Assembly (NCBI GenBank): GCA_014238615.1
Contig: JABAAT010000024.1
Coordinates: 23,802-87,801 of the forward strand
Direction: 5' to 3'
Length of the DNA stretch: 64,000 bases
Source: Gammaproteobacteria bacterium
Lineage (GTDB): Bacteria; Pseudomonadota; Gammaproteobacteria; Porifericomitales; Porifericomitaceae
Part shown: positions 1-64,000 of the stretch, piece after piece
Layout: every line of letters begins with the position of its first letter
Position numbering within the stretch: the stretch's first letter is position 1
Made by a program: the position numbers and the translations under genes
Notes under the pieces: generated by a model
Seen by the model: only the letters and a program-made list of their open reading frames with translations
Databases searched by the model: none
Told to the model about the DNA's origin: nothing

Positions 1-376
1 ACTCAGCTTCGGCAGCCGCCACTTCCAGGCGGTATACTTTCTCATTCAGGCGCGCGACCGGCTCACCTTCTTTCAGCCGCTCGCCCACTTCCACGAGGAA
101 GTCCAGGCGGCCCTGCATCTCCATCCCGAGTCGCGCGTCCCTCGGGCTCACCACGGTGCCTATGAAGGGGCTGCGCGGAGCGAGCCGAACGCGGGTGACC
201 TCTCCCGTCTCCACCGGCGCGGGCGGTGGACCTCCGGAAGCGGCCGGCTCAGCGTCCGCACCCTGGGCGCGCGACACCCCGGCTCCCCAGATCCCGAAAA
301 CCGACAAGACAACCGATAGGCAGAATGCCAGGCCCGGCAGGCCGTTCTCATTGATGCTTTTTAAGTTCCAGGTCAT
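1..376 (-). CDS. RND efflux periplasmic adaptor (membrane fusion protein), N-terminal part; runs off the window
   Basis: Manual translation of the minus strand: MTWNLKSINENGLPGLAFCLSVVLSVFGIWGAG...PVETGEVTRVRLAPRSPFIGTVVSPRDARLGMEMQGRLDFLVEVGERLKEGEPVARLNEKVYRLEVAAAEAE, typical of the MFP beta-barrel/lipoyl region. Not in the ORF track because it is open at the window edge. An alternative ATG is at 382. Confidence 0.75.
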   Translation of the reverse strand, partial: MTWNLKSINENGLPGLAFCLSVVLSVFGIWGAGVSRAQGADAEPAASGGPPPAPVETGEVTRVRLAPRSPFIGTVVSPRDARLGMEMQGRLDFLVEVGERLKEGEPVARLNEKVYRLEVAAAEAE

Positions 377-380
377 CGCC

Positions 381-1445
381 ATGACTCTCTGCCTGGGCTC
401 CCAGGTCCTGTGCTTCCCGGTGGAACCGGGAGAGCCGGGGCACGCGCCACCAAGGCACGCGCCACCAGCCGGGAACAGTCGCCTGGCCGTTCCGGCTTCG
501 CACACATCACCGAAGCGGGCCCTGTTCCGTGGCTCAGTCAGGCTGGACAACCCGGCAGCGGCGAAACACGACCTGCATGAACTGTCCGGACTCGCCTGGG
601 CCAAAGATGAGCAGCTATTATATACAGTCAGTGACCGGGGTTACCTGGTGTGCCTGCGACCGGAGTTTGAGGGAGGCCGTCTGCGGGCGGCGCACGTCAC
701 CGCCTGGTTTCCGTTACGCGACGCAGAGGGCCGACCGTTGCGCGACGCGGCGGCCGACAGCGAAGGACTGGAGTTGCTGCGCGCCGACGACGGCTTGCCT
801 GGCAACAGCCTGTTACTTGTCAGCTTTGAGCGCGACCCGCGCGTCTGCCGCTACAGCCCCACGGGAACCTGGCTTGGTTGCGAGCTTCTGCCCGATACCC
901 TGGCCGACATCAACACCTACGCGTCCGCCAACAAGGCCCTGGAGGCGCTGGCCCTGCATCCGGTATACGGCCTGCTGAGCGGCGCCGAACACCCTCGGCC
1001 CGGGGAAACGGCAGGCCGCTTCACCCTGTACGGCGACTCCGGAGCCCGCTGGAGCTTCCCCCTGCATGACATCCGGCACGGCGCCCTGGTTGGGCTCAGC
1101 GTGCTGCCCGACGGTCAGCTCCTGGCCCTGGAACGTTCCCCCTGGAGCATCCTGCACGGGTTTCGGATCGCCGTGCATTTACTGGAACTCGCTGCCCCGA
1201 CCTCCCCCCAGGCACGCACCCCCACCGCCCGCTCACGGGTGCTGCTGACCCTGGGCGCGCAGGACACGCCTCTCGCCGAGAATTTCGAGGGCATCGCCGT
1301 CCATGATGCAAGGCATTTCTTCATGATCAGCGACGATAACGGAATGCCCTTCCAGAAAGGGCTCCTGTATTATTTTCAACTGCCGCAAGGCGCCGGGGAC
1401 GGCGCGGGGGCGCGGGAGAAATCGGCCGCCGCAAACCCTCATTGA
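381..1445 (+). CDS. Esterase-like activity of phytase family protein (beta-propeller), probably exported
   Basis: Motifs ELSGLAW, VSDRG, DSEGLE, VSFERDP, NKALEAL, NFEGIA, MISDDN. Start uncertain: the ORF track starts at 156, overlapping the opposite-strand adaptor gene. Confidence 0.75.
   Translation: MTLCLGSQVLCFPVEPGEPGHAPPRHAPPAGNSRLAVPASHTSPKRALFRGSVRLDNPAAAKHDLHELSGLAWAKDEQLLYTVSDRGYLVCLRPEFEGGRLRAAHVTAWFPLRDAEGRPLRDAAADSEGLELLRADDGLPGNSLLLVSFERDPRVCRYSPTGTWLGCELLPDTLADINTYASANKALEALALHPVYGLLSGAEHPRPGETAGRFTLYGDSGARWSFPLHDIRHGALVGLSVLPDGQLLALERSPWSILHGFRIAVHLLELAAPTSPQARTPTARSRVLLTLGAQDTPLAENFEGIAVHDARHFFMISDDNGMPFQKGLLYYFQLPQGAGDGAGAREKSAAANPH
439..467 (+). repeat. 15-bp-period tandem duplication GGCACGCGCCACCA x2 (HAPPR-HAPP)
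   Basis: Seen at 439-452 and 454-467. Confidence 0.8.
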
Positions 1446-1469
1446 AAGACGGCCCCGGACGCCTCCGCC

Positions 1470-2627
1470 TCAATGTTCCCTTAAACGGGGCCGCAGTTCC
1501 GCAAGATTACAGGGCCTGGTGCGCGCATCCAACTGTGCGCGAATGAGACGATCCCAGGCCAGGGAGCAGGCTCCAGGCGAGCCCGGCAGGCAGAACAGGT
1601 AACGACCGTTGCAGACTCCGGCGAGCGCGCGTGACTGCAGGCTGGAAGTTCCGATCTGTTCCCAGGATAGATTCCGGAAAAGCTCCCCAAACCCCTCCAG
1701 GCGCTTGTCCAGAAGCGCCGTCACCGCCTCTGGAGTACCGTCGCGCCCGGTGACCCCAGTGCCGCCGCTCAGCAGCACGACATCGATTTCCGGTTGCACG
1801 CACCAACCGGACACCACGGCGCGTACCTGGTAGATATCATCCGATGCAACCTGTTTTTCGACCAGGCGGTGACCGGCCTGGCGTAAACGTTCCACCAGCA
1901 AGGCGCCGGACTTGTCGCTGCTCTCGTCACGGCTGTCAGAAACCGTGAGTACGGCAACGCCCAGCGGCGCGGCGCACTCTTCTCCCCGATCTTCCTCGGG
2001 GCGTAGCGGCGCAAGCTCCAGAGCCCTCCCCCAGCGCTCCACGTGCACCGATTCCGCCAAGGGTCGCCGCTGCCGCGGCGCGGCTTCGGATTCACGCAAA
2101 GCCCGCGGCACCCGCGCCTTCGGCAGTTGCCGACCCACGGCGATAAAGGCCATGAGATGGAAACGCTCCGGGACAGCGAAGCGGCTACGCGCCAGATCCT
2201 GGTCAAAACCTCCCATCTGGTGCGCCATCAGCCCCAGGGCCGTGGCCTGCAAACAGACAGACAAGCCGGCCGCGCCGCTGTCGTAGTCCCCCCAGCGGTT
2301 ATCGGCGTCGCGCTCACTGAAGCGGGTATCGGCCAACAGCAACAGCAACAGCGGCGCCTGCGCCGCCCATTTCTGGTTACCCGGGCTCAGGCACTCCAGG
2401 GCTTCCCGCCAGGCATCGGTGTCCGCGTCGCGCCGAAACAACAGGCAGCGCCAAGGTTGATCCCCGTAACAGGAAGGCGCCCAACGCGCCGCCTCTAACA
2501 AGGCCGTCACCTGGATATCGTCCGGATGCCACCGCGCGTCAAATACGCGTCCGCTCCAGCGCAAAGCCAATAATTCGTGGATGGGCACGGCGGAGTGGGC
2601 CGGCTTGCGTTGAGTGGGTCCAGGCAT
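1470..2627 (-). CDS. moaB: Nitroreductase-family domain fused to molybdenum cofactor biosynthesis protein MoaB
   Basis: N-terminal RWSGRVF..EAARWAPS..QPWR..HQMGGFD (nitroreductase); C-terminal VAVLTVSDSR..DKSG..DDIYQVR..GGTGVTGRDGTPEA..CLPGSPGA..PCNL (MoaB); one uninterrupted 385-aa ORF. Confidence 0.9.
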   Translation of the reverse strand: MPGPTQRKPAHSAVPIHELLALRWSGRVFDARWHPDDIQVTALLEAARWAPSCYGDQPWRCLLFRRDADTDAWREALECLSPGNQKWAAQAPLLLLLLADTRFSERDADNRWGDYDSGAAGLSVCLQATALGLMAHQMGGFDQDLARSRFAVPERFHLMAFIAVGRQLPKARVPRALRESEAAPRQRRPLAESVHVERWGRALELAPLRPEEDRGEECAAPLGVAVLTVSDSRDESSDKSGALLVERLRQAGHRLVEKQVASDDIYQVRAVVSGWCVQPEIDVVLLSGGTGVTGRDGTPEAVTALLDKRLEGFGELFRNLSWEQIGTSSLQSRALAGVCNGRYLFCLPGSPGACSLAWDRLIRAQLDARTRPCNLAELRPRLREH

Positions 2628-3286
2628 ATCAGTCTCCTTGGAGAAAACCGCCTCGGCGCAGCGGGGTCATGACATCTTGTATTTATGCTAGCACGGCGTT
2701 CCCAGGGTGTTTCGCCCGCACCCCGTCGCGCCCCGCACGGAGGCGTTTCTCCCGCAGTATGCGCCACACACCCCTGAATTCGCAGCCCCCCCGGCGTGCT
2801 TCAGAAACCTGCCGCGCACGGCCACCCCGGAAACAGCTTTCCAGCCGTTTTCCCCGGCCTTTCCCCCCGGCCGTTTTTTCCGAAGCCCGGTTTCTGTTAC
2901 CATGCCGGGTTATCTCATGCACCGCATTCCCGATCAAAAAACGTCTCAAGGGCAATAGTTAAGACGGTAACTCAAGGCAGTGATCCACGGCGGTGACCTA
3001 AGCAGGGCATCCCGAGGAAAGCGGCCTTCCGCGGCGTTTTCTTAATCACTTCCGGGGCGCCCCCCGGAGCCGACGTCACCTTGAAACACCCGGCTGATCC
3101 GGGACATCATGAACGCATGCATCATCGGCGTGGGCACCAGGCGCTCCTGCGTCTAAAGCAACACACCGGGGATCCAGAACCTCCCTCAGTAGCCAGCAAC
3201 ACGGTGAGTTCCATCATTTTCAACTTCGCGGCAACGCCCTGGCACAGGACGCCCCACACGTACCAGGGGACGTTTCAAGACCGGCG

Positions 3287-5257
3287 ATGGGCCTGAGCTT
3301 TGATATATCCGGGGCGCAGATCCTCGGGGCCCGAGAGTACCAGGAAGATGAATTCCTGATTTCCAACCTGGTGGATGAGAACGATGATCCAGCCGCCTTG
3401 ATCGCGGTGGCCGACGGCATGGGCGGTCACGCCGCCGGGAATGTCGCCGCCAACATGGCGGTACAGTCCTTCAATAAACATATCCGCGCCAATTATCCGG
3501 GCGGTAATATCCACGAACTACTCCACGAGAGCGTGCTGCGCGCGAATGCCAGCATCGCCGAGACCATCAACGAAACGCCCGCCCTGCAGGGCATGGGCTG
3601 CACCATCGTGGCGGCGGTGATAGACAAGGGGGAAATGTGGTGGGTGAGTGTCGGGGACAGCCATCTTTACCTGTTGCGCAGCGGTAAAATCTATAAGAAA
3701 AACGCCGATCACAGCTACGGCGGGTTCCTGGATCGCTTGCGCGCCTCGGGGCACACGATGGAACCCCAGCCCGGCCTGTCACGCAACGTACTGATGAGCG
3801 CCCTCACCGGGGAGGACATCGTTGAGATCGACTGCCCGGAAGAGCCGCTGAGCCTGCTTAACGGGGATCGCCTGCTCTTCTGCAGCGATGGCCTTGATAC
3901 CCTGAGCGATGGCAAGATCATCCACTATTCGAGATGGGGTACAAGCTCCAAGGAGTGCGTGGAAGAACTGCTTAAAGGAGTCACCGGCGAAAACAAAACA
4001 CGCCAGGACAACACGACTACCCTGGTGGTGGATGTGCACAGCGGCGTGCAACAATCTCAGCAAAAGCACGAGGAATCGGCGACCTCGGAAGGGATGATGG
4101 CAAAAGACCGTGAAGCCACCCTGCAGCTTGACCCCGCCGCCCGCAAAGAATACTTCGAGCGGATGTACCGCAAGGCCGTCAGTACGGCGAGCGTGCGACG
4201 TCCGCTGCCGGAGCGTCCAACGCGCTCCTTATTCAGTGGATTGCTGCAGCTGCCAACGCACTCCTTGTTCTTCAGGGGATTGTTGCTGCTGCTGCTGCTG
4301 GTTCTCAGCGGCGTTGCGTTCTATCTCCTGAGCGAGCCTATCTTCCTGAACATTGAGTTCCTGCGGCGAACGGAACCGTTTTCCTCCACACTGGAGACTG
4401 CACCGGAGACCCCGGCGTCGCCGCTTGCAAAAAGTCCCCGGGAAGGGCCTGCGGAGGGGCAGTACGAAGACGCGTATGAACCCCTGACGGTGAAGCCGGC
4501 CGCGCCGCCGCAACAGGTTCAAATCATCAGTGATCCGCTGTCGGACGGCGACATGGGGCCGGAATTGGTGCTGATCGAGGGGGGCACTTTCCGCATGGGC
4601 GGTTTGCTAAGCATCCATCCGGAAGAAAGCCCCGCACACACGGTACGCATCAAGAACTTTGCGATCAGCATCCGGGAAATCACGGTAAAAGAATACCTGC
4701 TCTACCTTCGCGCCACCGGGGATCCGCCCCCCGGGATAGAACACACCCCGGTTCGGGAAAACCATCCGGTCCATAATCTCTCCCGGAACGACGCGATCAG
4801 CTACGCGCGCTGGCTCAGCGAGACCACCGGCAGAAAGTATCGTCTGCCAAGCGAGGCCGAATGGGAATACGCGGCCAGCGCCGGAACCAGGCGCTACTAT
4901 TGGTGGGGCCCGGAAATGGTCCCCGGGCGCGCGCATTGCAGCCTTGGCTGCGGTTCCGTTTCAGGGCCCCAGGGGGGACCCCTGCCGGTGGGTCGCTTCA
5001 TGCCCAATCCTTACGGCCTGTACGACACCGCCGGAAATGTCTCCGAATGGATACACGACTGCTGGCATCCTAATTACCAGGGAGCTCCGAACGACGGCAG
5101 CAGTTGGCAGTCGGAAAATTGTCGTGCGTGGATCACACGAGGCGGATCCTACGAAAGCCTTTCCGGACGCCTGGGTCATCGCAACCGGGAACGCAGAATA
5201 TCGTCCACGATCCCTTATCCGGACGTTGGCATCCGGGTTGTACGGGAATTGGATTAA
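3287..5257 (+). CDS. PP2C-family Ser/Thr phosphatase - TM helix - FGE-sulfatase (SUMF1-like) domain protein
   Basis: PP2C motifs VADGMGGH, MGCT, VGDSHLY, DHS, CSDGL, QDNTT; TM GLLLLLLLVLSGVAFYLL; FGE motifs FRMGG, RLPSEAEWEYAA, NPYGLYDTAGNVSEW, RGGSY, GIRVVRE. Confidence 0.9.
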   Translation: MGLSFDISGAQILGAREYQEDEFLISNLVDENDDPAALIAVADGMGGHAAGNVAANMAVQSFNKHIRANYPGGNIHELLHESVLRANASIAETINETPALQGMGCTIVAAVIDKGEMWWVSVGDSHLYLLRSGKIYKKNADHSYGGFLDRLRASGHTMEPQPGLSRNVLMSALTGEDIVEIDCPEEPLSLLNGDRLLFCSDGLDTLSDGKIIHYSRWGTSSKECVEELLKGVTGENKTRQDNTTTLVVDVHSGVQQSQQKHEESATSEGMMAKDREATLQLDPAARKEYFERMYRKAVSTASVRRPLPERPTRSLFSGLLQLPTHSLFFRGLLLLLLLVLSGVAFYLLSEPIFLNIEFLRRTEPFSSTLETAPETPASPLAKSPREGPAEGQYEDAYEPLTVKPAAPPQQVQIISDPLSDGDMGPELVLIEGGTFRMGGLLSIHPEESPAHTVRIKNFAISIREITVKEYLLYLRATGDPPPGIEHTPVRENHPVHNLSRNDAISYARWLSETTGRKYRLPSEAEWEYAASAGTRRYYWWGPEMVPGRAHCSLGCGSVSGPQGGPLPVGRFMPNPYGLYDTAGNVSEWIHDCWHPNYQGAPNDGSSWQSENCRAWITRGGSYESLSGRLGHRNRERRISSTIPYPDVGIRVVRELD

Positions 5258-5267
5258 GCTACCCCAA

Positions 5268-5294
5268 ACCTAATCAACTCCACACCTAATCAAC
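5268..5294 (+). promoter_or_regulatory. Direct repeat ACCTAATCAAC x2 (16-bp period) upstream of the MFS transporter; candidate regulator site
   Basis: Copies at 5268-5278 and 5284-5294 in the 110-bp intergenic gap. Confidence 0.4.
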
Positions 5295-5367
5295 CGAAGT
5301 ACGCCGAAACCCAACTTCCGGTGCAGCACGCCTTGCTTCGCCGTTCGGCCGCCTGAGAAAAAACACC

Positions 5368-7062
5368 ATGCTCAATGTCCTGGCCAAAGAGCGCATCATT
5401 GCGCCTCCCGATTACAACCGGTGGAAAGTACCGGTCGCCTCTGTGTCGATCCACTTGTGCATCGGCTCGGTCTATGCATGGAGCCTCTTCAATCCCCCCC
5501 TGACCCAAATCCACGGCGTGGTCACAAGCGCCGCCGCCGACTGGAAACTCAGCGAAGTGGTCTGGATTTTCTCCGTGGCCATCGTTTTCCTCGGCCTCGC
5601 GGCCGCCCTCGCCGGTCGCTGGCTTGAAACAGTCGGGCCGCGCATGGTGGGCTTCGTGGCTGCCTGCTGCTGGGGCGGCGGCTTCCTGGTGAGCGCTGTC
5701 GGCATTCTTACCCATGAAAGGTGGCTTTTGTACCTGGGCTACGGCGTGCTCGGCGGCTGCGGACTGGGTTTGGGTTACGTCTCCCCGGTGAGCACCCTGA
5801 TCCGCTGGTTCCCTGACCGCCGCGGCATGGCTACCGGGCTGGCCATCATGGGCTTCGGCGGCGGGGCCATGATCGCCACGGTGCTGAAACAATGGCTGTT
5901 GAAAAACTTGTACGAAGCCCCCACCTACCTGGGCCCTGAGACACAAGTTGAACTGCTGCTGCGGGAAGGCATACGCTACACCGAGACAGCCGACGGCACA
6001 CTACAGGAAGTCGTCGTGCTGACCGCCAGCGCGGCAGCCAGGCTGCCGGTCGCGGCCGACCCGGGAGTTTACCTGGTGGGCACCGGTAACGTGGGGGTCG
6101 CCGGCACCTTCATCACGCTGGGCCTGATCTATTTCCTGGTCATGTTATGGGCCGCATTCTTCTACCGCATCCCGGCGCCCGGCTGGGCCCCCAGGGGTTG
6201 GAAACCTCCGGATGAGGAAACGTCGCGCCGGAAGATGATTTCACACGAACACGTGGACATCGACCAGGCTTTGAAAACGCCGCAGTTCTACCAGCTCTGG
6301 ATAGTCCTCTGCTTCAACGTGACCGCCGGAATCGGCGTGCTGAGCGTGGCTAAGACCATGATGTCGGAGATTTTCAGCACCCTTTCGGTTGTGACCGAGG
6401 GATTCGCCGCCACTTACGTGCTCATGATCAGCGTTTTCAACATGGCCGGGCGCATCATATGGGCCAGCGCCTCGGATAAATTGGGGCGACGCAATACCTA
6501 CACCGTCTTCTTCGTGCTTGGCATCCTGCTTTACGCCTCCATCCCCATCACCGCAAGCCAGATGTCAGTGGATCCGCGCGTTCTCTGGCTGGTCTGCTTC
6601 TACGCCGCCACCATGATCATCTTCACCATGTACGGCGGCGGTTTCGCGACCATCCCCGCTTACCTGGCGGATATCTTCGGAACGCGCTTCGTGGGCGGCA
6701 TTCACGGACGCCTGCTGACCGCCTGGAGCATGGCCGGGATCCTGGGCCCGGTGTTAACCACCTGGTTGCGAGAGAATTCGAAGCTTGAAGCTATCAGCGA
6801 ACTGGCGTCCAAAGCGGACCCGGAAACCTTCCGGGCCGCCTTCGGCGCGGGCCGGGAGCAACTGGCTCTGCTCGTGGAAAAGAAGACAGTCACGCTGAGC
6901 GCCCTGCTGGAGATCGCACCGCCCGGCACCGTCGACCCCACCCCCAACCTCTACAACACGACCATGATAGTCATGTGCGTCCTGCTGGGTATCGCACTGA
7001 TCAGCAATTGGCGCATGCGGCCCGTACACACCAGGCACCACATGGGGCCGCAAGGCTCCTGA
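5368..7062 (+). CDS. MFS transporter, oxalate/formate antiporter (OFA) family
   Basis: HLCIGSVYAWS, GRWLETVGPR, GLGYVSPVSTLIRWFPDRRGMATG, SDKLGRR, YGGGFATIPAYLADIFG; about 12 hydrophobic segments. Confidence 0.88.
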   Translation: MLNVLAKERIIAPPDYNRWKVPVASVSIHLCIGSVYAWSLFNPPLTQIHGVVTSAAADWKLSEVVWIFSVAIVFLGLAAALAGRWLETVGPRMVGFVAACCWGGGFLVSAVGILTHERWLLYLGYGVLGGCGLGLGYVSPVSTLIRWFPDRRGMATGLAIMGFGGGAMIATVLKQWLLKNLYEAPTYLGPETQVELLLREGIRYTETADGTLQEVVVLTASAAARLPVAADPGVYLVGTGNVGVAGTFITLGLIYFLVMLWAAFFYRIPAPGWAPRGWKPPDEETSRRKMISHEHVDIDQALKTPQFYQLWIVLCFNVTAGIGVLSVAKTMMSEIFSTLSVVTEGFAATYVLMISVFNMAGRIIWASASDKLGRRNTYTVFFVLGILLYASIPITASQMSVDPRVLWLVCFYAATMIIFTMYGGGFATIPAYLADIFGTRFVGGIHGRLLTAWSMAGILGPVLTTWLRENSKLEAISELASKADPETFRAAFGAGREQLALLVEKKTVTLSALLEIAPPGTVDPTPNLYNTTMIVMCVLLGIALISNWRMRPVHTRHHMGPQGS

Positions 7063-7084
7063 GCGGGGAATCCTCGTCCCCCGC
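7063..7084. terminator. GC hairpin between convergent genes
   Basis: GCGGGG...CCCCGC immediately after the MFS stop; no clear U tract. Confidence 0.35.
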
Positions 7085-7093
7085 CCGGCATCC

Positions 7094-7558
7094 CTACCAG
7101 TCCCGGTAGGGATGTCGGGCCAGGTGGATGTTGTAATAACGCGGATCCGTGGAAACCTCGGCCCCTAACCAGGGAGGCGGGTCAAAGGCCTCGTCCGGCC
7201 GCGTTAATTCGATTTCCGCCACCACCAGGCCGCGGTTGGCGCCCTCAAACTCATCGATTTCCCAGGACTTCCCCGCGTAATCCAGGTAATGACGGGTCTT
7301 CTCAACCAGGGCCCGCATGCACAGGCGCAACAGCCGGCGTCCCTCCACCGCCGGCAGGGAATATTCATATTCCTCCCGGCTCACTCCAATGCGCGTTTCC
7401 TTTATGTTCAACCAGGCGGATGCACCGCTCACCCGCACCCGCACTGAACAACGCCGGTTGTGGGCCAGGTAACCTTGTACCATCCGCACCCGGCGCTGCA
7501 CGCCCTTGCGCCAGACGCCGCTCGCCGGCAGGAACTTGCGCTCGTGTTCCATCGTCAT
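7094..7558 (-). CDS. CYTH domain protein (triphosphate tunnel metalloenzyme)
   Basis: EHERKFL, QGYL, VRVR, REEYEY, EKTR, WEIDEFEG, AEIEL, EVSTDPRYYN. Confidence 0.92.
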   Translation of the reverse strand: MTMEHERKFLPASGVWRKGVQRRVRMVQGYLAHNRRCSVRVRVSGASAWLNIKETRIGVSREEYEYSLPAVEGRRLLRLCMRALVEKTRHYLDYAGKSWEIDEFEGANRGLVVAEIELTRPDEAFDPPPWLGAEVSTDPRYYNIHLARHPYRDW

Positions 7559-7685
7559 GGGACCATGTTAAAAGCAGCGCCGCCGGGCAACAAGGCGGGC
7601 GCCGACTGCCGGGCATTCCTGATCGGCGGTTATCCTGTTATGATCCTACTGGGTATGTGCGTTCATGACTTGCCCGGGATTCATC

Positions 7686-9374
7686 ATGTACCACTATGAT
7701 CAGTATGACGAGACCCTTGTGCGGGAGCGGGTCGAGCAGTTTCGCGAGCAAACCCGGCGTTTCCTCGCTGGCGAGCTCAGCGACGAGGAATTCAAGGCGT
7801 TGCGCCTGCGCAATGGCCTTTACCTGCAGCGCCACGCGCCCATGTTACGGGTCGCGATCCCCTACGGCCTGCTGAACGCCACGCAGCTGGGCATGTTGGC
7901 CCACATCGCGCGCCGCTATGATCGCGGTTCAGGTCATTTCAGCACACGCCAGAACATTCAGTACAACTGGCCGCGCCTGGAAGAGGTTCCCGATATCCTG
8001 GCGGAGCTTGCCACGGTGCAAATGCACGCCATCCAAACCAGCGGCAACTGTATCCGCAACATCACCACCGATCACCTGGCCGGCATCGCTCCGGACGAAG
8101 TGGCGGATCCGCGGCCTTACTGCGAACTCATCCGCCAATGGTCCACCCTGCATCCGGAATTTTCCTTTCTGCCACGCAAGTTCAAGATCGCCGTGAGCGG
8201 TTCACCGCACGACCGGGCGGCGCTGCAGGTGCATGACATCGGCCTCTGCCTGGTGCGGAACGCACGGGGCGGGATCGGCTTCCGGGTCCTGGTGGGCGGC
8301 GGCCAGGGCCGCACGCCCTGCATCGGTGTCTTCATCCGGGAATTCCTGGAGCAGCGGCACCTGCTCTCATACCTGGAAGCGATCCTACGCGTCTATAACC
8401 TGCACGGCCGTCGTGACAACATCTTCAAGGCGCGCATCAAAATCCTGATGCGCCACTTGGGGGCCGAGGAATTCACGCGGCAGGTGGAAAGTGAATGGAA
8501 ACACATCCGGGACAGCGTCCTGACCCTGAAACCGGCCGACATCGAACGCTTCCAAGCCTGTTTTCCGGAAGCGCCTTACGCGGAACCCACGGACGAAGTC
8601 AACACCCGGGTGGAAGCGGACTGCCGCAACCTGCGGGAGCGGAACCCGCACTTTGCCGCCTGGATGAAAAACAGCATTGTCGCACACAAGACCCCCGGCT
8701 ATAACGCCGTCTACATCTCGCTGAAGGCTCCGGGCCAGGTTCCGGGTGATGCCAGCGCGGAACAGATGGAAGTCGTGGCGGAGCTCGCCGAACGCTACAG
8801 CGCCGGAGAAATCCGGGTGACGCACTCGCAAAACCTGCTGCTGGGGCACGTGCGCCGCGCCGATCTGCCGGCGCTCTGGGCCGCCCTGGATAAACAGCAA
8901 CTGGCCACACCCAACATCGGCCTTCTGGGCGATATCATCTGCTGCCCCGGGCTGGACTACTGCTCCCTGGCGAACACCGCCTCCATCTCCGTGGCGAACA
9001 ACATCCAGGAACACTTTGAACAGATGGACTACCTGCACGACCTGGGAGAACTGCGCATCAACATCTCCGGCTGCATGAACGCCTGCGGGCACCATCACGT
9101 CGGCCACATCGGCATTCTGGGCGTGGACAAGCGCGGGCAGGAATTCTATCAATTCACTCTGGGCGGCTCCTCACGGGAAGATGCGGCGCTTGGTGACCGT
9201 CTCGGCCCGGCCGTCTCAAAGCAGCAGGTGGTCGAGGTGGTCCAGCACATCCTGAAACTGTACCTGGAACTGCGCGAACCGGGAGAACTCTTTCTGGACA
9301 CTTATCGCCGGATCGGCTTACAACCCTTTAAGCAGCGTGTGTATGAAGATTCTCGGGCCACAGGGAGTCACTGA
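7686..9374 (+). CDS. cysI: Sulfite/nitrite reductase hemoprotein (siroheme, [4Fe-4S]), CysI/Sir-like
   Basis: LRNGLYLQRHAPMLRVAIPYG, HFSTRQNIQ, SGNCIRN, LPRKFKIA, CCPGLDYCSLA, ISGCMNACG; followed by DUF934. Confidence 0.88.
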   Translation: MYHYDQYDETLVRERVEQFREQTRRFLAGELSDEEFKALRLRNGLYLQRHAPMLRVAIPYGLLNATQLGMLAHIARRYDRGSGHFSTRQNIQYNWPRLEEVPDILAELATVQMHAIQTSGNCIRNITTDHLAGIAPDEVADPRPYCELIRQWSTLHPEFSFLPRKFKIAVSGSPHDRAALQVHDIGLCLVRNARGGIGFRVLVGGGQGRTPCIGVFIREFLEQRHLLSYLEAILRVYNLHGRRDNIFKARIKILMRHLGAEEFTRQVESEWKHIRDSVLTLKPADIERFQACFPEAPYAEPTDEVNTRVEADCRNLRERNPHFAAWMKNSIVAHKTPGYNAVYISLKAPGQVPGDASAEQMEVVAELAERYSAGEIRVTHSQNLLLGHVRRADLPALWAALDKQQLATPNIGLLGDIICCPGLDYCSLANTASISVANNIQEHFEQMDYLHDLGELRINISGCMNACGHHHVGHIGILGVDKRGQEFYQFTLGGSSREDAALGDRLGPAVSKQQVVEVVQHILKLYLELREPGELFLDTYRRIGLQPFKQRVYEDSRATGSH

Positions 9375-9900
9375 TAATACCTGGCGCAGCCTGCCTCCCG
9401 GGGAGCAGGAGACCGCGCCGGAAATCAAACGGGAGGCCCCTCTGCCGGACGGCGACCTGCTGGCGCCGGCGGACGTCTGGCGCACGCGCCGCGATGCCCT
9501 GTTGGCGCATCCCGGGAGACGGCTGGGCCTGTTACTGCACGTGGATGACCCATGGGAGGAGTTTCTACCGCTCTTACCACGACTTGCATTGATCGCTTTG
9601 AATTTCCCTGCCTTCAACGACGGTCGGCCCTTCTCCACGGCCCGCCTGCTGCGCGAGCGGCACGCTTTCCGCGGCGAGCTGCGCGCGGTCGGCGACGTGC
9701 GACGTGACCAACTCTTCTTTATGCGGCGTTGCGGCTTTGACGCCTTTTGCCTGGTCCCCGAACAACAATCCCCCCAGGCCTTGGAGCAGGCTTTAAGCGC
9801 CCTCCGTGAATTCAGCGTTCACTACCAATCGGCGGCGAACTCCTCTACTGATATCTTCCAGCTGCGCCGTGACCATGCGGCGCTGAAGACGGCGAAATGA
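9343..9900 (+). CDS. DUF934 domain protein (usual partner of sulfite reductase)
   Basis: IALNFPAFNDGRPFSTARLLRERHAFRGELRAVGDVRRDQLFFMRRCGFDAF. Confidence 0.88.
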   Translation: MKILGPQGVTDNTWRSLPPGEQETAPEIKREAPLPDGDLLAPADVWRTRRDALLAHPGRRLGLLLHVDDPWEEFLPLLPRLALIALNFPAFNDGRPFSTARLLRERHAFRGELRAVGDVRRDQLFFMRRCGFDAFCLVPEQQSPQALEQALSALREFSVHYQSAANSSTDIFQLRRDHAALKTAK

Positions 9901-10424
9901 CCAGGGAATCCCCTGATTTTACGAATCTCAAGCTCGGCGAGACGCGGCTCTCCGCGGAACTGGAGGGCCGCTCGGAATTTCAGCAGGCCACCCGCGCCAT
10001 GCTCACCCAGGCGCGCCGCCAAGTGGTGATTCTGAGTTGGGACCTGGAACCCTGGCTATACAACCAGCAGGAAATCATCCAGAGCCTGCGCTCGCGCATC
10101 GTGCAGGAACAGCACCTGCGGGTGCGTGTCCTGATCCAGCACGTGAATCCATCCACCCTGCTCAACCATCGATTACTGCACATGGCACGTACCCTGAGCA
10201 CTTACATCACCATCAGGAAAACAGACGAGACGCGCACGGAACCGCTGGCGGAAAGCTTCCTGGGGGCGGACCATGTGGGCTATCTTCACCGACCGATGTT
10301 TGATCTCGAATCAGGCCTCATGAACTTCCATGACCCCCGCCGAACGCGTGAACTGTGGCGCTACTTTGATGACACCTGGGCGCAAGGCGCCGCGCACCTG
10401 GAACTGCGCAGCATGCGCCTGTGA
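9897..10424 (+). CDS. Conserved uncharacterised protein (stand-alone domain that elsewhere accompanies GNAT acetyltransferases)
   Basis: ARRQVVILSWDLEPWLY..VRVLI..HRLLHMAR..ESFLGAD..GYLHR..NFHDP..F..W; ATGA overlap with DUF934; family recalled from memory. Confidence 0.6.
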   Translation: MTRESPDFTNLKLGETRLSAELEGRSEFQQATRAMLTQARRQVVILSWDLEPWLYNQQEIIQSLRSRIVQEQHLRVRVLIQHVNPSTLLNHRLLHMARTLSTYITIRKTDETRTEPLAESFLGADHVGYLHRPMFDLESGLMNFHDPRRTRELWRYFDDTWAQGAAHLELRSMRL

Positions 10425-10501
10425 GACCGTCACGGTCCGACTCCGCGCAGTGCTGAAAAGCGCCGCTCCCCCCGACTCCCCCACCGAATCCCAGGGCAAC
10501 G

Positions 10502-13500
10502 ATGCTGCTCACGCTGTGCGCCGCACCTGAACCGGGCGGCGCACACACGTCTGGACACCTCACCGAAGCATTGTGCGACGCGGGGGAGCTCCGGCAACAG
10601 GAACTGTACCTGATTGAGACGGCAGGCGACTTGCCCGAGTCACGCCTGGAATTGCTGCAGCGCCTGCTGCACGGAGCGACACCTTGGAGAGGTCCCGGAG
10701 AATACGCTTCGGGAACACAACATCTTCTGGTCGCGCCGCGCGCCGGCTGTGTCTCACCCTGGTCCAGCAAGGCCACCGAATTGCTACGGCGCACCGGCTT
10801 GCTGGAAATCCTTCGTATCGAAAGAATTAAAGTCTGGCTCCTGCCCGCAGGTATGCGGCGCGAAGCAGCGTATCGGCTTCTGTATGATCCCTTAACTGAA
10901 CAGTTGCTGGAGCATACCGGGGCACTGGAAACTTTATTCCGGGGCGGACATCCTCCGCCCGTGCTCCGCTACCCCCTGGACGGGCGAGACGCTGACGCCA
11001 CGGCGCTGCGGCAGGCCTGCCGGGACTTGGGGATCAGCATTGACCCCCTGGAACTGCGTAGGCTGCACGACCGCTTCAGTGAAATGTCTCACACCCCGAG
11101 CGACGCCGAGTTGATGCTGTATGCCCAGATCAACTCCGAACACTGCCGCCACAAGATTTTCAACGGCCGCTGGCGCCTGGACGGCGCGGCCGTGCCGCAC
11201 TCGCCCTTCGCCTGGATCCGGGCCACCTGCCCATCCACGCGCCGGGACGTGTTGAGCGCCTACGAGGACAACGCCGCGGTGCGCAAGGGAGTGCGGGCGC
11301 AGCTCTGGTACCCGGACGCGGACCACGTTTATCGTGCGCACGAGGAGCGGGCTGAACTGCTGGCCAAGGTGGAAACCCACAACCATCCTACCGGCGTTTG
11401 TCCCTACCCCGGTGCGGCCACCGGCGCCGGCGGCGAGTTGCGCGACGAAGCCGCCACGGGACGCGGCGCCCGCCCCCTGGCCGGGATCACCGGCTTCTGC
11501 GTCTCTCACCTGCGCCTGCCGGATTGGCCGCAACCCTGGGAAGAAGAGCGCGGCCGTCCTCCCCAACTGGCCGAAGCCCTGCGCATTATGTTGGAGGCGC
11601 CGCTCGGCGCCTCCAATTACAACAACGAATTCGGCCGCCCCAACCTGTGCGGCTTCTTCCGCGCCTTTGAACAGGCGGCCACCGGAACAACGCCGGAGCG
11701 CGGTTACCACAAACCCATCATGCTGGCCGGCGGCTGCGGTCTCATCCGCACCATGCAGGTGCAAAAGCAGCCCCTGCGCCCCGGCGATCTGCTGCTGGTG
11801 CTGGGCGGTCCTGGCATGCTCATTGGCCTGGGCGGGGGCGGCGCTTCCTCCACGGCCAGCGGCTCCCGGAACACACGGCTGGATTTCGCCTCGGTACAGC
11901 GCGGCAACGCCGAGATGCAAAGGCGCTGCCAGGAAGTGATCGATCGCTGCTGGTCTCTGGGTCCGGAGAATCCCATCCTGGCCCTGCACGACGTGGGCGC
12001 GGGCGGCCTGGGCAACGCCTTGGCCGAATTGGTACGCGGCCTGGGCGCGGACCTGGATCTGGAAGCCATCCCCAGCGCCGATCCCGGCCTGGGCCCCCTG
12101 GAATTATGCTGCAACGAAGCCCAGGAACGCTACGTACTGGCCCTGCGCGAGGCCCAACTGGAATCATTCGGCGCCTGCTGCGCTCGTGAGTACGCACCCT
12201 GGGCCTTGCTCGGGAAAGTCACGCGCCGCACACGGTTCCGCATCACCCCAGGCAAGGCCCCAGGCAAAGCCGCGGCGCAGGCCCCTATCGACCTGCCCAT
12301 GCAGCTGCTGTTCCCGGACGATCCCGGGCTTTGCGTCAGCGGCCGCACGCGCCGCCGCGGCACACCGGAAACCCCGCCGGTGCTGCTGGAACGCCAGGCC
12401 CGCCTGGAAAAAATGGATCTTGGGGAAGCGGCACGCCGGGTGCTCAGCATGCCGACGGTCGCCGCCAAAACCTTCCTCATCACCATCGGCGACCGCTGGG
12501 TAGGGGGCCTCACGGCGCGCGATCCCATGGTGGGTCCCTGGCAACTGCCGGTCGCCGACTGCGCGGTCAGCGCCGTCAGCTTCCGGGACGCGGTCGGCTT
12601 CGCCATGGCCGTGGGGGAACGCGGCCCGGTGGCGCTCACCTCCCCGGCCGCCGCGGCGCGCCTGGCGGTCTCGGAAGCCCTGACCAATTTGTGCGCGGCG
12701 CGTATCCTGCATCTGCAACAGGTGCTGCTCTCCGGTAACTGGATGGCCGCCGCCGGCGCCGCGGAAGAAAACGCCGATCTATACCAGGCGGTGCAGGCCC
12801 TGAGTACTTACTGCCAGGCCCTGGAGGTACCGGTGCCGGTCGGCAAGGATTCGCTCTCCATGCGCTGCCTGTGGGAGAACGGAGGGAAACGCGGAGAAAT
12901 GTTGGCGCCCATCTCCCCCGTGGTATCCGCCTTCGCCCCGGTGGCCGATGTGGAATCCACCCTGACCCCCATGCTGCGTGGCACCCCCGGGGAGAGCCTG
13001 CTGCTGCACGTAGATCTAGGCATGGGCCACAGGCGCCTGGGCGGCTCTATCCTGGAACAGGTTTTCAAAGACTCCCTAGGCGCCCCGGCCGACGCCCCAC
13101 CGCCCGCAGTCCTGAAGCACTTCTTCCGCACCGTACAGTTGCTGAATGAAACGGGACTGCTGCTTTCCTACCACGACTGTTCGGACGGCGGCCTCTTCGT
13201 GACCCTCTTTGAAATGGCCTGCGCCGCCCGGCGTGGTCTCAACATCCACTTGGGCGATGCGCACGGCCCGCCGGCCGCGCAGCTGTTCACGGAAGAACCG
13301 GGCGCCGTCCTGGAGGTACGGCACTCCGACCTGGAACAGGTGCAAAAGCTGTTTGAAGACCCGCACGCCGCTCCCCTGCACCGCATCGCCGTCCCCACGG
13401 AAACCCCGGAGTTCCACGTACGCCGGGAGCACGCGCCGGCGGCACGCCTCGAGCTATATCCACTTCTGGAAGCCTGGAACGAAACCAGCCTGCGCCTGCG

Positions 13501-14440
13501 CGCCCTGCGCGACGATCCGGAATGCGCCGCGCAGGAGCGCCGCGCGCTCCTGGACCGTGAGGACCACGGCCTGCACGTAAGGCTCCCGTCCCCAAACCCG
13601 CAACACAACGACGACCCCCGGGACAATCCGCCCCCCAGGCAACCTGGGGAGCAGCGGCGGCAGGGCGCGATGTTCCGAGGCGCGGGCAATGCCAGGCCGC
13701 TGGTGGCCATCCTGCGCGAGCAGGGAGTGAACGGCCACGCGGAACTGGCCGCCGCCTTCCACCACGCCGGCTTTAAATGCGTGGACGTACACATGAGCGA
13801 CCTCCTGGAAGGCGGCTTCAAACTGCGCGACTGCAACGGCCTGGTGGCGGCGGGCGGCTTTTCCTTCGGAGACGTGCTGGGAGCCGGGGCCGGATGGGCC
13901 GCTTCGATCCTGCACCACGCTGCACTCCGGGAGCAGTTCAGCTGCTTCTTCAAGCTGGAGGATCGCTTCTCACTGGGCATCTGCAACGGCTGCCAGATGC
14001 TGGCCCGCCTGAGAGACCTGATCCCCGGCGCCGCCCACTGGCCGCTCCCCATGCCGAACCGATCGGGGCGCTTTGAAGCACGCCAGCTGATGGTCGAGAT
14101 CGCCCCCTCCCCATCGATCCTGCTGCGCGGCCTGCGGGGCGCCCGCCTGCCCATCGTGGTGGCCCACGCCGAGGGCCGCTTCCAAACCCCCGCGGGACCC
14201 GAGGCTGTCCCGGCCCTGCGCTACCTGGAGCGGCGGCGTTACCCGGGTAACCCGAATGGTTCCCGTGACGGACTGGCCGGCTTCACCTCCCTGGACGGCC
14301 GCGCCACCATCCTGATGCCCCACCCGGAGCGGGTCTTCCTGAATCGCCAGTTCTCCTGGCGACCCCCTGAACTGCAGGGCCACGAAAGCCCTTGGGCGCA
14401 ACTCTTCCACAACGCCCGCCGCTGGCTGGACGAGCGCTGA
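10502..14440 (+). CDS. purL: Phosphoribosylformylglycinamidine synthase (large single-chain PurL)
   Basis: NSEHCRHKIFN, KVETHNHPT, GAATGAGGELRDE, HDVGAGG, CNEAQERY, PVGKDSLSM, YHDCSDGG, GGFSFGD, LGICNGCQ, MPHPER. Confidence 0.97.
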   Translation: MLLTLCAAPEPGGAHTSGHLTEALCDAGELRQQELYLIETAGDLPESRLELLQRLLHGATPWRGPGEYASGTQHLLVAPRAGCVSPWSSKATELLRRTGLLEILRIERIKVWLLPAGMRREAAYRLLYDPLTEQLLEHTGALETLFRGGHPPPVLRYPLDGRDADATALRQACRDLGISIDPLELRRLHDRFSEMSHTPSDAELMLYAQINSEHCRHKIFNGRWRLDGAAVPHSPFAWIRATCPSTRRDVLSAYEDNAAVRKGVRAQLWYPDADHVYRAHEERAELLAKVETHNHPTGVCPYPGAATGAGGELRDEAATGRGARPLAGITGFCVSHLRLPDWPQPWEEERGRPPQLAEALRIMLEAPLGASNYNNEFGRPNLCGFFRAFEQAATGTTPERGYHKPIMLAGGCGLIRTMQVQKQPLRPGDLLLVLGGPGMLIGLGGGGASSTASGSRNTRLDFASVQRGNAEMQRRCQEVIDRCWSLGPENPILALHDVGAGGLGNALAELVRGLGADLDLEAIPSADPGLGPLELCCNEAQERYVLALREAQLESFGACCAREYAPWALLGKVTRRTRFRITPGKAPGKAAAQAPIDLPMQLLFPDDPGLCVSGRTRRRGTPETPPVLLERQARLEKMDLGEAARRVLSMPTVAAKTFLITIGDRWVGGLTARDPMVGPWQLPVADCAVSAVSFRDAVGFAMAVGERGPVALTSPAAAARLAVSEALTNLCAARILHLQQVLLSGNWMAAAGAAEENADLYQAVQALSTYCQALEVPVPVGKDSLSMRCLWENGGKRGEMLAPISPVVSAFAPVADVESTLTPMLRGTPGESLLLHVDLGMGHRRLGGSILEQVFKDSLGAPADAPPPAVLKHFFRTVQLLNETGLLLSYHDCSDGGLFVTLFEMACAARRGLNIHLGDAHGPPAAQLFTEEPGAVLEVRHSDLEQVQKLFEDPHAAPLHRIAVPTETPEFHVRREHAPAARLELYPLLEAWNETSLRLRALRDDPECAAQERRALLDREDHGLHVRLPSPNPQHNDDPRDNPPPRQPGEQRRQGAMFRGAGNARPLVAILREQGVNGHAELAAAFHHAGFKCVDVHMSDLLEGGFKLRDCNGLVAAGGFSFGDVLGAGAGWAASILHHAALREQFSCFFKLEDRFSLGICNGCQMLARLRDLIPGAAHWPLPMPNRSGRFEARQLMVEIAPSPSILLRGLRGARLPIVVAHAEGRFQTPAGPEAVPALRYLERRRYPGNPNGSRDGLAGFTSLDGRATILMPHPERVFLNRQFSWRPPELQGHESPWAQLFHNARRWLDER

Positions 14441-14494
14441 CCAAGGTTCCTCCCGGTACGGCCTGAAGTCACAGGAAGCAGCCGCGCCGGCGCC

Positions 14495-15718
14495 TCAATC
14501 GAGAGCCGGATCGTCCGGCCCCAGGAGCTCCACCCGCCATGTTTTCCCCGTGCGGCGCAGAATGCGGTTACAACCGGATTCTGCGGCGAATTCCGTAGCG
14601 CCTGCCGCCTGTTTGGAGAGCAGGTGTATCACGCGCTCCCCCCCGGCGCGCAACCGCCTGACTGTCTCCCGGAGTTGCTTATCTCCCGGCCATGGGGCCA
14701 GAATGCCCATGTCCCCACGCGTCGGCGGCCCGGAAACAAGCGTCGCGAGCCGCTTCACGTCAACACTGAATCCGGTGGCCTGGCGCGCCCGGCCGAAGGC
14801 TTTACCCACGTCGTCGTAGCGGCCTCCGAAGGCGACTCCCTGGCCGTGACCGGGCAGGTAAGCCGTGAACACCACGCCGGTGTGATAGTGGAACCCGCGC
14901 AACTCCCCCAGGTCAAAATGTAGTTGGGAACAAGCCGCGTAGCCTTTCTGCAGTTCCGTCGCCAGGCGGCGCAGCTCCCGGAGGCAACCTTGCGTCGGAG
15001 CACCGGCCCCGGCCAGCAACCGCTCCGCCTCGCTCAGAACCTCCATGTCGCCGTGCAGTTCACAGAGCGCGCTCAGCACGCCGGCCTGCCTGGGAAGCCA
15101 CTCCTTAAGCCGGAGCTCCGCTTCGTCGGCGGCCTTGCGCTGCAGGATGTGAAACAGTTCAAGAGCCTGCCAGCGCTCCAGGCCAACCTCGTTCGCCAAG
15201 GTGCGAAAGATGCCGGGATGACCTAATTCCAGGTGCGCATCGGGCAACCCCGCCGTGCTGAGGGCCTCCTGGGCCAGGCAAATGATCTCCAGATCGCTTT
15301 CCATCCCCGAGTGGCCGTACAACTCGGCGCCGGCCTGCAGAAGATTGCGGCTGCCGCTCCAAACGCCGCCCGCGGGCGAAGCGTGTAAGGCACTGCCCAG
15401 GTAGCACAGGCGCGCGGGGCCTTGTTGCTGCGGTTGACGCGCGTCAATGCGCGCCGTCTGCGGGGTGATGTCGGCGCGCACACCGAGCAGGCGACCGTCA
15501 TGTGGATCAATGAATTTGAAAATCTGCGATCCCAGGTCCGCGCCACTACCCGCAAGCAGCGAGTCCAGGGAATCCACCAACGGCGGCATCACCAACTCAT
15601 ACCCCCAGGCGGAAAACAGATCCAACAGGCGGCGGCCCAGTTCATCCAGGCGGCGGGCCTGCGGCGGCAGGACCTCGTCAATCCCCTCCGGCAGCAGCCA
15701 TCGGTGAAGTTTTTTCAT
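14495..15718 (-). CDS. hisZ: ATP phosphoribosyltransferase regulatory subunit
   Basis: WLLPEGIDEVLP, FKFIDPHDGRLLGVRADITPQTARID, QAGAELYG, DLGELRGFHYHTG, GGRYD. Confidence 0.95.
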   Translation of the reverse strand: MKKLHRWLLPEGIDEVLPPQARRLDELGRRLLDLFSAWGYELVMPPLVDSLDSLLAGSGADLGSQIFKFIDPHDGRLLGVRADITPQTARIDARQPQQQGPARLCYLGSALHASPAGGVWSGSRNLLQAGAELYGHSGMESDLEIICLAQEALSTAGLPDAHLELGHPGIFRTLANEVGLERWQALELFHILQRKAADEAELRLKEWLPRQAGVLSALCELHGDMEVLSEAERLLAGAGAPTQGCLRELRRLATELQKGYAACSQLHFDLGELRGFHYHTGVVFTAYLPGHGQGVAFGGRYDDVGKAFGRARQATGFSVDVKRLATLVSGPPTRGDMGILAPWPGDKQLRETVRRLRAGGERVIHLLSKQAAGATEFAAESGCNRILRRTGKTWRVELLGPDDPALD

Positions 15719-15906
15719 CCGGCGCCGAAAAAATAGAGCAGGAGGCCGCCCGCCGCCAGTGTTCCCAAGCCGACATTGCGCAACATCTCATCGGGAAGTT
15801 CCCGCAGCAGCCGCGCGGCGCGCCGCATGCAGGAAGGACAAAGTGCAAATGCCGCCCCCTCAAGCATGAGCAACAGCACCACGGCGTTGAACAAGTCCTG
15901 AAGCAT
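15715..15906 (-). CDS. DUF2065 (YjeT-like) small membrane protein
   Basis: LLLMLEG..P..MRR..LPDEMLRNVG; canonical position after hflC. Confidence 0.85.
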   Translation of the reverse strand: MLQDLFNAVVLLLMLEGAAFALCPSCMRRAARLLRELPDEMLRNVGLGTLAAGGLLLYFFGAG

Positions 15907-15965
15907 GTAAAGGCAGGTCTCCCCGCAGCACTCGCCCACGCCCGGCGGGCGCCGGATCTTCGGGC

Positions 15966-16874
15966 TCAGTCACCTCGATTCCGGGCATCCCCGGAATCGA
16001 TCTGGGAATCGTCAAAATAACGAAAGAAATCGGAATCAGTGCCAAGCACCATGACGTTGCCCGATTGTCCAAAACTCTCACGGTAAGCAGACAGGCTACG
16101 GTAGAATCGATAGAACTCGGGATCGCGCTGGAAAGCCGAGGCATACTCGGCCGCCGATTCCGCGTCACCCTTACCACGCACGATCTCCGACTCGCGGTAG
16201 GCCGCGGCAAGGATCTCCTCGCGGTTTCGATCGGCCTCGGCGCGAATACGCTCGGCGGCTTCCGCGCCACGCGCCCGGAAATCCTTGGCCACCCGCTGCC
16301 GTTCCGCGCGCATGCGCGCGAACACCGAGTTACTGACCTCTTCCGGGAGATCAATGCGTACGGTGCGCACGTCCAGCAGGACAATACCAAACTCATTGCG
16401 CAAACGATCCCCCAGGTTCATGATATTGTTCATCACCTCGCCGCGCTCGTCGGACACCACCTGCTGCAAGGTGCGCTTGCCGAATTCATCGCGCAAGGCG
16501 CGATTCACGCGCTGCGCGAGCAACCGGCTGGCGGTAGCAACATCACCACGGGTGGCGGTGTAGAAGGCCGCAGCGTCCGAGATGCGCCACACCGCGTAGT
16601 AGTCAACAAGCAGGTCCTTTTTTTCCTTGGTCAGAAAACGCTGCGCCTCCTCTTGCGGCGACCTGGCCAAAGTTCTGATACGCAGTTCAAAACGGCGCAC
16701 CTTGTTAATCATGGGGATCTTGAAATGCAGGCCGGGACTGGTGACATTGCGTTCGATCTTACCGAACCTGAACACCAGCGCCTGCTCCCACTGCTGCACC
16801 CGGAAAAGGGAGTTCACACCCACCACTCCCACAACCAGGAGCACCAGCAGTGCCAACGGCAGGCCGCGATTCAT
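15966..16874 (-). CDS. hflC: FtsH protease modulator HflC
   Basis: FRFGK..PGLHFKIP, TKEKKDLLVD, RMRAERQRVA..RARG, DPEFYRFYRSL. Confidence 0.96.
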   Translation of the reverse strand: MNRGLPLALLVLLVVGVVGVNSLFRVQQWEQALVFRFGKIERNVTSPGLHFKIPMINKVRRFELRIRTLARSPQEEAQRFLTKEKKDLLVDYYAVWRISDAAAFYTATRGDVATASRLLAQRVNRALRDEFGKRTLQQVVSDERGEVMNNIMNLGDRLRNEFGIVLLDVRTVRIDLPEEVSNSVFARMRAERQRVAKDFRARGAEAAERIRAEADRNREEILAAAYRESEIVRGKGDAESAAEYASAFQRDPEFYRFYRSLSAYRESFGQSGNVMVLGTDSDFFRYFDDSQIDSGDARNRGD

Positions 16875-18046
16875 CAGCGGACCCGCTCGCGCCGGCGGCG
16901 CCGTTCCGGCCGGGCTCCGGAATCGTCCGCAGCGGAGAATTCCCCGGTCCCGGGGCCTTGGCCGCCCCTGAACAGCTCCGGCAACTCTTCCCGCCTCCGC
17001 AACAGGCTGTCCATGGGCAACATCAGCAGACTGTTGCCGTCGGAGTCGATCAACACCTTGTTGGTCTTCGTCATCACCGATTCCAGGGTCTCCAGGTACA
17101 AACGTTCGCGGGTCACGTACGGGGCATGTTCATATTCACCCAGCAAATCCAGGAAGCGCTTTGACTCACCTTGCGCACGTGCCACCACTTTCGCCATGTA
17201 GGCGTTGGCATCCTCCACCATGCGCGCCGCCTCGCCGCGCGCGCGCGGCAGCAGATCGTTGCGATAGGCCTCGGACTCGTTCACTAGGCGCTGTTCATCC
17301 TCGCGCGCCTTGATCGCGTCGTCAAAGGCATCCTTCACCGCAAGCGGCGGACTAGCCCCCTGCATCTCCACCCGCACTATCAGTATCCCCATATGATACT
17401 CATCCAACACTTTCTGCATGAGTTCCTGTTGACGCACCACGATCGCGCCACGTCCCTCGGTCAACACGAAATCCAGGTCGCTGGTGCCGATCACCTCGCG
17501 CACCACGCTCTCAATGATCTTATCCAGAGTTTCTTCCGGATCGTTGATCTGAAACACGTACTGCTCCGGATTCTGGATGCGCCATTGCACCACCACCACC
17601 ACCGAAACCAGGTTTTCATCCCTGGTCAGCATAGTGGCTTCGTGCGTGTCGTTACGCACCTGGCCTACATTGATTTTGACCACTCTTTCAATGGGCGCGG
17701 GAAAACGCAGGCTGAGACCCGGCTGCAAGGTCTGCACGTGGCGTCCGAAGCGCAACACCAGGCCACGCTCCTGCTCGTCCACGGTATAGAAACCCTGGGC
17801 CAACCAAACCAACAGGCCGATCACGAGAATCAGGAGCCAGGGCAGGCCGGAGCGCCTGGCATCATCGCCGCCGCCGCCGTTAACAGGATCGGGGCGATCG
17901 GTGAAAGCGCTCCCGAGGCGTTTAAAGAACTTGCCCAGAAGCTCTTCCAGGTCCGGCGGCTGCTCCGCGCGATCCACCTGCCGCCCGGGGTCCCGGGAAG
18001 CGCCGGGAGGGATCTCTGAATCTCTGTCCAATGCTTTTGAAGTCAT
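16874..18046 (-). CDS. hflK: FtsH protease modulator HflK
   Basis: PPDLEELL, GFYTVDEQERGLVLRFG, MLTRDEN, AFDDAIKARED, RERLYLET; start set at ATG 18046. Confidence 0.96.
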   Translation of the reverse strand: MTSKALDRDSEIPPGASRDPGRQVDRAEQPPDLEELLGKFFKRLGSAFTDRPDPVNGGGGDDARRSGLPWLLILVIGLLVWLAQGFYTVDEQERGLVLRFGRHVQTLQPGLSLRFPAPIERVVKINVGQVRNDTHEATMLTRDENLVSVVVVVQWRIQNPEQYVFQINDPEETLDKIIESVVREVIGTSDLDFVLTEGRGAIVVRQQELMQKVLDEYHMGILIVRVEMQGASPPLAVKDAFDDAIKAREDEQRLVNESEAYRNDLLPRARGEAARMVEDANAYMAKVVARAQGESKRFLDLLGEYEHAPYVTRERLYLETLESVMTKTNKVLIDSDGNSLLMLPMDSLLRRREELPELFRGGQGPGTGEFSAADDSGARPERRRRRERVR

Positions 18047-18194
18047 GGTGTACCGGAGGGGTGTGCCGGAGTGCGCCGACTCAGGAACCACCGCAGGATA
18101 GGGGCGGCATGCGCCGCCGGAAGCGCGCGGCTCCGGCAGCGGAGCACGCGCGGCGACTTTCGGGAAACCCGGAAGCCGCTGTGCTGAAGCCGCT

Positions 18195-18223
18195 ATTATA
18201 GGCTGTGGCGCCGCGCACCGCAA
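18195..18223 (-). promoter_or_regulatory. Candidate sigma70 promoter for hflK
   Basis: Minus strand TTGCGG-N17-TATAAT. Confidence 0.5.
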
Positions 18224-18239
18224 ACGCGTGTCGCTCAAC

Positions 18240-18435
18240 GCTGATGATGTAAAGCTTCCCCGCCAGGTGGACAGCTTAAGACCAGGGTTTCCCAGGTTTC
18301 AGGCTGCATCACCGACCTGTCACTTGTTGCTATTTATGTTGCGCGACAACATTCCGGCCGCCGAACCCCATTAGCCGGGCATCTGTCCTTGAACCACCAC
18401 GCGCGGATTGCCGCCCGGAGGACGGCAGCATCAGC
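18240..18435. ncRNA. Candidate structured non-coding element between hflX and hflK
   Basis: Terminal complementarity GCTGATG/CATCAGC, plus GGACAG/CTGTCC, CCGGC/GCCGG and ATGTTG/CAACAT; no family recognised. Confidence 0.25.
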
Positions 18436-18538
18436 AAGTGTTTATGACAGGCCCGGCTGCCATGGACAGGCGCTGCTCGTTGTACGTCCTTCCCCCTGGC
18501 TGACAACCAGTGATGAACTGTCTATTTTGGGGGAAAGT

Positions 18539-19705
18539 TTACAACGATACGGGCGCGGCGCGGCGACCGGCGCTTCCGTGCCCGTCGGGGGAAACCGCTG
18601 CGCCGCGCAGCATCCCGCTCACCCGCGCCGCCAATTCCTTCAGACCGGCGCCGGTGACAGCGGAAACCTGTACGCCGCACTCCGAGCCGACGCCGGAAGC
18701 CGGTGGCGGCGCGGCGCGCGGCCACGGCAACAAATCGATCTTGTTGCAAACCAAAAGCCGCGGGATGGCGGCGGCGCCGATGTGCTCCAGGAATTCCCGA
18801 ACGTACCCGATGCGCTCCAGGTGGCGAGGGTCATTCACATCAATCACGTGCAACAGCAGATCGGCCTCCAGGGTTTCTTCCAGTGTGGCTCGGAAAGCAG
18901 CCACCAGCTCCGGCGGCAAATCACGTACGAAACCCACCGTATCTACTAACACCACGGACAGTTCCGGGTGCGGGAAGTACTTGCGCAGAGTGGGATCGAG
19001 AGTGGCGAAGTACTGGTTCGCAACGCGCACCCGCGCCCCGGTCAAGCAATTAAACAGTGTCGATTTGCCGGCGTTGGTGTAGCCCACCAGGGACACCACC
19101 GGCACCGCCGAGGCGCGCCGCCGGGCGCGGCTCTGCGCCCGTCTCTCGCGGACCTTCTCGAGGCGCGCGCGGGTCCTGCGCAGCCTGACATGCAGTTGCC
19201 GCCGATCGCTCTCCAACTGCTGCTCGCCCGGACCGCCGCGTAACCCGATACCACCCCGCTGTCTCTCCAGATGGGTCCAGCCGCGTACCAGGCGGGTGGC
19301 CTGATGGGACAAGTGGGCCAGCTCCACCTGTAGTTTCCCTTCATAGGTGCGCGCACGCTGGGCAAAAATCTCCAGTATCACCTCGCGGCGCTCCAGCACC
19401 CGGCAACCCAGGGCCCGCTCCAGCTTGTACTGCTGCACCGGCCGCAACTCGTGGCTGAATACAACCGCCGAGGCCCCGACGGCCGCGACCCTGGCTCGTA
19501 ATTCCTCTACCTTACCCACACCCAGAAAGAAGCGGGCCGCCGGCACACGACGTACGGCCTCTACCACGGCCACGGGAACGAAGCCCGCGGCACCAACCAG
19601 TTCACGCAGCTCCGCCAGGTCCTCCCCGTCCCGCGAGCGCCGGGAGTGCACCTGGACCAGAACCGCCCTCCTGGTGGATCGGGTCACCGTCAGAACGCGG
19701 CGCAA
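18539..19705 (-). CDS. hflX: Ribosome rescue GTPase HflX
   Basis: IFAQRARTYEGKLQVELA, THLERQRGGIG, GYTNAGKST, FATLDPT, DTVGF, NKID. Confidence 0.96.
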   Translation of the reverse strand: MRRVLTVTRSTRRAVLVQVHSRRSRDGEDLAELRELVGAAGFVPVAVVEAVRRVPAARFFLGVGKVEELRARVAAVGASAVVFSHELRPVQQYKLERALGCRVLERREVILEIFAQRARTYEGKLQVELAHLSHQATRLVRGWTHLERQRGGIGLRGGPGEQQLESDRRQLHVRLRRTRARLEKVRERRAQSRARRRASAVPVVSLVGYTNAGKSTLFNCLTGARVRVANQYFATLDPTLRKYFPHPELSVVLVDTVGFVRDLPPELVAAFRATLEETLEADLLLHVIDVNDPRHLERIGYVREFLEHIGAAAIPRLLVCNKIDLLPWPRAAPPPASGVGSECGVQVSAVTGAGLKELAARVSGMLRGAAVSPDGHGSAGRRAAPVSL

Positions 19706-19724
19706 CCACGGGTGAGAAGGAAGT

Positions 19725-19985
19725 TCACTCCTCGGGTTCTTCCATCTCCTCGGAGCGTGGCTGCTGCAGCTTCAGATTGCTGATATTGCGCGACGGCACG
19801 ATGGTCGATACCGCATGCTTGTAGATAATCTGGGTCACCGTGTTACGCAGCATAATGACGTACTGGTCAAAGGACTCAATCTGCCCCTGCAGCTTGATTC
19901 CATTACGAAGATAGATGGCCACCGGCACCCGCTCTTTACGCAATACGTTCAAAAATGGATCCTGTAAGGAATACCCTTTACCCAT
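19725..19985 (-). CDS. hfq: RNA chaperone Hfq
   Basis: [48 protein letters not shown]. Confidence 0.98.
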
Positions 19986-20206
19986 TTTCCTTTCCTTGCC
20001 TCCCTGGGATTGTCCCATAGGACGACTCTGACGTTGTTGTCTTCCGTATTTCGGCACGGAATATCTGTTGTTAAACAAAATTAATATCTCCTTGATATGC
20101 TGAAGTTTGTGATGCCTGCAAATTTATGAAACCCGACCGTACATTCGCTCTATCTGAAGCTCGATCTACACCCCGGGCAGCCAAACCCAACGTCCAGTTT
20201 CAAGAA

Positions 20207-20235
20207 GCTTTGTCACATCCAGGCTTTGTCACATC
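20207..20235. repeat. Direct repeat GCTTTGTCACATC x2 (16-bp period) in the hfq upstream region
   Basis: Copies at 20207-20219 and 20223-20235. Confidence 0.8.
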
Positions 20236-20454
20236 ACAAAATCTCTAAAATGACGCACTTGGAACAAGGTGCTGACAAACCGCCTCGGAGGCACCAGGCA
20301 CGGCGTCCACCCTCACAGTTCAGGTATCATTTCACACCCCGATGCCAGTGGAACAAAAACCCCATTTCAAATCCCCCCGGCACCGTTCCAGGCACCGGAT
20401 TCTTGAGGCGAAGCGGCGGGTCATCGGCCCACCGCCGACAGGCTTGTACAGCGC

Positions 20455-20484
20455 ATTATAACACGAGCGCGGGCATCTTCACAA
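20455..20484 (-). promoter_or_regulatory. Candidate sigma70 (extended -10) promoter for hfq
   Basis: Minus strand TTGTGA-N18-TATAAT with TGT immediately before the -10. Confidence 0.55.
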
Positions 20485-20519
20485 ACCCGGAACCGGCCTG
20501 GAAGCAGCATAAACAGGTG

Positions 20520-20544
20520 AAAAATCTCCCCTGTTTTAGGAGAT
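20520..20544 (-). terminator. Possible intrinsic terminator after miaA
   Basis: Minus strand ATCTCC-9nt-GGAGAT followed by TTTT, 10 bp after the miaA stop. Confidence 0.45.
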
Positions 20545-20553
20545 ATGCCCCGG

Positions 20554-21540
20554 TCAGCCCGGCGCTGAAAAACACCGATCCAGGAAGCGCAGCACCTTTC
20601 CTTCCAGCCCTGGATCGGCACCGTCAAACCATTTGATCGGCGCACGCTCATCCAAGGTGCGCAACCAGATCAATTGGCGCCTGGCCAGTTTCCAGGTGGA
20701 CGTGAGTACGTGCCGGGTCAGTTCCTCGGCCCGCAGGCGACCGGCGAAATGCAGCCAGGCCTGACGATAGCCGACCAGGCGCGCGGCCGGCAATCCCTCG
20801 TGCAATCCAGGGCGCCGGTATAGAGCGTAGGCCTCATCCAGAAAACCGCGCCGCAGCATGTCCTGGAAACGCGCCGCGATACGCTCCCTGAGTGCCTCGC
20901 GGCGCGCCGGGGCCAGGGCCAGCAGTATGGCTGGCAGACGCCGCCGCTCCGCATCCAGGCACCGCAGTTCCGAGGCCGGCCGGCCGGTTAATTCCCGAAT
21001 TTCCAAGGCCCGCTGGATACGGATCGAATCCTGCGGATGAATGGACCGCGCGCTGGCTGGATCGAGCTTCTCCAGGCGGCGGTGCAGACTTTCCCAACCG
21101 CGCGCCGCCGCCTCACGCTCCAGGCGTTCCCGCAGCGCCCGATCGGCCGGCGGCAGGTGGCTCAAACCGTACAGCAGGCTCCGGAAATACAGGCCGGCGC
21201 CGCCTACCAGGAGGGGGCGGCGTCCGGCGGAGCGCAGGGCCGCGATCTCGCGCGTCGCGTCGCGCTGAAAACAGCCCGCGGAGTAGGCTTCATCTGGATC
21301 GCGTATGTCGATCAGACGGTGTGGAACGCGGCGCAGCACCTCCGGAGCAGGCTTCGCGGTGCCGATATCCAGACCGCGGTAAACCTGCGCGGAGTCCACA
21401 CTGATGATGCCGCATGGAAAGCGTTCGTACAACGCCAGGGCGAGGTTGGTCTTGCCAGCCGCGGTCGGCCCCATCAGGCAGATGACAGCCTGCTCCCCGG
21501 CGCCGCCGGGCGACGTTTCAGGCTTTAAGCAGCCTGGCAA
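20554..21540 (-). CDS. miaA: tRNA dimethylallyltransferase
   Basis: MGPTAAGKT, ISVDSAQVYRGLDIGTAKP, HRLIDI, LVGGAGLY, RIQRALE; start (TTG 21540) approximate. Confidence 0.96.
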   Translation of the reverse strand: MPGCLKPETSPGGAGEQAVICLMGPTAAGKTNLALALYERFPCGIISVDSAQVYRGLDIGTAKPAPEVLRRVPHRLIDIRDPDEAYSAGCFQRDATREIAALRSAGRRPLLVGGAGLYFRSLLYGLSHLPPADRALRERLEREAAARGWESLHRRLEKLDPASARSIHPQDSIRIQRALEIRELTGRPASELRCLDAERRRLPAILLALAPARREALRERIAARFQDMLRRGFLDEAYALYRRPGLHEGLPAARLVGYRQAWLHFAGRLRAEELTRHVLTSTWKLARRQLIWLRTLDERAPIKWFDGADPGLEGKVLRFLDRCFSAPG

Positions 21541-23416
21541 GTTCGCGCGCTCCGCAACGGCTCCAGATGTCCCGGCGTCCGGAAGATCGCTCCGTGGCAC
21601 CGGGGTGCACCCCCGGCTCTTCCAGGAGTTTTCCCAGGAGTTGTCCGAAACCGGCTGCTTCCGCGGGCGCCGAGGCCTGCGCTGCCGCAAGCGCCTCCAG
21701 CAGCACCGCGCTGCGCCTGGCGGGTTCCCGTTCCGAGCCGTGCAGCTCCAGCGCGGCCAATACCGCTGCACCGATGAGCGCCGCAGGCACGCCGTGCAGC
21801 ACCGCGGGCAGTTCGCGCAGCAACAGGCTGCCTGGACCGGATTCCCTGAGCGACAGGCCGCAATGGCGTAACGGCTCATGCCATTCCTCGATGTACCGCA
21901 GCTGCGTCGTGCCAGCGGCCAGGCTGAGCGGCAACAACAACGGCTGCGCGTGCAGCGGGCCAGCGGCGTGCGCGCGCCGCAGATGCTCCAGGCAAAGCAA
22001 ACGCCGCGCCGCCGGGTAATCCACCAGCAACAAGCTTTCCTCGTCCGTGGCCAACAGGTAACGTCCCCCCGCGACCAGGCCTAAAATTTCCAGGGCGCCG
22101 TGGTCTGACACGTACCCCGGTACGGTTCCGGCCGCATTCAGGGCGACTCCAGCGCCGGGGCGCTCGTGCGTCGAGGCGGCGGAAAGCGCGGCACTCTCCA
22201 CCGAAACTGGCGCGGTGCCCTGGGTGTCGCCATTGGTATCTGCCTGGGTATCTGCCTGGGTATCTGTCAATGCCTCGTAGCCGCGCAAAATCTCGCGCAC
22301 CTGGTGCGCGTCGGGCCGCTCCGGACCCGGCGCAAATCCGGCTCCGAACCCGGTCCCGGATGCGCTGAACAACTCCCCGGAGGGCGCCGTCAGGCGCCGC
22401 AGGGCGCCTACGATGAAATCGTGCACGGTACGCGGCTCCCGGAAACGCACCTCGTGTTTCGCCGGATGCACATTCACGTCCACCAGGCCGGAATCCAGGC
22501 GCAGGTACAACACGTAACAGGGATGCCGCCCGACCCCCAACAGTTCCGCGTAAACAGTGCGCAGGGCGCGCTGGATGGTGCGGTCGCGCAAGGGCCTCCC
22601 GTTCAGGAAAAAATACTGGCGATCCGGCTGCGGGCGGGCGCCCGACGGCAGGCAAACCCAGCCCTCCAGGCGCAACCCCGCATGCTCGTCCCGCACCGCC
22701 AGCGCCTGTTCCAGGAAAGACCTGCCGAGCAGCCTGTCCAATCGATCGCGGGCCTCCCGCACCGCCGGCAGACGCAGGGCAGACTGCCTCCCCAAGTGCA
22801 GGCTGAAAGCCGTGGCCGGATAGCCTAGGGCCAGGTGCCTCACCCACTCGATTATATGCAACTGCTCGGTACGCCCGGTGCGCAGGAATTTGCGACGCGC
22901 CGGCAGGTTGTAGAACAGATCGCGCACCTCCACCATCGTGCCCTGCGCCCCTGACGCCGGCTCCACCGCGCCGATCCGCCCTCCCTCGGCACGCACCCCC
23001 CACGTCGGCTCCTGCTCCGAAATACGCGACAGAAGGCGCAGGCGTGACACGGAGGCGATACTGGGCAACGCTTCCCCCCGGAAACCCAGGGTCCGAATGT
23101 CGAACAACCCGTGTGCCGCATCAAGCTTACTGGTGGCGTGCCGCTGCAAGGCCAGCGCCAGCTCCCCGGCTGCAATCCCATGCCCGTCATCGCTCACCCG
23201 CAACAGGCGGCTGCCCCCTCCTTCGACGTGGATTTCGACGGCCTGCGCCCCCGCGTCCAGGCTGTTCTCCACCAATTCCTTGACCACCGAAGCCGGACGC
23301 TCGATGACCTCCCCGGCGGCGATCTGATCCGCCAACTCCGGCGCCAGGCGCCGGATGCGCGCCCTGGAGCCACCCCCGGGAGAATCCCCCGGACCCCTGT
23401 CTGCCACGCCGTTCAT
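21518..23416 (-). CDS. mutL: DNA mismatch repair protein MutL (endonuclease motifs degenerate)
   Basis: IAAGEVIERPASVVKELVENSLDAGA, GFRGEALPSI, DLFYNLPARRKFL, DVNVHPAKHEVRF. Confidence 0.96.
   Translation of the reverse strand: MNGVADRGPGDSPGGGSRARIRRLAPELADQIAAGEVIERPASVVKELVENSLDAGAQAVEIHVEGGGSRLLRVSDDGHGIAAGELALALQRHATSKLDAAHGLFDIRTLGFRGEALPSIASVSRLRLLSRISEQEPTWGVRAEGGRIGAVEPASGAQGTMVEVRDLFYNLPARRKFLRTGRTEQLHIIEWVRHLALGYPATAFSLHLGRQSALRLPAVREARDRLDRLLGRSFLEQALAVRDEHAGLRLEGWVCLPSGARPQPDRQYFFLNGRPLRDRTIQRALRTVYAELLGVGRHPCYVLYLRLDSGLVDVNVHPAKHEVRFREPRTVHDFIVGALRRLTAPSGELFSASGTGFGAGFAPGPERPDAHQVREILRGYEALTDTQADTQADTNGDTQGTAPVSVESAALSAASTHERPGAGVALNAAGTVPGYVSDHGALEILGLVAGGRYLLATDEESLLLVDYPAARRLLCLEHLRRAHAAGPLHAQPLLLPLSLAAGTTQLRYIEEWHEPLRHCGLSLRESGPGSLLLRELPAVLHGVPAALIGAAVLAALELHGSEREPARRSAVLLEALAAAQASAPAEAAGFGQLLGKLLEEPGVHPGATERSSGRRDIWSRCGARELARLLKA
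22235..22266. repeat. In-frame 12-bp tandem repeat (GGTATCTGCCTG x2.7; DTQA-DTQA-DT) in the MutL linker
   Basis: Seen directly. Confidence 0.8.
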
Positions 23417-23478
23417 CACGCCGAAATTATAGACCCTTCCCACGCACGCCGCAGCGTGCCACGACCGCACGGGCCTGC

Positions 23479-24723
23479 TTAAGGAGCAGCCGGGTCCGCC
23501 CGGCCCTGCGCCAGCAAAGTACCTGCCGGCGGCCGCTGCCGGAAATAGCTTTTAACCCCCTTGAACAACGCCGTCACCAGCTGTTCCTGGTAGCGCGGGT
23601 CCCGCAGTTTACGAGCCTCCCCCGGGTTCGAGATAAAACCGACCTCGCACAGAATGGAGGGAATGTTGGGCGAACGCAGCACCATAAAATTCGCCCACTG
23701 CACGCGGAATTTATGAAGCCGTCCCGCCTTGGCGAACTCACCGAGTACTTTTTCGGCCGCCTCGTAACTGGCCTCGCGAGTCGCCGTCAGCGACAGATCC
23801 AGAAGCACCTTGTAGAGCAGTTCATCCCCGGCTTCCCGCTTCACTCCAGCAATCAGGTCGGAAGCGTTTTCCCGCCGCGCCAGAAGATGCGCGGTCTCAC
23901 TGCTCGCCCCCTTGTCGGAAAGTACATACACCGAGCCGCCGCGCACCCGCTTGTCAAGAAAGGCATCCGCATGCAGAGAGATGAACATGTCGGCCTGCCG
24001 GGCGCGGGCCAGTTCCCGGCGTTTTTTCAGAGACAGGTAATAATCGCCGCGACGCACCAGGAAAGCGCGCATGCCGCGCTCGGCCTCAAGCCGGCGCACC
24101 AGGTTCCGGGCGATCTCCAGGGTTAAATCTTTCTCACGGATCCCATCAGGACCGATGGCGCCCGGATCCTCACCCCCATGTCCGGCGTCCACCGCCACCA
24201 ATACGTCACGCGGGCGCACCCGGGTACGTTCGGCGGGCGGCGGCACAGCAGCAGCAGCCTCCGGAACATGCAGATCCACTACCAGGCGGTGCCCGTAGCG
24301 CGCATTCGGCGACAAGGCAAATACCCGGCTACGCGCGTCGCGCTTCAGATCCAACACGATGCGCAGGGTGCGCGGCGAACGCCGGGCGCTGCGCAACCGC
24401 GCCAGGAACAGGTCCTGCGCGGCGACCGTGGGTAGCCTGACACGCAGGGTGGCAACCTGCAGATCCAGCACCAGGCGCTCCGGATCCGGTAAGTGAAAGT
24501 AGCTGAAGCGGACGGGCCCTGACAGATCCAACACCAGGCGCGTATGCTCCGGCGCCGGCCAGATCCGGATGCCCTGCACCTGTGCTCCGGCCGCTCCCTC
24601 GGCAGCCCCGGAAACGGCCCCGGAAACAGGATCAGACCAGCCTTCGGAACAGGCCAGCACGATGAGCGCGGCCAGTGCGCCCAACGCGACCAATCCCCCC
24701 TGCCAATGTCTTCGATCATTCAT
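23479..24723 (-). CDS. amiB: N-acetylmuramoyl-L-alanine amidase (AMIN + Amidase_3)
   Basis: IRIWPAPEHTRLVLDL, VDAGHGGEDPGA, EKDLTL, ISLHADA, PSILCEVGFISN; no LysM tail. Confidence 0.92.
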   Translation of the reverse strand: MNDRRHWQGGLVALGALAALIVLACSEGWSDPVSGAVSGAAEGAAGAQVQGIRIWPAPEHTRLVLDLSGPVRFSYFHLPDPERLVLDLQVATLRVRLPTVAAQDLFLARLRSARRSPRTLRIVLDLKRDARSRVFALSPNARYGHRLVVDLHVPEAAAAVPPPAERTRVRPRDVLVAVDAGHGGEDPGAIGPDGIREKDLTLEIARNLVRRLEAERGMRAFLVRRGDYYLSLKKRRELARARQADMFISLHADAFLDKRVRGGSVYVLSDKGASSETAHLLARRENASDLIAGVKREAGDELLYKVLLDLSLTATREASYEAAEKVLGEFAKAGRLHKFRVQWANFMVLRSPNIPSILCEVGFISNPGEARKLRDPRYQEQLVTALFKGVKSYFRQRPPAGTLLAQGRADPAAP

Positions 24724-24798
24724 ACGAACCGAACCCGATTCCCCACGAGGAACCTTAAACTCCTGGATTCCCCCGGAGCCTGATCCTTCCGGATTTTA

Positions 24799-24838
24799 TA
24801 AACTACTGTAGTTTAGCGCTCTAAGATACTAATTTCAA
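24799..24838 (-). promoter_or_regulatory. Candidate sigma70 promoter for amiB-mutL-miaA overlapped by a perfect palindrome
   Basis: Minus strand TTGAAA(24838-24833)-N17-TAAACT(24815-24810); palindrome TAAACTAC-T-GTAGTTTA at 24799-24815. Confidence 0.6.
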
Positions 24839-25279
24839 TGGTTTTTTCAAGTCGCTAAGCAGTCGGCTGCGGCGGCTCCCCCGCGCCTCCACACGCGCCG
24901 TCCTAGCCGCACCGTCGTGCTCCAGGCGCACTTCCAGCTCCGCCCGGCCGTAGAGCGCAACGGCGCAACGCGGCCATTCCACCAGGCACAGCGCATCCGC
25001 CGCCGGATAGTCGCGGAAGCCCAGGTATTCCAGTTCCTCGGGCCGCTCCAGGCGATAAAGATCAAAGTGATGCACGGAGAGCGCACCGATGCGGTAACTC
25101 TCGATCAAGGTATAAGTGGGGCTGCGCACCGGCCCGGTGTGGCCCAAGGCGCCCAGGAGGCCACGCACCAGCGTGGTTTTCCCCGTGCCCAGTTCGCCGT
25201 ACAAATGCACACTGAATCCGCCCCCGAGAACGGCCAGCGCGGCGCCCAGGCACCGAGTGGCAGCGGCATCAGCCAGCAA
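24821..25279 (-). CDS. tsaE: tRNA threonylcarbamoyladenosine biosynthesis ATPase TsaE
   Basis: LYGELGTGKTTLVRG, VRSPTYTLIESY, HFDLYRL, LVEWP; start approximate. Confidence 0.95.
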   Translation of the reverse strand: MLADAAATRCLGAALAVLGGGFSVHLYGELGTGKTTLVRGLLGALGHTGPVRSPTYTLIESYRIGALSVHHFDLYRLERPEELEYLGFRDYPAADALCLVEWPRCAVALYGRAELEVRLEHDGAARTARVEARGSRRSRLLSDLKKPLKLVS

Positions 25280-25290
25280 GAGCGGCCCAA

Positions 25291-26838
25291 TCAGCGTCGC
25301 AGTCCGGGAGAGCCCGGCTCCGGATTGACCAAGCGCCGCATCCAGGGCAGCAGGTCCGAAGCCTGCAGACCGCGTTCTCCGCCCTCCGCGGCGGCGGCGG
25401 CGGCCGCGGCCGCATGCAGACAAACACCAAGCCTGGCCGCCGCGGGTCGGGCCAGACCTTGCGCCAGCAGGGCGGCGATCATCCCGGTGAGCACATCCCC
25501 GGTACCTCCCGCGGCCAGTCCCGGGTTGGCCGTTGCACATAAATCCAGGCCCGTTTCATCCGCCACCAGGGTACCGGCACCCTTCAACACCACCGTACCG
25601 CCGAGCCGGTCGTGCAAAGCACGCGCCGCGGCCAGGCGATCCTCCTGCACCCGCTCCGTCCGCCAGCCCAGCAAACGGGCGGCTTCGCCGGGGTGCGGGG
25701 TATATACCCAGGCGCCCTCCCGTCCCTTCGGCGTAGGCTCTTGCTCCCGGGCCAACAGGTTGAGTGCGTCCGCGTCCAGCACTCCCGGCAACCCTCGATC
25801 CGAACCGTGTGCCAGGAGCTGGTGCAGCAGCGCACACGCGCGCGGCGCGCGCCCCAGGCCCGGCCCCACGGCGAGCACCCCGGCCCGCTCCAGAAGCGCG
25901 GCCGGGGCGGCCGCCCCCCGCCGCAGGATGTGCATCATGACTTCCGGCGTCACGCCGGTCAGCGCGGGCCTGTCCAGCAACAAGGCGCTGACCAGCCCCG
26001 CGCCGCAACGCGCCGCCGCCGCCGCCGCCAAGGCCACGGCGCCGCTGTACCCCGCCGCGCCACCCACCACCAGCACATGCCCGAAGTCCCCCTTGTGCGC
26101 GGCGCGCCGACGCGGCGGCAGCAGTCCCTCCAGAACTTGCAGTTCCAGGCGGCCGCAATCCGGCGGCACTTCCCGGTACAGCGCGGCTGGCAGCATCAGC
26201 TCGCTACAGTAGATCGTACCGGCGTACTCCGCCCCAAGGCCGGTAAACAGCCCCGGTTTCAGACCGAGGAAAGTCAGGGTCGCCTCGGCTGCCGGAGCAG
26301 TCCCCATCACCCGCCCCGTGTCAGCATGCAGTCCGGAGGGCAGATCCAGGGCCAGCACCGGCCGGGCACTCGCGCGTACCGCCTCGATCACCTCGGCGAA
26401 GGGTGCACGCACCTCCCGTTCCAGGCCGATCCCCAGCAGGCCATCCACCACCAGGTCGTTGTCCTTAAGCTTCCCCGGATCCCAGGCTTCCACGGCGCCG
26501 CCCGCTTCCCTCCAGCGCCGCGCCGCCTGCGCGGCGTCGCCGCGCGGCGCCCCGTCCACGAGGCTCACCACGAGGCTCAGCACCTGCACATGGCGGCCCG
26601 CCTCGCGTGCCAAGCGCGCCAGCACCAGGGCGTCGCCGCCGTTATTTCCACCGCCGCACAGCACCAAGAGGCGCCGCGCCTCCGGCCACAACGCCTGCAG
26701 CAACTGCCAGGCGGCCTGCCCGGCGCGCTCCATCAGTTCAGGTCCGGTGATCCCGCGACGTTCGGCCAGGGATTCCAGTTCCCGCAGCCGCGCCGTGCTG
26801 TACAGGCGGCGCGGCAGGGTACAGCCGCTCAGCAGCAT
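25291..26838 (-). CDS. nnr: Bifunctional NAD(P)H-hydrate epimerase/dehydratase
   Basis: LMERAG, GGGNNGGD, DGLLGIG, DLPSG, HKGDFG, DADAL, TPHPGEA, LKGAGT, GGTGDVL. Confidence 0.96.
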   Translation of the reverse strand: MLLSGCTLPRRLYSTARLRELESLAERRGITGPELMERAGQAAWQLLQALWPEARRLLVLCGGGNNGGDALVLARLAREAGRHVQVLSLVVSLVDGAPRGDAAQAARRWREAGGAVEAWDPGKLKDNDLVVDGLLGIGLEREVRAPFAEVIEAVRASARPVLALDLPSGLHADTGRVMGTAPAAEATLTFLGLKPGLFTGLGAEYAGTIYCSELMLPAALYREVPPDCGRLELQVLEGLLPPRRRAAHKGDFGHVLVVGGAAGYSGAVALAAAAAARCGAGLVSALLLDRPALTGVTPEVMMHILRRGAAAPAALLERAGVLAVGPGLGRAPRACALLHQLLAHGSDRGLPGVLDADALNLLAREQEPTPKGREGAWVYTPHPGEAARLLGWRTERVQEDRLAAARALHDRLGGTVVLKGAGTLVADETGLDLCATANPGLAAGGTGDVLTGMIAALLAQGLARPAAARLGVCLHAAAAAAAAAEGGERGLQASDLLPWMRRLVNPEPGSPGLRR

Positions 26839-26850
26839 GACCGGCCGGAG

Positions 26851-27396
26851 CTAGCGCCCCGCAAACAGCAATTCGTAGTAAGTCCGCAGTTCACTGATGG
26901 AATCGCGTACATCCTGCAGGGCGCGGTGCGCGGACTGTTTTTGCACGGGCGGCGTATGCGGCCGCCAGCGCTGCATCAGTTCCTTGAGGGTGCTGACGTC
27001 CAGGTTGCGGTAATTGAAGAAGCGCTCCAACTCCGGCATATGCCGAAACAGGAAACGGCGATCCTGGCAGATGCTGTTCCCGCACATCGGCGAACTGTTA
27101 GGGCTGACCCACGAGCGCAGGAACTCCAGCGTGGCCGACTCCGCAACGCGCGTCTCCAGGGTGCTCGCGCGCACCTGCTCCAGCAGCCCGGAGATCGTGT
27201 GTTGGCGGGTGTTCCATTCGTCCATGGCAAGCAACACCCGTTCTTCCTCGTGGAGCACCAGTTCGGGCCCCACCGCCACCTCCCGTAATTCATTGTCGGT
27301 GACCACCGTGGCGAGTTCAATGATATGATCCCGGTCCGGATCCAGACCGGTCATCTCCAAGTCGATCCAGATTAATCTGTCTGCGGATGCCTGCAT
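26851..27396 (-). CDS. orn: Oligoribonuclease
   Basis: [42 protein letters not shown]. Confidence 0.97.
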
Positions 27397-27471
27397 GATG
27401 CCAGCAGTCTACATGATATCCCTCACGCCGCGCCGCGCCGCGCCTCCCACCCCCCACCGGATGAACCACCC

Positions 27472-28764
27472 ATGAATGCCTTCAGCGCACTCCTGGCGAC
27501 GGGCATCGCGTTCCTGATCGCCCTACATGGGCTGCTGACCCGGCGCCAGCTGACCTGCCTGCAAAGTCACCGGGAGCGGGTGCCGGAAGCCTTCGCTGCG
27601 GAGTTCAGCCTGGAGGAACACCGCAAGGCGGGCAATTACGCCGCGGCCAAGGCGCGCTTCCTGTTCGGCAGCCTATGCGTCGAGCTGATCCTCGTGTTGC
27701 TTTGGACTCTGGGCGGCGGCCTGCACTTCCTGTGGCGCGGAAGCCACGTGCTCCTGGAGTCCGAGGCGTCGGCCGGCATCGCCTTCCTGTGCGCCTTCCT
27801 GTTCCTGCAGTGGCTGCTGGAGCAGCCCCTGAGATACCGGCGCGTGTTTTCCCTGGAACAGCGCTTCGGCTTCAACCGCGCGTCGCGACGCCTGCACTTC
27901 ACCGATCAGCTGAAAGGCCTGCTCATCGGCGCCGGCCTGCTGTTCCTGCTCATCGGCGGCTTATTCCTGGCGCTGGAGCTGGCGGGCACCTTCCTGAACG
28001 CCGAACTGCTGGAACTCCTAGGCGGCTACTGGTGGCTGCTTGCCGCGGGCCTGTCTTTCGGCCTGCTGCTGCTCATGAACTGGTTCTGGCCGGCCTACAT
28101 CGCGCCCCTCTTTAACAAGTTCAAGGCCCTGCAAAACACCGAATTGCGGGCGCGTATCGAAGGGCTCCTGGAGCGCTGCGGTTTCAGCAGCAACGGCGTC
28201 TTCGTCATGGATGGCTCCAGCCGCTCCTCGCACGGCAATGCCTATTTCAGCGGCAGCGGTAAAAACAAGCGCATCGTCTTCTTTGACACCCTGATCGAGC
28301 AACTGGAACCCGAGGAGTTGGAGGCCGTGCTGGCCCACGAATTGGGGCATTACCGCTGCGGACATATCGGACAACGCCTGTGCATCCTTGGCGGCGTGCT
28401 GCTCATCGGCTTCGGACTGCTGGCCTGGGCCACGGTCCAGCCCGGATTCTTCCCCGGCCTGGGATTACCCATTGAAACGCAGGCTCCAATCATCCCGGCT
28501 CTCGTGCTGCTGATACTGGCCGGCCCCGTGCTGCTCATGTACATACAGCCCCTGTTCTCACTGGTCTCACGCCGCCACGAGTTCCAGGCCGATGACTTTG
28601 CCGCCGACAAGGTTCAGGCGCAGTCCCTGTGCCAGGCGCTGGTCAAGCTCTATCGGCACAACGCCAACACCCTGACCCCCGACCACTGGTATTCTACCTT
28701 CCACGATTCTCACCCGCCGCCGCCGATCCGCATCGCCCATCTGCAAAGGACCGCCGCGGTCTGA
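27472..28764 (+). CDS. M48 family (Ste24/CAAX-type) membrane metalloprotease
   Basis: PLFNKF, MDGSSRSSHGNAYFSG, KRIVFFDTL, AVLAHELGH, RRHEFQAD, DSHPP. Confidence 0.93.
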   Translation: MNAFSALLATGIAFLIALHGLLTRRQLTCLQSHRERVPEAFAAEFSLEEHRKAGNYAAAKARFLFGSLCVELILVLLWTLGGGLHFLWRGSHVLLESEASAGIAFLCAFLFLQWLLEQPLRYRRVFSLEQRFGFNRASRRLHFTDQLKGLLIGAGLLFLLIGGLFLALELAGTFLNAELLELLGGYWWLLAAGLSFGLLLLMNWFWPAYIAPLFNKFKALQNTELRARIEGLLERCGFSSNGVFVMDGSSRSSHGNAYFSGSGKNKRIVFFDTLIEQLEPEELEAVLAHELGHYRCGHIGQRLCILGGVLLIGFGLLAWATVQPGFFPGLGLPIETQAPIIPALVLLILAGPVLLMYIQPLFSLVSRRHEFQADDFAADKVQAQSLCQALVKLYRHNANTLTPDHWYSTFHDSHPPPPIRIAHLQRTAAV

Positions 28765-28823
28765 CCACCCTCGCCGCGGGGTGATGCCGGGGGGAATGGG
28801 TGAACGCTCCCCGCGTGACAGCA

Positions 28824-29633
28824 TCAGGATTCGTCCGGCTCCCCGGCGGGCAACTCGAATTCGGCAATCACAGGCGCGTGATCGGATGGTCGATCCAGCC
28901 CCCGCGGCCTCTTGTCCACGTGGCAGGACAGGCAGCATTGGGTGAGCGAGGCGCTCGCCAGGATGTGGTCAATGCGCAGACCCTGGTTCCGCTGGAAGGA
29001 CGCGTTACGGTAGTCCCACCAGGAATAAAGCTCCCCCTCGGCATGATGTTTCCGCAGGCAGTCCTCCAGGCCGGCCTCCAACAAACGTTGGAAATGCTCC
29101 CGCTCGGGTGCACTGCACAACACCTTGTCCTTCCAGGCGCGCGGCTCCCAGACATCGCGATCCTCCGGGGCGATATTCAGGTCACCAACCAGCAGCAGAT
29201 ACTCATGCCGGCGCAGCAACGCGCGCACGACCTCCTGCAGACGCTCCAGCCAGGACAGCTTATAGGCGTACTTGGGAGAACCGACCTCAGAGCCGTTCGG
29301 CACATACAGGTTCAGCACGCACACGTCCGTACAAACCGCGGCCAGCACCCGGCGTTGCGGGTCCCGGAATCCGGTCAGCCCGGGAAACTCAGAAAAATCG
29401 GTAAAACAAAGGTTTGGTACGACGCGGCTGAGCAGCGCGACCCCGTTGTAAGCGGGCTGGCCGGCGCAAAGCGCGTGGTAGCCGCACTCCAGCAGTTCGG
29501 CGGCAGGAAACTCCGGATCAGGCAGCTTGGTCTCCTGCAGGGCCAACAAGTCGGGGCGCTCTCCGTCCAGCCAGGACAGCAACTGGGGCAGGCGCGTGCG
29601 CAGCGAGTTCAGGTTCCAGGTCGCGATCTTCAT
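28824..29633 (-). CDS. xth: Exodeoxyribonuclease III
   Basis: MKIATWNLNS, LQETK, YNGVA, YVPNG, GDLNIAP, SWWDYR, GLRIDH, SDHAP. Confidence 0.96.
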   Translation of the reverse strand: MKIATWNLNSLRTRLPQLLSWLDGERPDLLALQETKLPDPEFPAAELLECGYHALCAGQPAYNGVALLSRVVPNLCFTDFSEFPGLTGFRDPQRRVLAAVCTDVCVLNLYVPNGSEVGSPKYAYKLSWLERLQEVVRALLRRHEYLLLVGDLNIAPEDRDVWEPRAWKDKVLCSAPEREHFQRLLEAGLEDCLRKHHAEGELYSWWDYRNASFQRNQGLRIDHILASASLTQCCLSCHVDKRPRGLDRPSDHAPVIAEFELPAGEPDES

Positions 29634-29680
29634 GGTGCGCTCCGGATGCATCGGCCGCGGGCGCGGGTCAATCGGACGGA

Positions 29681-31732
29681 TCAACCTGGCGCGGCCTCCA
29701 GAAGGCCGCTGTAGCGCAGCAGGGATTCAAGCCGGGGAGCACGACCGCGAAAGTTCCGAAATAAGTGCCTGGGATCGTGCACGCCGCCCTGCTCCAGAAC
29801 CTCCTTCAGGAAGGAGCGTCCGACCTCGGCGTCAAGGGTTCCGGTTTCCTCAAAGCGGGAGAAGGCATCCGCGGCCAGCACCTCGGCCCACAGGTAACTG
29901 TAGTAGCCGGCGGCGTAACCGCCGGCGAAGATATGCGCGAAGCTGTTCTGGAAGCGGTTGAATTCAGGAGGATGAAACACGGAGATCCTGGATCGTGTTT
30001 CGTTCAGGATGCATTGCAGGTCCAGGCCCCTGGGAGTGCCGTACTCCAAGTGCAGGCGCATGTCAAAGACGGCGAATTCCAACTGCCGCAGGATGCGCAG
30101 GCCTGCCTGGAAAGTGCGCGCGTCGCGCAGACGGCGCAGCAGGTCGCCCTGTACAGGCAGGCTGTTCTCAACGTGGGCACTACACCAGGCCAGGGCAGGT
30201 CCATCCCAACCCCAGAACTCCAGCAGTTGGCTGGGAAACTCCACCGCGTCCCAAGGGACGCCGTTGATGCCGGAGACACCGGCGCAGTCCACGCGGGTCA
30301 GCAGGTGGTGCAGGCTGTGGCCGAATTCGTGGAACAGCGTGATGACCTCCTCGTGGGTCAGCAGTGGCGGGCGGCCGTCCAGCGCCGGTGTGAAATTGCA
30401 GGTCAGATAGGCCACCGGTTGCTGCCGCCCCGCGGCACCGCGCCGCCGTACGATGCACTCATCCATCCAGGCGCCTCCGCGCTTGTGCGGCCGCGCGTAC
30501 AGATCCAGGTAGATGCCTCCCCGGGGAGCGCCGTCCTCACCATACAGCCTGTAAAACAGCACATCCGGATGCCAGACCGGCACTTCAGCATCCACCCGCG
30601 CATCGATCCCAAACAATCCCCCGAACACCCGGAACAAACCGCTCAGCACCCGCTCCACCGGGAAATAAGAGCGCAGGGCTTCCTGGTCCAGGGCGTGGAG
30701 TTCGCGCCGCAGACGCTCGGAGTAATAGGGCAGATCCCAGGCCTCGAGGTCGCCTTCCAGGCCGTCGGCGGCGGCCTTCCGGCGTACTTCCTCCAGCTCC
30801 TGCTCGGCCCTGGGGTGCGCGCGTTCCGCCAAGTCGTGCAGAAAATCCAGTACTTCCCGCGGAGAGTCCGCCATTTTGCGCTCCAGCGAATAGTGCGCGA
30901 AGCTTGGGAACTCAAGCAGCGTGGCCTGTTCCCGGCGCAGGGCGAGGATTTCGTACATGATGGGTGTGTTATCCCAACGGTCGGCCCGCGGCCCCCGCTC
31001 CGAGGCGCGCGTGACATGAGCCTCGTAGAGCTCCCGGCGCAATTCACGCGAGCGCAGATACTTCATGGCCGGCAGGTAGCAGGGTTGCTCCAGGGTCAGC
31101 ACCCAGCCGTCCAGCTTGCGATCCTGGGCGGCGCGTTGCGCCAGCGCCAGAAGGCCCGGCGGCAGACCCTCCAGCTCGGCGCGGGTGCCGCAGTGCCTGT
31201 ACCAGCCATGGGTGGCATCCAGCACGTTCTGTTCAAACCGCATCTGCAGTTCCGACAGGCGCCTCCGGATCTCCCTGAGGCGTCGCCGGGGACCGGTGCG
31301 CAGTTGCACGCCGGCCAGCCGGAAATCGCGCAGCATGTTATCCACGACGCGGCGACGCGACGCGTCCAATTCATGAAACGCGGCGGTGGCGCGTAATGTG
31401 CGCACCGCCTTGCATAACCCCTCATGCTGCTCCAACTCGCTTTGATAGTTTGAGAAGAGCTCCAGGCAGACACCATAGGCGGCCCGCAGCTCTTCGCTGT
31501 CGGCCACCGCGTGCAGATGGGAGATCACGGACCAGACCCGGGCCAGGCGATCCTCCATCTCCTCCAGGGGCGCGAGGCAACGCTCCCAGGTGGGCGGCCC
31601 GGGCTGCTTCAGCAATTCCTCCAGGCCACGGCGGTTAACCGCCAGGAGTTCCCTGACAGCTGGCTCCGCATGCACGGGCCGCACCTGCTCAAAAGGCGGC
31701 AGGCCGCGCATCTCCAACAGAGGATTACTCAT
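29681..31732 (-). CDS. prlC: Oligopeptidase A (M3)
   Basis: MSNPLL, YARPHKRGGAWMD, FHEFGHSLHH, WDAVEFPSQ, GGYAAGYYSYLWAEVL. Confidence 0.95.
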   Translation of the reverse strand: MSNPLLEMRGLPPFEQVRPVHAEPAVRELLAVNRRGLEELLKQPGPPTWERCLAPLEEMEDRLARVWSVISHLHAVADSEELRAAYGVCLELFSNYQSELEQHEGLCKAVRTLRATAAFHELDASRRRVVDNMLRDFRLAGVQLRTGPRRRLREIRRRLSELQMRFEQNVLDATHGWYRHCGTRAELEGLPPGLLALAQRAAQDRKLDGWVLTLEQPCYLPAMKYLRSRELRRELYEAHVTRASERGPRADRWDNTPIMYEILALRREQATLLEFPSFAHYSLERKMADSPREVLDFLHDLAERAHPRAEQELEEVRRKAAADGLEGDLEAWDLPYYSERLRRELHALDQEALRSYFPVERVLSGLFRVFGGLFGIDARVDAEVPVWHPDVLFYRLYGEDGAPRGGIYLDLYARPHKRGGAWMDECIVRRRGAAGRQQPVAYLTCNFTPALDGRPPLLTHEEVITLFHEFGHSLHHLLTRVDCAGVSGINGVPWDAVEFPSQLLEFWGWDGPALAWCSAHVENSLPVQGDLLRRLRDARTFQAGLRILRQLEFAVFDMRLHLEYGTPRGLDLQCILNETRSRISVFHPPEFNRFQNSFAHIFAGGYAAGYYSYLWAEVLAADAFSRFEETGTLDAEVGRSFLKEVLEQGGVHDPRHLFRNFRGRAPRLESLLRYSGLLEAAPG

Positions 31733-31959
31733 AATCCCCCGGCCGCCTTTAAGGACGCCGCGGTGGTCGGGACAGGGTGACGACATGACGTCCTTGTCCA
31801 ACATCCCGAGGCCTGCCATGATAGAAGCGGCATGACAGAACCCGCCGTACCACCTGGCATCCAGGATGCCGCACCATCCACCACGCAGGCCGCGCCACAA
31901 ACCATGACAAAACGTGCTTCCCACCCCCGGCGCCGCACCGCGGCGGCGGCACCGCGGCC

Positions 31960-32148
31960 ATGAACTTCTCATGGGTCGATCTGATCATGGCGGGCGGCCT
32001 GGCCGCGCTGGTCCTGTTCTTTTTTACCCCGGGACTCAAGCAAACCATCCGGGAATCGCGGGAAGAGGAAAACCCGGACTGGATGGGCGCCTTGGTTCCG
32101 CTTGGCTTGGTCGTGCTCTTTATCGTGCTGCTGCTGATGCTCGCCTGA
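31960..32148 (+). CDS. Small two-TM membrane protein, uncharacterised
   Basis: 62 aa: hydrophobic N-helix, charged linker, DWMGALVPL plus C-terminal helix; resembles a widespread gammaproteobacterial hypothetical (from memory). Confidence 0.7.
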   Translation: MNFSWVDLIMAGGLAALVLFFFTPGLKQTIRESREEENPDWMGALVPLGLVVLFIVLLLMLA

Positions 32149-32240
32149 AGCGCCGCCCACGGCGGGTGCCCATGGTGATTCGGGCCGCACAACGACGGGT
32201 GGTCACCTGGTAACTGGAAGAATTCGGGACGCGCACGCAC

Positions 32241-32711
32241 TCAGTTCGTGACCGGAAGTGCGGGCACGTCCTCATACTCCGAAGCGCTTCCCCCCCGCGG
32301 CGCGGCCGCCTCCGACGCTCCCTCCTCCGATGCGCCAGGGGCCGCGCCGGAACCATCCAGACCCGCCTGTTCCTGTCCCGGCACGCTCCCCGTCGTGCCT
32401 TCCGGTATGACCGGCGCGACGAGATCGGTCTGCACCCCGTTGCCTTCAAGGAGTACGCTGCCACCGCGTAATTCCAGGCCGGTCAGGTACACCAGCAACA
32501 GGCAGATCACGCAGAACAGGCCGCCCAGGATGCCAGTGATGCGGGTCAGGAAATTGCCCGAACCGGCGCTGCCGAAGATGGTGCTCGAGGAGCCGCTGCC
32601 AAAGGCGGCTCCTATTCCGGCGCCACGCCCGCACTGCATCAGGATCAGTACCACCAGAGACACGGAAACGACACCGAAGGCAATCATCAGCAGGGTTTTG
32701 AAAATCGGCAT
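32241..32711 (-). CDS. secG: Preprotein translocase subunit SecG
   Basis: LILMQCGRGAGIGAAFGSGSSSTIFGSAGSGNFLTRIT; directly after tpiA. Confidence 0.93.
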   Translation of the reverse strand: MPIFKTLLMIAFGVVSVSLVVLILMQCGRGAGIGAAFGSGSSSTIFGSAGSGNFLTRITGILGGLFCVICLLLVYLTGLELRGGSVLLEGNGVQTDLVAPVIPEGTTGSVPGQEQAGLDGSGAAPGASEEGASEAAAPRGGSASEYEDVPALPVTN

Positions 32712-32785
32712 GAAATTTTTCTCCAAGGTCTCCAGGGGTCTCCGGAATGAAGACCCTTAAGGGCCGGCCTTCCCTAATGCGTATG

Positions 32786-32808
32786 CCCGGGTCCGGCCCG
32801 GACCCGGG
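32786..32808. terminator. Perfect 10-bp-stem hairpin between tpiA and secG
   Basis: CCCGGGTCCG-GCC-CGGACCCGGG; no U tract, so possibly a stabilising or processing hairpin. Confidence 0.45.
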
Positions 32809-32820
32809 ACAAGTTGTCAG

Positions 32821-33603
32821 TCAGCGCGCCTGGAACGCCGCCGCCGCGCGACAGATGGCAAGAAACTCCTGCGCCCGCAGCGAGGCGCCACCCACCAGGA
32901 CTCCATCCACATCCGGCATTTCAAACAGGGCCGCCGCGTTCTCGGCGCACACGCTGCCACCGTAAAGTATGCGCGTGTCTCGAGCATATTCCAACCCACG
33001 CGCGGCGATGCAGCCGCGCAGCAAGGCATGCATCTCCTGCGCCTGCTCAGCCCCGGCGGCCGCGCCGCTGCCGATGGCCCAGATCGGTTCGTAGGCCAGC
33101 ACCACGGGCCGCAAATCCCGGGGAGTACAGCTTGCCAGCACCGCTTCCAGCTGCCGGGTCACCACTTGCGAGGCCCGCCCGGCCTCGCGTTGCACCAGGT
33201 CTTCCCCCAGGCAGAGCACCGGCTGCAGCCCGGCGCGCCGGGCTGCCTTGAACTTAGCCGCCACCAAGGCATCACCCTCGCCATGGGAGCGGCGCCGCTC
33301 GGAATGACCGACCAGCACGAAGCGGCAATTATAATCCACCAGCATGGCGGCGGACACATCGCCGGTATGCGCACCATCCGGGTGCCGGCAGATATCCTGC
33401 GCGCCCCAGGCAATCGGACCGCCTTTCAGCACGCGCACCGCATCGGCCAGGTGCACGAAAGCCGGCAACACCGCGATCTCCGGCGCACCGGGACTCAGCT
33501 CGGCGGCGCACAGCTCCCGGAGCAATGCACGCACCTTTGCCTGGTCTCCATGCATCTTCCAATTGCCCATGACCAGCAGGGGGCGTTGTTTCAGCGCACG
33601 CAT
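32821..33603 (-). CDS. tpiA: Triosephosphate isomerase
   Basis: GNWKMHG, GAHTGDVS, GHSERR, AYEPIWAIG, LYGGSV, LVGGASL. Confidence 0.97.
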   Translation of the reverse strand: MRALKQRPLLVMGNWKMHGDQAKVRALLRELCAAELSPGAPEIAVLPAFVHLADAVRVLKGGPIAWGAQDICRHPDGAHTGDVSAAMLVDYNCRFVLVGHSERRRSHGEGDALVAAKFKAARRAGLQPVLCLGEDLVQREAGRASQVVTRQLEAVLASCTPRDLRPVVLAYEPIWAIGSGAAAGAEQAQEMHALLRGCIAARGLEYARDTRILYGGSVCAENAAALFEMPDVDGVLVGGASLRAQEFLAICRAAAAFQAR

Positions 33604-33617
33604 GCCGCCGGATCCGC

Positions 33618-36374
33618 TCAGGCCGATGCCTCGTAGGCGCGCCGGTCTGAATCGGTCGCATCGTCGGCTGCCTGGCCTTGACGGCGGAGTGCCTTCAGGG
33701 CGGCGCGCTTCAGGCTGTTCAGGATACCGCTCTGGCCGGTATGGGTGCAGGGCACCCAGGGGACCCGTGCTTCCCGGAGACATTCGCGCAGGTGGCGCCC
33801 TAACTGGGTGCGCATCATCTCCATCAGGACCACCACGTCGGCCTGGCGGCACTCCTTCCCGAGTTGATCTTTGATCCGCCCCCAGTTGGAAGTCCAGCCG
33901 GTGTGGTGAAATTCCACCCGTACTCCCGGCCAGCACCGGCTTAACTCTTCCCTGATGGGTGCATCATAAGGCTCCTGCCGTTCATCACCGCCCACAAAGA
34001 TGATCCGCAGCGACGCACCTTTCCGGAGTAGCGCGTCCTCGTCATCATCCAGCACCGGCGCCGGCGGCGTCTCCGGAAGCGCCTCATGCAGACCCTGGAG
34101 CGCTTCCCGGTAACCCCAATCCCGCATCACCTCCAGGATCTCCTTAGCCTGCGCCAGGTCCTGGTCCCGCACCTTGAAGAACAATTCGCGCAGCAACGCT
34201 CCGCATTCCTGATCCCGGCCCAGGTCACGGAGCAGAAAAACCCTGGTCCAGGCGGCCTCCGACCACTTCCAGGCCGGGTCGTAACCCTCGGAGCGCTTCA
34301 ACAAATCAATGAAATCCTGCTTATGGGCATCCTGTTCCATGGCCAGGATCTGCATGATATCCAGCACCTGGACAGCTTTCTCCAGTTGCTCGCCGCGTTC
34401 CCGCTCGCGCAGCCCGCGCCGGCTGCCTTCCAGCAGCCTTGGCAACAAGTCATACGCCGCTTTCCAGCGCAGGCTGTAGCCATGCCGCTCGTCACGCAAA
34501 TATTCCAGGTAGTGCTTCTGCAGGACGTCAGAATGATTCAACATCTCCGGATCCGTGTCCAGAACCTCTAAGGCTTCGGCGCCGCAGTACGACCAGATCG
34601 ACTCGGCGATGCGCGCCGCCGTCACTGAATCTATCAACGCGGCGTCCTCCCAAAATTTCTTCACATGCTCGTGCGGAAAGCGGCCGGCGCCAGGGCTGAT
34701 CTGCTTCCAACATTCGTAGGCTTCAGCAAGTTGCGTCTTGTCGCCCAGCTTCGGCATGCCCAGAACGCTCTGGAGAAACAGCGATTGGCCAAGCAGGCCG
34801 CTTTTCTCGTAGTAAGCCGCACTCTCGGAGGCGCGCATGCCGCGGCTCGCTTTCTGAGCATGTTGCAGCGCCTTCCATGACAATTTTTCCCGTTGCCCGC
34901 CGGGAACCTCCCAGTAACCCAGGTAAGCCAGGAGGGAAAGTGCATGGTGGGCGGTGGTTACACCGCGCCCCCGTTGCTGCACGGCCTGCCGGAAGTACGG
35001 CTTCCCTTTACGTAACGACTCCAACAGGCAGGCGCGACGCTCGGCCTCCGGGGCCACCCGCAGCTCGTCCACGGACTTCAGGTTGCCGCAAGCCAGGCCC
35101 AGGTCGCTCAGCATGGCCGCGGAGACGCCGGCCTCACTCGCTCGCAGTTCCTGGAGGAATTCCCGGGCTTCCTGGAACCGACCTTCGCGCAATCTTGAGC
35201 GCGCCAGGCAATGGCGGATATCGCAGCTCAGGCGGGCCACCTCCTCGCCGGCGGCTGCGGCGCGCCGCAGCGTCTGCCCATCCAGTTGTTCCAAGGGCTT
35301 CAGCAGCAACCGGGCATCCTGATGACGTCCCGCACGCAGCCACCCGCGCGCCGCATCCACGGACTGCTGTGCCATCCACAGCAGGCCACCGGGCGGCGGG
35401 CGCTGCTCCAGCAGCTGCCCACCCAGCAACTGCAGGGCATATCCCAGCAGTTCCTTATTTTCCAGCAGCCGCGGGAAACAGAAAAAGGCGATGACGCGGC
35501 CGGCCTCATTCCCGGAAGCACGTTCAAAGACCCGGCCGAACTTCTCCAGCAAGGCTTTCAGGTTGCGGCGCAGGTCGGCCGCCGCGGCCAGCATCCCCGC
35601 CAGGCGCCATTCCCTGCACGCTTCATCGAAACCGGGAAGACTGACCTCCAGGTGCTCAACCTCGACGGAGGTGTCCGAGGCATCCATGAAACCCTGGTGA
35701 AAATGCACGGTATGGCGTTCCACATTGAGGCGGTACAGTTCGTCCAGCAATTCCCGTAATTGCTTGTGGGACAAGCTGCCGTGCTGCCTGGACAACATGC
35801 GCTTTACTTCTCTGTACAGCAACTGGTCCAGCAAGGTCAGCGGTTCCGGCAACCGCTTTTCATCGTGCTGCAGGAGCACCGGCGGACGCAGCAACGGCGC
35901 GGTCGATCGCGTGGGGTGCGCCTTCAACCAGAGCCGTACCGGTTCCGGCCGCGCGCCGGTCAATTCGCAACAAAGCCCCAGGATCACCCCGACCTGCTCC
36001 GGCGCACAGGAGGACTGCTTCGGCAAACTTTCCAGGGCCTGCCAGGCATTCCGGGAGACCCTGTCACCCCCGCCTTCCGGCCAGTGTTTCAGGGCCGGCA
36101 ACCCCCAATCCACCATCAGTTGCCAGGCCAGGCCCTCCAGGAGTTTCCTCAGGGCCGGTCCCCGCATACGCCGCAGCGCCTCACTGCGCCACAATGCGAC
36201 GAGTTCATCCCGGCTTTTCCTGCGCAATTGCACGGCCCGCGATTTCCGCCACTCGGCCAGCCACTTACAGACATCATCTCGATGCTGCTCCACGAACAGG
36301 CGCGTGGCCCGGTTCTGCAGGTCACGGTCCAGGTGTTCCCAAGTGCGCCGCAACCAGTCGGTGGCCGGACTCAC
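33618..36374 (-). CDS. Large uncharacterised alpha-helical/TPR-like protein with a C-terminal DUF2325-like domain
   Basis: About 918-aa open frame; GTGA overlap with the rluB stop; TPR-like segments (ARGWLRAGRHQDARLLL, LARSRLREGRFQEAREFL); C-terminal LRIIFVGG..HTGWTSNW..ADVVVL. Confidence 0.8.
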   Translation of the reverse strand: MSPATDWLRRTWEHLDRDLQNRATRLFVEQHRDDVCKWLAEWRKSRAVQLRRKSRDELVALWRSEALRRMRGPALRKLLEGLAWQLMVDWGLPALKHWPEGGGDRVSRNAWQALESLPKQSSCAPEQVGVILGLCCELTGARPEPVRLWLKAHPTRSTAPLLRPPVLLQHDEKRLPEPLTLLDQLLYREVKRMLSRQHGSLSHKQLRELLDELYRLNVERHTVHFHQGFMDASDTSVEVEHLEVSLPGFDEACREWRLAGMLAAAADLRRNLKALLEKFGRVFERASGNEAGRVIAFFCFPRLLENKELLGYALQLLGGQLLEQRPPPGGLLWMAQQSVDAARGWLRAGRHQDARLLLKPLEQLDGQTLRRAAAAGEEVARLSCDIRHCLARSRLREGRFQEAREFLQELRASEAGVSAAMLSDLGLACGNLKSVDELRVAPEAERRACLLESLRKGKPYFRQAVQQRGRGVTTAHHALSLLAYLGYWEVPGGQREKLSWKALQHAQKASRGMRASESAAYYEKSGLLGQSLFLQSVLGMPKLGDKTQLAEAYECWKQISPGAGRFPHEHVKKFWEDAALIDSVTAARIAESIWSYCGAEALEVLDTDPEMLNHSDVLQKHYLEYLRDERHGYSLRWKAAYDLLPRLLEGSRRGLRERERGEQLEKAVQVLDIMQILAMEQDAHKQDFIDLLKRSEGYDPAWKWSEAAWTRVFLLRDLGRDQECGALLRELFFKVRDQDLAQAKEILEVMRDWGYREALQGLHEALPETPPAPVLDDDEDALLRKGASLRIIFVGGDERQEPYDAPIREELSRCWPGVRVEFHHTGWTSNWGRIKDQLGKECRQADVVVLMEMMRTQLGRHLRECLREARVPWVPCTHTGQSGILNSLKRAALKALRRQGQAADDATDSDRRAYEASA

Positions 36375-37225
36375 GCCGCGCACCCGCTCCGAGGAGCCTG
36401 TACACCGTCCGGGCACAGCAACTCACGTACCTTCCCGGGCGGCAGCTCCCAGCACTCCCCAGGGCGCGACCGGGGGGGCAGACTGAACGTCCCGAAGCGA
36501 ATTCGTACCAAGCGGCTGACCCGCAACCCCTGGGTTTCCCAAAGCCGCCGCACCTCGCGCCTGCGTCCCTCCAGGAGCACCACGTCATACCACTGGTTGC
36601 GCGCCCGACCGCGGCCGCTCCGCACGCGTTGAAACCGCGCCGGACGCCCGTCCAGGTACACCCCCTCCAGCAGGCGCCGCAACTGCGCGGGAGAAGCCCG
36701 GCCGTCGACACGCACCGCGTATTCCCGTTCCACGCCGCCGGAAGGATGCGCCAGGCGCTGCACCAGGTCGCCGTCATTACAGAACAGGAGCAGGCCGGAA
36801 GTATTGAAATCCAGGCGCCCAACGCTCAGCCAGGAGCCTGGTAATGGGGGCAATTGTTCGTAAACGGTCGGGCGGCCCTGGGGATCGTCACGCGTGCAGA
36901 TGCGCCCGACCGGCTTATGGTAAAGCAATACGCGCGGCACGCCCCCGGCGGCCCACTTCAGACGCAGCGGCCGGCCGTCCAGGCGCAGGTAATCCTTCGG
37001 TCCGGCGCGATCCCCGGGACAGGCCGGGCGGCCATTCAACTGGATACGCCCGGCCCGCAACCAGGCTTCGATCCGGCGCCGGGACGCGTACCCAGAGCGC
37101 GCCAGGAGCTTCTGAATGTATTCACCGCGCGGGGCAGCGGCAGCCCCGCCGGAAAGCTTGTCCGGGGTTGGAGCGGAAGCCGCCGCGTCGCGCACCCGCT
37201 GCTGCCTTGTGCGTGTCTCAGGCAC
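36371..37225 (-). CDS. rluB: 23S rRNA pseudouridine synthase B
   Basis: IQKLLARSGYASRR, YHKPVG, VGRLDFNTSGLLL, EREYAVRV, REVRRL. Confidence 0.93.
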   Translation of the reverse strand: MPETRTRQQRVRDAAASAPTPDKLSGGAAAAPRGEYIQKLLARSGYASRRRIEAWLRAGRIQLNGRPACPGDRAGPKDYLRLDGRPLRLKWAAGGVPRVLLYHKPVGRICTRDDPQGRPTVYEQLPPLPGSWLSVGRLDFNTSGLLLFCNDGDLVQRLAHPSGGVEREYAVRVDGRASPAQLRRLLEGVYLDGRPARFQRVRSGRGRARNQWYDVVLLEGRRREVRRLWETQGLRVSRLVRIRFGTFSLPPRSRPGECWELPPGKVRELLCPDGVQAPRSGCAA

Positions 37226-37230
37226 CTTGC

Positions 37231-38001
37231 CTATTTAGCACGCCAGTTCTGGGCCGCCCCCAGCGGCAAATCGCTGTTCAGCGTTCCGGGGGCGACCACC
37301 GGCGTGAGTCCCTCCTCGGCCACATCGGTCTCAGCAGGCTTTTCAATCGCCTCCGCAACGGCCTCGTCGTCCTCCTCCTCCGCGCCATCTCCCGCGCCTT
37401 CCTTGACCTGAACGGCGCCCTGCTCCGGCCACGGCGGTTTCAGCGCCTCCGGCAGTTCAGGCGCGTCCGGCAGGTCCGGCAGCTCCTTCAACGAACACAG
37501 GTTGAAGTAGTCCAGGAATTCATGGGTGGTGGCCAGCAGCTCCGGGCGGCCCGGCACCTCCCTGTGTCCCACCACCCGTATCCAGAAACGATCGAACAGG
37601 GTGCGCAGCACGCCGGTACTCTCGGAGACGCCCCGGATACGCTCGATCTCGCCCCGGGTGATGGGCTGCTGATAGGCGATGATGCAAAGCGTTTCCAACA
37701 CGGCGCGTGAGTAGCGCGGCGGCCGGACATGCTCCAGGCGCCGCACCCAGGGCGCGTAGTCGACGCGCACCTGGAAGCGATAACCACCGGCCACCCGGGA
37801 CAAAACGACGCCGCGTTCCGCATACTCATCACGCAGGCTTTGCAGGGCGGCGCACAGTTGCTTTCGATCCGGCGGCGGCGACGCGCGCTCGGTGAGCAAA
37901 AGCTCGAGGGCGCGCTCATCCAGCGGGCGCCCCGCGGCCATGAGCACGGCTTCCAGGATATTGCGCAAGCGCACCCCTTCATCTGCTCCGGATGCGGCCA
38001 C
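37231..38001 (-). CDS. scpB: SMC-Scp complex subunit ScpB
   Basis: LEAVL, VAGGYRFQ, YSRAVLETLCIIAYQQPITRGEIERIRGV, TTHEFLDYF. Confidence 0.95.
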   Translation of the reverse strand: MAASGADEGVRLRNILEAVLMAAGRPLDERALELLLTERASPPPDRKQLCAALQSLRDEYAERGVVLSRVAGGYRFQVRVDYAPWVRRLEHVRPPRYSRAVLETLCIIAYQQPITRGEIERIRGVSESTGVLRTLFDRFWIRVVGHREVPGRPELLATTHEFLDYFNLCSLKELPDLPDAPELPEALKPPWPEQGAVQVKEGAGDGAEEEDDEAVAEAIEKPAETDVAEEGLTPVVAPGTLNSDLPLGAAQNWRAK

Positions 38002-38003
38002 GT

Positions 38004-38798
38004 TCAGGCGGCCTTTCTCAGGTGGATGACGCCATCGCTTTCATGCTGCACCACCTCGATCGCGGAATCCCGCCACAGTTCCAGGATCGCCAGCAAGGTC
38101 ACCACGATACCGGCGCGACCCTCGGCGCTCTCAAGCAGTTCACCGAATTCCCGGAAATCGTCACCCCCAAGGCGGCCCAGCAGTACGCTCATGCACTCCC
38201 GCACGGAAAGCTGCACAGGCCGCAACAGCAGGCCTTCGCGCGTCTCGGCGCGACGCAGGGCTTCAACGCCGACCTTGAGCAGGCGTTCCAGGCTGACAGC
38301 CGGTAGCGGCACTTCCCTGGGAAAAGGAAATTCCACCAGCACCCGGTGCAGGTCGCGCTCCAGGCGCGGCAACTCATCCAGCCGCTCCGTGGCGCCCCGA
38401 AAGCGCTCATATTCCTGCAAGCGCCGCACCAGCTCCGCACGCGGATCCTCTTCCTCCAGTTCCTCCGGCTCCAGCCGCGGCAACAACACGCGGGATTTGA
38501 TATGCAGCAACACGGCAGCCATGCCCAGGTATTCGCCGGCCAGGTCCAGTTCCAACTCGCGCATGAGTTCAATGTAGCGCATGTATTGTTCGGTCACGGG
38601 AGCAATGGGGATATTCTCGATATCGATATCCTGCTTCCGGATCAAGTACAGCAGCAGGTCCAGCGGCCCCTCGAAGTCTCCGAGGAAAACCCGCAGGGCG
38701 CGCGGTGGAATGTACAGGGTGTCGGGCAATTCAGTCAGCGGCCGACCGCGCAGCATGGCCGGGGGTACTTCGGATGGTCGGCTTCCGGGTGCACTCAT
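38004..38798 (-). CDS. scpA: Segregation and condensation protein A
   Basis: YIPPRAL..FEGPLDLLLYLIRKQDIDI, AGEYL.MAA.L..IKSR.LLP, DPRAELVRRLQEYE. Confidence 0.95.
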   Translation of the reverse strand: MSAPGSRPSEVPPAMLRGRPLTELPDTLYIPPRALRVFLGDFEGPLDLLLYLIRKQDIDIENIPIAPVTEQYMRYIELMRELELDLAGEYLGMAAVLLHIKSRVLLPRLEPEELEEEDPRAELVRRLQEYERFRGATERLDELPRLERDLHRVLVEFPFPREVPLPAVSLERLLKVGVEALRRAETREGLLLRPVQLSVRECMSVLLGRLGGDDFREFGELLESAEGRAGIVVTLLAILELWRDSAIEVVQHESDGVIHLRKAA

Positions 38799-40009
38799 CA
38801 GCGCCGCCTCAGGCCCATCGCGGCGCGCACTTCCTGTATGTTTTTACGGGCCGCCTCGCGGGCCGCGGCGGTCCCTTCCCTGAGCACCCGATCCACCATT
38901 TCCGGCTCCTTGTCGTATTGCAGCGCGCGCTCCCGGATCGGCTTCAGTTCACTTTGCAGGGTCGTCAGCAGCTTCTTCTTGCAGTCCACGCAACCGATGG
39001 CGGCAGAGCGGCAACCTTCCCGCACCCAGGCGCGGGTCTCCTCATCCGAGCAGACCTGGTGCAGCGGCCACACCGGGCATTTGTCCGGATCTCCCGGATC
39101 GGAGCGGTGCACGCGCGCCGGATCGGTCGCCATGGTCAACAGCTTGCGTCTCACTTCGCCCGGTTCTTCACGCAGGCTGATGGTGTTGTTCAAGGATTTC
39201 GACATCTTGCGACCGTCCAGGCCCGGCAGGCGTGCGGTCTTGTTCAGCAGCGCACGCGGTTCAACCAGGATCGTGCGCCCACCGCCCTCCAGGTAGCCCA
39301 GCAGCCGTTCACGATTGCCGATCGTGATGTTCTGGCGGCGGCGCACCAGCTCCCGGGCGCGCTCCAGCGCCTCGGTGTCACCTTTTTCCTGGAAGCGGCG
39401 GCGCAATTCAAGATACAGGCCCTGGTTGCGCTTGCCCAGCTTCTCGGCGGCTGCCAAGGTCTTTTCCACGAATCCGGCTTCCCGCCCGTACAAGTGGTTG
39501 AAACGCCGCGCGAACTCGCGCGCCAGTTCCACGTGCGCGGCCTGATCCTCCCCCACCGGCACCAACGCCGCCTTGTAGATAAGGATATCGGCCGCCTGCA
39601 GCAGGGGGTAACCCAAAAAGCCGTAGGTCAACAAATCCCGGTTCACCAACTGCCGCTGTTGATCCTTGTAGCTGGGCACCCGCTCCAGCCAGCCCAGGGG
39701 CGTGATCATGGCCAGCAGCAACTGCAGTTCGGCGTGTTCAGGCACCCACGACTGCAGGAAGATACGGCAGGCGGAAGGATTCAGGCCCACCGCCAGCCAA
39801 TCCACCACTATGCCCCGGGCATGCTCGGCCAGCTCCACCGGGTTTTCGTACTCGGTGGTTAAAGCATGCCAATCGGCGACGAAGAAGAAGCACTCGTGCC
39901 GCTCCTGCAACTCGAGCCAATTCTTCAGGACACCGTAATAGTGGCCCAAATGCAACGGGCCCGTGGGGCGCATGCCGGAGAGTACCCGCTGCCCGGGAGT
40001 CTCAGTCAC
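38798..40009 (-). CDS. trpS: Tryptophan--tRNA ligase
   Basis: SGMRPTGPLHLGHY, ADWHALTT, YPLLQAADIL, VPVGEDQ, KMSKS. Confidence 0.97.
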   Translation of the reverse strand: MTETPGQRVLSGMRPTGPLHLGHYYGVLKNWLELQERHECFFFVADWHALTTEYENPVELAEHARGIVVDWLAVGLNPSACRIFLQSWVPEHAELQLLLAMITPLGWLERVPSYKDQQRQLVNRDLLTYGFLGYPLLQAADILIYKAALVPVGEDQAAHVELAREFARRFNHLYGREAGFVEKTLAAAEKLGKRNQGLYLELRRRFQEKGDTEALERARELVRRRQNITIGNRERLLGYLEGGGRTILVEPRALLNKTARLPGLDGRKMSKSLNNTISLREEPGEVRRKLLTMATDPARVHRSDPGDPDKCPVWPLHQVCSDEETRAWVREGCRSAAIGCVDCKKKLLTTLQSELKPIRERALQYDKEPEMVDRVLREGTAAAREAARKNIQEVRAAMGLRRR

Positions 40010-40248
40010 CGCTCACCCTCACGCGCCCGGGGCAATTCCGGCGCCCATACCGCTGGCGCTTCATCATGCCGGATCAGCATACCATGGCGTCGCCCCGGCA
40101 TAGCGGGACATGGCGCCCAGTATAGCGAAACAATCCGAAACTGCGCTATCATGCATGGTATCGGTAGGGGAGCCGGCCCGAAACAGCAACGCTCCCGGCC
40201 GCCGGTCGTTGCCGCACACCTTCACCTTGAGCATCCGCCGCACATCCC

Positions 40249-40830
40249 ATGAAAATCCTGCTTGACCTGCTGCCCGTCTGTGCTTTCTTCATCGTTTACT
40301 TCCTGCCGGAAGATCGCGACGCGGCCATGTTTTACGCCACCGGGGCGGCCTTGGTCGCATGCATCCTGGTGACCGCGGTGCAGCGCCTGCGCACCGGCTC
40401 CTATGACAAGCTGCAGCTGGCCACGCTCGGCATCATCCTGGTGCTGGGCGGCTTAACCCTGCTGCTCCGTGACAAGACTCTGTTCATGTGGAAACCGACC
40501 GTGGTCTATTGGCTGTTCGGAATGCTCTTCCTGGGCAGCCACCTGGTCCCGGGCCGACCCCTGGCGGCGCGACTGCTGGAGCATGCGCTGCGCCTGCCGG
40601 AAACCGCATGGAAACGCCTCAACCTGAGCTGGGCGGCCTTCTTCGCCGCGCTGGGCGGTGCCAACCTGTATGTCGCATTTTCCTTCAGCGAAGTCTTTTG
40701 GGTCAACTTTAAGCTTTTCGGCTGCACCGCCCTGATGCTGCTGTTCTGCGTGCTTCAGGCCTTCTACATCGTGCGCCACGCGCCGCCCGACGCCCCAGGC
40801 GGGGACGCCGCGATCCAGGACGGCTCCTGA
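40249..40830 (+). CDS. yciB: Intracellular septation protein A (YciB)
   Basis: FMWKPTVVYWLF, W..LN..WA.FF, WVNFKLFG. Confidence 0.92.
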   Translation: MKILLDLLPVCAFFIVYFLPEDRDAAMFYATGAALVACILVTAVQRLRTGSYDKLQLATLGIILVLGGLTLLLRDKTLFMWKPTVVYWLFGMLFLGSHLVPGRPLAARLLEHALRLPETAWKRLNLSWAAFFAALGGANLYVAFSFSEVFWVNFKLFGCTALMLLFCVLQAFYIVRHAPPDAPGGDAAIQDGS

Positions 40831-40841
40831 GGAACGCGGGC

Positions 40842-41147
40842 ATGTGGTACGCGATCATCGGTGAGGACGTCGAGGACAGCCTGGAACTGCGTCGCAAGCA
40901 CCGCCCCGAGCATCTGCGGCGCCTGGAAGCTTTGCGCGACGAGGGTCGCCTGCTGCTGGCCGGCCCCTTTCCGGCCATCGACAATCCGGAGCCCGGCGCG
41001 GCTGGCTTCAGCGGCAGCCTGATCGTCGCGGAATTCGACTCGCTCCGCTCCGCCGAGCAATGGTCTATCGACGATCCTTACGCGCGTAACAAGGTTTACG
41101 CACACACCACCATCAAACCTTTCAAGAAAGTATTGCCCAATGCCTGA
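40842..41147 (+). CDS. yciI: YciI family protein
   Basis: RPEHLRRL, GRLLLAGP, GSLIVAEF, DPY. Confidence 0.92.
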   Translation: MWYAIIGEDVEDSLELRRKHRPEHLRRLEALRDEGRLLLAGPFPAIDNPEPGAAGFSGSLIVAEFDSLRSAEQWSIDDPYARNKVYAHTTIKPFKKVLPNA

Positions 41148-41427
41148 AGAATCCGATCCCATAGAACAACCCGTCATGGCTGCCCTGCGCAGCCGCCTGG
41201 AACGCTCCCTGCTCCCGAACCGCCTGGAAATCAAGGATCAGTCCTTGCTGCATGCGGGACACGGCGCCACCGGGGGCCATTTCATGATCACCGTGGTCTC
41301 CGAGCGTTTTATCAACCTGTCGCAGGTGGACCGCCATCGCCTGATCTACGAAGCGGTGGGAAACTTGATTCCGGAAGCCATCCATGCGCTCGGCATCAAG
41401 GCCCTGTCTCCCGAAGAAGGCACTTAG
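41140..41427 (+). CDS. bolA: BolA family protein
   Basis: DQS..HAGH, HFMITVVSERF, RHRLIY, IHAL. Confidence 0.92.
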   Translation: MPEESDPIEQPVMAALRSRLERSLLPNRLEIKDQSLLHAGHGATGGHFMITVVSERFINLSQVDRHRLIYEAVGNLIPEAIHALGIKALSPEEGT

Positions 41428-41515
41428 TGGATACCGGTCCCGCGCGGACGACGCCCGCCGCCCCGGGCGCCGGGAACGACCGGGCGGCAAGGTCTCCGGC
41501 ACCCCACCGGCCCGC

Positions 41516-42709
41516 GTGAACGCTCCCGGCGGGGTCCTGGAACTTGCCATGGAACTGCTGCGCCGGCCCTCGATCACTCCCAGGGACGCGGGCTGCCAGG
41601 AACTCCTGGCACAACGCTTGGCGCGACACGGCTTCCAACACCGGGACCTGTCCCACGGGGAGGTGTGCAACAGTTGGCTGTGGCGCGGCACGGGACGGCC
41701 GCTGTTCGCCTTCCTGGGACATACCGACGTGGTGCCGCCGGGACCTGAGGAGGACTGGAGTACGCCGCCCTTTGCACCGACCCTGCGCAACGACTGCCTC
41801 TACGGGCGCGGCGCGGCTGACATGAAAGGCTCCATCGCCGCCATGACGGTGGCCGCGGAAGCCTTCCTGGCGCGGCATCCTGAACACCCCGGCAGCCTCG
41901 GCCTGCTGCTTACCAGCGACGAGGAGGGCCCAGCCCTGAACGGTACAAAATACGCCGCCGGATGCCTCGCGGAAGCAGGCCTGGTGCCCGACTACTGCCT
42001 GGTGGGAGAGCCCTCCAGCGAACAGGTTTTGGGTGACACCATCAAGGTGGGGCGGCGCGGCTCCCTCCAGGGACGCCTGCAGGTCCTGGGACGGCAGGGC
42101 CATATCGCCTACCCGGAGCGCGCCGATAACGCCCTGCACCGGGTGCTGCCGGCGCTGGCCGCCCTGTGCGCGGAACGCTGGGACGAGGGCGATGAGCGCT
42201 TTCCCCCCACCTCCTTCCAGGTCTCCAACCTGCATGCCGGGGTGGGCGCGGAGAACGTGGTTCCCGGACGCGCCGAGATCCGCTTCAACTTCCGCTACGC
42301 TCCCAGCTCCGACACGGCCGGGCTGCAGCGCCGGGTCAACGAGATCCTGGCGCGCCACAAGCTGCGCTATGAGCTTGACTGGCAGCATTCGGCGGAGCCT
42401 TTCCACACCCGGGGCGGCCGCCTCCTGGAGGCCGCGCGCGCGGCCGTGCGCGAAGTCACCGGCAGAGACTGCGCGCTCTCCACCAGCGGGGGCACCTCGG
42501 ACGGCCGCTTCCTGGCGCCGCTGGGCGCGGAAGTGCTGGAATGCGGGCCGCTCAACGCGAGCATCCACCAGGTGGACGAACACCTGGCGCTCAAGGACCT
42601 CGAACTGCTGGCGCGCCTGTATCAGCGCGTCCTGGAAAACCTGCTGCTCGGCTCGTCCGCGCCCGGGCGGGAGGCCGCGGGCGTCGCTGCCATGGTCAGC
42701 GATGGCTAG
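41516..42709 (+). CDS. dapE: Succinyl-diaminopimelate desuccinylase
   Basis: GHTDVVP, GRGAADMKG, DEEG, GEPSS, GRRGS, GHIAYP, TSGGTSDGRF, IHQVDE; start approximate. Confidence 0.96.
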   Translation: MNAPGGVLELAMELLRRPSITPRDAGCQELLAQRLARHGFQHRDLSHGEVCNSWLWRGTGRPLFAFLGHTDVVPPGPEEDWSTPPFAPTLRNDCLYGRGAADMKGSIAAMTVAAEAFLARHPEHPGSLGLLLTSDEEGPALNGTKYAAGCLAEAGLVPDYCLVGEPSSEQVLGDTIKVGRRGSLQGRLQVLGRQGHIAYPERADNALHRVLPALAALCAERWDEGDERFPPTSFQVSNLHAGVGAENVVPGRAEIRFNFRYAPSSDTAGLQRRVNEILARHKLRYELDWQHSAEPFHTRGGRLLEAARAAVREVTGRDCALSTSGGTSDGRFLAPLGAEVLECGPLNASIHQVDEHLALKDLELLARLYQRVLENLLLGSSAPGREAAGVAAMVSDG

Positions 42710-43796
42710 TCGGCAATTGGTGGGCAGTCCCTGCTTACGCCGGCCGCGCCGTTGTTTCAAGGCCGCCCGAGTGCTGTTCCTGGCGCTGCTGCCGGCGCTC
42801 ATCACCTCCTGTGCGCCGGTCACCCGTCTCCCCACGATCGACCCCGCCCTGGTAGAGCAGGAGCGCAGACTACAGCAAAACCTGGCGATTCGAACGTGGC
42901 AGAAGGACATCAGCCGCCTGCACAGGGTAGCCGCTCCCCTGCTGCGCGTCGCCACACCCGAATGCCCCGGGGAACTCCACGGCCAGCCCGGCTTCCTGAC
43001 CGTCACGGACTCCACCTTCCCTGAAGCCATGCACCGCACGGCGCGGGAAATCTACCGGGGAATCTCTACCCGGCTGGTCATCCTCGACGTGTTGCCGGAG
43101 TCCCCGGCCGCCGCCGCCGGGCTGCGCGAGGGAGACCTGCTCACCGCCCTGAATGGAGCGGCCCTCGGCACGGGGCGGCGCGCCCAACAACGATTGAACA
43201 GCCTCTCCATGAACGAGAACGCGCACCTGGAATTGGAACGCGCCGGGACGGTGCTGCACGTCAGCTATCGACCGCGGACAGCCTGTTCCTACGAAATCCT
43301 CTACCTGAACTCGCAGGACGAGATCAACGCTTACGCCGACGGCCACGCCATCGCGCTGACCCGGGGCATGCTGCGCTTCGTCATGGACGACCGGGACCTG
43401 GCCCTGGTCATCACCCACGAGATCTCCCACAACTCCATGGGTCATATCACGAAAAAACAAGGCAACGTGCTGCTCGGCAGCCTTGCGGATTTGTTGATCT
43501 CCGCGGCCACCGGAGTCCACACCGGCATTTTCAGCAACCTTGCCAGCACGGCTTTCTCCCAGGAGTTTGAAGCAGAAGCCGACTACGTGGGACTCTACCT
43601 GATGGCGCGCGCCGGCTACGACCTGGAGGGAGTCGCGGATTTCTGGCGGCGTATGTCCGTGGAGCACTCGGGAAGCATTGACATCGGTTCCACTCATCCC
43701 ACCTCTCCGGAACGCTTCCTCTCGATCAACGCGACAACCCGGGAGTTACATCTGAAACAGGAGCAGGGCCTGCCCCTGAAGCCGGAACTCAAGTAA
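42702..43796 (+). CDS. PDZ-domain M48 family metalloprotease, probable lipoprotein
   Basis: Lipobox-like LITSC, PDZ (SPAAAAGLREGD), INAYA, HEISH, EFEAEADYVG, THP. Confidence 0.88.
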   Translation: MASRQLVGSPCLRRPRRCFKAARVLFLALLPALITSCAPVTRLPTIDPALVEQERRLQQNLAIRTWQKDISRLHRVAAPLLRVATPECPGELHGQPGFLTVTDSTFPEAMHRTAREIYRGISTRLVILDVLPESPAAAAGLREGDLLTALNGAALGTGRRAQQRLNSLSMNENAHLELERAGTVLHVSYRPRTACSYEILYLNSQDEINAYADGHAIALTRGMLRFVMDDRDLALVITHEISHNSMGHITKKQGNVLLGSLADLLISAATGVHTGIFSNLASTAFSQEFEAEADYVGLYLMARAGYDLEGVADFWRRMSVEHSGSIDIGSTHPTSPERFLSINATTRELHLKQEQGLPLKPELK

Positions 43797-43819
43797 CGGA
43801 AGCCGGAACTCAAGTAACG
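43778..43819 (+). repeat. Exact 21-bp tandem duplication spanning the M48 gene stop codon
   Basis: GAAGCCGGAACTCAAGTAACG at 43778-43798 and 43799-43819. Confidence 0.9.
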
Positions 43820-43931
43820 GAACACGGTGGGCCCCCCACGTCGCTAAAACCCGACAGCCCACCGATAACGCCGAGGTCGGCCCCAGACGACAGGGCGGGC
43901 GCCCGCGTCCGTGGCGGAGCTTACGACCGCC

Positions 43932-44235
43932 GGCCGTTACGTTCCATCATCTACTTAGTAGGGGAATGGGGGTGAAAGCGGCGGAAATGGTATATTATTC
44001 CCTGTTTTTAGGGAATTACCTACTATAATCCTCACAAATCCCCATGATTTTCACATAACCCTGTCCTATTTGCCCTGTCCCGCCTGGTGGGGGAAATGGG
44101 GGTGAAAGCGACGGGAGCAGCCGGAGCATCTGCCCGTGGGTGTCTAACTCGTTAGAGGGTTGAGGAAAGAGCGCAGAGGGTGTCTCCACGCTGCGCCGCA
44201 ACCAACCTGCGGCACCAACACTTAACGTAACGGCT
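43932..44235. mobile_element. MITE-like non-coding element A with terminal inverted repeats
   Basis: GGCCGTTACGTT (43932-43943) ... AACGTAACGGCT (44224-44235); AT-rich interior; no transposase. Confidence 0.4.
43965..44110 (+). repeat. 16-bp direct repeat AATGGGGGTGAAAGCG x2, 130 bp apart
   Basis: Copies at 43965-43980 and 44095-44110; the core GGGGGTGAAAG recurs at 48193-48203. Confidence 0.85.
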
Positions 44236-46483
44236 CCCCGGCTTGCAGGGAACGCAGCAGTTCCTCGGCTTCGCCGAGAAAGGGGGATTGGATCTCTCTC
44301 AGGATGCGCACGGCCCGGCCGACCTGTTGCTCGGCTTCATCCGTTCTGCCGGCTTCCTGCAGCAGCTCGGCGCCTCCCATCAGGGCCGCCGCCCCGTGAC
44401 CGCGGAGTACGGGGGTGGCCGCTTCGGCATAGTGCTCGGAGATTTCCTGGAATGCCTGGATGCCGGCTGCCCGGTCTCCATGCGCCACCAGGGTGGCCCA
44501 CTCCATGCGCAATTCGACCACGGTCTGCTGCAGGAGGGGGTGGCTCTCCTTACCATAGCGTTCCAGCGCGGCCTCCAGGAGCTTGATGCCCTTGCCGGAC
44601 TGCTGCAGCTGCAACAGCATCTGGCTGCGGTGCAGGTGAGCCAGGATCACCAGGTGCCTGACCTCCGGTGCGGGGTCGAGCAGGAATTCCTGGATCATCC
44701 CATCAAGGGAGTCAGCGGCCTCGCGCAGGCGGCCCGCAATGGCGGCGGCGATATTGCGGTACAGCCAGGCCGCGGCCAGGGCCGCCCGGGTGGCATCGCT
44801 AAAGGTGGTCGCCGACGCCTGCAGTTGCAGCAGGGGCTCCAGGACATCAATGGCCTTCTCCCAATCCTGCATGCGGTATAACAGCAACCCTTGATGGGTC
44901 TCGAGCTGGATGCGCGCCTGGGTCTGCGCCGGAAGCTTCCCGGTAAAGCGTTGCAGCGCCTGCTGAATGGCCTGCAGCGCCTCCACGGTCAGGCCGGCCC
45001 GCTCCAACAACCGGCTCTTGCCGATGAACAGGCGCGCACTCGCTTCCTGCAACTTCGCATCTTCGGATTCCGCGTGGCGCGCGGCGGCCTCTTCCAATAC
45101 CTCCAGGGCTTCCGGCAGACGCTGCGCGGCGGCCAGGAGCTCGGCCTGGTATTCCGCGACATCCAGAAGCCGCTCCTGGACCCGTGGGGACGGATCCGCG
45201 CTGAAACGCCGTTGGACGCGCTCAAAGGCCGCCAGCCGCCGTTCCTCCGCCGTGGCTTTTTCTTCTCCTTCTCCCTCCCATTCCTCGTGCTCCCCCCGCA
45301 GCAGCAGGGAGCGCAGGGCATAGGCACGTAAAGCTCCCTCCTCGTCATCCTGAAGGCTTTGCTCCAGGTCTCGCAGGGTCTCACGCGCCGCCCCCGGGCG
45401 CCGCGTTTCCACGAGGGTGGCGGCTCTCTGGATGCGGGCCTCCGCGACAAGTCGGCGCAGCATGACCGGGGTGGCGGCGGAGTAGCGCTCGACCAGCACG
45501 GCATAAAGCTCCAGGGCTTCCTCGTGGCGCTCCAGCCGTCGCAACAACCAGCCCTGCCTGAGCCGCGCCCGTGCCGCCCGGACACGCACCTCCTCCAGCC
45601 TGCTGTCCTCTCCCGCCTCGGCCAGGGTTTGCAGGGTCTGTGCAGCCTGGGCGAGTTCTCCGTTGGACTCCAGCACCTGGCTCTGCTGCAACAGCATCCG
45701 GGTGGCCAAGCTTTGCAACGCCGGGGAAGGGACGCCGGCCGCGTAGCGCTCCAGGAAATACTCCAGCACTTCCAACTGCTCGTCACGGCGGTCCAAACGC
45801 GCCAAGGTCAGCGCCTGCGCCTGCAGCGCGCGTCCGATCAGCAGTTGGCGGCGCTCTTCCAACTCCCACCCGGGAGACGGGGGACGAGCGGCGCGCTGGT
45901 AGGATTCCAGCGCTTCCCGCGGACGCATGAGCAGGGTCAGCATGTCTCCCTGGACCAACCAGGCTTCCGCGAGCAGATCCTCCAGGTCGGGTTCGGCGCC
46001 GTATTCCTCAAGCGTTTCCCGCAGCACGCGCTCGGCTTCTTCCGGACGGCCGAGCCGGGCGTGGGCGAAACCTTCCACCAATCCAGCCACTGCCAGGGCC
46101 GGGCGCGGGGCCGACTCCCGCATGCCGGCCGCGGGCCGGGCAAGCAGGGCCCGGCTCTCCTTCAATGCCTCCTCCGTACGCCCCAGGCGCAGCAACGCCA
46201 GGGCCCGGAAGGCCAGCGCTTTCAGGCGATCCGCCTCGTCCTCGGCCAGCTCCAGGGCGCGCTCCAGGGAGGTCAGGGCCGTTTCCGGTTGCCCCTGGCG
46301 CAGGGTTCCAACGCCGGCGCGCAACCAGGCATTGAAGTCGCCCGGTGCGCTCCCGGTGTCCTGTTCCGCCGACTCGGAGGCCGCCCCGGCCGGCTCAGCC
46401 TGGGCCAGCAAAAGCAGGGTTGAACAGGAGACGCCCGCCGGGCAGTCCACGCCCAGCAGGCTGACGAGCAACAGGTGAAACAT
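44222..46483 (-). CDS. Large TPR-repeat protein, probably exported
   Basis: Hydrophobic N-terminus, then many roughly 45-aa repeats (A.A....G..L..L.R.EEAL..Y..L.ERY). Confidence 0.85.
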   Translation of the reverse strand: MFHLLLVSLLGVDCPAGVSCSTLLLLAQAEPAGAASESAEQDTGSAPGDFNAWLRAGVGTLRQGQPETALTSLERALELAEDEADRLKALAFRALALLRLGRTEEALKESRALLARPAAGMRESAPRPALAVAGLVEGFAHARLGRPEEAERVLRETLEEYGAEPDLEDLLAEAWLVQGDMLTLLMRPREALESYQRAARPPSPGWELEERRQLLIGRALQAQALTLARLDRRDEQLEVLEYFLERYAAGVPSPALQSLATRMLLQQSQVLESNGELAQAAQTLQTLAEAGEDSRLEEVRVRAARARLRQGWLLRRLERHEEALELYAVLVERYSAATPVMLRRLVAEARIQRAATLVETRRPGAARETLRDLEQSLQDDEEGALRAYALRSLLLRGEHEEWEGEGEEKATAEERRLAAFERVQRRFSADPSPRVQERLLDVAEYQAELLAAAQRLPEALEVLEEAAARHAESEDAKLQEASARLFIGKSRLLERAGLTVEALQAIQQALQRFTGKLPAQTQARIQLETHQGLLLYRMQDWEKAIDVLEPLLQLQASATTFSDATRAALAAAWLYRNIAAAIAGRLREAADSLDGMIQEFLLDPAPEVRHLVILAHLHRSQMLLQLQQSGKGIKLLEAALERYGKESHPLLQQTVVELRMEWATLVAHGDRAAGIQAFQEISEHYAEAATPVLRGHGAAALMGGAELLQEAGRTDEAEQQVGRAVRILREIQSPFLGEAEELLRSLQAGEPLR

Positions 46484-46557
46484 GGGTATTCCAGCGTCCG
46501 GAAAAAAGCGGGGCGGTGTGAGCAGGCGCCGGGAAGCACGGCTAAGCTCGGGGGGAT

Positions 46558-46563
46558 ATTATA
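46558..46563 (-). promoter_or_regulatory. Possible -10 box for the TPR gene
   Basis: Perfect TATAAT on the minus strand, 75 bp upstream of the start; no good -35. Confidence 0.3.
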
Positions 46564-46676
46564 GCCGCGCGCCTCCTTGGCACGGACGCCGCACCCCCGC
46601 CTTCCTTATCATGGGCGCTGCATCGTGAAGCTCCGCCCCGCGCCGCCCACGACGCCTTCAGACAACCCATTACTGC

Positions 46677-47678
46677 ATGCCGGATCCAAATCATTCCCCC
46701 CCCGCATTCGCCTCCCCTCCACACTGGCACAGCGGGGCCACGGTGCGCGCCATCATGCTGGAAGTCGCTGCGGCCCTGCTGCCCGGTCTGCTGGTCGCCC
46801 TCTGGCTGCGCGGTCCGGCGCTGCTCACCCACCTGCTGCTGGCCTGCGCCACCGCCTGGGGCATTGAATGGTGCGCCCTGCGCCTGCGCGGGCAACGTCC
46901 TCAAGCACCGATAGGCGACGGCAGCGCGCTGATCACGGCCATGTTGCTCGCCATCTGCCTGCCCTCCTCCGCGCCCTGGTACCTGACGGTCAGCGGCACC
47001 GCCTTCGCGCTGGGCGTGGTCAAGCATTGCTACGGAGGCCTGGGACAAAACATCTTCAACCCGGCCATGGCGGGCTATGTTTTCGTGCTGCTGTGCTTCC
47101 CGGCGGAACTGCTGAACCACCCGCCGCCCGGCGCCGCGCCTGGTTTATGGGCGGCCCTGGGCACCCCGTTCGGCCTGGTCAGCAACGCCGCTCCGGCGGC
47201 TTTCGTGCAGGCCGGACTGCACTCCCAGGGGACGCTCGCGGAATTGCGGGCGCCTGGGCTGGAATGGCCGGAACAGGGACAGGTGTGGCTGGCGGCGGCC
47301 TGGTTCATCGGCGGAGCCTGGTTGCTGGCGCGCCGCATCATCCGTTGGCGCATTCCCCTGGCCATGCTGGGCGCACTCGGCCTGGCCGCCCTGCTCACCG
47401 GCATGCTGGACGACCAACGCTTTGCCTCGGCCTGGTTTCACTGGCTGCACGGCGGCGCCATACTGGCTGCCTTTTTCATTGCCACGGACCCGGTGAGCAG
47501 CGCCTCGACGCCGCGCGGACAACTATTCTACGGCGCCGGCATCGGGCTGCTGACCTGGTACATGCGCAACTGGGGCGACTCCGCCGGCGCAATCGCCTTT
47601 GCAGTGCTGATCATGAATGCCTTTGCACCGCTGCTGGACTCCCTGCCGCACCGCCCGGCACCGGGTGCAGAAGTTTGA
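46677..47678 (+). CDS. rnfD: Rnf/Rsx electron transport complex subunit D (orphan; FMN-acceptor Thr absent)
   Basis: SPPHWH..IM..V..ALLPG, DGSALITAMLLA..LP, KHCYGGLGQNIFNPAM, AFFIATDPVS, AFAVLIMNAFAPLLD. Confidence 0.93.
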   Translation: MPDPNHSPPAFASPPHWHSGATVRAIMLEVAAALLPGLLVALWLRGPALLTHLLLACATAWGIEWCALRLRGQRPQAPIGDGSALITAMLLAICLPSSAPWYLTVSGTAFALGVVKHCYGGLGQNIFNPAMAGYVFVLLCFPAELLNHPPPGAAPGLWAALGTPFGLVSNAAPAAFVQAGLHSQGTLAELRAPGLEWPEQGQVWLAAAWFIGGAWLLARRIIRWRIPLAMLGALGLAALLTGMLDDQRFASAWFHWLHGGAILAAFFIATDPVSSASTPRGQLFYGAGIGLLTWYMRNWGDSAGAIAFAVLIMNAFAPLLDSLPHRPAPGAEV

Positions 47679-47826
47679 AACCCGCCGAGCCGCCGCGCCA
47701 CATCCCCCCTGTTGCTCATGCCGGACGCCCTGGGCGGCGCCACCATCAGCACCCAGGCGATCACCCGCGCCACGCGCACCGCCCTTGAGTTCTACGACCG
47801 GGAACGGGAAGTCCTGCTTTCACCCT
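47675..47826 (+). pseudogene. rnfG: rnfG remnant (internal deletion plus frameshift)
   Basis: TTG overlapping the rnfD stop gives about 12 codons; in the +1 frame, DALGGATISTQAITRATRTALEFYDREREVLL matches the RnfG C-terminus (D..[T/S]GATI..A...A...AL). Confidence 0.75.
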
Positions 47827-47954
47827 TAAGCAATCGCCCAAGTCATCGGCAAGACAACCGGAAAGTTGCTGGACAATCATCACGCTGCTGCTTCGCAAGC
47901 CCCCGGAGCAGAGCTACAAGAATCCCCCGGGAAGCGGGGGGTACGGGAGATACT

Positions 47955-48098
47955 GGCCGTTACGTAAAGTGTGGATGCTTTTTACCACAGGTTGGGCGTC
48001 TTCCTGGGGCAGCGCAGTAGGAAAGGCCGGTTTTGCACAGGCTTCCGGTAGGGCCCTGGCAACTGGACGACTTCGTTGGTTTTCCCAACGTAACGGCT
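47955..48098. mobile_element. MITE-like non-coding element B with terminal inverted repeats
   Basis: GGCCGTTACGT (47955-47965) ... AACGTAACGGCT (48087-48098); left end homologous to the inverted right end of element A. Confidence 0.4.
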
Positions 48099-48203
48099 GG
48101 CGGGAGATGATGCGGGAACCGGACGCCCGGGCCGAAGCGGCCATGGCGGCAACTTTTGTTAACCGGGTTCGGGCTCGCTTTCCGGGGCGGTCGGGGGTGA
48201 AAG

Positions 48204-49553
48204 TTATGGGGCGGGGCCCTCTTCGTTTGCCTGCCAGGCGATATCCCAGGCGGCTTCTTCGGACACTGCGGCAAATTCCTCCGCGACGGTCCTGCCAGAG
48301 ACTGCGGCCAGGCGGTCCCCCACGTAAAGCAGGGGCCATGTGTCTCTTTTCCAAGGCGGAACGCCCCACTCCTGCCAGAGTTTCTTCAGAAGGCGGGTGC
48401 AGTTGCGACCGACCGGGCGGATTTTCTCCCCCCCGCCACGGGTGCGTACTTCCAGGGAGTCTCCGGGGATTTTCCCCGCCGCCAGGCCCATTCCATGACA
48501 CCGCCGCGCCGTCAGAATGCCGCCCGGGAGCCTTAGCGCCTCGGGGAGCCGCCAGTGTCGTGTCTCTACCGTACACTCCAGGTGCTCCCGCACCAGGTAG
48601 AGCCGGTCGCGATAGCGGCGTAGCTCCTCGGCGCCCGATGCGCCGCCCAGTTTCAGGCGGGGGCTGCCGCCGGTGCCATGCAGGAGTTCCCTCAGGATGC
48701 GCCGGGTGGTTTGCGCCGTGGGCGCCGGGCAACCCTGCTCCCGTAACCAGTAATGCAGGAGATTGCGCAGGCGCTCCCCGGAGAGGGAGCGCAGCTTTTC
48801 GAGTGCCAGGCTCGTGGCATGCGGTGAGCGCGCGCTGTCCAGATCCCGCCTTGCCTGCTCGTCCAGCAGGGTCGCGGCCCAGGCCTGCAAGGTGCAGGCG
48901 CGGCGCAGGCTGGTGGAAACGCCAGGCCAGCGGGCACGCAACAAGGGCAGGACATGGTGCCGCAGGTAGTTGCGGTCAGCGCGTAGTTCGGCGTTGCTCT
49001 CATCCTCTATCCATTGGAGCTTGTGGCGCCCGGCGTAGCGCCGCAACTCGGCGCGCTCGTAGCCCAGTAGGGGACGCAACAGGCGGCCGAGGCCCAGGGG
49101 GCGAACAGCGCGCATGGCGGCCAGGCCGCGCGGGCCGGAGCCGCGCAGCAGGCGCAACAACAACGTCTCAACCTGGTCATCGGCGTGCTGGGCGCTGAGC
49201 AGCACATCATCGCTCCGGAGGACGGCGGCCATGGCCCGGTAGCGCTGATCGCGCGCCCAAGCCTCCAGGCTGACGCCGGGGGGCGGCGCGGTCTTCAGCT
49301 CGAAGACGGTCAGGGGAATCCGCATGGCATGACATTGCTCCCGGCAATGCGCGGCCCAGGCCGCGGCGTGGCGGCTCAGGCCGTGATTCACATGCAGGGC
49401 GCAGAGCTCCGGCAGGTGCTTACGCTGGACCGCCAGCGCGTGCAGCAGCACCGTGGAATCCATGCCGCCGCTGTACGCCGCCAAGCAACGGCCGCGTGGC
49501 TCGTGGGTTCTCAGGAAATCAAGCAGCTGCGCCGGGCTGAAGATCGGCGGCAA
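48204..49553 (-). CDS. tilS: tRNA(Ile)-lysidine synthetase
   Basis: AYSGGMDSTVLLHAL, HVNHGL, ARDQRY, QHADDQVETLL, RPLL, WIEDESN, RNYLRH; start approximate (TTG 49553). Confidence 0.96.
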   Translation of the reverse strand: MPPIFSPAQLLDFLRTHEPRGRCLAAYSGGMDSTVLLHALAVQRKHLPELCALHVNHGLSRHAAAWAAHCREQCHAMRIPLTVFELKTAPPPGVSLEAWARDQRYRAMAAVLRSDDVLLSAQHADDQVETLLLRLLRGSGPRGLAAMRAVRPLGLGRLLRPLLGYERAELRRYAGRHKLQWIEDESNAELRADRNYLRHHVLPLLRARWPGVSTSLRRACTLQAWAATLLDEQARRDLDSARSPHATSLALEKLRSLSGERLRNLLHYWLREQGCPAPTAQTTRRILRELLHGTGGSPRLKLGGASGAEELRRYRDRLYLVREHLECTVETRHWRLPEALRLPGGILTARRCHGMGLAAGKIPGDSLEVRTRGGGEKIRPVGRNCTRLLKKLWQEWGVPPWKRDTWPLLYVGDRLAAVSGRTVAEEFAAVSEEAAWDIAWQANEEGPAP

Positions 49554-49560
49554 CGGGTTC

Positions 49561-50523
49561 TCATCCCCCGAGGTGGGCCGCCGCCCGGCCGCCACGGGAC
49601 AACAGGCGCTCGCGGCGATTCCGGAGCAGGGTCTCCGGTTCCACCTTCTCCAGGGCCACCAATTGTTCTTCCAGGGCCTGGCCCAACTGCCCGATAGCGC
49701 CCTCCGGATCACGGTGGGCGCCGCCCAGGGGTTCCGGCACCACGATATCCACCAGACCCTGTTTCTGGAGTTGCACCGCCGTGAGGTGCAGGGATTTCGC
49801 GGCCTGCGGGGCTTTGTTGACGTCTTTCCACAGGATTTCAGCGCAACCCTCTGGAGAAATCACGGAGTAAACACCGTACTGCAGGATCAAGGTGCGGTCG
49901 GCGACACCGATGGCAAGCGCACCTCCGGAGCCGCCTTCACCGATGACGGTGGCAAGGACAGGAACAGGCAACTCGGACATAGCGCTGAGGTTTTCGGCAA
50001 TCGCGCAACTCTGATTGCGCTCTTCCGCCCCGATCCCGGGATAGGCGCCCGGCGTATCGATGAAGGTCAGCAGCGGCAGGGAAAAGCGCTCCGCCAGGCG
50101 CATGAGACGCAGCGCCTTGCGGTAGCCCTCGGGCTGTGGCATACCGAAATTACGTGCCATGTTCTCCCGGGTATCGCGGCCCTTCTGGTGTCCAATCACC
50201 ATGATCTCACGGCCCCGGAACCGGGCCGGCCCGCCGACAATGGCCGGGTCGTCGGCGTACATGCGGTCTCCGTGCAGTTCTACGAAGTTATCGCAGAGAC
50301 GATGGATGTAGTCCAGGCTGTGCGGGCGGCGCGCATGGCGCGCCACCTGCGTGATCTGCCACGGGGTCAGCAGGGAATACACCTTGCGGGTGTGTTCCCG
50401 GCAGCTTTTCTCCAGGCGCTTGATCTCCTCCCGCAGATCGATCTCGCTGCCCCCGACATTACGCAACTCCTCGATCTTGGCCTCAAGCTCGAGAATGGGT
50501 TCTTCAAAATCCAAGGATCGCAT
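49561..50523 (-). CDS. accA: Acetyl-CoA carboxylase carboxyltransferase alpha
   Basis: [43 protein letters not shown]. Confidence 0.97.
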
Positions 50524-50584
50524 GGGGGGGAGTACTCCAGGGTGCGCGGGGATGGTCCGCCTTGTTCGTGGAAGGCCCCATAGT

Positions 50585-53500
50585 TTACACGCCCTCCAGC
50601 GCGGGACTGTCTTCGGGCGTGGCCGGGGTGACCGGCCTGGAGGACGCGGGCGTGGCTCCGGCGCTTCTCCCAGGGGAGCCGCGCTCGTAGCACAGGCGCA
50701 CCTGCTCTTCCCCCAGCAGCACGCGCAGCGGCGACAGCAATTCTTCGCTCACACGTATGCGCCAGGCTTCTCCCATGCGCAGGAGAGCACGGGCTCCGGG
50801 CCGACTGTAATCGATCTCCACGACCACGGGTCCCGGGCAATGCGGTTTCAGGATACCACGCAGATTCTCCAGGCACGGGTGCTCCGCTTCGCTCAACAGC
50901 AAACGCAGGCGGGCGTTGCTGTTGCGCACCTTGTCCAGGCCACACACCGTGGCGGCGCTGATGGAACATTCTCCTTCCAGGTACTCATCGCCGCGCGCCT
51001 CCCCCGAGACCACGAGCAGGCTGCCCTTCACCAGCAACTCGCGGTAGCATTGGTACTCTTTCGGATACAGGATCACCGGCATGCGAGTGGTGCCGTCGTC
51101 CAACTGCACCTCGGCCAGGCGGCCGCTGCGCGCGTTGCGCAGGACGACACGCTCCACCAGGCCGGCGACGGTGACCTTGCCGGGCCGCACGGCTTCCAGG
51201 CGCGAACTGATGAAGTTGGATAACTCGGCTTCGTAGCGACGGATCGGATGACCGCTGAGATATTGTCCCAGCACTTCCTGCTCGGCGCTCAGCCGCTTTG
51301 CTTCGGGCCATTCCGGGACCGGCTCCAGCCGTGCGCACAGGTTCGGCGCGGCGGACGCGCCGCCGAAAAGATCGGCCTGGCCGCTCAGCTGGTCGCGCTG
51401 CGCCTGTTCGGCGGCCTGCATGGCGCGTTTCAGATTGCTCTCCAGGGTGGCCCGTCCCGCGCCCAGATCGTCCATGGCCCCCGCCTTAATCAGTGCTTCC
51501 ATGGCCCGGCTGTTCAGTTTCCGTGCGGCGGCGGTGCGCCGGCAGAAATCCGGCAAATCGCGGAATCCGTCCGGCGGCTCCGAACGTGTCTTCAGGAAGC
51601 TTTGCACGGCCGCCTCGCCCAGGCCGCGGATCGCACCCAGGCCGTAGCGCACCGCTCCGGCCTCCACAGCCTGAAAATCGTATCCGGAATGGTTCACGCA
51701 GGGCGGCAACAACTTCAGATCGTGGCGCCGCAGGTCTCCGCAGAGGCGCATGATCCGATCGCTGTTGTCCATGTCGGTGGTGAGGGTGGCCGCAAAGAAG
51801 GCCGCCGGGTGGTTGGCCTTCAACCAGGCTGTCCAATAGGCGATGAGGGCGTAACCCACGGAATGCGCCTTGTTGAAGCCATAGCCCGCGAATTTTTCCA
51901 TCAGATCGAAGATGCGTTCGGCGAGCGAGGAACGCAGTCCTCCGCCCCTGGTCGCGCCGGATACGAAGGCATCGCGCTGCTGCATCATTTCTTCGGGTTT
52001 TTTCTTACCCATGGCGCGGCGCAGCAGGTCGGCCCCTCCCAGGCTGTAGCCGGCCAAATCGCGGGCGATACGCATGACCTGCTCCTGGTAGAGGATGACC
52101 CCGTAGGTTTCGCGCAGAATCGGTTCCAGTGCCTCGCACAGGTAGGTGATGCGGCGGCGGCCGTGGCGTCTTTCGATGAAATCCTCCACCATGCCGGACT
52201 GTAAGGGGCCGGGACGGAACAAAGCCACCAGGGCCACCAGGTCGTTGAAGCGCTCCGGCTGCAGGCGCCGGATGAGACGCTTGATGCCTTCAGATTCCAG
52301 TTGGAACACGCCGATGGTGCGGCCCTCCCGAATCAGCTGGTAGGTGGAATTATCGTCCAGCGGCAGCTCCTGGGGGTCGCGTGGCTGCGGCGCATCGCGC
52401 AGGGTCGCCTCGGCGGCCAGGGCGATCTGAATCACGGTGAGAGTTTTTAGACCGAGGAAATCGAACTTCACAAGGCCGCAGGCCTCGATATCATGCATAT
52501 CGAATTGGGTCACATGGGCGCCGGAGGCCTGTTCACAGTAGAGCGGCATGAACTCGCGGAGCGGGCGCGGCGCGATGACGATGCCGCCCGCGTGGCGGCC
52601 GGCGTTGCGCGGCGTGCCCTCGAGCTTCTCGGCCAGTTCCACGAGGGCGTGCACCTCCTTCTCCGCTTCGTAGCGCGCGCGCAGGCGCTCGGAATCGCGC
52701 AGGGCCTTCTTCAGGGTCATGTTCAGGTCCCCGGGAATGAGGCGCGCCAGCTGATCCACAAAGCCGTAGGTATAACCCAGCACACGCCCCACATCACGCA
52801 CCACGGCGCGCGCGTTCATGCTGCCGTAAGTGATGATCTGGGAAACCCGCTCTGCACCATAGCGCTCCGTCACGTGCTTGATCACCTCGTCCCGGCGCTG
52901 CATGCAGAAGTCCACGTCCAGGTCAGGCAGGGAAACACGTTCGGGATTCAGGAAGCGCTCAAAGAACAGACCATGCACGATAGGATCCAGGTCGGTGATA
53001 CCGAGCACGTAAGCCACCAGGGAAGCTCCGCCCGAGCCGCGCCCGGGGCCGACGCTGATGTTCTTGCTTTTAGCCCACTGCACGAAGTCTTCGACGATGA
53101 GGAAATAGCCGGCGTAACCCATCTCGGAGATCACCCGCAGTTCATGCTCCAATCTCTCCCGGTAGGTCTCCGGGCGCGGCGTGGGCGCGCCAGGAGCCGC
53201 CCGCCCGAGCCGCCGCTCCAAACCCTGTTCGGCCAGCACGCGCAGCTGTTGCTCCTGGGAAAGACCCCCCGACATCGGCACCTCGGGCAGGTGGGGGCGC
53301 CCCAGTTCCAACTCCAGGTTACAGCAGTCGGCCAGGGCCACGGTGTTCTGCAAAGCCTCAGGCAGGTCTTGAAACAACGCATGCATTTCCTTCGGACTGC
53401 GTAAGAACTGCTGTTCGCTGTAGGTGCGCGGGCGGCGCGGTTCATCCAGCAGCCAACCGTTATGGATACATACCCTGGCCTCGTGTGCCCTGAAATCCCC

Positions 53501-54118
53501 GCGCTTCAGGAAGCAACTGTCATTCGTCGCCACCAGGGGCACTTCATGGGCCGCGGCCAAGGCCACGACACCTTCCAGGTACTTGTCCTCGCACACGCGG
53601 TCGGTGCGCTGCAATTCCACGCAGTAACGTTCCGGGAACAGGCGGCGCCAGGCGTCCAGTTCACGGAGCGCGGCGGCCGCTCCCTCCTCCAACAGCACCC
53701 GACCAAGGGCGCCGTGGTGTCCCCCCGAGAGGGCGAAGAGCCCCTTACCGTGCTCCTTCAGCCAGTCCCGCCGCACCAGCGGGCCGGAGCGGCCACGGCC
53801 CTCCAGTTCGCCCCGGGTGAGCAGTGCGCAAAGATTGCGGTAACCTTCCTGGTTTTCACAAAGCAGCACCAACTCATCGCCGCCCGTCTCCCGGTCCGGC
53901 TCGCCGATGCGCAGTTCCGCGCCGAGGATAGGCTTGACCCCGGCGGCGCGTGCCGCGCCGTAGAACTTCACAGCGGAAAACATGTTGCCGCGCTCGGTGA
54001 GCGCCACGGATCGCATGCCGCCCTTGCGTACCTCCTCGACCAGGTTCGGCACGCTCATCAGACCGTCGGCCAGGGAATAATGGGAGTGCACGCGCAGATG
54101 CACGAAGTCCTGTTTCAC
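50585..54118 (-). CDS. dnaE: DNA polymerase III alpha subunit
   Basis: [62 protein letters not shown]; GTGA overlap with rnhB. Confidence 0.98.
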
Positions 54119-54714
54119 AACAGCTCCCCCGCCAACAGGCGCCGCACCGGGGCAAAGCCGCGCCGGTGCTCGTGGCAGGGACCCAGGCGGCGCAGGCGGC
54201 CCAGGTGCGTGGCGGTACCGTAACCCTTGTGGCGTTCCAGGCCGTAGCCCGGATAGCGTTGCGCCAATTCGCACATGTACGCGTCGCGGGCCACCTTGGC
54301 GAGGATCGAGGCGGCGCTGATCATCTCCATGGAAGAGTCACCGCGCACCACCGCGCGGCTCGGGCAGGGCAACTTCGGGCACTGGAGGCCGTCGATGAAC
54401 GCCCGCTCCGGGAGCGGCCTGAGTTTGAGCACGGCGCGCCGCATGGCCAATAAGCTGGCGTGCAGGATATTGAGGCGCTCGATCTCCTCTACTCCGGCAC
54501 TGGCCACCGCCCAGGTGCAGGCGCGCTCCCGGATCAGCTCGGCCAGGCGCTCTCGGGCGGCGACGCTGAGCTGCTTGGAATCGCGCAACCCAGGCGGGCG
54601 GCACTCCGGATCCAAGACCACGGCGGCGGCGAAAACCGGGCCGCAAAGTGCTCCACGCCCGGCCTCGTCCACTCCGGCAAGACCCCGCCCGGGCGCTTCC
54701 ACGGCGGCCTTCAT
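54115..54714 (-). CDS. rnhB: Ribonuclease HII
   Basis: GVDEAGRG, DSKQL, ISAASILAKVARD, HKGYGT, HRRGF. Confidence 0.97.
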   Translation of the reverse strand: MKAAVEAPGRGLAGVDEAGRGALCGPVFAAAVVLDPECRPPGLRDSKQLSVAARERLAELIRERACTWAVASAGVEEIERLNILHASLLAMRRAVLKLRPLPERAFIDGLQCPKLPCPSRAVVRGDSSMEMISAASILAKVARDAYMCELAQRYPGYGLERHKGYGTATHLGRLRRLGPCHEHRRGFAPVRRLLAGELL

Positions 54715-55856
54715 GCGCATGGGGAATCCAGCAGGGCCAGCAGCAGGCGCGCCGCGCGCCGCGGACCGCCGCCACGCAGGCTGTGCCGCAGCGACAGAAA
54801 TTCCATGCGCAGGCGCCTGGTTGCGGCCTCGTCCTCCAGCCAACGCAGGAGGGCCGCACCCATGCGCTCGGGACGCATCTCATGTTGGATGAACTCAGGC
54901 ACCAATTCCCGGCCGGCAAGCAGGTTGGGCAGTGCGATGTGACGCAGGCGCCGCAGTTCGGTCCAGTGCGCCAACAGGTAATTAAAGCCGGAGATGCGGT
55001 AAGCCACGACCATGGGACGTCCCAGCAACAACGCCTCCAAGGTCGCCGTACCGGAAGCGATCAGCAGCACGTCGGCGGCGCGCATCAGCTCCAGGCTCTG
55101 CCCCTGGTGCAGGCTCAGAGACAACTCCGGTGGTGTCCGCGCCCGGCAGTACTCCAGTTGCTCCGGCTCCAGGGGCGCGGCGGCGAGGCGCAAGCCGGGC
55201 AAGCGCTCCCGGCACCAGCGGGCGGTCTCCAGGAAAAGCCGCCAATGCCGTCGTAGCTCCCCCGCGCGGCTGCCAGGTAACAGGCCGAGCAACGGACCGT
55301 CGGCCGCCAGGCCGAGCCGCGCACGCGCGGCCGCCGCATTCGCCTCCCCGGAAAGAGACTCGGCCAGCGGGTGTCCCACGTACTCCACCCTGAGCGGCAC
55401 GCCCCGGTAACAGGCCGCCTCGAAGGGAAACAGGCTCAAAAGCAGTTCCACGGCGCGGGCCACCTGGCGCACCCGGCCCGAACGCCAAGCCCAGACACTG
55501 GGGCTGACGTACTGCACCGTGCGCATGCCCGCGCCGCGCAGGCGGTGCGCCAGCGGCAGGTTGAAGTCCGGCGCGTCCACGCCGATGAAGAAGTCCGGTG
55601 GCTGCGCCAGGAACCGGCGGCGCAGGGCGCGCCGTAGGCTCAGGATCCCCGGGAGACGCACCAGGGCTTCCCCGACTCCGTGCACGCTGAGACGCTCCAG
55701 AGGCCAGAGTATCCGGCAGCCGGCTTCCCGCAGACAGGCGCCGCCCACGCCCTCCACCCGCAGTTCCCCCCCCACCTGCGCGGCCAGGGCGCGCACCAGG
55801 CCGGCCCCGAGGGCGTCCCCGGAAGCTTCCCCGGCGACTATCCCAACACGCAGCAC
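54711..55856 (-). CDS. lpxB: Lipid-A-disaccharide synthase
   Basis: IVAGEASGD, VDAPDFN, YVSPSVWAWR, VGHPL, LLPGSR, SGTATLE. Confidence 0.97.
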   Translation of the reverse strand: MLRVGIVAGEASGDALGAGLVRALAAQVGGELRVEGVGGACLREAGCRILWPLERLSVHGVGEALVRLPGILSLRRALRRRFLAQPPDFFIGVDAPDFNLPLAHRLRGAGMRTVQYVSPSVWAWRSGRVRQVARAVELLLSLFPFEAACYRGVPLRVEYVGHPLAESLSGEANAAAARARLGLAADGPLLGLLPGSRAGELRRHWRLFLETARWCRERLPGLRLAAAPLEPEQLEYCRARTPPELSLSLHQGQSLELMRAADVLLIASGTATLEALLLGRPMVVAYRISGFNYLLAHWTELRRLRHIALPNLLAGRELVPEFIQHEMRPERMGAALLRWLEDEAATRRLRMEFLSLRHSLRGGGPRRAARLLLALLDSPCA

Positions 55857-55871
55857 CCCTCGGTGCTCCGT

Positions 55872-56645
55872 TCAGCGCACGATGCCGAGCTTGGAAGAAA
55901 GGAGAAAATCGACCATGCGGCCGATTTCCGGTGCTTCCCCGGCCAGTTCCTGCAACTGCTTCACAGCCTGCTCCAGGCGCAACCCGCGGCGGTAGATCAG
56001 CCGGTAGGCTTCCTTCAGGCGCGCCTGGGTCGCGGCTGACACACCGTAACGCTCCAGCCCCACCTGGTTCAGTCCGGCCGGCTTCGCCAGGTTGCCAAAC
56101 ACCAACACGTAGGGCGGTACATCCCGATTCACCATGGCCGCGGCGCTCACGAAACAGTGCGCGCCCAGGCGGCTAAACTGGCGCACCCCGGCGAAACCGC
56201 CCAGAACGACGTGATCCTCCACCGTCACGTGGCCGGCCAGGGATGCGCAATTAGCGAACACCGCATGGTTGCCGATGAGGCAGTCGTGCGCGATGTGCAC
56301 GTTGGCCATGAACCAGTTGTCGTCACCGATGTGCGTGCTGCCGCCGCCCGCCTCAGTGCCGCGATTGAAGTTGCAATATTCGCGGATGACGTTGCGCGTG
56401 CCGATTTCCAGCAGCGAGCGGGTGCCGGGCCGGTATTTCTTGTCCTGCGGATCGCCGCCCAGGGAGCAGAAGGGGTGGATGTGGTTATCGGGGCCGATGC
56501 GGCAGGGTCCCTGTATCACCACTTGGGGCCCGACCCGGGTGCCGGTTTCGATCTCCACATCCGGGCCGATCACGCTGCCCGCCCCCACCGCCACTCCCTC
56601 GGCGAGGCGGGCCCTGGGATCGATCCTGGCCGTCGGGTCAATCAC
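55872..56645 (-). CDS. lpxA: UDP-N-acetylglucosamine acyltransferase
   Basis: Hexapeptide repeats, PQDKKY, IREY..RGT, HIAHDC, LAGHV. Confidence 0.97.
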
Positions 56646-57150
56646 GGGCTGCGACCGGCGACCCGGAGGCGGGCATGACGGTCATGAAGTCGGCGTCCGC
56701 GACTCGCTTGCCGTCCACCTCGGCGCGCGCCGACATCAAGTAGAAAGTGCCGCGCACCCGGCGGTAGCACGCGTGGATGCGCAACTGGTCGCCGGGAACC
56801 ACCGGGCGGCGGAAACGCGCCTTATCCACTCCGGCCAGGTAAAACAGCCGCGTTTCTTCCTCAGTACCTTGGGCGCGCAGGGTCTGCGCCATCAGGATGC
56901 CGCAGGCCTGGGCCATGGCCTCCAGCAACAGCACCCCGGGCATCACCGGTTTACCGGGGAAATGACCGGGGAAAAAAGGTTCGTTGATGGTGACGTTCTT
57001 GATCGCCTCCAGGTATTCCCCGACCCGCAATTCCAGGATCCGGTCCAGCAGCAGGAAAGGATAGCGGTGCGGCAACAGCTTCTGGATCGCCTCGATATCC
57101 AGCGCTGTATCAGAAGACCGGGTCGGCTTCGGAAGCAGCGGCGCGGACAT
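56638..57150 (-). CDS. fabZ: 3-hydroxyacyl-ACP dehydratase
   Basis: [39 protein letters not shown]. Confidence 0.97.
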
Positions 57151-57154
57151 CCGG

Positions 57155-58243
57155 CTAGCTCCCATCTTCCCGCGGCACGGCGAGGTCAAAAGCATCGGAA
57201 GCGTCGGAGGACTCCGCAGCGTCCCCGGAAGACTCGGGGTCGCTCCGCGCCCGACGCCGCCGGGTGGCTTCCTCGTCCAGGCGTCGGAAACGCATCATGT
57301 TGCGCCGCCAGCGACGCGCTTCATCGTGCGGGAAAGCGGAAGCGTAAACCCCGGTGCGACGGATGGAACCGGATACCGACGTCATGCCGGCCAGCACCAC
57401 GTCGTCGGCGATGCTCAGGTGACCACTGATGGCGCATTTTCCCCCGATGCGGCAGCGCCGACCGATGCGCACGCTGCCAGCGACGGCCACACAGCCGGCA
57501 ATAATGGTATGGGCCCCAATCTGCACGCTATGTCCGATCTGCACCTGGTTGTCGATCTTCACCCCTTCCTCAAGCACGGTATCTCCCAGGGCGCCCCGAT
57601 CCACGGTGCTGTTCGCCCCGATTTCCACCCAATCACCGATACACACCCCGCCCACCTGGCGGATCTTACACCAGGCACCGGCCTCCGGGGCGAAACCAAA
57701 GCCGTCGGCTCCCAGCACCACGCCGGAGTGCAGGACCACGCCGCACCCAACGCGGACGCCGTCATAAAGCACCACACCGGCCTCCAGGCGGCTCCCGGCA
57801 CCGATCTCGGCATTCCCGCCGAGCACGCAGTTCGGGCCCAGGAAGACCCCCGGACCCACCCGAACCCCGGCGCCGAGGACGCAACCCGGACCGATTTCCG
57901 CCTCAGAATCCACTTGGGCCGTGTCGTCCAGTACGGCACCGGGGTGGATACCGGGTCGGATCGAGGACGGTGGATAGAACAACGCGCTGGCACGCGCATA
58001 GCACAGGTAGGGATCCGCGCAAACCAAGGCGTCCACCGGGCAACGCTGCCGATCGGCCCGTCGCAGCAGCACCGCGCCGGCCCGGGTGTCGCTCAGGAAA
58101 CGCGCGTAGCCGGGCCGGTCAAGAAAGCTTAAGTGCTCCGGGCCGGCGTCTTTCAGGGCAGCCAGGCCGACGAGGCAACGCTCCGGGTCGCCTTCCAACT
58201 CGGCTTCCAGAGACACCGCCAACTCTTTCAATCGCAGGCGCAA
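57155..58243 (-). CDS. lpxD: UDP-3-O-acylglucosamine N-acyltransferase
   Basis: [32 protein letters not shown]. Confidence 0.97.
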
Positions 58244-58331
58244 GACCCAATTTCCATCAGAAATTCCCGGGGGATTTGCCTAAATGATTTTCCAGGTCAT
58301 TTCCGGGGCGCGCGCGCCCTCCTCATCCGTG

Positions 58332-58868
58332 TCAATTGGCTTCCTGCAGGCTCTTCAGACGTTCAATGACCTGATCGGTGATGTCAAGCGCGGGGGCGGC
58401 GTAGAGATAACCTTCGCCCAGCACCAGGCCGTAGTCCCCTGACTTGGCCTCACTCCGGATCACCTGGATGATCACTTTCTGGATGCGGGCGAACTCCTCG
58501 TTGCGCCTGAAGGTCAATTCATCGCGCAGCCTGTCTCCCAGGCTTTTCACTTCGCGGCGGCGACGCAGGATATCCAGGCGCAAGCTACTCAACTCCGCCT
58601 CGCTCAGCACGTCATCCTCCTTTTCCAGCTTCTCCTCCAGTTCCAGCAGATTGCTCTGCTTGTCCTGCAATTCCTGGTCCCCGGGGGAAAATTCCTGTTC
58701 CAGCTGCTCTCGGGCCACGCGCGCCTGGGGAGACTGTTCAAGGACGCGAACCACATCGACGATCGCGATCTTTAGATCGCTCGCCTGAGCCTGCGCCACG
58801 CGAAACGGCGACTGAATGGCACACAGTCCGAAAGCACACAGTATCGCGAAAAAAGATTTTCGGCTCAT
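58332..58868 (-). CDS. skp: Periplasmic chaperone Skp/OmpH
   Basis: Signal peptide, KIAIVD, coiled coil, DITDQVI; position between bamA and lpxD. Confidence 0.92.
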   Translation of the reverse strand: MSRKSFFAILCAFGLCAIQSPFRVAQAQASDLKIAIVDVVRVLEQSPQARVAREQLEQEFSPGDQELQDKQSNLLELEEKLEKEDDVLSEAELSSLRLDILRRRREVKSLGDRLRDELTFRRNEEFARIQKVIIQVIRSEAKSGDYGLVLGEGYLYAAPALDITDQVIERLKSLQEAN

Positions 58869-58941
58869 ATTCATCATCTCACTGGTTAGCCAGGGGTTCC
58901 CGGGACGCGCGGTGGAGCCGCGCCGTCTTTTGCCCTGTCCG

Positions 58942-61239
58942 TTAAAAGGCCGTGCCATAAGTGAATTGGAAACGCTGAGTGCGATCTTCGGGCTGGCTCC
59001 CAAAGGGCACCGAGAAGCTTAAACTCAGCACTCCCAGGGGGGAAAGCCAGATACCACTGATGCCTCCCGCGTAACGTAGATCACCGAGCGACAGGGATTC
59101 CTGCTCCAGATCGTACACGTTTCCGCTGTCCAGAAACAGGGCCAGGCGCAATTGCTCGGTATTTTCAAGGAAAGGCAGCGGCAGAATTAACTCCGTACTG
59201 CCCAGCAGCTTGAGATTCCCGCCGCGCGGCGCGTCCGAGCTGTCCCTCGGGCCCAGCGTGTTGTCTTCGTAACCGCGTACGGAGCGCGGCCCTCCGAGAT
59301 AGAAATTCTCAAAGAAGGGCAATTGCTTCGTGGAACTGTAACCCCTGCCGTAACCCAACTGCCCACGCACCTTCAGCACGTATTCGTCAACCAGCGGAAA
59401 GTACGTGACACCGCGCAGTTCCAGCTTGAAAAAATGCAGGGCGTTCCTGAAGTTGGGCAGACCGGCTTCGCCACGCAGGCTGAGCAGCACGCCCTTGTTC
59501 GGCAGAAAAGCGCGGTTGCGGGTGTCGTAAGACAAGCTGCTGGAAAATCGCAGAATATTGAATTCGTCGCCGACACTGTCCAGGAATTCCTGCACATCGG
59601 TGCTGGTGGAACTGGTCGTGGTCAGGAAAGTGCGGTCCAGGTGCAGGGAGACATTGAACTGGTTGTATTCCGAGAACGGTATGCCGAAAGAGAAACCACC
59701 GCCCAGGACTTTCGAGGTAAAGCTGGTAATGTTGGCCTCGGATGCGTCGGTCTTACGGTAATAAACGTCGATGCCGCGACTCACGCCGTCAATGGTATAA
59801 AAGGGATTCAGGTAACTCAGTGAGAACCGGCGGTCCACATCGCTGTTGTTGAACTCGAACTGCATCCGGTTGCCGCTGCCGATAAAGTTGTCCTGGGTGA
59901 TGCTGAGCTTGAGAATCAACCCTTGGCTTTGGGAAAAACCGAGACCGGCGAGCAGGTTCCCGGAAGGGCTCTCCGTCACGGAATAATTCACATCCACCTG
60001 GTCGTCCACCCCGGACACGGCCTGCGTCTCCACCCCAACGCCTTGAAAATACCCCAGGCGCTGCAGGCGCACCCGGCCGCGCTCCACCTGGGTGCTGGAA
60101 AACCAGGCGCCCTCCTGCTGGCGCATCTGGCGCCGCAGCACCTCGTCGCGCGTGCTGATGTTGCCGGAAAACAGGATACGGCGCACGTACACCCGCTTCC
60201 CCGGATCGACGTAGAAAGTCACGGCCGCGGTGTGCGTCACATCATCAATATCCGGCACCGGGTTGACATTCGCGAAAGCATAGCCGTCCTCTCCCAGGCG
60301 CTCGTTGATGCGGTCGGCGGCGGCCAGCACCTTCTTGCGCGAAAACAGCTCGCCGCGGCGCAGCCGCACCAGCGGCAACAGCTGCTCCCCGGTCCCCACC
60401 AGATCTCCGGACAGCAGCAGGTCTGAAATGTTATAGCGGCCTCCTTCCTCGATGTTCACCGTGATGTAGATATTCCGCCGATCGGGTGAGATGGAGACCT
60501 GCGTGGAGTCGATTTGAAAGCGCAGGTAGCCTCGATCCAGGTAGAAGGAACGCAGGGCCTGCAGATCGCCGGACAGCTTCTCACGCGAATACTGGTTAGC
60601 GGTGGAAAAAAAACTGAACCAGCCGCCCTCGCTGGACTTGAACTCATCCAGCAGCTCCTCCTCCTCGAAATCGGAGTAGCCGACAATCCTGATGCGCCTG
60701 ATGCGCGCCACGCTGCCTTCGTCAATCTCCAGGTGCACCGCAACGCGGTTTTCCTCCATGGCCTCGGTCACGGAGCGCACGCTGACTCCATAGCGGCCGA
60801 ACGAAAAGTACTGGCGGCGCAGTTCCTGCTCAATGCGATCCAACTGCGACTTGTCAAAGATGCGGCCCTCGGCGAAACCCACCTGCTGCAGTGCTTCCAC
60901 GAGATCTTCGGTCTTCAGGCGTTTGTTTCCGGAAAATTCAATGCGGCCGATGGCCGGGCGCTCGCGCACGACGATCAACAGGACTTCGCCTTCCCGATCC
61001 AAACGCACATCCTCAAATAAGCCGGTTTCATACAACGCCCGGATGGCGGGCGCCGAATCCCCCTCGGTGAACAGGTCGCCTACCTTGAAGGGGAAATAGT
61101 TGAAGACCGTGCCTTCGTCGATACGCTGCAGGCCGCTGACCCGTATGTCGCGCAGCACGAAATCGGCGGACAGCGCTGAGCCGGCGGACAGCAGGCTTAA
61201 AGCGAGCAACACGCCGCGGGAGGAAATGGATACCGGCAT
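58942..61239 (-). CDS. bamA: Outer membrane protein assembly factor BamA
   Basis: DIRVSGLQRI, POTRA repeats, TRDEVLRR, VRGY, C-terminal FQF..G..F. Confidence 0.98.
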   Translation of the reverse strand: MPVSISSRGVLLALSLLSAGSALSADFVLRDIRVSGLQRIDEGTVFNYFPFKVGDLFTEGDSAPAIRALYETGLFEDVRLDREGEVLLIVVRERPAIGRIEFSGNKRLKTEDLVEALQQVGFAEGRIFDKSQLDRIEQELRRQYFSFGRYGVSVRSVTEAMEENRVAVHLEIDEGSVARIRRIRIVGYSDFEEEELLDEFKSSEGGWFSFFSTANQYSREKLSGDLQALRSFYLDRGYLRFQIDSTQVSISPDRRNIYITVNIEEGGRYNISDLLLSGDLVGTGEQLLPLVRLRRGELFSRKKVLAAADRINERLGEDGYAFANVNPVPDIDDVTHTAAVTFYVDPGKRVYVRRILFSGNISTRDEVLRRQMRQQEGAWFSSTQVERGRVRLQRLGYFQGVGVETQAVSGVDDQVDVNYSVTESPSGNLLAGLGFSQSQGLILKLSITQDNFIGSGNRMQFEFNNSDVDRRFSLSYLNPFYTIDGVSRGIDVYYRKTDASEANITSFTSKVLGGGFSFGIPFSEYNQFNVSLHLDRTFLTTTSSTSTDVQEFLDSVGDEFNILRFSSSLSYDTRNRAFLPNKGVLLSLRGEAGLPNFRNALHFFKLELRGVTYFPLVDEYVLKVRGQLGYGRGYSSTKQLPFFENFYLGGPRSVRGYEDNTLGPRDSSDAPRGGNLKLLGSTELILPLPFLENTEQLRLALFLDSGNVYDLEQESLSLGDLRYAGGISGIWLSPLGVLSLSFSVPFGSQPEDRTQRFQFTYGTAF

Positions 61240-61298
61240 ATGGCTTAAACGTGGGTGGGATGTGAGGTGGGGCAGAAAGGCCGAGGAGTAAGGCTGCC

Positions 61299-62693
61299 TT
61301 AAAACAGCTTCAAGTTGAGAATGTCATTGTAACTCACAAACAACAGCAGTCCCAATAACAGGCCCCAGCCCATGAGCCAGGTGGCATGTAACAGTTTTTC
61401 CGGCAGCGGGCGCCCCCGGCGAAGTCCCTCCAGCACCGCGCAGAGTATATGGGCGCCGTCCAGGGGTGGGATGGGCAACAAGTTCAGCAATCCCAGGTTG
61501 ATGCTGAACAGCGCCAGGAAAAACAGGTAGTAACCCAGCCCCCGGCGGGCGCTGATCCCGGAGAAGCGCGCGATGCCGACGGGCCCGCTCAACTGGTCCG
61601 CAGGCACCTTGCCGGAGAACAGCCAGCCCAGAAAACGCCCGGTCACCACGGTGCTGAGCACGCTCTCTTCGAAGCCGCGCTTCAGTGCGTCCCAAGGTGG
61701 ATAACGTTCCAGCACCTGGTGACGGAGTATCCACTCACGCAGGGGTTCGGTGTCCGGGCGCACGCCGATGACAGCGCGTTGGGTTCCATCGGCTTCGACA
61801 CGCGCCTCCGGGATCACCTGGAGATTCAGCAACTCCCCGTCGCGCCGCACTTCCACGGCCAACGGCTGGCCGGCGTTTGCCGCCAGCGCCGGGCCCAGCT
61901 TCGACCAGACCGGGATCGGCTGCCCGGATACCGCCGTCACCAGGTCGCCGGGGCGCAGACCGGCAAGGTCCGCCGGCCCCTCTGGTATGATTTCGCCTAA
62001 CACCATCGGAGGCTCCCTGCTCAGGCCCATCACCTCCAGCACGCCTTCCCGCACCATGCGCCTTGCCGTCAGATCCCCCATTTCCAGGGTGAATTCGCCT
62101 TCGTAGTCGCTGCTCACGGCCCAAACGCGAATGCGACCGCCCTGTTCGTAGGAGTCCATCATGCGCAACAACACGACCTTCCAGGTCGGCGTGGGATGTC
62201 CCTCCACGCTTTCGATCTCCAAACCGCCGTGCAGTCCGGCCGCGGCGCCCGGGCTGTCCGGGAACACCGCGCCGAGCACCGGACGCGCGCCGGGAATCCC
62301 TACCAGGTAAGCCGCCCAGAACAATAGTACGGCCAGCAGAATGTTGGCCGCCGGCCCGGCCAGGGCGACCAGCACGCGCTGCCAGACCGGACGCCGGTTC
62401 AGGGCCCGGTGCCGCAGGTCAGGCGGCACCTTTTCCACCATGCGCTCGTCCAGCATCATGACGTAGCCGCCAAGCGGCACTGCGGCGATCATGAACTCGA
62501 CCTGGTCCGCGCCGAATTTGCGCTTCCAAAGCGGCTTGCCCATGCCAACGGAAAAGCGCAGCACCAGTACGCCGCACAGCCGTGCGACCAGAAAATGGCC
62601 GAATTCATGCACCGTCACGAGGATGCCGAACGCGATCAGGAAAGCCAGCACCGTAAATAAAAGTTGGCCGGCGTGAGAAATTAATTCTTGCAT
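61299..62693 (-). CDS. rseP: Regulator of sigma-E protease RseP
   Basis: HEFGH, FSVGMG, PLGGYV, AGPAAN, PDZ domains, [10 protein letters not shown]. Confidence 0.97.
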
Positions 62694-63907
62694 TCCATGC
62701 GCTCCTGAATGTGGCGTGCAGCCGAGGCGCGCGCCTGTCGATCCGCTTCCCGTACCTGCTCCAGAGTGTCGGCCGGCGCGATGGGTTGCACCTCCAGCAC
62801 TGCCTCGATGACCCTGAAGATGTCCGGAAAACGCAGGCGGCCATCCAGGAAAGCGGCGACCGCCTCCTCGTTCGCCGCGTTCAATACGGCGGGCGCCGTG
62901 GCACCCCGCTCCAGCGCCGCGCGGGCCAACCGCAGGCAAGGAAAACGCTCCTCGTCTGGATCCTCAAACTCCAGCGGTCCGGCGCGCGCCAGCTCCAGGA
63001 AATCCACCCCTGCGTCCATGCGCCGCGGCCAGGCCAAGGCATGCGCGATAGGGGTGCGCATGTCGGGCCTGGAAAGCTGGGCCAGCATGGAGCCGTCCAG
63101 GTACTCTACCAGCGAATGCACGATGCTTTGCGGATGCACCACCACTTGTACGCGCTCCGGCGCGACTGCAAACAGGTGGCAGGCCTCGATCACTTCCAGT
63201 CCCTTGTTCATCATGGTAGCCGAATCCACCGAGATCTTCGGACCCATGCTCCAGTTCGGATGCCGGCAGGCCTGTTCCGGAGTCACCTCGGCCAGGCGCG
63301 CCGCGCTCCAGTCACGGAAGGGCCCGCCGGAGGCGGTCAACAGCAGGCGCCGCACGCCCCAGGTGCCAGCATGCGCCGACTTCCCGGGCAGGCATTGGAA
63401 GAGCGCGTTGTGCTCGCTGTCCACGGGTAATAGTTCGCCGCCCCCCTCGACCACCGCCCGCATGAACAGCTCGCCCGCCATCACCAGGGCTTCCTTGTTC
63501 GCGAGTAACAGGCGCTTGCCGGCATGCGCCGCGGCCAAGGTCGGCTCGAGGCCGGCGGCCCCGACGATGGCGGCTATCACACAGTCGCTCTCCGGCGCCG
63601 CGGCGACCTGCCGCAAGGCTTCGACCCCGCCCAGGACCTCCACCTCGGGCAGTTCCAGCCGCAGCTGGCGCGCCAGCTCCTCGGCCCTGTCCGGGTCGGC
63701 CAGGACCGCGTGGCGCGGCTTCCAACGCTTGCACTGCCGGTACAGGACCTGCACGTTCCGGTGCGCGGTAAGCGCCGTCACCCGGAAACGCTCGGGATGA
63801 AGTTCCAAAACCTGCAGGGTGCTGGCACCAATGCTTCCGGTGGAACCCAGGATCGCGACACCTTGCACGCCTTCCCCCTCGCCTCCGTGACGGACCGTGG
63901 AATTCAC
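62681..63907 (-). CDS. dxr: 1-deoxy-D-xylulose-5-phosphate reductoisomerase
   Basis: [49 protein letters not shown]. Confidence 0.98.
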
Positions 63908-64000
63908 ACTCCGCTCCAGTCGCGCAGCATGCGACCGCCCAGATCGAAGACCGGGGTCGCCAGGAGCAGGCCGTCGACACGGTCCAGTACACCACCGTGA
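63904..64000 (-). CDS. cdsA: Phosphatidate cytidylyltransferase, C-terminal end
   Basis: Minus strand [18 protein letters not shown]...stop; the CdsA signature, in its usual position before dxr. Confidence 0.9.

Follow-up and report, generated by a model that had tools for sequence, protein, structure and literature searches.

The window, by which we mean the whole stretch of 64,000 nucleotides that was analysed, was found to carry a gene in which a nitroreductase domain (NTR) and a MoaB domain are fused in one reading frame, and this fusion is a genuine, rare and lineage-restricted architecture built from two known enzyme families. The best explanation, and one which we regard as likely, is that two syntenic neighbours merged during genome reduction and that the halves stay independently active, with no coupling between them needed. 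The fusion is real but probably ordinary and not a new pathway; the data described below did not support a mechanism that ties the flavin half to Moco synthesis, and we judge such a tie decidedly unlikely.

The ORF list and its translation gave the fused gene as a single ORF on the minus strand, encoding 385 amino acids (Table 1). The Pfam profile Nitroreductase (PF00881) matched residues 23-166 over profile positions 4-167 of 167 (E 9e-17), and its score of 62.1 bits against a gathering score of 23.5 places the NTR half in this superfamily. MoCF_biosynth (PF00994) matched residues 225-366 over positions 1-142 of 144 (E 2e-26), and the MoaB half scored 243.4 bits with NCBIfam TIGR02667 (moaB_proteo, equivalog cut-off 222.4) over positions 4-162 of 163. 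These near full-length matches agree with the original prediction of one ORF with a complete nitroreductase and a complete MoaB domain, the boundaries of which had been placed correctly to within a few bases. A MogA identity (NCBIfam NF006932) was considered for the C-terminal half and rejected at 68.5 bits against a cut-off of 158; this half is of the MoaB type, not of the MogA type. The NTR half contains the motifs RWSGR (residues 23-27), APSCYGDQPWR (50-60) and HQMGGFD (136-142), and in the MoaB half GGTG (288-291) and PGSP (348-351) are retained, just as had been read from the letters earlier. Asp263 of the MoaB half lies within ASDD (nt 1836-1847), and GGTGVTGRDGTPEA spans residues 288-301 (nt 1725-1766).

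Table 1. Positions of the fused gene and its parts in the window.
Feature	Position	Strand	Details
Whole fused gene	1470..2627	-	385 codons plus stop at 1470-1472
Shine-Dalgarno AAGGAG	2634..2639	-	strong; 6 nt upstream of the ATG at 2627; read from the sequence
N-terminal nitroreductase-family (FMN oxidoreductase) domain	2022..2627	-	residues 1-202
Interdomain linker ELAPLRPEEDRGEECAAP	1965..2018	-	residues 204-221, 18 residues
C-terminal MoaB domain	1473..1964	-	residues 222-385

The junction DNA between the two domains contained no in-frame ATG, GTG, TTG or stop, which upholds the earlier claim that it was free of stops and of ATG, and MoaB can therefore be produced only as part of the fusion. 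An alignment of 54 sequences was used to build an AlphaFold2 model, which had a mean pLDDT of 88.8 and two confident domains; in this monomer model the NTR half was mostly above 90, the values fell below 50 at residues 211-216, and the linker is accordingly predicted by the model to be disordered. No Rfam match, to a Moco riboswitch or any other RNA, was obtained in the whole window, including the 660-bp intergenic region upstream of the fusion, and a promoter and terminator scan of this region was unremarkable. When it was compared with the corresponding region of the closest fused relative, only the Shine-Dalgarno was in common.

An assembly or sequencing artefact, in which a false frameshift joins two genes, would produce the same ORF, and the closest GTDB relatives (G002 and G003) do have two genes in different frames. 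Separate assemblies were taken as a proxy for read support across the junction, and at least 10 contigs, which come from no fewer than four separate runs or assemblies (ERZ23490425, SRR11455655, SRR11455656 and SRR11455659), encode the identical 385-aa protein. Furthermore, three diverged orthologs were two-domain over their full length, namely P0002 (72% identity, on a 487-kb contig), P0003 (59% identity) and P0004 (53% identity, on a 2.0-Mb contig), and they share the synteny of NTR-MoaB followed by a phytase-like gene on the other strand, MFP, an RND pump and YkuD. Both results speak against an artefact, which is effectively refuted. The original prediction had been prepared to give way if relatives carried two adjacent separate genes and the fusion was private to this assembly; adjacent separate genes do occur in relatives, but the fusion is not private, being present in the three diverged orthologs.

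Outside these orthologs, no further NTR+MoaB fusion was found among the best matches of a search of 5.8 billion clusters or among the best 150 matches of a search of 1.84 billion representatives. The known fused relatives were also missing from the latter, where they are probably grouped under single-domain representatives, and this second search is therefore weak evidence of absence. Within the scope of these searches, the NTR+MoaB fusion is known from four related sequences only. None of the sources examined gave a name to the fused proteins, and the architecture was unreported in the full-text literature searched, in which nitroreductase and MoaB were not functionally linked; the original prediction, too, had been made with no knowledge of a characterised case.

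To see how the two genes are arranged in relatives, their neighbourhood was compared across the class. The source genome amounts to 1.67 Mb, spread over 75 contigs, with a completeness of 99%, and Candidatus Porifericomitaceae is known as a sponge-associated group (PMC12625764). Several families of the class share a conserved block in the order MoxR(-), NTR(+), intervening genes, moaB(+) and phytase-like(-), with NTR and moaB in the same orientation. The two genes are 3.7 kb apart in G164, with MATE, GST-like and Hsp15-like(-) genes between them, and 1.9 kb apart in G234, with MATE and Hsp15-like(-) between; in the cultured Methylohalomonas lacus HMT 1 (G212) and in G018 the Hsp15-like(-) gene is the sole one left in this position. 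In G235 a 147-bp spacer remains, the genes being in the same frame and interrupted by two stops, and in a Tara MAG (L029) the spacer is 12 bp, again in the same frame. In two members of the window's family, G002 and G003, NTR and moaB abut or overlap in different frames, and in the window, P0002, P0003 and P0004 they are fused. The layouts with intervening genes belong to larger genomes, and those in which the two genes abut, overlap or are set apart in frame by a single stop belong to small ones. Living intermediates are thus available for nearly every step, from genes lying between the pair through a spacer and a shared frame broken by one stop to overlap and, finally, fusion. Another member of the window's family (G001) has moaB in the same synteny with NTR absent. 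Homologs of the Hsp15-like, MATE and GST-like genes were found nowhere in the window's own genome, and these genes were therefore lost, not moved. The linker aligned with the N-terminal tail of the stand-alone MoaB of relatives, and in the fused orthologs it ranges from 18 to about 38 aa with a hypervariable sequence.

Concatenated NTR+MoaB trees of 7 and 15 sequences contained two strongly supported pairs of fused forms, the window with P0002 and P0003 with P0004. All four fused forms fell on one side of a branch, the support of which was weak (68/78 and 42/80), so that a single origin of the fusion is neither shown nor rejected. L029 and G164 were sisters (100/97), as were G235 and G018 (98/96). 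NTR and moaB became direct neighbours on at least three occasions, namely in family f1, G235 and L029; this was counted as repeated because the sister G018 keeps Hsp15 between the genes and the sister G164 keeps the 3.7 kb. As a counter-point, at least three origins of adjacency, together with a fusion kept beyond synonymous saturation (dS >1), could mean selection for coupling, not drift.

The route that we propose would start from an ancestral block of MoxR(-), NTR(+), the MATE, GST-like and Hsp15-like(-) genes, moaB(+) and phytase-like(-), the intervening genes of which may have been deleted in a gammaproteobacterial family (Ca. Porifericomitaceae-like) that is associated with sponges and has reduced genomes. 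Deletion of the opposite-strand spacer gene would have left moaB without its own upstream region and dependent on the NTR promoter, and moaB would then have come to lie directly behind the NTR gene and to overlap it. A small frame or stop change could have joined both reading frames, and the linker would essentially be the former N-terminal tail of MoaB. Each half would retain its own job, without any need for electrons or substrates to pass from one to the other, and the expected assembly would be a core formed by a MoaB hexamer, to which the flexible linker would tether three dimers of the nitroreductase. A neutral fusion via genome compaction had been the fallback of the original prediction, and it is the alternative favoured by the evidence from relatives. 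The gene may serve as an example of genome reduction turning syntenic neighbours into one bifunctional gene.

Both halves are under purifying selection, and the linker is drifting. Within fused pairs, dN/dS was 0.11-0.14 for the NTR half and 0.11-0.12 for the MoaB half, these values being approximate at dS >1, and the linker gave 0.3-0.9 in all four pairwise comparisons, approximate for the same reason. RWSGR, APSC..QPWR and HQMGGF were invariant in four of four fused orthologs. It could be argued that the fusion includes a passenger in decay, in which case the nitroreductase would be dead and retained solely to extend the N terminus of MoaB or to lead its expression, and the genome G001 does manage without NTR; however, a dN/dS of the NTR half equal to that of MoaB, motifs invariant throughout the fused orthologs and the confident AlphaFold2 fold make such decay very improbable.

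The solved structure closest to the NTR half was 2fre (E 4e-29, residues 11-195 aligned), followed by 4eo3 (E 5e-17). The R-x-S-x-R (RWSGR) and APS..QPWR motifs aligned with 2fre, and we take these motifs, R-x-S-x-R and APS..QPW(R), to be elements of the FMN site. The N-terminal half is hence predicted to be a NAD(P)H oxidoreductase that depends on FMN and falls in the 2fre-like subgroup of nitroreductases. The structure 2fre is that of an Agrobacterium tumefaciens 'NAD(P)H-flavin oxidoreductase', which has both motifs in common with the NTR half and is a stand-alone structural-genomics protein; we know of no physiological substrate for it. The second structure, the Thermotoga maritima peroxiredoxin-nitroreductase hybrid, is a case in which an NTR of a related subgroup is also fused to an unrelated enzyme domain, and this hybrid is FMN-containing and dimeric (PMC8113037). 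It differs from the present fusion in that its partner is a 1-Cys Prx/BCP domain, which is N-terminal to the NTR, and in having no Moco link. Elsewhere, the fusion partners of the NTR subfamily were a TPMT/TehB-like methyltransferase, DUF924, PRTase, DinB_2 and a second NTR. Two proteins with two-stretch matches in the 1.84-billion search, P0144 and P0232, were examined as candidates for NTR+MoaB and proved to be NTR-NTR and NTR-DUF924, respectively. The NTR orthologs of Methylophilaceae lie between mutS and a thioredoxin gene, and no pterin or Moco genes were found near the NTR orthologs in Methylophilus.

With regard to the MoaB half, only two PF00994 domains were detected in the window's own genome, those of the fusion's MoaB and of MoeA. 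G001, G002, G003 and G235 likewise have just these two. By this domain search, MogA was found neither in the window's genome nor in those four; of the mogA and moeA genes whose presence elsewhere in the genome had been put forward as a check, moeA is accordingly present and mogA absent. MoaA, MoaC and MoaE of Moco synthesis are encoded in the genome, and a Pfam profile found a MobA-like gene directly upstream of moeA, which a tblastn of the genome with the MobA part of P0099 did not match. The Moco users comprised the alpha subunit of a NAD-type formate dehydrogenase and two sulfite-oxidase-family proteins; an XDH-type enzyme was not found in this genome, and a second PF00384 match was NuoG.

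Structure searches with the MoaB half retrieved E. coli MoaB (1r2k, E 8e-50) and P. furiosus MoaB (4lhb, E 1e-20). In the alignment, the MoaB half has SDD and GGTGVTGRDGTPEA, P. furiosus MoaB has PDD and GGTGITRRDITIES, and E. coli MoaB has KEN and GGTGLTEGDQAPEA. GGTG, Asp263 (of SDD) and Asp296 (of GRDGTPEA) aligned to 4lhb, which is the set of motifs looked for in an MPT adenylyltransferase, and the MogA counterparts of the two Asp are presumably Asp49 and Asp82. E. coli MoaB (1mkz, 1r2k) likewise belongs to TIGR02667 and, over 155 aligned residues, has GGTG, GFGE.FR, PGS and QLDARTRPCN in common with the MoaB half; it differs in being stand-alone and in having KEN in place of SDD at the catalytic Asp position and EGDQAPEA in place of GRDGTPEA. 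P. furiosus MoaB, an MPT adenylyltransferase, has in common with the MoaB half the Asp of PDD/SDD and GGTG-x-T-x-RD-x-T, and its Asp56 corresponds to Asp515 of Cnx1G, a Mg-binding catalytic residue (PMC3896444). It is also the sole MogA-type enzyme of its organism, as the MoaB half is in its own genome, but it is archaeal, thermophilic, distant (E 1e-20) and unfused. MoaB proteins are hexameric (PMC3896444).

Because the MoaB half is the sole MogA-type domain and has kept the catalytic Asp, the role of molybdopterin adenylyltransferase (MPT + ATP -> MPT-AMP) in the cell probably falls to it. The MPT-AMP made by it would feed MoeA and MobA and, through them, provide the cofactor for the formate dehydrogenase and the two sulfite-oxidase-family enzymes. 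The MoaB half could instead have another role, for example in regulation or binding, with MPT adenylylation bypassed or carried out by an unrecognised protein. In line with this, the TIGR02667 equivalog contains E. coli MoaB, which is reported to be inactive in MPT adenylylation in an organism that also has MogA (PMC3896444), 1r2k is the best PDB match, and the roles of bacterial MoaB have been called uncertain (PMC13197769). However, there is no MogA in the own genome or the family, the genome encodes both the Moco pathway and enzymes that depend on Moco, the catalytic Asp and RD-x-TPEA are kept, unlike in E. coli MoaB, and bacteria with MoaB only are known (PMC3896444); such another role seems to us rather unlikely. 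In the methylotroph M. extorquens, FDH activity did not change when mog was deleted, and no deletion of moaB could be obtained (PMC13197769). In agreement with these genetics, the present case adds evidence that 'proteobacterial MoaB' is a working MPT adenylyltransferase in MogA-less, FDH-dependent C1 bacteria.

A rival account reads the fusion as a functional 'Rosetta stone', and the original prediction had proposed in this sense that a flavin step may serve Moco maturation. The flavin domain might be a pterin reductase of the dihydropteridine type, dependent on NAD(P)H, and keep molybdopterin in its reduced state in an oxic host, or its substrate might be a metal oxyanion, with the reduction taking place right at the active site of MoaB. 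E. coli NfsB, named alongside dihydropteridine reductase in four papers of the literature searched, has this reductase activity, which counts in favour of such a reading, as do the independent collapse to adjacency in at least three lineages and the long retention of the fusion with both halves conserved. Fusions of this NTR subfamily to a MocA/MobA-like nucleotidyltransferase (P0061) and to TPMT/TehB-like methyltransferases exist as well, and in two fused lineages, L018 and L019, a Pterin_4a (pterin-4a-carbinolamine dehydratase) gene and genes of the H4MPT pathway are located just upstream. If the flavin half acts on the pterin cofactor, a new accessory step in Moco biosynthesis would follow. 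In its most specific form, the flavin domain would be a dedicated NAD(P)H-dependent reductase for repair and protection of the pterin/dithiolene, tethered to the MPT adenylyltransferase. Were this true, the oxygen-labile molybdopterin would stay reduced during activation, an unrecognised Moco/Wco accessory step would exist in aerobic methylotroph-like symbionts, and both the repeated adjacency and the fusion of a MocA-like domain with NTR would be explained.

The evidence from relatives nevertheless points away from a flavin step in Moco maturation. An opposite-strand gene lies between NTR and moaB in the ancestral layout and in the larger relatives, which therefore have them in separate transcription units. 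In a class sample of 300 genomes, about 145 matched the query, nearly all to the MoaB half among the matches listed; an NTR ortholog was present in about two dozen, and it was within 4 kb of moaB in 7. Most genomes of the class with such a MoaB therefore have no such NTR, and G001, which shares the family and the synteny of the window, has moaB without it. The mutS-NTR-trx context of Methylophilaceae counts against it as well, as do fusions in which NTRs of this subfamily have DUF924, PRTase or DinB_2 as partner, and P0061 scored below both the MocA and the MobA cut-offs on short contigs with uninformative context. A coupled pair was to be recognised by co-occurrence and co-transcription or by recurrence across unrelated lineages; what was found is adjacency limited to one group of families, most of which have an opposite-strand gene in between, and a fusion confined to four related sequences. 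Taken together, we consider the Rosetta-stone reading unlikely, and the tethered repair reductase improbable. The merger of syntenic neighbours during genome reduction remains the account that we prefer, and it carries a caution for Rosetta-stone inference, since a shared pathway need not follow from a conserved fusion.

Fusions of a MoaB/MogA-type domain with another enzyme in one chain are familiar, and include MoaC-MoaB (NF002947), MoaD/E-MoaB (P0049), MobA-MoaB (P0099), MoaB-MoeA (P0094) and the eukaryotic Cnx1 and gephyrin. In those Moco fusions the partner belongs to a neighbouring Moco step, whereas the partner here is a flavoenzyme of a general kind with no established place in the pathway.

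In two relatives, G235 (L024) and a Tara metagenome-assembled genome (L029), the nitroreductase-family (NTR) and moaB coding sequences were found to lie in one reading frame without being fused, and these loci are natural "pre-fusion" states of the NTR-moaB gene. Loss of one stop codon at L029 would regenerate the NTR-MoaB fusion, and read-through products at a low level are conceivable.

In nearly all relatives, belonging to several families, moaB was accompanied by a convergent Phytase-like gene (PF13449), which was its most stable neighbor within the clade. This gene was missing only in loci of the L018, L019 and L029 type, where MFP directly followed moaB. In the lineages of P0003 and P0004, two diverged fused orthologs (loci L018 and L019), the fusion gene was present directly downstream of pqqBCDE and of H4MPT/methanofuran-type genes (DUF6513, DUF447, 4HFCP_synth and Pterin_4a); this upstream block suggests that the C1 metabolism of the clade is methylotroph-like.

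On its upstream side, the fusion gene of the window is divergent from a PP2C-FGE gene, and this adjoining position was kept in L017, the locus of the ortholog P0002. The spacer between the two genes was unusually long in view of the genome size of 1.67 Mb. The spacer of the P0002 locus was of comparable length (711 bp) but unrelated, and nothing was conserved between the two except the Shine-Dalgarno sequence of the fusion gene; no Rfam match was obtained within the spacer of the window.

Features of the window and of relatives' loci
Feature	Locus	Position	Strand	Remarks
Phytase-like gene (PF13449)	window	~156-1445	+	secreted product; convergent to moaB
Intergenic region	window	2628-3286		660 bp; between fusion and PP2C-FGE genes
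PP2C-FGE gene	window	3287-5257	+	656 aa; PP2C phosphatase, TM segment, FGE-sulfatase domain
Phytase-like gene	L013	4947-6164
Phytase-like gene	L014	1686-2765
Phytase-like gene	L016	2836-3924
Phytase-like gene	L024 (G235)	2975-4000
NTR + moaB, unfused	L024 (G235)	1369-2640		one frame; 147-bp spacer with two stops
NTR + moaB, unfused	L029	2995-4146		one frame; stop and 12 nt between
Block upstream of fusion	L018	1-5837		pqqBCDE, H4MPT/methanofuran-type genes
Block upstream of fusion	L019	1-5086		pqqBCDE, H4MPT/methanofuran-type genes

Both halves were also found with other partners among the search-hit proteins. The NTR subfamily was joined to a TPMT/TehB-like SAM methyltransferase in proteins of ~403 aa (P0076, P0077, P0108 from Methylothermus subterraneus, and P0179), and this pairing suggests a putative reduce-then-methylate detoxification module, acting for example on selenite or tellurite. 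MoaB was joined to a GNAT acetyltransferase domain in P0005 and P0104, and recurrently to the HisKA and HATPase_c domains of a histidine kinase in proteins of ~483 aa from purple sulfur bacteria and metagenomes (P0010, P0012, P0016, P0018-20, P0025 from Thiocapsa rosea, P0029, P0032 and P0034). The latter architecture, annotated as "MoaB" only, could be a cofactor-sensing kinase and seems more intriguing than the NTR-MoaB fusion.

What the first reader, a model, noticed from the sequence alone, without database searches (positions are those of the whole stretch)
33618..36374. About 918-aa helical-repeat protein with a DUF2325-like tail embedded in the rluB-tpiA core operon
Seen: an uninterrupted frame starting with a GTGA overlap on the rluB stop and ending 14 bp before the tpiA ATG, so co-transcribed with trpS-scpAB-rluB and tpiA-secG. 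It has no signal peptide or TM segment, is predominantly helical with TPR-like segments, and has a C-terminal alpha/beta domain (LRIIFVGGDE..FHHTGWTSNW..ADVVVLMEMMRTQLG..PWVPCTHTG). Established: neither the scpAB-rluB nor the tpiA-secG cluster normally contains such a gene. Inference: the tail resembles DUF2325 (receiver/flavodoxin-like fold). A large repeat scaffold plus a small effector-like domain is typical of sensor-effector conflict proteins. This could be an undescribed single-gene defence or surveillance system that has been domesticated into a housekeeping operon.
Basis: partly seen in the sequence, partly recalled or inferred. Interest (0 to 1): 0.7.

Follow-up and report, generated by a model that had tools for sequence, protein, structure and literature searches.

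The report
Defence-island-type solenoid protein in housekeeping operon
A real 918-residue gene wedged between rluB and tpiA belongs to a large, unnamed protein family (helical repeat scaffold plus a small DUF2325-like domain). Elsewhere this family sits mostly inside anti-phage defence islands, so it is a credible but untested candidate immune or surveillance gene.

Summary
On the minus strand, 36374..33618 is an uninterrupted 918-codon gene. Its GTG start overlaps the rluB stop (GTGA) and its stop lies 14 nt before the tpiA ATG. Composition matches the neighbours, and there is no TM segment or signal peptide.

It is not an orphan. Exhaustive HMMER finds 650 cluster representatives of a collinear ~900-aa family, all unnamed, with no Pfam, NCBIfam or PADLOC model. 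A confident AlphaFold model (pLDDT 89) shows an all-helical TPR-like solenoid ending in a four-stranded alpha/beta domain. That domain is the most conserved part. Relatives match DUF2325 end to end but below Pfam's threshold.

No homologue shares the rluB/tpiA context. In 15 of 26 informative locus groups the gene lies in defence or mobile islands:
- after a DrmD-like SNF2 helicase plus an Hsp70/actin-like protein (a recurring trio);
- directly after hsdR or brxL;
- inside an Hma system;
- between ARMADA-like genes and Druantia III;
- beside GmrSD, MmeI or DarTG.

In Ectothiorhodospira and Zetaproteobacteria it sits among housekeeping genes, as here.

Verdict: a new, defence-associated family. 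The window copy is a long-resident solo member. Its function and mechanism are inferred, not shown.

The parts
33618..36374 (-). Gene X: 918-aa soluble protein (105 kDa) of an unnamed ~900-aa family
   Evidence: ORF and translation; called identically on public contigs; coding-type GC3 and native codon use; 650 homologous cluster representatives
35910..36374 (-). N-terminal helical domain (aa 1-155), the less conserved part of the family
   Evidence: AF2 helices 4-152; most HMMER matches start near residue 175; conserved W12, L15 and R46
35565..35861 (-). Conserved helical motif region (aa 172-270): FTTLD ... LNxxRxRSxFHxGF ... NxxRRxWYLxG. The window copy keeps D183, R220, H226, G228, W256 and G260 but has N250D, R253C and R267D
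   Evidence: Alignments A3, A4, A6; deviation count
34080..35564 (-). TPR-like alpha-solenoid (aa 271-765)
   Evidence: Family profile matches TPR/PPR proteins of the PDB (E 9e-9, profile positions 284-430); Foldseek hits are TPR superhelices such as Ctr9, OGT, TTC7 and SPY, with low TM scores; the window protein alone is sub-threshold for Pfam TPR
33660..34016 (-). C-terminal four-stranded alpha/beta (Rossmann-like) domain, DUF2325-like (aa 787-905). Motifs: FVGGDERQ, HHTGWTSNWG, MRTQLGRHLR, PWVPCTHTG
   Evidence: AF2 strands 789-794, 818-823, 847-851 and 873-876 alternating with helices; family-invariant G796, E798, W831, R855, T856, G859 and R863; all 19 conserved columns kept in the window copy; DUF2325 sub-threshold full-length matches in relatives
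36371..36374 (-). GTGA: start of X overlapping the stop of rluB
   Evidence: Sequence
33604..33617 (-). 14-nt spacer between the X stop and the tpiA ATG
   Evidence: Sequence
36371..37195 (-). rluB (S4 + PseudoU_synth_2), upstream neighbour
   Evidence: Pfam; gene call
32821..33603 (-). tpiA (TIM), downstream neighbour, followed by secG (32241-32711)
   Evidence: Pfam; gene call

Best explanation
X is a genuine gene for a cytoplasmic protein. It belongs to a widespread but patchily distributed, so far unnamed family. The family has an N-terminal helical region, a long TPR-like solenoid and a small, highly conserved C-terminal alpha/beta domain distantly related to DUF2325.

The family as a whole behaves like a conflict (anti-phage or anti-mobile-element) gene. 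It moves between phyla and usually sits in defence islands. There it is co-oriented directly behind ATP-dependent DNA-translocase-based systems.

Most likely working model (inferred): the solenoid is the binding platform for a protein or nucleic-acid cue or partner. In one clade that partner would be a DrmD-like SNF2 helicase plus an Hsp70/actin-like ATPase. The invariant polar pocket of the C-terminal domain binds or processes a nucleotide or nucleic-acid ligand and provides the output. That pocket comprises E798, Q800, W827, S829, N830, W831, R855, T856, R863, W873 and C876.

In this genome a solo copy has been resident long enough to take on the host's composition. It is wired into the trpS-scpA-scpB-rluB-X-tpiA-secG gene string, so it is probably made constitutively with housekeeping genes.

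Shown: the gene is real; family membership; architecture; neighbourhoods. Inferred: defence role, ligand, partner binding and co-transcription.
For: - Real and native gene.
- Family of 650 representatives, 169 at E<=1e-30, collinear over about 725 residues, named only 'hypothetical'.
- No Pfam, NCBIfam or PADLOC model.
- Confident model: solenoid plus four beta-alpha units.
- The C-terminal domain is the most conserved part: 45% mean column identity against 24-31% for the whole protein.
- DUF2325 is the only family recurrently hit.
- Weak hits of C-terminal-domain size to a YpsA-type SLOG protein and an N-deoxyribosyltransferase in BFVD.
- None of the fetched homologue loci shares the rluB/tpiA context.

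Defence contexts:
- DrmD-like SNF2 (PADLOC DrmD, E 2e-265, full length) + ~490-aa protein + X in L029, L004/30/31, L032 and L046, with the 490-aa protein + X also in the truncated contigs L011 and L034.
- DarT-DarG directly after X in L029.
- X between HmaB (DUF1156) and HmaC (DUF499), with HmaA and an nSTAND NTPase nearby, in L020.
- X between an Eco57I-type methylase / helicase-nuclease and DruH-DruE (Druantia III) in L013, and next to DruH in L027.
- hsdR directly upstream in L023 and L042; brxL directly upstream in L041; GmrSD directly downstream in L009; an MmeI-type enzyme nearby in L036.
- HTH-M78 plus PIN-like genes upstream in L003 and L039.
- The trio island in L046 is flanked by a duplicated EF-G 3' fragment, as integrated elements are.
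Against: - The evidence is guilt by association only. No experiment exists and no catalytic or ligand assignment was made.
- No homologue was found on 2.9 M viral contigs, 50,697 phage records or 72,556 plasmids.
- The window copy has no partner genes in 64 kb. It also has no tRNA, no Rfam element and no compositional anomaly.
- In Ectothiorhodospira the gene forms one clade in all 8 genomes sampled. It sits next to tPilZ-fleQ-fliEFG, which looks vertical and core-like.
- In Zetaproteobacteria it sits next to truA.
- The window copy departs from the family at 6 of 33 conserved helical positions, above the 90th percentile. This may mean a changed function.
- Only about 33 locus groups, all recovered through two C-terminal motifs, were inspected out of 650 clusters.
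Confidence: 0.45

Rival explanations
1. Housekeeping scaffold or regulator in this lineage. X is, or has become, a cellular adaptor whose C-terminal domain binds a nucleotide or RNA. It would work with the genes it is transcribed with (RNA modification or ribosome biogenesis, chromosome organisation, or in other lineages flagellar regulation), not in immunity.
For: Tight operon embedding between rluB and tpiA. Native composition. All contigs carrying the identical TpiA also carry X. Ectothiorhodospira: one clade, syntenic with tPilZ-fleQ-fliEFG in all genomes sampled. Two independent adjacencies to pseudouridine synthases: rluB here and truA in Zetaproteobacteria. A stand-alone C-terminal domain protein sits in a housekeeping context in an Acidimicrobiales MAG. 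The window copy has diverged at conserved helical sites.
Against: The majority of informative loci are defence or mobile islands with no shared housekeeping partner. Distribution is patchy across phyla, and the closest relative is only 36% identical. No single housekeeping neighbour recurs across lineages.
Confidence: 0.3
2. Non-autonomous accessory subunit. X is not a single-gene system. It is a regulatory or adaptor subunit for SF2/SNF2 DNA translocases (DrmD-like, HsdR, HmaA). Solo copies such as this one would depend on a partner encoded elsewhere in the genome.
For: The SNF2 + ~490-aa + X neighbourhood is conserved in two gene orders, which argues for functional linkage. The X proteins of most of these modules form one clade. 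X is co-oriented directly after hsdR twice and sits inside Hma.
Against: Many family members have no translocase nearby, including the window, Ectothiorhodospira, Zetaproteobacteria and L010. The neighbouring systems are heterogeneous (BrxL, GmrSD, MmeI, DarTG), as expected for any gene that simply lives in defence islands.
Confidence: 0.15
3. Two-module nuclease sensor. The conserved R220-x5-H226 motif would mark a HEPN-like RNase in the helical region, and the C-terminal Rossmann-like domain would be its ligand sensor, as with CARF-HEPN proteins.
For: R220 and H226 are at least 90% conserved and lie at the start of a helix.
Against: Rx4-6H occurs 14 times in this Arg/His-rich protein. R220 is replaced in some members. 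A profile of the region finds no HEPN protein in the PDB. The window protein has no Pfam HEPN hit.
Confidence: 0.04
4. Spurious long ORF of a high-GC genome, or a decaying pseudogene.
For: The window is 63-70% GC and full of long non-coding ORFs on both strands.
Against: Coding-type GC1/2/3 pattern throughout. 650 homologues are collinear end to end. All conserved C-terminal residues are kept. AF2 pLDDT is 89.
Confidence: 0.01

Closest known systems
DUF2325 (Pfam PF10087), e.g. Campylobacter jejuni Cj1384c
   Same: Small (~95-aa) alpha/beta domain. C-terminal domains of family members align with the whole profile (positions 1-93 of 94), and it is the only Pfam family hit repeatedly.
   Different: Scores are 12.8-17.6 bits against a cut-off of 33.6, and the window protein gives no hit. 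DUF2325 proteins are short stand-alone proteins of unknown function. Cj1384c is a 104-aa, Cys-rich protein induced by oxidative stress (PMC9426514). Here the domain ends a 900-aa solenoid and carries its own invariant motifs (GGNETQ, GWSSNW, RTxLGRxxR, PWxxCTG).
STAND/Avs-type (NLR-like) anti-phage sensors with TPR arms
   Same: Large TPR-like repeat region plus a small terminal domain; defence-island location.
   Different: There is no NTPase. The protein has no Walker A motif and no NACHT, NB-ARC or nSTAND hit. The terminal domain is constant across the family rather than swapped.
Class 1 DISARM / ARMADA arrays (DrmD/ArmA SNF2 helicase, adenine methylase, YprA helicase), often next to Druantia III
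   Same: X neighbours a DrmD-like SNF2 helicase in several lineages. In L013 it lies between ARMADA-like genes and DruH-DruE. Such arrays are described on mobile elements (bioRxiv 10.1101/2025.09.15.676423; PMC13463889).
   Different: X matches no DISARM, ARMADA-related or Druantia model in PADLOC. The papers describe no TPR/DUF2325-like component. The trio with the 490-aa protein lacks the methylase and the YprA helicase.
CoCoNuT type III CnuD (Hsp70-like NBD/SBD plus HEAT-like repeats)
   Same: A defence-linked pairing of an Hsp70-like ATPase with a helical-repeat module (PMC11090510), reminiscent of the 490-aa protein + X pair.
   Different: Different proteins with no detectable homology. 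The Hsp70-like nature of the 490-aa partner rests on four ordered motifs, and hhalign to DnaK gives only 4.8% probability. There is no McrBC here.
SLOG / N-deoxyribosyltransferase-type Rossmann-like nucleotide-binding domains (e.g. the ThsA SLOG sensor)
   Same: Small parallel beta-sheet domain with a Gly-rich loop after strand 1. Weak Foldseek hits of domain size to a YpsA-type SLOG protein and an N-deoxyribosyltransferase. One member has a weak YpsA Pfam hit.
   Different: E-values are about 0.2 with poor superposition. The domain could not be searched on its own. Family motifs differ.

Membership tests
DUF2325 (PF10087) | Score at or above Pfam's gathering cut-off (33.6 bits) | tested here: not met
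   Window tail: no hit at E<=10. Relatives: 8 of 40 hit, best E 8.7e-4; those seen individually score 12.8-17.6 bits.
DUF2325 (PF10087) | Collinear match over the whole domain profile | tested here: met
   In three relatives the match covers profile positions 1-93, 1-91 and 2-92 of 94. This is not shown for the window protein itself.
DUF2325 (PF10087) | Same three-dimensional fold | not testable with these tools
   The model shows four beta-alpha units. The domain could not be folded or searched alone, and no DUF2325 structure was at hand.
TPR / alpha-solenoid repeat proteins | Repeat helix-turn-helix units detectable by profile and by fold | tested here: met
   Family profile against PDB TPR/PPR proteins gives E 9e-9. 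Foldseek top hits are TPR superhelices. The window protein alone is sub-threshold for Pfam TPR_2 (E 0.24).
STAND / Avs (NLR-like) sensors | Central P-loop NTPase (NACHT, NB-ARC or nSTAND) | tested here: not met
   No Walker A motif. No Pfam or PADLOC NTPase hit. The region is all-helical repeats.
Known anti-phage system components (PADLOC-DB v2: DISARM, BREX, Druantia, Hma, Dpd, PDC candidates and others) | Match to any component model | tested here: not met
   0 families at E<=1.
TIR domain | Pfam TIR-family match of the C-terminal domain | tested here: not met
   None among 40 C-terminal domains at E<=10.
CheY-like receiver domain | Profile similarity to a receiver domain | tested here: not met
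   No Response_reg hit. hhalign of A5 against the receiver of the L016 hybrid kinase gives probability 0.1%.
HEPN RNases | Rx4-6H motif in a four-helix bundle, with homology to a HEPN family | tested here: inconclusive
   R220-x5-H226 is conserved. The motif occurs 14 times by pattern in this protein. No PDB or Pfam HEPN match.
FimV/HubP-type polar scaffolds (considered because X occupies the position upstream of truA in Zetaproteobacteria) | LysM domain, transmembrane segment, FimV C-terminal motif | tested here: not met
   No Pfam or NCBIfam hit and no hydrophobic segment. The expectation that FimV sits upstream of truA comes from my own knowledge.

The most novel reading that the evidence does not exclude
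The family is the signature protein of an undescribed anti-phage system. It would exist in a three-gene form (DrmD-like SNF2 helicase + Hsp70/actin-like ATPase + X) and in autonomous solo forms. Its DUF2325-like domain would be a new nucleotide- or nucleic-acid-processing output module, which would also give the first function to the DUF2325 superfamily. The window copy would then be an immune gene hard-wired into a core operon of a bacterium that reaches very high abundance in a host-labelled sample.
Probability: 0.25. Interest if true: 0.8.

Novelty: new variant of a known kind. Interest (0 to 1): 0.6.

Why it matters
If the association holds, this is a sizeable family with no database model: 650 clusters at 50% identity, spanning Proteobacteria, Planctomycetota, Gemmatimonadota, Armatimonadota and Actinomycetota. 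It marks defence islands and forms a conserved trio with a DrmD-like helicase. That gives a concrete candidate for a new defence system. It also offers a handle on what DrmD-type helicases and DUF2325 domains do; the function of DUF2325 is unknown. The window copy adds a second question. How does a gene of a mobile, island-borne family become a fixed, translationally coupled member of a housekeeping operon? And does it keep an immune role there or take on a cellular one? Both questions can be tested with ordinary cloning, phage-challenge and pull-down experiments.

Tried and rejected
1. Word-indexed protein searches returned only the query, or three short C-terminal fragments. This was so with the protein, the full-length alignment and the C-terminal alignment (one search timed out). 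The family surfaced only with exhaustive HMMER.
2. The single-protein genome scan found nothing, and the 58-sequence alignment was too diverse to scan with. The 13-sequence alignment worked.
3. The single-sequence AF2 model was useless (pLDDT 47).
4. Foldseek of the whole model against PDB and BFVD is dominated by generic solenoids.
5. PDB profile searches were uninformative. The C-terminal domain and the 172-300 motif region gave only chance-level hits, and the 490-aa partner gave none.
6. No homologue was found on viral contigs, phage records or plasmids, using three different family members as queries.
7. The window has no Rfam family and no tRNA.
8. Looked for strain variants lacking X via the identical TpiA: none.
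9. Literature: DUF2325 appears in five papers, none functional. The ARMADA/Druantia, CoCoNuT and two 'modularity' papers describe no X-like protein.
10. Rejected: receiver, TIR, STAND, FimV, spurious ORF. See the membership tests.
Full report
**1. The observation**

The feature is on the minus strand. The ORF listing gives an open frame 36416..33618. The translation is uninterrupted. Public gene calls on the same sequence, and the family's own N-terminus (M1, W12, L15), place the start at the GTG at 36374, giving 918 aa.

The start shares its last base pairs with the rluB stop...GGC GTG A.... The TGA stop at 33620-33618 is followed by 14 nt and then the tpiA ATG.

Pfam confirms the surrounding genes, all on the same strand: trpS, scpA, scpB, rluB | X | tpiA, secG, an M3 oligopeptidase and xthA.

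GC by codon position is 0.69/0.45/0.76, and a codon-adaptation index built from the neighbours is 0.63 against 0.61-0.71 for the neighbours. Both are indistinguishable from the neighbours along the whole gene, and there is no GC or skew anomaly. No 19-residue window is hydrophobic enough for a membrane helix (maximum 1.13), and there is no signal peptide.

Promoter-like and terminator-like sites are no more frequent than in shuffled sequence. Operon membership is therefore suggested by the overlap and spacing but is not proven. Two runs flagged as probable RNA from a host-labelled sample each contain a short contig over 33649-33883. One also has a contig across the scpB-rluB junction. This is weak evidence of expression only.

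**2. It is not an orphan**

The word-indexed search returned only the query, and a single-protein genome scan found nothing. An exhaustive HMMER search of 1.84 billion cluster representatives found 650 proteins at E<=1e-3 and 169 at E<=1e-30. Almost all are 870-950 aa and collinear from about residue 175 to the end. The best is only 36% identical. Those with any name are 'hypothetical protein'.

The window protein has no significant Pfam match, only sub-threshold TPR hits at E 0.24 and 0.5. It has no NCBIfam or PADLOC match at E<=1.

**3. Architecture**

With an 82-sequence alignment, AlphaFold gives a confident model (mean pLDDT 89, pTM 0.79). It has these regions:
- helices from 4 to 152;
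- a disordered linker at 156-171;
- continuous helical repeats from 181 to about 765;
- four beta-alpha units, with strands at 789-794, 818-823, 847-851 and 873-876;
- a long terminal helix.

The family profile matches TPR and PPR proteins of the PDB over profile positions 284-430 (E 9e-9). Foldseek returns only generic TPR superhelices at low TM scores.

Conservation is concentrated in two places:
- a helical motif region: FTTLD, LNxxRxRSxFHxGF, NxxRRxWYLxG;
- above all the C-terminal domain: [FY][VI]GGNE[TI]Q, [HF][TP]GW[ST]SNW, RTx[LF]GRxxR, PWxxCTGxG.

In the 82-sequence alignment G796, E798, W831, R855, T856, G859 and R863 are invariant. The C-terminal domain has 45% mean column identity against 24-31% for the whole protein.

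The window copy keeps all 19 strongly conserved C-terminal columns. It departs at 6 of 33 conserved helical columns: F179L, N250D, R253C, R267D, R388H and E675Q. That is more than 90% of family members do.

**4. The DUF2325 question**

The window tail alone hits nothing in Pfam at E<=10. Among 40 C-terminal domains of the family, PF10087 (DUF2325) is the only family hit repeatedly: 8 members, best E 8.7e-4. Where the matches were examined individually, they run over essentially the whole 94-position profile but score 12.8-17.6 bits against a cut-off of 33.6.

I read this as a remote relationship, not membership.

There is no TIR or receiver hit. hhalign against a bona fide receiver domain gives 0.1% probability. 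PDB sequence profiles give nothing for this domain. In the viral structure library, two weak hits of domain size are to a YpsA-type SLOG protein and an N-deoxyribosyltransferase (E about 0.2). These are leads only. DUF2325 itself has no known function in the literature I could search.

**5. Where the family lives**

Motif-based scans returned 25 genome loci and 15 metagenome loci. Two more came from exact look-ups. None contains rluB, tpiA or any other neighbour of the window gene.

The hosts span several phyla: Ectothiorhodospira (eight genomes), Sedimenticola, Thiolapillus, Burkholderiales, Zetaproteobacteria, Rhodobacteraceae, Planctomycetota, Gemmatimonadaceae, Armatimonadota and Acidimicrobiales.

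I merged near-identical loci and set aside contigs too short to judge. That leaves about 26 informative locus groups, and 15 of them are defence or mobile contexts:

- A recurrent module of a ~1040-aa SNF2 helicase, a ~490-aa protein and X. The helicase matches PADLOC's DrmD model end to end (E 2e-265). The 490-aa protein has no Pfam model and no convincing PADLOC hit (one copy matches PDC-M61B at E 7.5e-5, 19.6 bits, over about 40 residues). The order is helicase-490-X in L029 and L004/30/31, and X-helicase-490 in L032 and L046. The 490-X pair is also present in the truncated contigs L011 and L034. In L029, DarT and DarG follow directly. In L046, X is reduced to a 204-aa remnant and an HNH gene lies between it and the helicase. 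That island also sits between a full EF-G gene and a duplicated EF-G 3' fragment.
- L020: X lies between a DUF1156 methylase and a DUF499 ATPase. An SNF2 helicase matching HmaA (E 2e-160) and an nSTAND NTPase are nearby. This is an Hma system as named by PADLOC (PMC8565338).
- L013: an intact X lies between an Eco57I-type methylase, a helicase-nuclease and DruH-DruE of Druantia III. L027 has X next to the same DruH. This resembles the ARMADA + Druantia III arrays described on mobile elements (bioRxiv 10.1101/2025.09.15.676423; PMC13463889). Those papers mention no X-like protein.
- hsdR is directly upstream in L023 and L042. brxL is directly upstream in L041. GmrSD is directly downstream in L009. 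An MmeI-type enzyme lies within 5 kb in L036.
- An HTH-M78 gene plus a PIN-like gene lie upstream in L003 and L039.

The 490-aa partner shows four motifs in the order expected of Hsp70/actin-like (ASKHA) ATPases: GLDFGTSSTKA, PEVAAGVxxY, FVDVGATTLDxS and LSGGG. hhalign to E. coli DnaK aligns the central motifs in register but with only 4.8% probability. This assignment is therefore an inference.

**6. The counter-pattern**

Nine informative groups are not in islands.

In Ectothiorhodospira the proteins form one clade. The gene always lies upstream of tPilZ, fleQ, a second sigma-54 activator, fliE, fliF and fliG. The upstream side varies: recBC, a DnaJ-TPR protein, or ahpCF plus a hybrid kinase. 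That looks like vertical inheritance within a genus.

In two Zetaproteobacteria, X is followed immediately by truA. In the window it follows rluB.

No relative was found on viral contigs, phage genomes or plasmids. The window has no DrmD-like or 490-aa homologue anywhere in its 64 kb, no tRNA and no Rfam element. Every contig carrying the identical TpiA also carries X.

**7. Interpretation**

The protein is not an orthologue of a characterised protein, and its homologues are neither fixed at this locus nor free of defence neighbours. The family-level evidence points to a conflict-system protein.

Its recurrent position directly behind SF2/SNF2 translocase-based systems, and the trio that survives a change of gene order, make a partnership with such enzymes plausible in at least one clade.

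The domain logic is a variable solenoid with a constant, highly conserved small alpha/beta domain carrying an Arg/Trp/Glu pocket. This fits a binding platform coupled to a nucleotide- or nucleic-acid-binding or -processing module. Nothing here shows catalysis.

For the window copy specifically, three features allow equally for a retained surveillance role or a shift to a cellular role: long residence, tight coupling to housekeeping genes, and divergence at conserved helical sites. I put 0.45 on a defence-related function, 0.30 on a housekeeping role in this lineage and 0.15 on a non-autonomous accessory role. The HEPN idea is a low-probability lead, because the Rx4-6H pattern is frequent by chance in this protein and has no homology support.

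**8. Novelty and limits**

No curated model or paper that I could search describes this family. Architecture and context make it a new variant within the broad class of defence-island repeat-scaffold proteins.

Limits:
- Only about 33 of 650 clusters were examined. All were retrieved through C-terminal motifs typical of the clade nearest the query.
- The C-terminal domain could not be folded or searched alone.
- Sister genomes of the window organism could not be inspected.
- Nothing was tested experimentally.

Noticed in passing
window 36371-37195 (rluB) next to X; L017 12119-12892 and L018 3264-4040 (truA) next to X: In two unrelated lineages the gene directly abuts a pseudouridine synthase gene: rluB upstream here, truA downstream in Zetaproteobacteria. 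This could be chance, or a hint of an RNA-related role.
   Followed up: partly
window 33649-33883: Two runs flagged as probable RNA from the same host-labelled study each hold a short contig over the same ~230 nt at the 3' end of X. Its depth (15.5) is higher than that of other contigs in the region (2.5-4.9). This could be expression of X, an internal start for tpiA, or an assembly accident.
   Followed up: partly
window 32000-38200 in run X4: The contig carrying this region has about 555x depth in a sample labelled with a host organism, against about 12x in marine metagenomes. The bacterium may be a dominant associate or symbiont of that host.
   Followed up: no
L029 6989-8464; L032 6777-8285; L031 1633-3099; L046 12589-14055: The ~490-aa partner protein has no Pfam model and no convincing PADLOC or PDB hit. 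It carries Hsp70/actin-like ATPase motifs in the canonical order. It looks like an unmodelled ASKHA family tied to DrmD-like helicases.
   Followed up: partly
L046 7230-16615: An island holding an X remnant, an HNH gene, an SNF2 helicase, the 490-aa protein and a nucleotidyltransferase sits between a full EF-G gene and a duplicated EF-G 3' fragment. This is the signature of an element integrated at the 3' end of a gene.
   Followed up: no
L012 2326-4122: In a Rhodobacteraceae MAG the family member is split into two frames (193 + 390 aa). This is either a pseudogene or an assembly error.
   Followed up: no
L005/L006/L014/L019/L025, downstream of X: All Ectothiorhodospira copies lie just upstream of the flagellar master-regulator block (tPilZ, fleQ, second sigma-54 activator, fliE, fliF, fliG). 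The upstream flank differs between species.
   Followed up: partly
window 44222-46483 (-): A second large repeat protein of 753 aa, with many strong Pfam TPR hits and a hydrophobic N-terminus, lies about 8 kb away. It is unrelated in sequence to X, as far as the X family search showed.
   Followed up: no
L024 6695-9103 and L040 2036-3883: Two related family members (Planctomycetia and a metagenome contig) are each preceded by a large protein whose only recognisable feature is a SEC-C motif. This may be another recurrent partner.
   Followed up: no
window 24000-46000, both strands: Many ORFs of 150-560 aa overlap the real genes in other frames or antisense to them, for example 25612-27288 (+) and 29765-31396 (+). 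This is typical of 65% GC DNA and is a caution against reading ORF length alone as evidence of a gene.
   Followed up: no

Follow-up and report, generated by a model that had tools for sequence, protein, structure and literature searches.

Two related inverted-repeat elements resembling MITEs at the borders of a TPR–rnfD block in a marine gammaproteobacterium

Introduction

REPINs are compact hairpins built from two palindromic REPs of ~20 to 40 nt, with copy numbers in the tens to hundreds, and both the Correia elements of Neisseria and ERIC are bacterial MITEs. The defining features of MITEs are a length of 50 to 500 bp, terminal inverted repeats, target duplications, and an intergenic location (PMC10969869), and in one well-studied family the duplication is retained in only 40% of copies (PMC6382973). 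MITE pairs can also enclose other genes, as in the 439-bp pair around class 1 integrons and the MITE-297 pair that brackets a mer region of 76 kb (PMC6382973). In Porphyromonas gingivalis, a minisatellite within a MITE has been described (PMC4596501).

Here, we analyze a window of 64,000 nt from an uncultured marine gammaproteobacterium of the Porifericomitaceae (JABAAT010000024.1, GCA_014238615.1), in which two elements, E1 and E2, flank a TPR–rnfD–rnfG remnant block. Like MITEAba12 of Acinetobacter, Correia elements, and ERIC, they are small (148 to 308 bp), non-coding, and bounded by terminal inverted repeats (PMC10969869, PMC6382973); they also share with bacterial MITEs an intergenic location, several copies per genome, a flank duplication of ~9 bp (on one copy here), and the capacity to provide a neighboring gene with codons or a stop. 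They differ in the asymmetry of their ends (~40 nt for alpha, ~17 nt for beta) and in the shortness of the inverted repeat that all ends share (10 to 13 nt); their interiors are unrelated, whereas classic families are nearly uniform in length and sequence, and the family occurs in no other sequenced species searched. RAYT-mobilized REP, BIME, and REPIN sequences are likewise short extragenic repeats, often in inverted pairs and enriched between convergent genes (PMC3184786), but E1 and E2 pair at their tips only, have spacers of 122 to 282 nt, and are few, and no RAYT was seen. MITE-flanked composites resemble the locus in having two related non-autonomous elements around a gene block; however, theirs are identical or near-identical copies on plasmids, with accessory cargo and terminal duplications, and missing from relatives (PMC6382973), whereas E1 and E2 are alike at their ends only, have no outer duplication, and enclose a pair of chromosomal genes of housekeeping type, which a relative has without any repeats. 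The P. gingivalis minisatellite recalls the short direct repeats inside E1 (130-nt unit) and its paralogue (GGTGGAAATAG runs) but has no sequence relationship to E1.

Two intergenic elements with shared ends

An exact search of the 64 kb returned precisely four matches to the 10-mer GCCGTTACGT, at 43933-43942(+), 44225-44234(-), 47956-47965(+), and 48088-48097(-), confirming the first-pass annotation; the chance mean is 0.03 per window, and 0 of 100 dinucleotide shuffles reached four. Allowing one mismatch added only two sites (21866 and 35010), both coding and within chance in number. In each of two gaps, both between convergent genes, two of the copies make up an inverted pair (Table 1). The same four copies are found in L001 (99.96% identical to the window) and L023, two further assemblies of the same species, and every population sampled carries both E1 and E2, with no empty site among them.

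The inner copies have in common about 40 nt, the alpha end, with 20 of 24 positions identical and then, past a 7-nt indel, 9 of 10, so that the homology beyond the core described earlier holds. The outer copies are alike at 16 of 17 nt, the beta end, a likeness that takes in 6 nt outside the 10-nt core and adds to the earlier description. Because the likeness of the outer copies, too, extends past the core, the 4.2-kb region as a whole forms a nested inverted structure, ordered beta...alpha' (TPR, rnfD, rnfG remnant) alpha...beta'. E1 and E2 are indeed related intergenic elements in mutually inverted orientation, as had been proposed, each with one alpha and one beta end and bounded by inverted (CCGCCR)GCCGTTACGT tips. 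The 10-nt core is perfectly kept in all four copies while adjoining positions have diverged; the inverted repeat common to the four ends is short, at 10 to 13 nt, and the interiors are unrelated (local alignment score, 17; null, 14.8±2.0). Homologous ends with unrelated interiors are the pattern expected for deletion derivatives that keep their ends.

Within E1, the two direct-repeat copies are 92% identical and spaced by 130 nt, with an AT-rich core between them. The sequence GGGGGTGAAAG has three exact copies, all within the two gaps and two of them inside E1; the third could be what is left of another long-form element. No flanking direct repeat was found at E1. The flanks of E2, in contrast, form a 7/9 direct repeat (GAGATACTG versus GAGATGATG; simulated p=0.0027), or alternatively an 8/8 repeat, CGGGAGAT, at 47944-47951 and 48101-48108 (p=0.0015). 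The E2 tips pair over 13 bp, and its interior comprises 91 nt.

TABLE 1 Coordinates of the elements and neighboring genes in the window
Feature	Coordinates	Strand	Description
E1, long form	43927-44234		Gap between PDZ-M48 protease gene (+) and TPR gene (-); beta left, alpha right
c1, beta end of E1	43927-43943	+	CCGCCGGCCGTTACGTT; 16/17 versus reverse complement of 48087-48103
E1 internal 24-nt direct repeat	43961-44114	+	GGGGAATGGGGGTGAAAGCGGCGG at 43961-43984; second copy at 44091-44114
Q block	43983-44003		In AT-rich core of E1
E1 hairpin	43997-44016		ATTCCCT-GTTTTT-AGGGAAT
P block	44013-44072		In AT-rich core of E1, with TATAAT
c2, alpha end of E1	44202-44234	-	GCCGTTACGTTAAGTGTTGGTGCCGCAGGTTGG; supplies last TPR codons
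TPR protein gene	44222-46483	-	753 aa; Pfam TPR families; conserved partner of rnfD, in divergent orientation
rnfD-like gene	46677-47678	+	333 aa, apparently intact; PF03116, 283 bits; TIGR01946 rnfD, 279 bits (cutoff 207)
rnfG remnant	47723-47842	+	C-terminal ~40 residues left, including GGAT flavin-site motif region
Putative E2 target-site duplication, left	47947-47955	+	GAGATACTG; abuts E2
E2, short form	47956-48103		148 bp; gap between rnfG remnant (+) and tilS (-); alpha left, beta right
c3, alpha end of E2	47956-47995	+	GCCGTTACGTAAAGTGTGGATGCTTTTTACCACAGGTTGG
c4, beta end of E2	48087-48103	-	CCGCCAGCCGTTACGTT
Putative E2 target-site duplication, right	48104-48112	+	GAGATGATG; abuts E2
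Third exact GGGGGTGAAAG copy	48193-48203	+	Outside E2, against tilS stop codon

Further copies of the repeat family

The repeat family is multicopy in this genome. Further copies are known as short contig matches to the alpha end: no fewer than three additional alpha ends are located elsewhere in the genome, for about 5 to 6 in total. The alpha sequence 47955/6-47989 is seen again, with 3 to 4 mismatches, on two or more further contigs whose depth matches that of the genome (46/52 versus 52, 409/536 versus 543, and 13/12 versus 11.5 in three samples), and run X8 yielded one more alpha-end contig with different flanks. Another alpha end, about 30 kb downstream at window coordinate ~78,002-78,025, occupies the terminus of a contig of 31,315 nt, at a point where assemblies break. 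The P and Q blocks of E1 recur in other metagenome contigs at about 90% identity, in another order and with an alpha end adjoining, and the E1 paralogue contains internal GGTGGAAATAG runs. No extended similarity to the elements was found in GTDB (185,579 species genomes), JGI metagenomes, IMG/VR viral contigs, PLSDB plasmids, or phage records, and no Rfam family matched. The earlier statement that the window encodes no recombinase or transposase stands, with about 76 kb searched.

The TPR–rnfD–rnfG block and its relatives

The stop codon of the TPR gene (44222-44224, minus strand) directly abuts the 10-nt core and lies inside the left copy, as first reported. Along its entire length, the TPR protein has 55% identity to a 745-aa protein of a relative, and the C-termini read ...SLQAGEPLR* here versus ...SLRAE* there. 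The ancestral TPR stop marks the position at which the alpha tip of E1 starts, and this tip gives four codons plus TAA; the E1-encoded end is PLR plus stop, with the E codon overlapping the tip. By this comparison, the start of the tip coincides with the end of the orthologous TPR protein, which is the signature of a 3'-end insertion. At the other side of the block, a tblastn search with RnfG of the relative (216 aa) identified the rnfG remnant (residues 164-203, E=5.6e-5), whose decay took the form of an internal deletion some 110 nt from E2.

The relative, with 55 to 66% protein identity, keeps TPR–rnfD–short ORF as a unit between cytochrome-c biogenesis genes and ychF-pth-rplY-prs. Neither GCCGTTACGT nor any other bracketing inverted repeat was found around its block, and the neighbors it has there were not found within 76 kb here. 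Left synteny (scpB-scpA-tyrS/ispA-YCII-bolA-M20-M48) is common to the window and the nearest relative as far as M48 and is then broken. E1 and E2 are located exactly at synteny breakpoints, and therefore a role in rearrangement is possible. In more distant relatives, an orphan rnfD–rnfG pair is found beside purF without rnfABCE alongside, indicating that the isolation of rnfD predates the repeats and is not explained by them, contrary to the first-pass annotation.

Did the two elements bring the block to this site? Two inverted elements may once have moved the 3.7-kb TPR–rnfD–rnfG' block into the M48/tilS gap, or recombined to relocate it, which would accord with the bracketing by related elements in inverted orientation with like ends outermost, with the loss of synteny beyond M48, with the block's different location in the relative, and with documented MITE pairs around cargo (PMC6382973). 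The relatives agree with this proposal insofar as the block borders coincide with breakpoints and the neighbors differ, but not in that the relative has the block without repeats. At 55 to 66% protein identity, moreover, many breakpoints are expected, and these necessarily fall in gaps. Perfect identity between the inner arms extends over 10 nt at most, which is too little for RecA-driven exchange. The 4.2-kb unit also lacks an outer direct repeat (AGCTTACGA versus GAGATGATG) while E2 has its own, the interiors are unrelated, and about 76 kb contain no transposase. The fossil composite transposon first suggested is thus a weak inference, since an outer target duplication would be expected but is absent, and we regard such relocation of the block as unlikely.

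Alternative readings: recombination sites or host-serving elements

Another question is whether the inverted 10-mers are crossover sites for a trans-acting invertase or Xer recombinase, making E1, E2, or the block invertible in the manner of invertons or pdif modules. Perfect short inverted repeats do enclose 292- and 132-bp segments, E1 is close in size to the fimS switch (314 bp) and has an AT-rich core with TATAAT, and the same core is present at several loci, as is the case for global invertases. However, no inversion or excision junction was found in the contigs of seven DNA-type runs, one at ~550x, although contigs would miss rare variants, and the main contigs cross both elements. Both elements lie downstream of both neighbors, so that a flipped promoter would yield antisense RNA only, and a sigma-70 scan gave no promoter. 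Neither a recombinase within ~76 kb nor a dif-like 11-6-11 structure was found. An Xer/dif identity was rejected: the XerD half-site resemblance noted earlier is confined to one arm, and at the repeats dif arms score 12/22 at best, a value that about 110 window positions reach exactly and 28 elsewhere exceed. An invertible module, one of the readings first envisaged, is very improbable.

Alternatively, E1 and E2 could be extragenic repeats of the REP/BIME/ERIC type, once mobile or not, kept for RNA 3' ends, read-through, or protein binding. Their position between convergent 3' ends and the perfect core amid diverged neighbors are compatible with such a role; so is the predicted RNA fold of E1, moderately more stable than shuffles (z=-3.1), but that of E2 is not significant (z=-1.3). 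Contigs of an RNA-type run that span the M48 3' end and the beta end to 44036, just past the E1 hairpin, point the same way. Nevertheless, terminator- and promoter-like sites sought inside the elements were not found, Rfam gave no match, the copies known are far fewer than in typical REP families, and the tips enclose 120 to 280 nt with no compact hairpin. We find maintenance for the host quite unlikely.

Origin of the elements

The explanation we favor, with some confidence, is that a lineage-private family of small non-autonomous MITE-like elements gave rise to both E1 and E2, as independent and now fixed insertions or as relics. A transposase encoded elsewhere in the genome would bind the tips and move the elements in trans, transposition would create a target duplication of ~9 bp, and insertions would persist where harm is small, in the 3' gaps of convergent genes. 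E1 would have inserted at the TPR stop codon, with the result that the TPR gene ends four codons inside E1, at its TAA. Given the 40% retention in the well-studied family, an E1 without duplication is not unusual. Against this MITE-like origin, a flank repeat is present at one of the two elements and is imperfect, the shared terminal repeat is short, and no transposase with matching ends was found within about 76 kb. Besides, 2 of the about 5 to 6 alpha ends are 3.7 kb apart, inverted, and at synteny breakpoints, a clustering somewhat above random scatter (rough p≈0.05).

The best reading is that the repeat family is new, lineage-specific, and MITE-like. TPR–rnfD–(rnfG) is probably a unit older than the elements, passed on vertically and flanked by them through happenstance, and the repeats, or breaks caused by them, may at most have helped to rearrange its neighborhood.

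Two Related Elements in Neighboring Intergenic Gaps

The window is ordinary core chromosome (ispA, tyrS, dnaE, the lpx cluster, and bamA) of a gammaproteobacterium with ~68% GC, whose nearest named homologues, from Thiohalomonas, Sedimenticola, and Thiobacillaceae, stand at ~59-60% and which is known only from metagenomes tagged marine or with two coded host organisms. Convergent genes flank both gap 1, between the PDZ-M48 protease and TPR genes, and gap 2, between the rnfG remnant and tilS; each gap holds one element, E1 and E2, respectively. On balance, and with modest confidence, we regard E1 and E2 as two fixed copies of a new lineage-restricted MITE-like family lying in tolerant 3' gaps.

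Features of the locus in window coordinates, from left to right, with the core copies last
Feature	Position (strand)	Size	Description
PP2C/FGE-sulfatase fusion	3287-5257 (+)		N-terminal PP2C phosphatase, C-terminal FGE-sulfatase (formylglycine-generating-enzyme-like) domain
Large ORF	33618-36416 (-)	918 aa as called in public assemblies	No Pfam match on record; keeps its place beside rluB/scpB in the 66% relative (915 aa there)
M20 peptidase, PDZ-M48 protease (+)
Tandem duplication, perfect	43778-43819	21-nt unit	GAAGCCGGAACTCAAGTAACG x2, across the PDZ-M48 stop codon
Gap 1		425 bp	Holds E1
E1	43927-44234	308 bp	Beta end, 24-nt direct repeat around AT-rich core, ~90 nt, alpha end
E1 internal 24-nt direct repeat	43961 and 44091	spacing 130 nt	Encloses the AT-rich core
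ORF in E1	44016-44201 (-)	61 aa	TTG start
TPR gene (-), rnfD (+)
Polymorphism hot spot	45866-46743		TPR 5' part, TPR–rnfD promoter gap, rnfD start; repeated contig breaks
rnfG remnant	47723-47842 (+)	last ~40 residues only	tblastn E=5.6e-5
Gap 2		374 bp	Holds E2
E2	47956-48103	148 bp	Alpha end ~40 nt, interior 91 nt, beta end 17 nt
Third exact copy of GGGGGTGAAAG	48193-48203		Abuts the tilS stop codon, outside E2
tilS (-), accA, dnaE
10-nt core GCCGTTACGT, four copies	43933-43942 (+), 44225-44234 (-), 47956-47965 (+), 48088-48097 (-)

All four core copies reported by the first-pass annotation were recovered, and no other exact site exists in the 64-kb window. The expected count was a mean of 0.03 per shuffle of the window, with four or more sites in 0 of 100 shuffles, and a one-mismatch search of the window added only two sites, both coding and within chance. 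The homology of the inner ends was as previously described (20/24 identical, a 7-nt indel, then 9/10), and the TPR stop codon does lie within the left copy, abutting the core. Missed earlier was a likeness between the outer copies that extends past the core: CCGCCGGCCGTTACGTT (43927-43943) and the reverse complement of 48087-48103, CCGCCAGCCGTTACGTT, agree at 16/17 positions. Hence, the region is nested and symmetric, running beta–E1–alpha', then the TPR gene, rnfD, and rnfG remnant, then alpha–E2–beta', where alpha is the ~40-nt inner end and beta the ~17-nt outer end. The repeat pattern is real and non-random.

Anatomy of E1 and E2

The core is perfect (10/10) at all four ends, and the tips are short, pairing over 12 to 13 bp in each element. 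The AT-rich core of E1 holds a 7-bp hairpin and a TATAAT motif. The interiors of E1 and E2 are unrelated (best local alignment score of 17 versus a shuffled mean of 14.8±2.0), and neither element has homology to the gaps of the nearest relative, whose RnfD is 66% identical. The only ORF of at least 60 aa wholly within either element is a 61-aa frame in E1; the TPR 3' end and the ORFs overlapping E2 just extend into the elements, and no transposase gene lies inside. E1 folds moderately more stably than its shuffles (z=-3.1), E2 no more stably (z=-1.3); Rfam gave no match at gathering thresholds or at E≤5 except two sub-threshold chance matches outside E1/E2, and simple promoter and terminator scans found nothing within E1 or E2. 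A REP-like function for the host is quite unlikely, and less likely than the MITE-like reading.

Directly beside E2 stand GAGATACTG (left) and GAGATGATG (right), which agree at 7/9 positions (simulated p=0.0027), and this 9-bp repeat is a probable target duplication; an alternative flanking repeat, CGGGAGAT, is 8/8 and lies a few nucleotides farther out (p=0.0015). The flanks of E1 have no direct repeat. On the MITE-like reading, E1 represents the long form, its AT-rich core internally repeated, and E2 the short form, probably with a 9-bp duplication. A further copy of GGGGGTGAAAG, which also forms both cores of the internal direct repeat of E1, stands beside tilS; it may be a scrap of another long-form element.

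How does E1 meet the end of the TPR gene? Over its full length, the TPR protein shares 55% identity with its counterpart in the nearest relative. That counterpart ends in …SLRAE-stop, where the window protein ends in …SLQAGEPLR-stop. The alpha tip starts inside the codon aligned to the relative's last residue, and PLR and the TAA codon come from E1. Judged from this alignment, the TPR 3' end is what looks like an insertion onto a stop codon.

Several other observations concern the same stretch. The tandem duplication at the PDZ-M48 stop codon is an in-frame 7-codon copy, TAA included, and each unit contains AAGTAACGGA, 8/10 against the repeat core and probably a chance match. Contigs of an RNA-type run from a coded host organism cover 43501-44036, spanning the M48 3' end and the beta end of E1, with a contig end ~20 nt beyond a hairpin at 43997-44016. 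In the polymorphism hot spot, run X4 has 13 SNPs in 45896-45992 at a frequency of ~43%, and strains are set apart by 4 SNPs and a 3-nt indel in 46653-46713 and by only 2 other positions (40377 and 47406) in the 21 kb compared. The TPR-gene polymorphisms are not adenine-specific, and a diversity-generating retroelement (DGR) was rejected.

Further Copies Form a Private Family

Further copies were sought by aligning assembled contigs of public runs to E1 and E2, and at least three further alpha ends were found at genome depth or on the same contig. Two alpha-end contigs track genome depth (46 and 52 versus 52 in run X1, 409 and 536 versus 543 in X2, and 13 and 12 versus 11.5 in X3), one of these alpha ends lying within a 6.8-kb contig with unrelated flanks. 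Run X8 has one alpha end with different flanks, ending …CCGCC/GGCCGTTACGT. Another, with one mismatch, occupies the extreme end of a 31,315-nt X1 Logan contig at ~78,002-78,025, its tip facing the window; one ENA scaffold stops at most ~200 nt from it. Two assembled loci from this side, L025 (to 71.2 kb) and L027 (to ~76.6 kb), contain no further copy. Paired tips were seen for E1 and E2.

Short contigs link the Q block, a part of the AT-rich core of E1, to an alpha end via ATAAAA or AAAAAA; they hold the companion P block and GGTGGAAATAG runs and then enter a different flank. They share the single mismatch of the ~78-kb copy in the 24-nt end, at 27 to 64% of the genome's depth. We take them to be haplotypes of the ~78-kb copy, which appears to have several and would then vary within the population. 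Two copies join P and Q blocks to an alpha end, an arrangement that makes the core the tip of the element and P/Q its interior.

Outside the species, a 19-mer across the alpha end, GCCGTTACGTWAAGTGTKG, had 7 singleton matches among 185,579 species genomes and 6 in JGI metagenomes, in unrelated taxa, where ~9 chance matches were expected; having neither extended similarity nor an inverted partner, these are chance. The 19-mer had no match in IMG/VR, and E1 had none in PLSDB plasmids or phage records.

Comparison with Known Mobile Elements

The defining features of MITEs, namely, size, inverted tips, multiple copies, target duplication, and a parent transposase, were checked (PMC10969869; PMC6382973). 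Both elements fall within the usual size of about 50 to 500 bp and carry no transposase gene, and they have terminal inverted repeats, though short, and multiple dispersed copies; a probable target duplication is seen on E2 only, imperfect at 7/9, with none on E1. No transposase was found in the ~76 kb read. The earlier report of no transposase or recombinase is upheld for the ORFs tested in 1-32 kb and the gene lists covering 33.8-76.5 kb.

Other element types were tried and rejected. A dif or pdif site spans 28 bp: XerC and XerD arms of 11 nt each, separated by a 6-nt spacer. When every 28-mer of the window was scored against both arms of the gammaproteobacterial dif consensus, the four copies reached 10 to 12/22, a score of 12 was equaled at 110 other positions and exceeded at 28 more, and no XerC arm was present; the Xer reading is rejected. 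Integron attC sites pair the cores 5'-RYYYAAC ... GTTRRRY-3' and lie near an intI gene or a cassette array. Here, the order at the tips is the opposite on both strands, 5'-GTTACGT ... ACGTAAC-3', with one mismatch per consensus, and the gene lists contain no integrase. Tn3-type inverted repeats share ACGTTAAG only. IS200/IS605 elements have a TTAC target but lack inverted ends. Also rejected was a transposon containing the block, with the alpha arms as its 34- to 41-nt inverted ends (tips at 44202 and 47995): its flanks, GCGCCGCAA and GCGTCTTCC, show no duplication, and the other copies put the conserved P/Q interior beyond the core, on its far side.

All assemblies and runs examined are of the same species (≥99% identity), and both elements are present wherever their sites are covered: assemblies L001, L023, and L024, which read through the locus, and the contigs of X1-X4 and X6-X8 aligned to it show no empty site. 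The main contigs cross both elements uninterrupted, even at ~550x depth. The inner arms share at most 10 nt of uninterrupted identity, which is too short for efficient homologous recombination. The inversion or excision junctions that the first-pass annotation named as a check were absent at the tips in contigs of seven DNA-type runs, assemblies in which rare variants would be missed. A recombinase switch is very unlikely, and less likely than a MITE-like family. A bolder idea holds that a transposase or recombinase, active to this day and acting in trans, works at the perfectly conserved 10-bp tip, that alpha/beta elements moved conserved modules of the chromosome, like TPR–rnfD, from locus to locus as a MITE-flanked cassette of core genes, and that the polymorphic copy ~30 kb downstream is a sign of recent activity; we consider it decidedly unlikely.

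The TPR–rnfD Block in Relatives

Another question is whether the block between E1 and E2 is cargo. A search with RnfD returned a single near-identical strain, a relative at 66%, and a clade at 55%. The 66% relative has the same divergent unit, a 745-aa TPR gene, rnfD, and a short ORF (L002:7512-11127), between cytochrome-c biogenesis genes and ychF-pth-rplY-prs, with neither GCCGTTACGT nor a bracketing inverted repeat. Its gaps beside TPR–rnfD are also long (L002:5624-6813 and 11128-11406) and hold short tandem duplications, e.g., CGCCGCAGCTTCCAATAT x2 and AGGACCGAGGAAAAC x2, with no similarity to E1/E2. Its M48 locus keeps the left synteny (scpB-scpA-tyrS / ispA-YCII-bolA-M20-M48), and downstream of M48 come a tatB-like gene, hisB, and hisH, not tilS, a site too rearranged to compare. 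None of the relative's alternative neighbors, from both loci, occurs within 76 kb here.

In this comparison, E1 and E2 coincide exactly with two synteny breakpoints, and the block holds together as a unit. Such a coincidence speaks for a composite transposon, in which the two elements would have carried the block; at such divergence, breakpoints are common and confined to gaps. Against it, the 9 nt outside 43927 (AGCTTACGA) do not duplicate the 9 nt outside 48103 (GAGATGATG), no transposase lies in the elements or within ~76 kb, though an enzyme encoded elsewhere may act in trans, and the relative's block is free of repeats. The association with breakpoints remains, and the composite transposon of the first-pass proposal is unlikely. 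A block without repeats in relatives, which that proposal had named as counting against it, was seen in the 66% relative but at another locus.

The 55% clade (L003-L008, e.g., L003:8541-11604) has purF, rnfD, and a full 216-aa rnfG with no adjoining rnfABCE, indicating that the isolation of rnfD is old and, contrary to what had been suggested, not explained by the repeats. The rnfG remnant ends ~110 nt before E2, so its truncation is not due to E2; RNA-type contigs also cover 47679-47840, indicating that the remnant is transcribed. An rnfD without neighboring rnfA/B/C/E is kept in three lineages: the window and the 66% relative have TPR/rnfD with a decayed rnfG, and the 55% clade has purF-rnfD-rnfG. 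Gene content of this kind suggests that the RnfD(G) module has a role outside the classical Rnf complex.

Implications

If the MITE-like reading is true, an uncultured, probably host-associated marine gammaproteobacterium has one more private family of this kind, which would account for three oddities: the oversized gaps, the 4-codon TPR tail, and the nearby assembly breaks. The orphan rnfD would be not transposon cargo but part of an old TPR–rnfD (±rnfG) module recurring in relatives. An RnfD-type flavoprotein kept without adjoining RnfABCE while rnfG decays is arguably the more interesting lead. The repeats on two breakpoints would be a clean small case of short repeats marking chromosome rearrangements.

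Follow-up and report, generated by a model that had tools for sequence, protein, structure and literature searches.

The window analyzed here, the whole stretch of 64,000 nucleotides, comes from a draft gammaproteobacterial genome assembly of 1.67 Mb (75 contigs; completeness, 99.3%) and carries at 46677..47678 on the forward strand an open reading frame of 333 amino acids, which runs from an ATG start to a TGA stop with no stop codon or frameshift inside. The product matches Pfam PF03116 (NQR2_RnfD_RnfE) with 283 bits against a cut-off of 27.7 and covers profile positions 3 to 289 of 296; it scores 279 bits with the NCBIfam rnfD model TIGR01946 (cut-off, 207) and 265 with the RsxD equivalog NF002011, below the cut-off of 415. 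The solved RnfD chains 8ahx_D (E 6.8e-54), 9eri_D (E 1.7e-38), and 7zc6_D (E 1.1e-36) are all matched, as is the NqrB structure 7xk3_B (E 1e-16), where 8AHX is the Azotobacter vinelandii, 9ERI the A. woodii, and 7ZC6 the C. tetanomorphum structure, and 7XK3 is V. cholerae NqrB. Residues N124, N127, D271, and D321 align with NqrB N200, N203, D346, and D397, which are presumably riboflavin-site and acidic residues, and the equivalent of the NqrB gate residue F342 is Phe. The gene thus codes for a genuine RnfD, and the intact frame described in an earlier, sequence-only reading of this DNA holds up, with the full-length profile matches added. We note that automatic annotation will label the gene as a normal 'RnfABCDGE subunit D', which should be treated with caution.

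The site of flavin attachment is degenerate. The RnfD motif D-x-x-[ST]-G-A-[TS]-x-L (with the ApbE flavinylation consensus written as D-x-x-[ST]-G-A-[TS]-P-L) here reads G-L-V-S-N-A-A-P-A, at 47172..47198 (+), with an alanine codon, GCT (Ala172), in the acceptor position at 47190-47192. The acceptor codon had been placed correctly before, but the interval then assigned to the motif, 47181-47195, covers SNAAP only. A MAFFT alignment of the protein with its 120 best database matches has Thr in 113 sequences, Ser in 6, and Ala in 2 at the acceptor column, and adding the three same-family genomes leaves this picture the same. The two alanines belong to the query and to P0001, a second assembly that is 99% identical, such that the substitution is seen within this species only, and apart from P0001 the motif loss is unique among the 120 homologues. 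Alignment with the A. woodii RnfD structure sets VTTATPLALLKAG opposite vsnaapaafvqag of the query, and alignment with V. cholerae NqrB numbers the Thr of GYSGAT as 236, thereby confirming the register of the motif; Thr236 is the known FMN site of that protein. The proposed loss of the FMN-acceptor Thr is therefore upheld by both the column counts and the NqrB register.

The damage extends beyond the acceptor. The Asp at position −6, invariant in 122 of 122 sequences, is replaced by Gly, the Gly at −2 by Asn, and the Leu at +2 by Ala. Relative to the sister lineage there are eight nucleotide changes within the 27-nucleotide motif; they hit five of the nine codons, three of them with two changes each, all are nonsynonymous, and together they amount to roughly the neutral expectation for the whole branch. 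SNAAPA is identical in three independent assemblies of the species (the window, P0001, and P0242), so the change is not a sequencing error. Covalent attachment of FMN to this RnfD is certainly impossible.

Directly 3′ of rnfD is a relic of rnfG (47675-47879), which the earlier reading had missed. Its 5′ stub (47675..47710, +) begins with a TTG overlapping the rnfD stop codon, continues as LKPAEPPRHIPP, and matches the N terminus MKPTEWLRHTPAP of the rnfG stub of the sister lineage. The 3′ part (47724..47879, +) lies in another frame and codes for PDALGGATISTQAITRATRTALEFYDREREVLL; it matches the FMN_bind C terminus (Pfam positions 56 to 77; E 0.009 in a genome-wide search) and residues 164 to 215 of RnfG from three same-family genomes (E 2.5e-6, 1.1e-5, and 1e-3). 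About 150 codons have been deleted between the stub and the tail. In the same-family genomes rnfG is located directly 3′ of rnfD, with purF 5′ of the pair in two of them (G002 and G003), and the relic is at the syntenic place, showing that rnfG has been deleted and is not simply unassembled.

Upstream of rnfD is a divergently transcribed TPR-repeat gene of 753 codons (44222..46483, −), as the earlier reading had described, and the TPR-rnfD pairing is kept in the sister lineage, where the TPR protein has 745 residues and is 55% identical. A 61-bp tract across the rnfD start (46653..46713, +) has five linked differences from two other assemblies, comprising three single-nucleotide polymorphisms just 5′ of the ATG, a 3-nucleotide indel in a C-run, and S13A. 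Two nested pairs of inverted repeats bracket the block of the TPR gene, rnfD, and the rnfG relic, with the left arms within 43927..44234 and the right arms within 47956..48103 (43927-43943 pairs with 48087-48103, and 44212-44234 with 47956-47978). An Rfam scan of 43500 to 49000 gave no matches, a promoter scan of 46300 to 48300 found no promoter-like site, and terminator-like sites in the same interval occur only at chance level.

Other rnf genes are present elsewhere in the genome. The contig of the window also carries, 18 kb after the window ends, rnfB and rnfC, both of which exceed their NCBIfam cut-offs and keep all of their Cys motifs, and a divergent rnfA (42 bits) is located after metG. 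In this RnfA, LGLCPF is changed to GLYTL and TNCAV to VDTLI, and both of the cysteines that normally hold the intramembrane [2Fe-2S] cluster are gone. No rnfE was found in the genome by Pfam or tblastn searches; a hydrophobic frame directly 5′ of nth, where G002 has its rnfE, has a nonsignificant match to a family HMM (E 0.89) and is possibly a very divergent rnfE. The earlier statement that rnfA, rnfB, and rnfC are not upstream of rnfD and that rnfE is not downstream is locally true, and rnfD can be called an orphan in that local sense, but rnfB-rnfC and the divergent rnfA persist in the genome. The six-subunit set is nonetheless incomplete, with rnfB, rnfC, rnfD, and a divergent rnfA present, rnfG a relic, and only the nonsignificant rnfE-like frame.

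The enzyme that attaches the flavin has been lost as well. There is no Pfam match to ApbE in the whole genome, and apbE is present in all three same-family genomes. An N-terminal apbE relic with an in-frame stop codon lies at C11:37024-37365 (tblastn E 1e-8; family HMM E 5e-10), between gshB and a tonB-like gene, and G002 has the order gshB, apbE, two small genes, and tonB at the same place, such that this gene too has been deleted rather than left unassembled. Whole-genome Pfam and NCBIfam searches, tblastn with the proteins of relatives, and family HMMs run on a six-frame translation recovered no intact rnfG, no intact apbE, and no second FMN_bind protein. With apbE a truncated pseudogene and no other copy found, the genome is without ApbE-type covalent flavinylation, and the canonical path from the FMN of RnfG to the FMN of RnfD is certainly absent in this organism. 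The same searches rule out a complete rnf set elsewhere in the genome. A Thr at the FMN site would have spoken against the earlier reading, as would a full rnfABC/GE set whose motif is normal, and neither was found.

The Rnf system of this family was already unusual. The rnf genes are scattered in all four family genomes (metG-rnfA, rnfB-rnfC, rnfD-rnfG, and rnfE-nth), and by comparison with RnfA and RnfE from distant canonical operons (matches to RnfD 34 to 44% identical), RnfA of all of the same-family genomes is without both Fe-S cysteines (LGLCPF is changed to GAYTI or GLYTL, and TNCAV to ANAAL, VNSGL, or VDTLI) and RnfE is very divergent. The family RnfB proteins match their model only from about position 26-38 onward, indicating that the membrane anchor is absent. 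A canonical ferredoxin-to-NAD+ path thus appears doubtful for the whole family. The starting point was noncanonical before the flavin branch was lost, and it is this loss that distinguishes the present genome within the family.

The nearest RnfD outside the species is that of a sister lineage (P0002; ENA ERZ20067936), which is 65% identical. Its rnfD has the same TPR-rnfD layout, with MPDPSHS as its true start, 26 codons before the called one, and its motif is DAVSGATS, such that the acceptor Thr is kept. The sister lineage also has the same lptD/rnfB-rnfC layout, intact, and its rnfB, rnfC, and rnfD are full length. However, 3′ of its rnfD there is only an N-terminal rnfG stub with no C-terminal part, and judged at the syntenic gshB-tonB site in the same sample, reached through GshB and RnfC homologues, apbE has been lost, with a gap of 278 bp, no apbE remnant, and a larger remainder of the gene that followed apbE. 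The remnants are complementary, as the query keeps the apbE N terminus and the rnfG C terminus, and the sister a longer rnfG N terminus and more of the post-apbE gene, which argues that the rnfG and apbE deletions were separate events in the two lineages. That rnfG and apbE were lost only once, in a common ancestor with the sister, was rejected as the simple reading on these grounds, and because the apbE relic is without clear extra divergence.

Measures of selection on rnfD point in two directions. NG86 dN/dS of rnfD is 0.23 against the sister and 0.20 between G002 and G003. A parsimony count of codon changes, restricted to columns in which the sister and an outgroup agree, gives an N/S of 23/40 on the branch of this rnfD, 33/43 on the sister branch, and 20/38 and 42/72 in the relatives with intact rnfDG and apbE, although such counts average over a long branch and are blind to the most recent time, since the loss of rnfG and apbE. 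The same parsimony count for rnfC gives 35/64, 27/69, 27/79, and 32/97. All length differences between this rnfD and that of the sister are in frame, including the polymorphic 3-nucleotide change in the C-run. By these measures rnfD lacks the evolutionary pattern of a pseudogene, with its N/S matching that of relatives and its indels in frame.

Constraint on the protein has nevertheless relaxed. Of the 86 RnfD columns with conservation of 90% or more, 13 are changed, compared with a mean of 2.6 (standard deviation, 2.7) in the other sequences, which is the joint highest in the sample; the sister RnfD also has 13 of 86 changed. The earlier description of a protein with all of the usual RnfD motifs was thus too generous. 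One of the altered segments is the conserved P-[DE]-G turn of RnfD/NqrB, in which P-D-G has become A-G-A (residues 303 to 305; 47583..47591, +). When scaled to GshB, the divergence of RnfD and RnfC between the sisters is about double that between G002 and G003. These comparisons indicate that constraint on RnfD is weakened in this clade.

Variation within the species also falls at this gene. Assemblies that are otherwise 99.96 to 100% identical differ at the 61-bp tract at the rnfD start and at L244V, with no synonymous differences in rnfD, and two of about four independent differences in the roughly 48 kb compared fall in rnfD or its 5′ end. The approximately 27 kb around rnfA and rnfB-rnfC has one mismatch between assemblies, and rnfA, rnfB, and rnfC are intact and identical across the assemblies compared. 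Changes specific to this RnfD occur at 6 of 84 highly conserved columns and 22 of 217 variable ones, and are not clearly rarer at the former. We note that stop codons are scarce at this G+C content, and a 306-aa out-of-phase frame overlaps rnfD, so the openness of the gene is weak evidence of function.

The sequence-only reading had offered two explanations, an early pseudogene of a dismantled Rnf complex or a flavin-free RnfD repurposed as a stand-alone membrane protein. In its sharper form, the former holds that deletion of rnfG and apbE made rnfD useless and that the gene has since drifted neutrally, with no frameshift or stop yet at a G+C content that provides few stop codons, and we regard this, the main rival of the explanation that we prefer, as a real possibility, although a somewhat doubtful one. 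Partial dismantling is borne out by the rnfG and apbE relics and the lack of a convincing rnfE, in a genome reduced to 1.67 Mb. Drift in rnfD would agree with the altered conserved columns, including the turn that is now A-G-A and the invariant Asp of the flavin motif, with own-specific changes that are not clearly rarer at conserved columns, and with between-assembly differences that cluster in rnfD and include none that is synonymous. Long spurious open frames are common here, and the apbE relic looks young, so that a neutral phase may have been too short to register in branch averages. But a short neutral phase should leave few and randomly placed changes and not eight within a 27-nucleotide motif, and N/S on the branch of this rnfD is the same as in relatives whose system is intact. 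Moreover, the sister lost rnfG and apbE independently and its rnfD is also open, with in-frame indels only, and rnfA, rnfB, and rnfC are also intact and identical across assemblies.

Repurposing of a flavin-free RnfD as a channel or transporter, by analogy a reversion to the behavior of the Amt/urea-transporter fold, seems very unlikely. RnfD and NqrB are related structurally and evolutionarily to ammonium and urea transporters (PMC12174285), this rnfD sits apart from all other rnf genes and beside a TPR neighbor conserved in two lineages, and purifying selection on it continues. However, no new constraints are visible in the protein, which simply keeps residues typical of RnfD, such as the riboflavin and acidic equivalents and the Phe at the gate position, and a transporter role leaves unexplained why rnfB-rnfC are co-retained in both lineages. 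We consider it scarcely credible that this is an ordinary functional Rnf, in which the Ala is an assembly error or the FMN is held noncovalently with rnfG and apbE hidden in assembly gaps. The genome is a draft of 75 contigs, but its completeness is high, the same motif is found in three independent assemblies, the apbE and rnfG relics are at their syntenic places, and three further motif residues (Asp, Gly, and Leu) are lost too; sequencing error and assembly gaps are together ruled out by the shared motif and the syntenic relics.

The explanation that we prefer, and to which we give an even chance of being correct, is that an Rnf which was atypical and scattered from the start lost its periplasmic flavin relay step by step, and that selection still maintains the flavin-free RnfD, whose probable role is that of membrane partner to RnfC and RnfB. 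As to the order of events, the apbE relic is 28 to 35% identical to the ApbE proteins of relatives over 112 residues, compared with 40% among the relatives themselves, a ratio close to that seen for functional proteins of this genome. The relic is thus without clear extra decay, suggesting that apbE was selected until fairly recently and died late. As the motif has changed at a roughly neutral rate, the flavin site of RnfD would have decayed first, and the deletion of rnfG and apbE would have followed, independently in this lineage and in the sister. This order is the most economical, although the numbers are small, and the same pattern could arise if the motif had undergone a complex mutation or positive selection.

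Under the stepwise loss of the relay, RnfD would have no part in periplasmic flavin transfer; it would be retained as the membrane subunit that seats an intact RnfC/RnfB module, possibly together with RnfA and the RnfE-like protein. Purifying selection and the kept equivalents of NqrB N200, N203, D346, and D397 make retention as a membrane subunit most likely, and a role as membrane partner is a more economical account of the retention of rnfB-rnfC than is a stand-alone channel. The partnership of RnfC with RnfD is putative, by analogy with canonical structures. Whatever the role of RnfD, electrons in such an Rnf remnant cannot follow the canonical ferredoxin:NAD+ route by way of the FMN of RnfG and the FMN of RnfD.

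Comparison with known systems shows how far the remnant has departed from them. The four cofactors of the membrane core of Rnf and NQR are described as strictly conserved (PMC12174285), and V. cholerae RnfD has a covalent FMN (Backiel et al. 2008, as cited in PMC8238504). The present protein shares with canonical RnfD/RsxD of RnfABCDGE its membership of the family over the full length, GQNxFNPA, ATDPVS, the C-terminal PLxD, and overall length, but differs in the lack of the acceptor Thr, the degenerate ApbE motif, and the number of altered conserved columns, and in being coded apart from the other rnf genes in a genome without rnfG or apbE. With NqrB of the Na+-NQR (V. cholerae, 7XK3) it is homologous over residues 80 to 322 and keeps the four Asn and Asp equivalents, but it is without the N-terminal quinone-site helices, as expected of RnfD, and the Thr236 equivalent is Ala. 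The three other family genomes (G001 to G003; metG-rnfA, rnfB-rnfC, purF-rnfD-rnfG, and rnfE-nth, plus apbE) share the scattered layout, the cysteine-less RnfA, and the anchor-less RnfB, but keep D-x-x-S-G-A-T in RnfD, an intact rnfG beside rnfD, and an intact apbE. NQR/RNF-like flavinylation-associated systems reuse RnfD-type domains, always with a flavinylated partner (Meheust et al. 2021, PMC8238504). As here, an RnfD/NqrB-type membrane domain is found outside the six-subunit pump; however, ApbE and a flavinylated FMN-binding domain are the defining associates of those systems, and this genome has lost both.

What is new is the loss of the whole covalent-flavin branch with B, C, and D kept, in two lineages of uncultured organisms. 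This is a natural lineage that has neither of the covalent flavins nor the enzyme that attaches them, and yet it keeps the largest membrane subunit and two cytoplasmic subunits. We suggest, tentatively and as a rather unlikely outcome, that two sister lineages that independently dropped RnfG and ApbE, here together with the RnfD FMN site, and that keep RnfB, RnfC, and RnfD under purifying selection, have a flavinylation-independent RnfB/C/D module (with or without RnfA and RnfE) in which RnfD is an anchor, carries riboflavin, or forms an ion path. Such a role for an RnfD/NqrB subunit would be one not previously described for any Rnf or NQR. If the gene is a relic, the locus would show, with good dating, in what order genome reduction takes a respiratory complex apart. 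If the remnant is still functional, the flavoprotein role of RnfD would be separable from its membrane or ion-path role, and these organisms would offer a naturally minimized system in which to test it.

The apbE gene of this genome survives only as a pseudogene, which forms a fusion with the tail of a gene resembling Gx transporters at positions 36991-37518 of another contig in the assembly (C11). The remnant comprises the 112 N-terminal codons, interrupted by one in-frame stop. A single deletion removed the rest of apbE, a neighboring gene of 126 codons' product length (126 aa), and the greater part of a gene for a 170-aa membrane protein, all of which are present in G002, a same-family genome with intact rnfDG and apbE.

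The block formed by the divergently transcribed TPR gene, rnfD, and the rnfG relic (rnfG') is bracketed by two nested inverted-repeat pairs, with arms at 43927-44234 and 47956-48103 in the window; the 10-mer GCCGTTACGT is common to both pairs and occurs in four exact copies. The left flank also carries a direct repeat of 24 nt, GGGGAATGGGGGTGAAAGCGGCGG, part of which recurs at 48193. Because the block has a different neighborhood in the sister genome (ERZ20067936), these repeats may be the marks of a rearrangement, or they may constitute a small repeat element. Where the upstream M48-peptidase-like gene ends, a 21-nt unit, GAAGCCGGAACTCAAGTAACG, is perfectly duplicated in tandem (window 43778-43819). 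At the start of rnfD, five linked differences from two other assemblies of the species fall within 61 bp (window 46653-46713; three SNPs, a 3-nt indel in a C run, and S13A), against near-identity over 21 kb outside this tract, which could reflect a short recombination event or a consensus artefact.

The rnfB-rnfC pair lies about 17.4-19.2 kb past the window's end on the same contig (C47), on the minus strand and divergent from lptD (rnfB, 106549-107046; rnfC, about 105230-106528). RnfB is 162-165 aa long and is without its N-terminal membrane helix in all four family genomes; for RnfC of this genome, no match to the SLBB domain (PF10531) is recorded, and one is present in all homologues listed. 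A hydrophobic open frame between mpl and nth (C11, 185363-185944; GC3, 0.82) occupies the position of rnfE in a relative and aligns weakly with family RnfE (HMM E value, 0.89), and it is possibly a very divergent or decaying rnfE; the RnfE proteins of the relatives are themselves barely recognizable (24-38 bits). The rnfA gene is on a third contig (C68, 6809-7366; positions 1483-2040 of locus L002), with the relatives' copies at loci L038 and L039, and both cysteine ligands of the intramembrane [2Fe-2S] cluster are gone from RnfA throughout the family.
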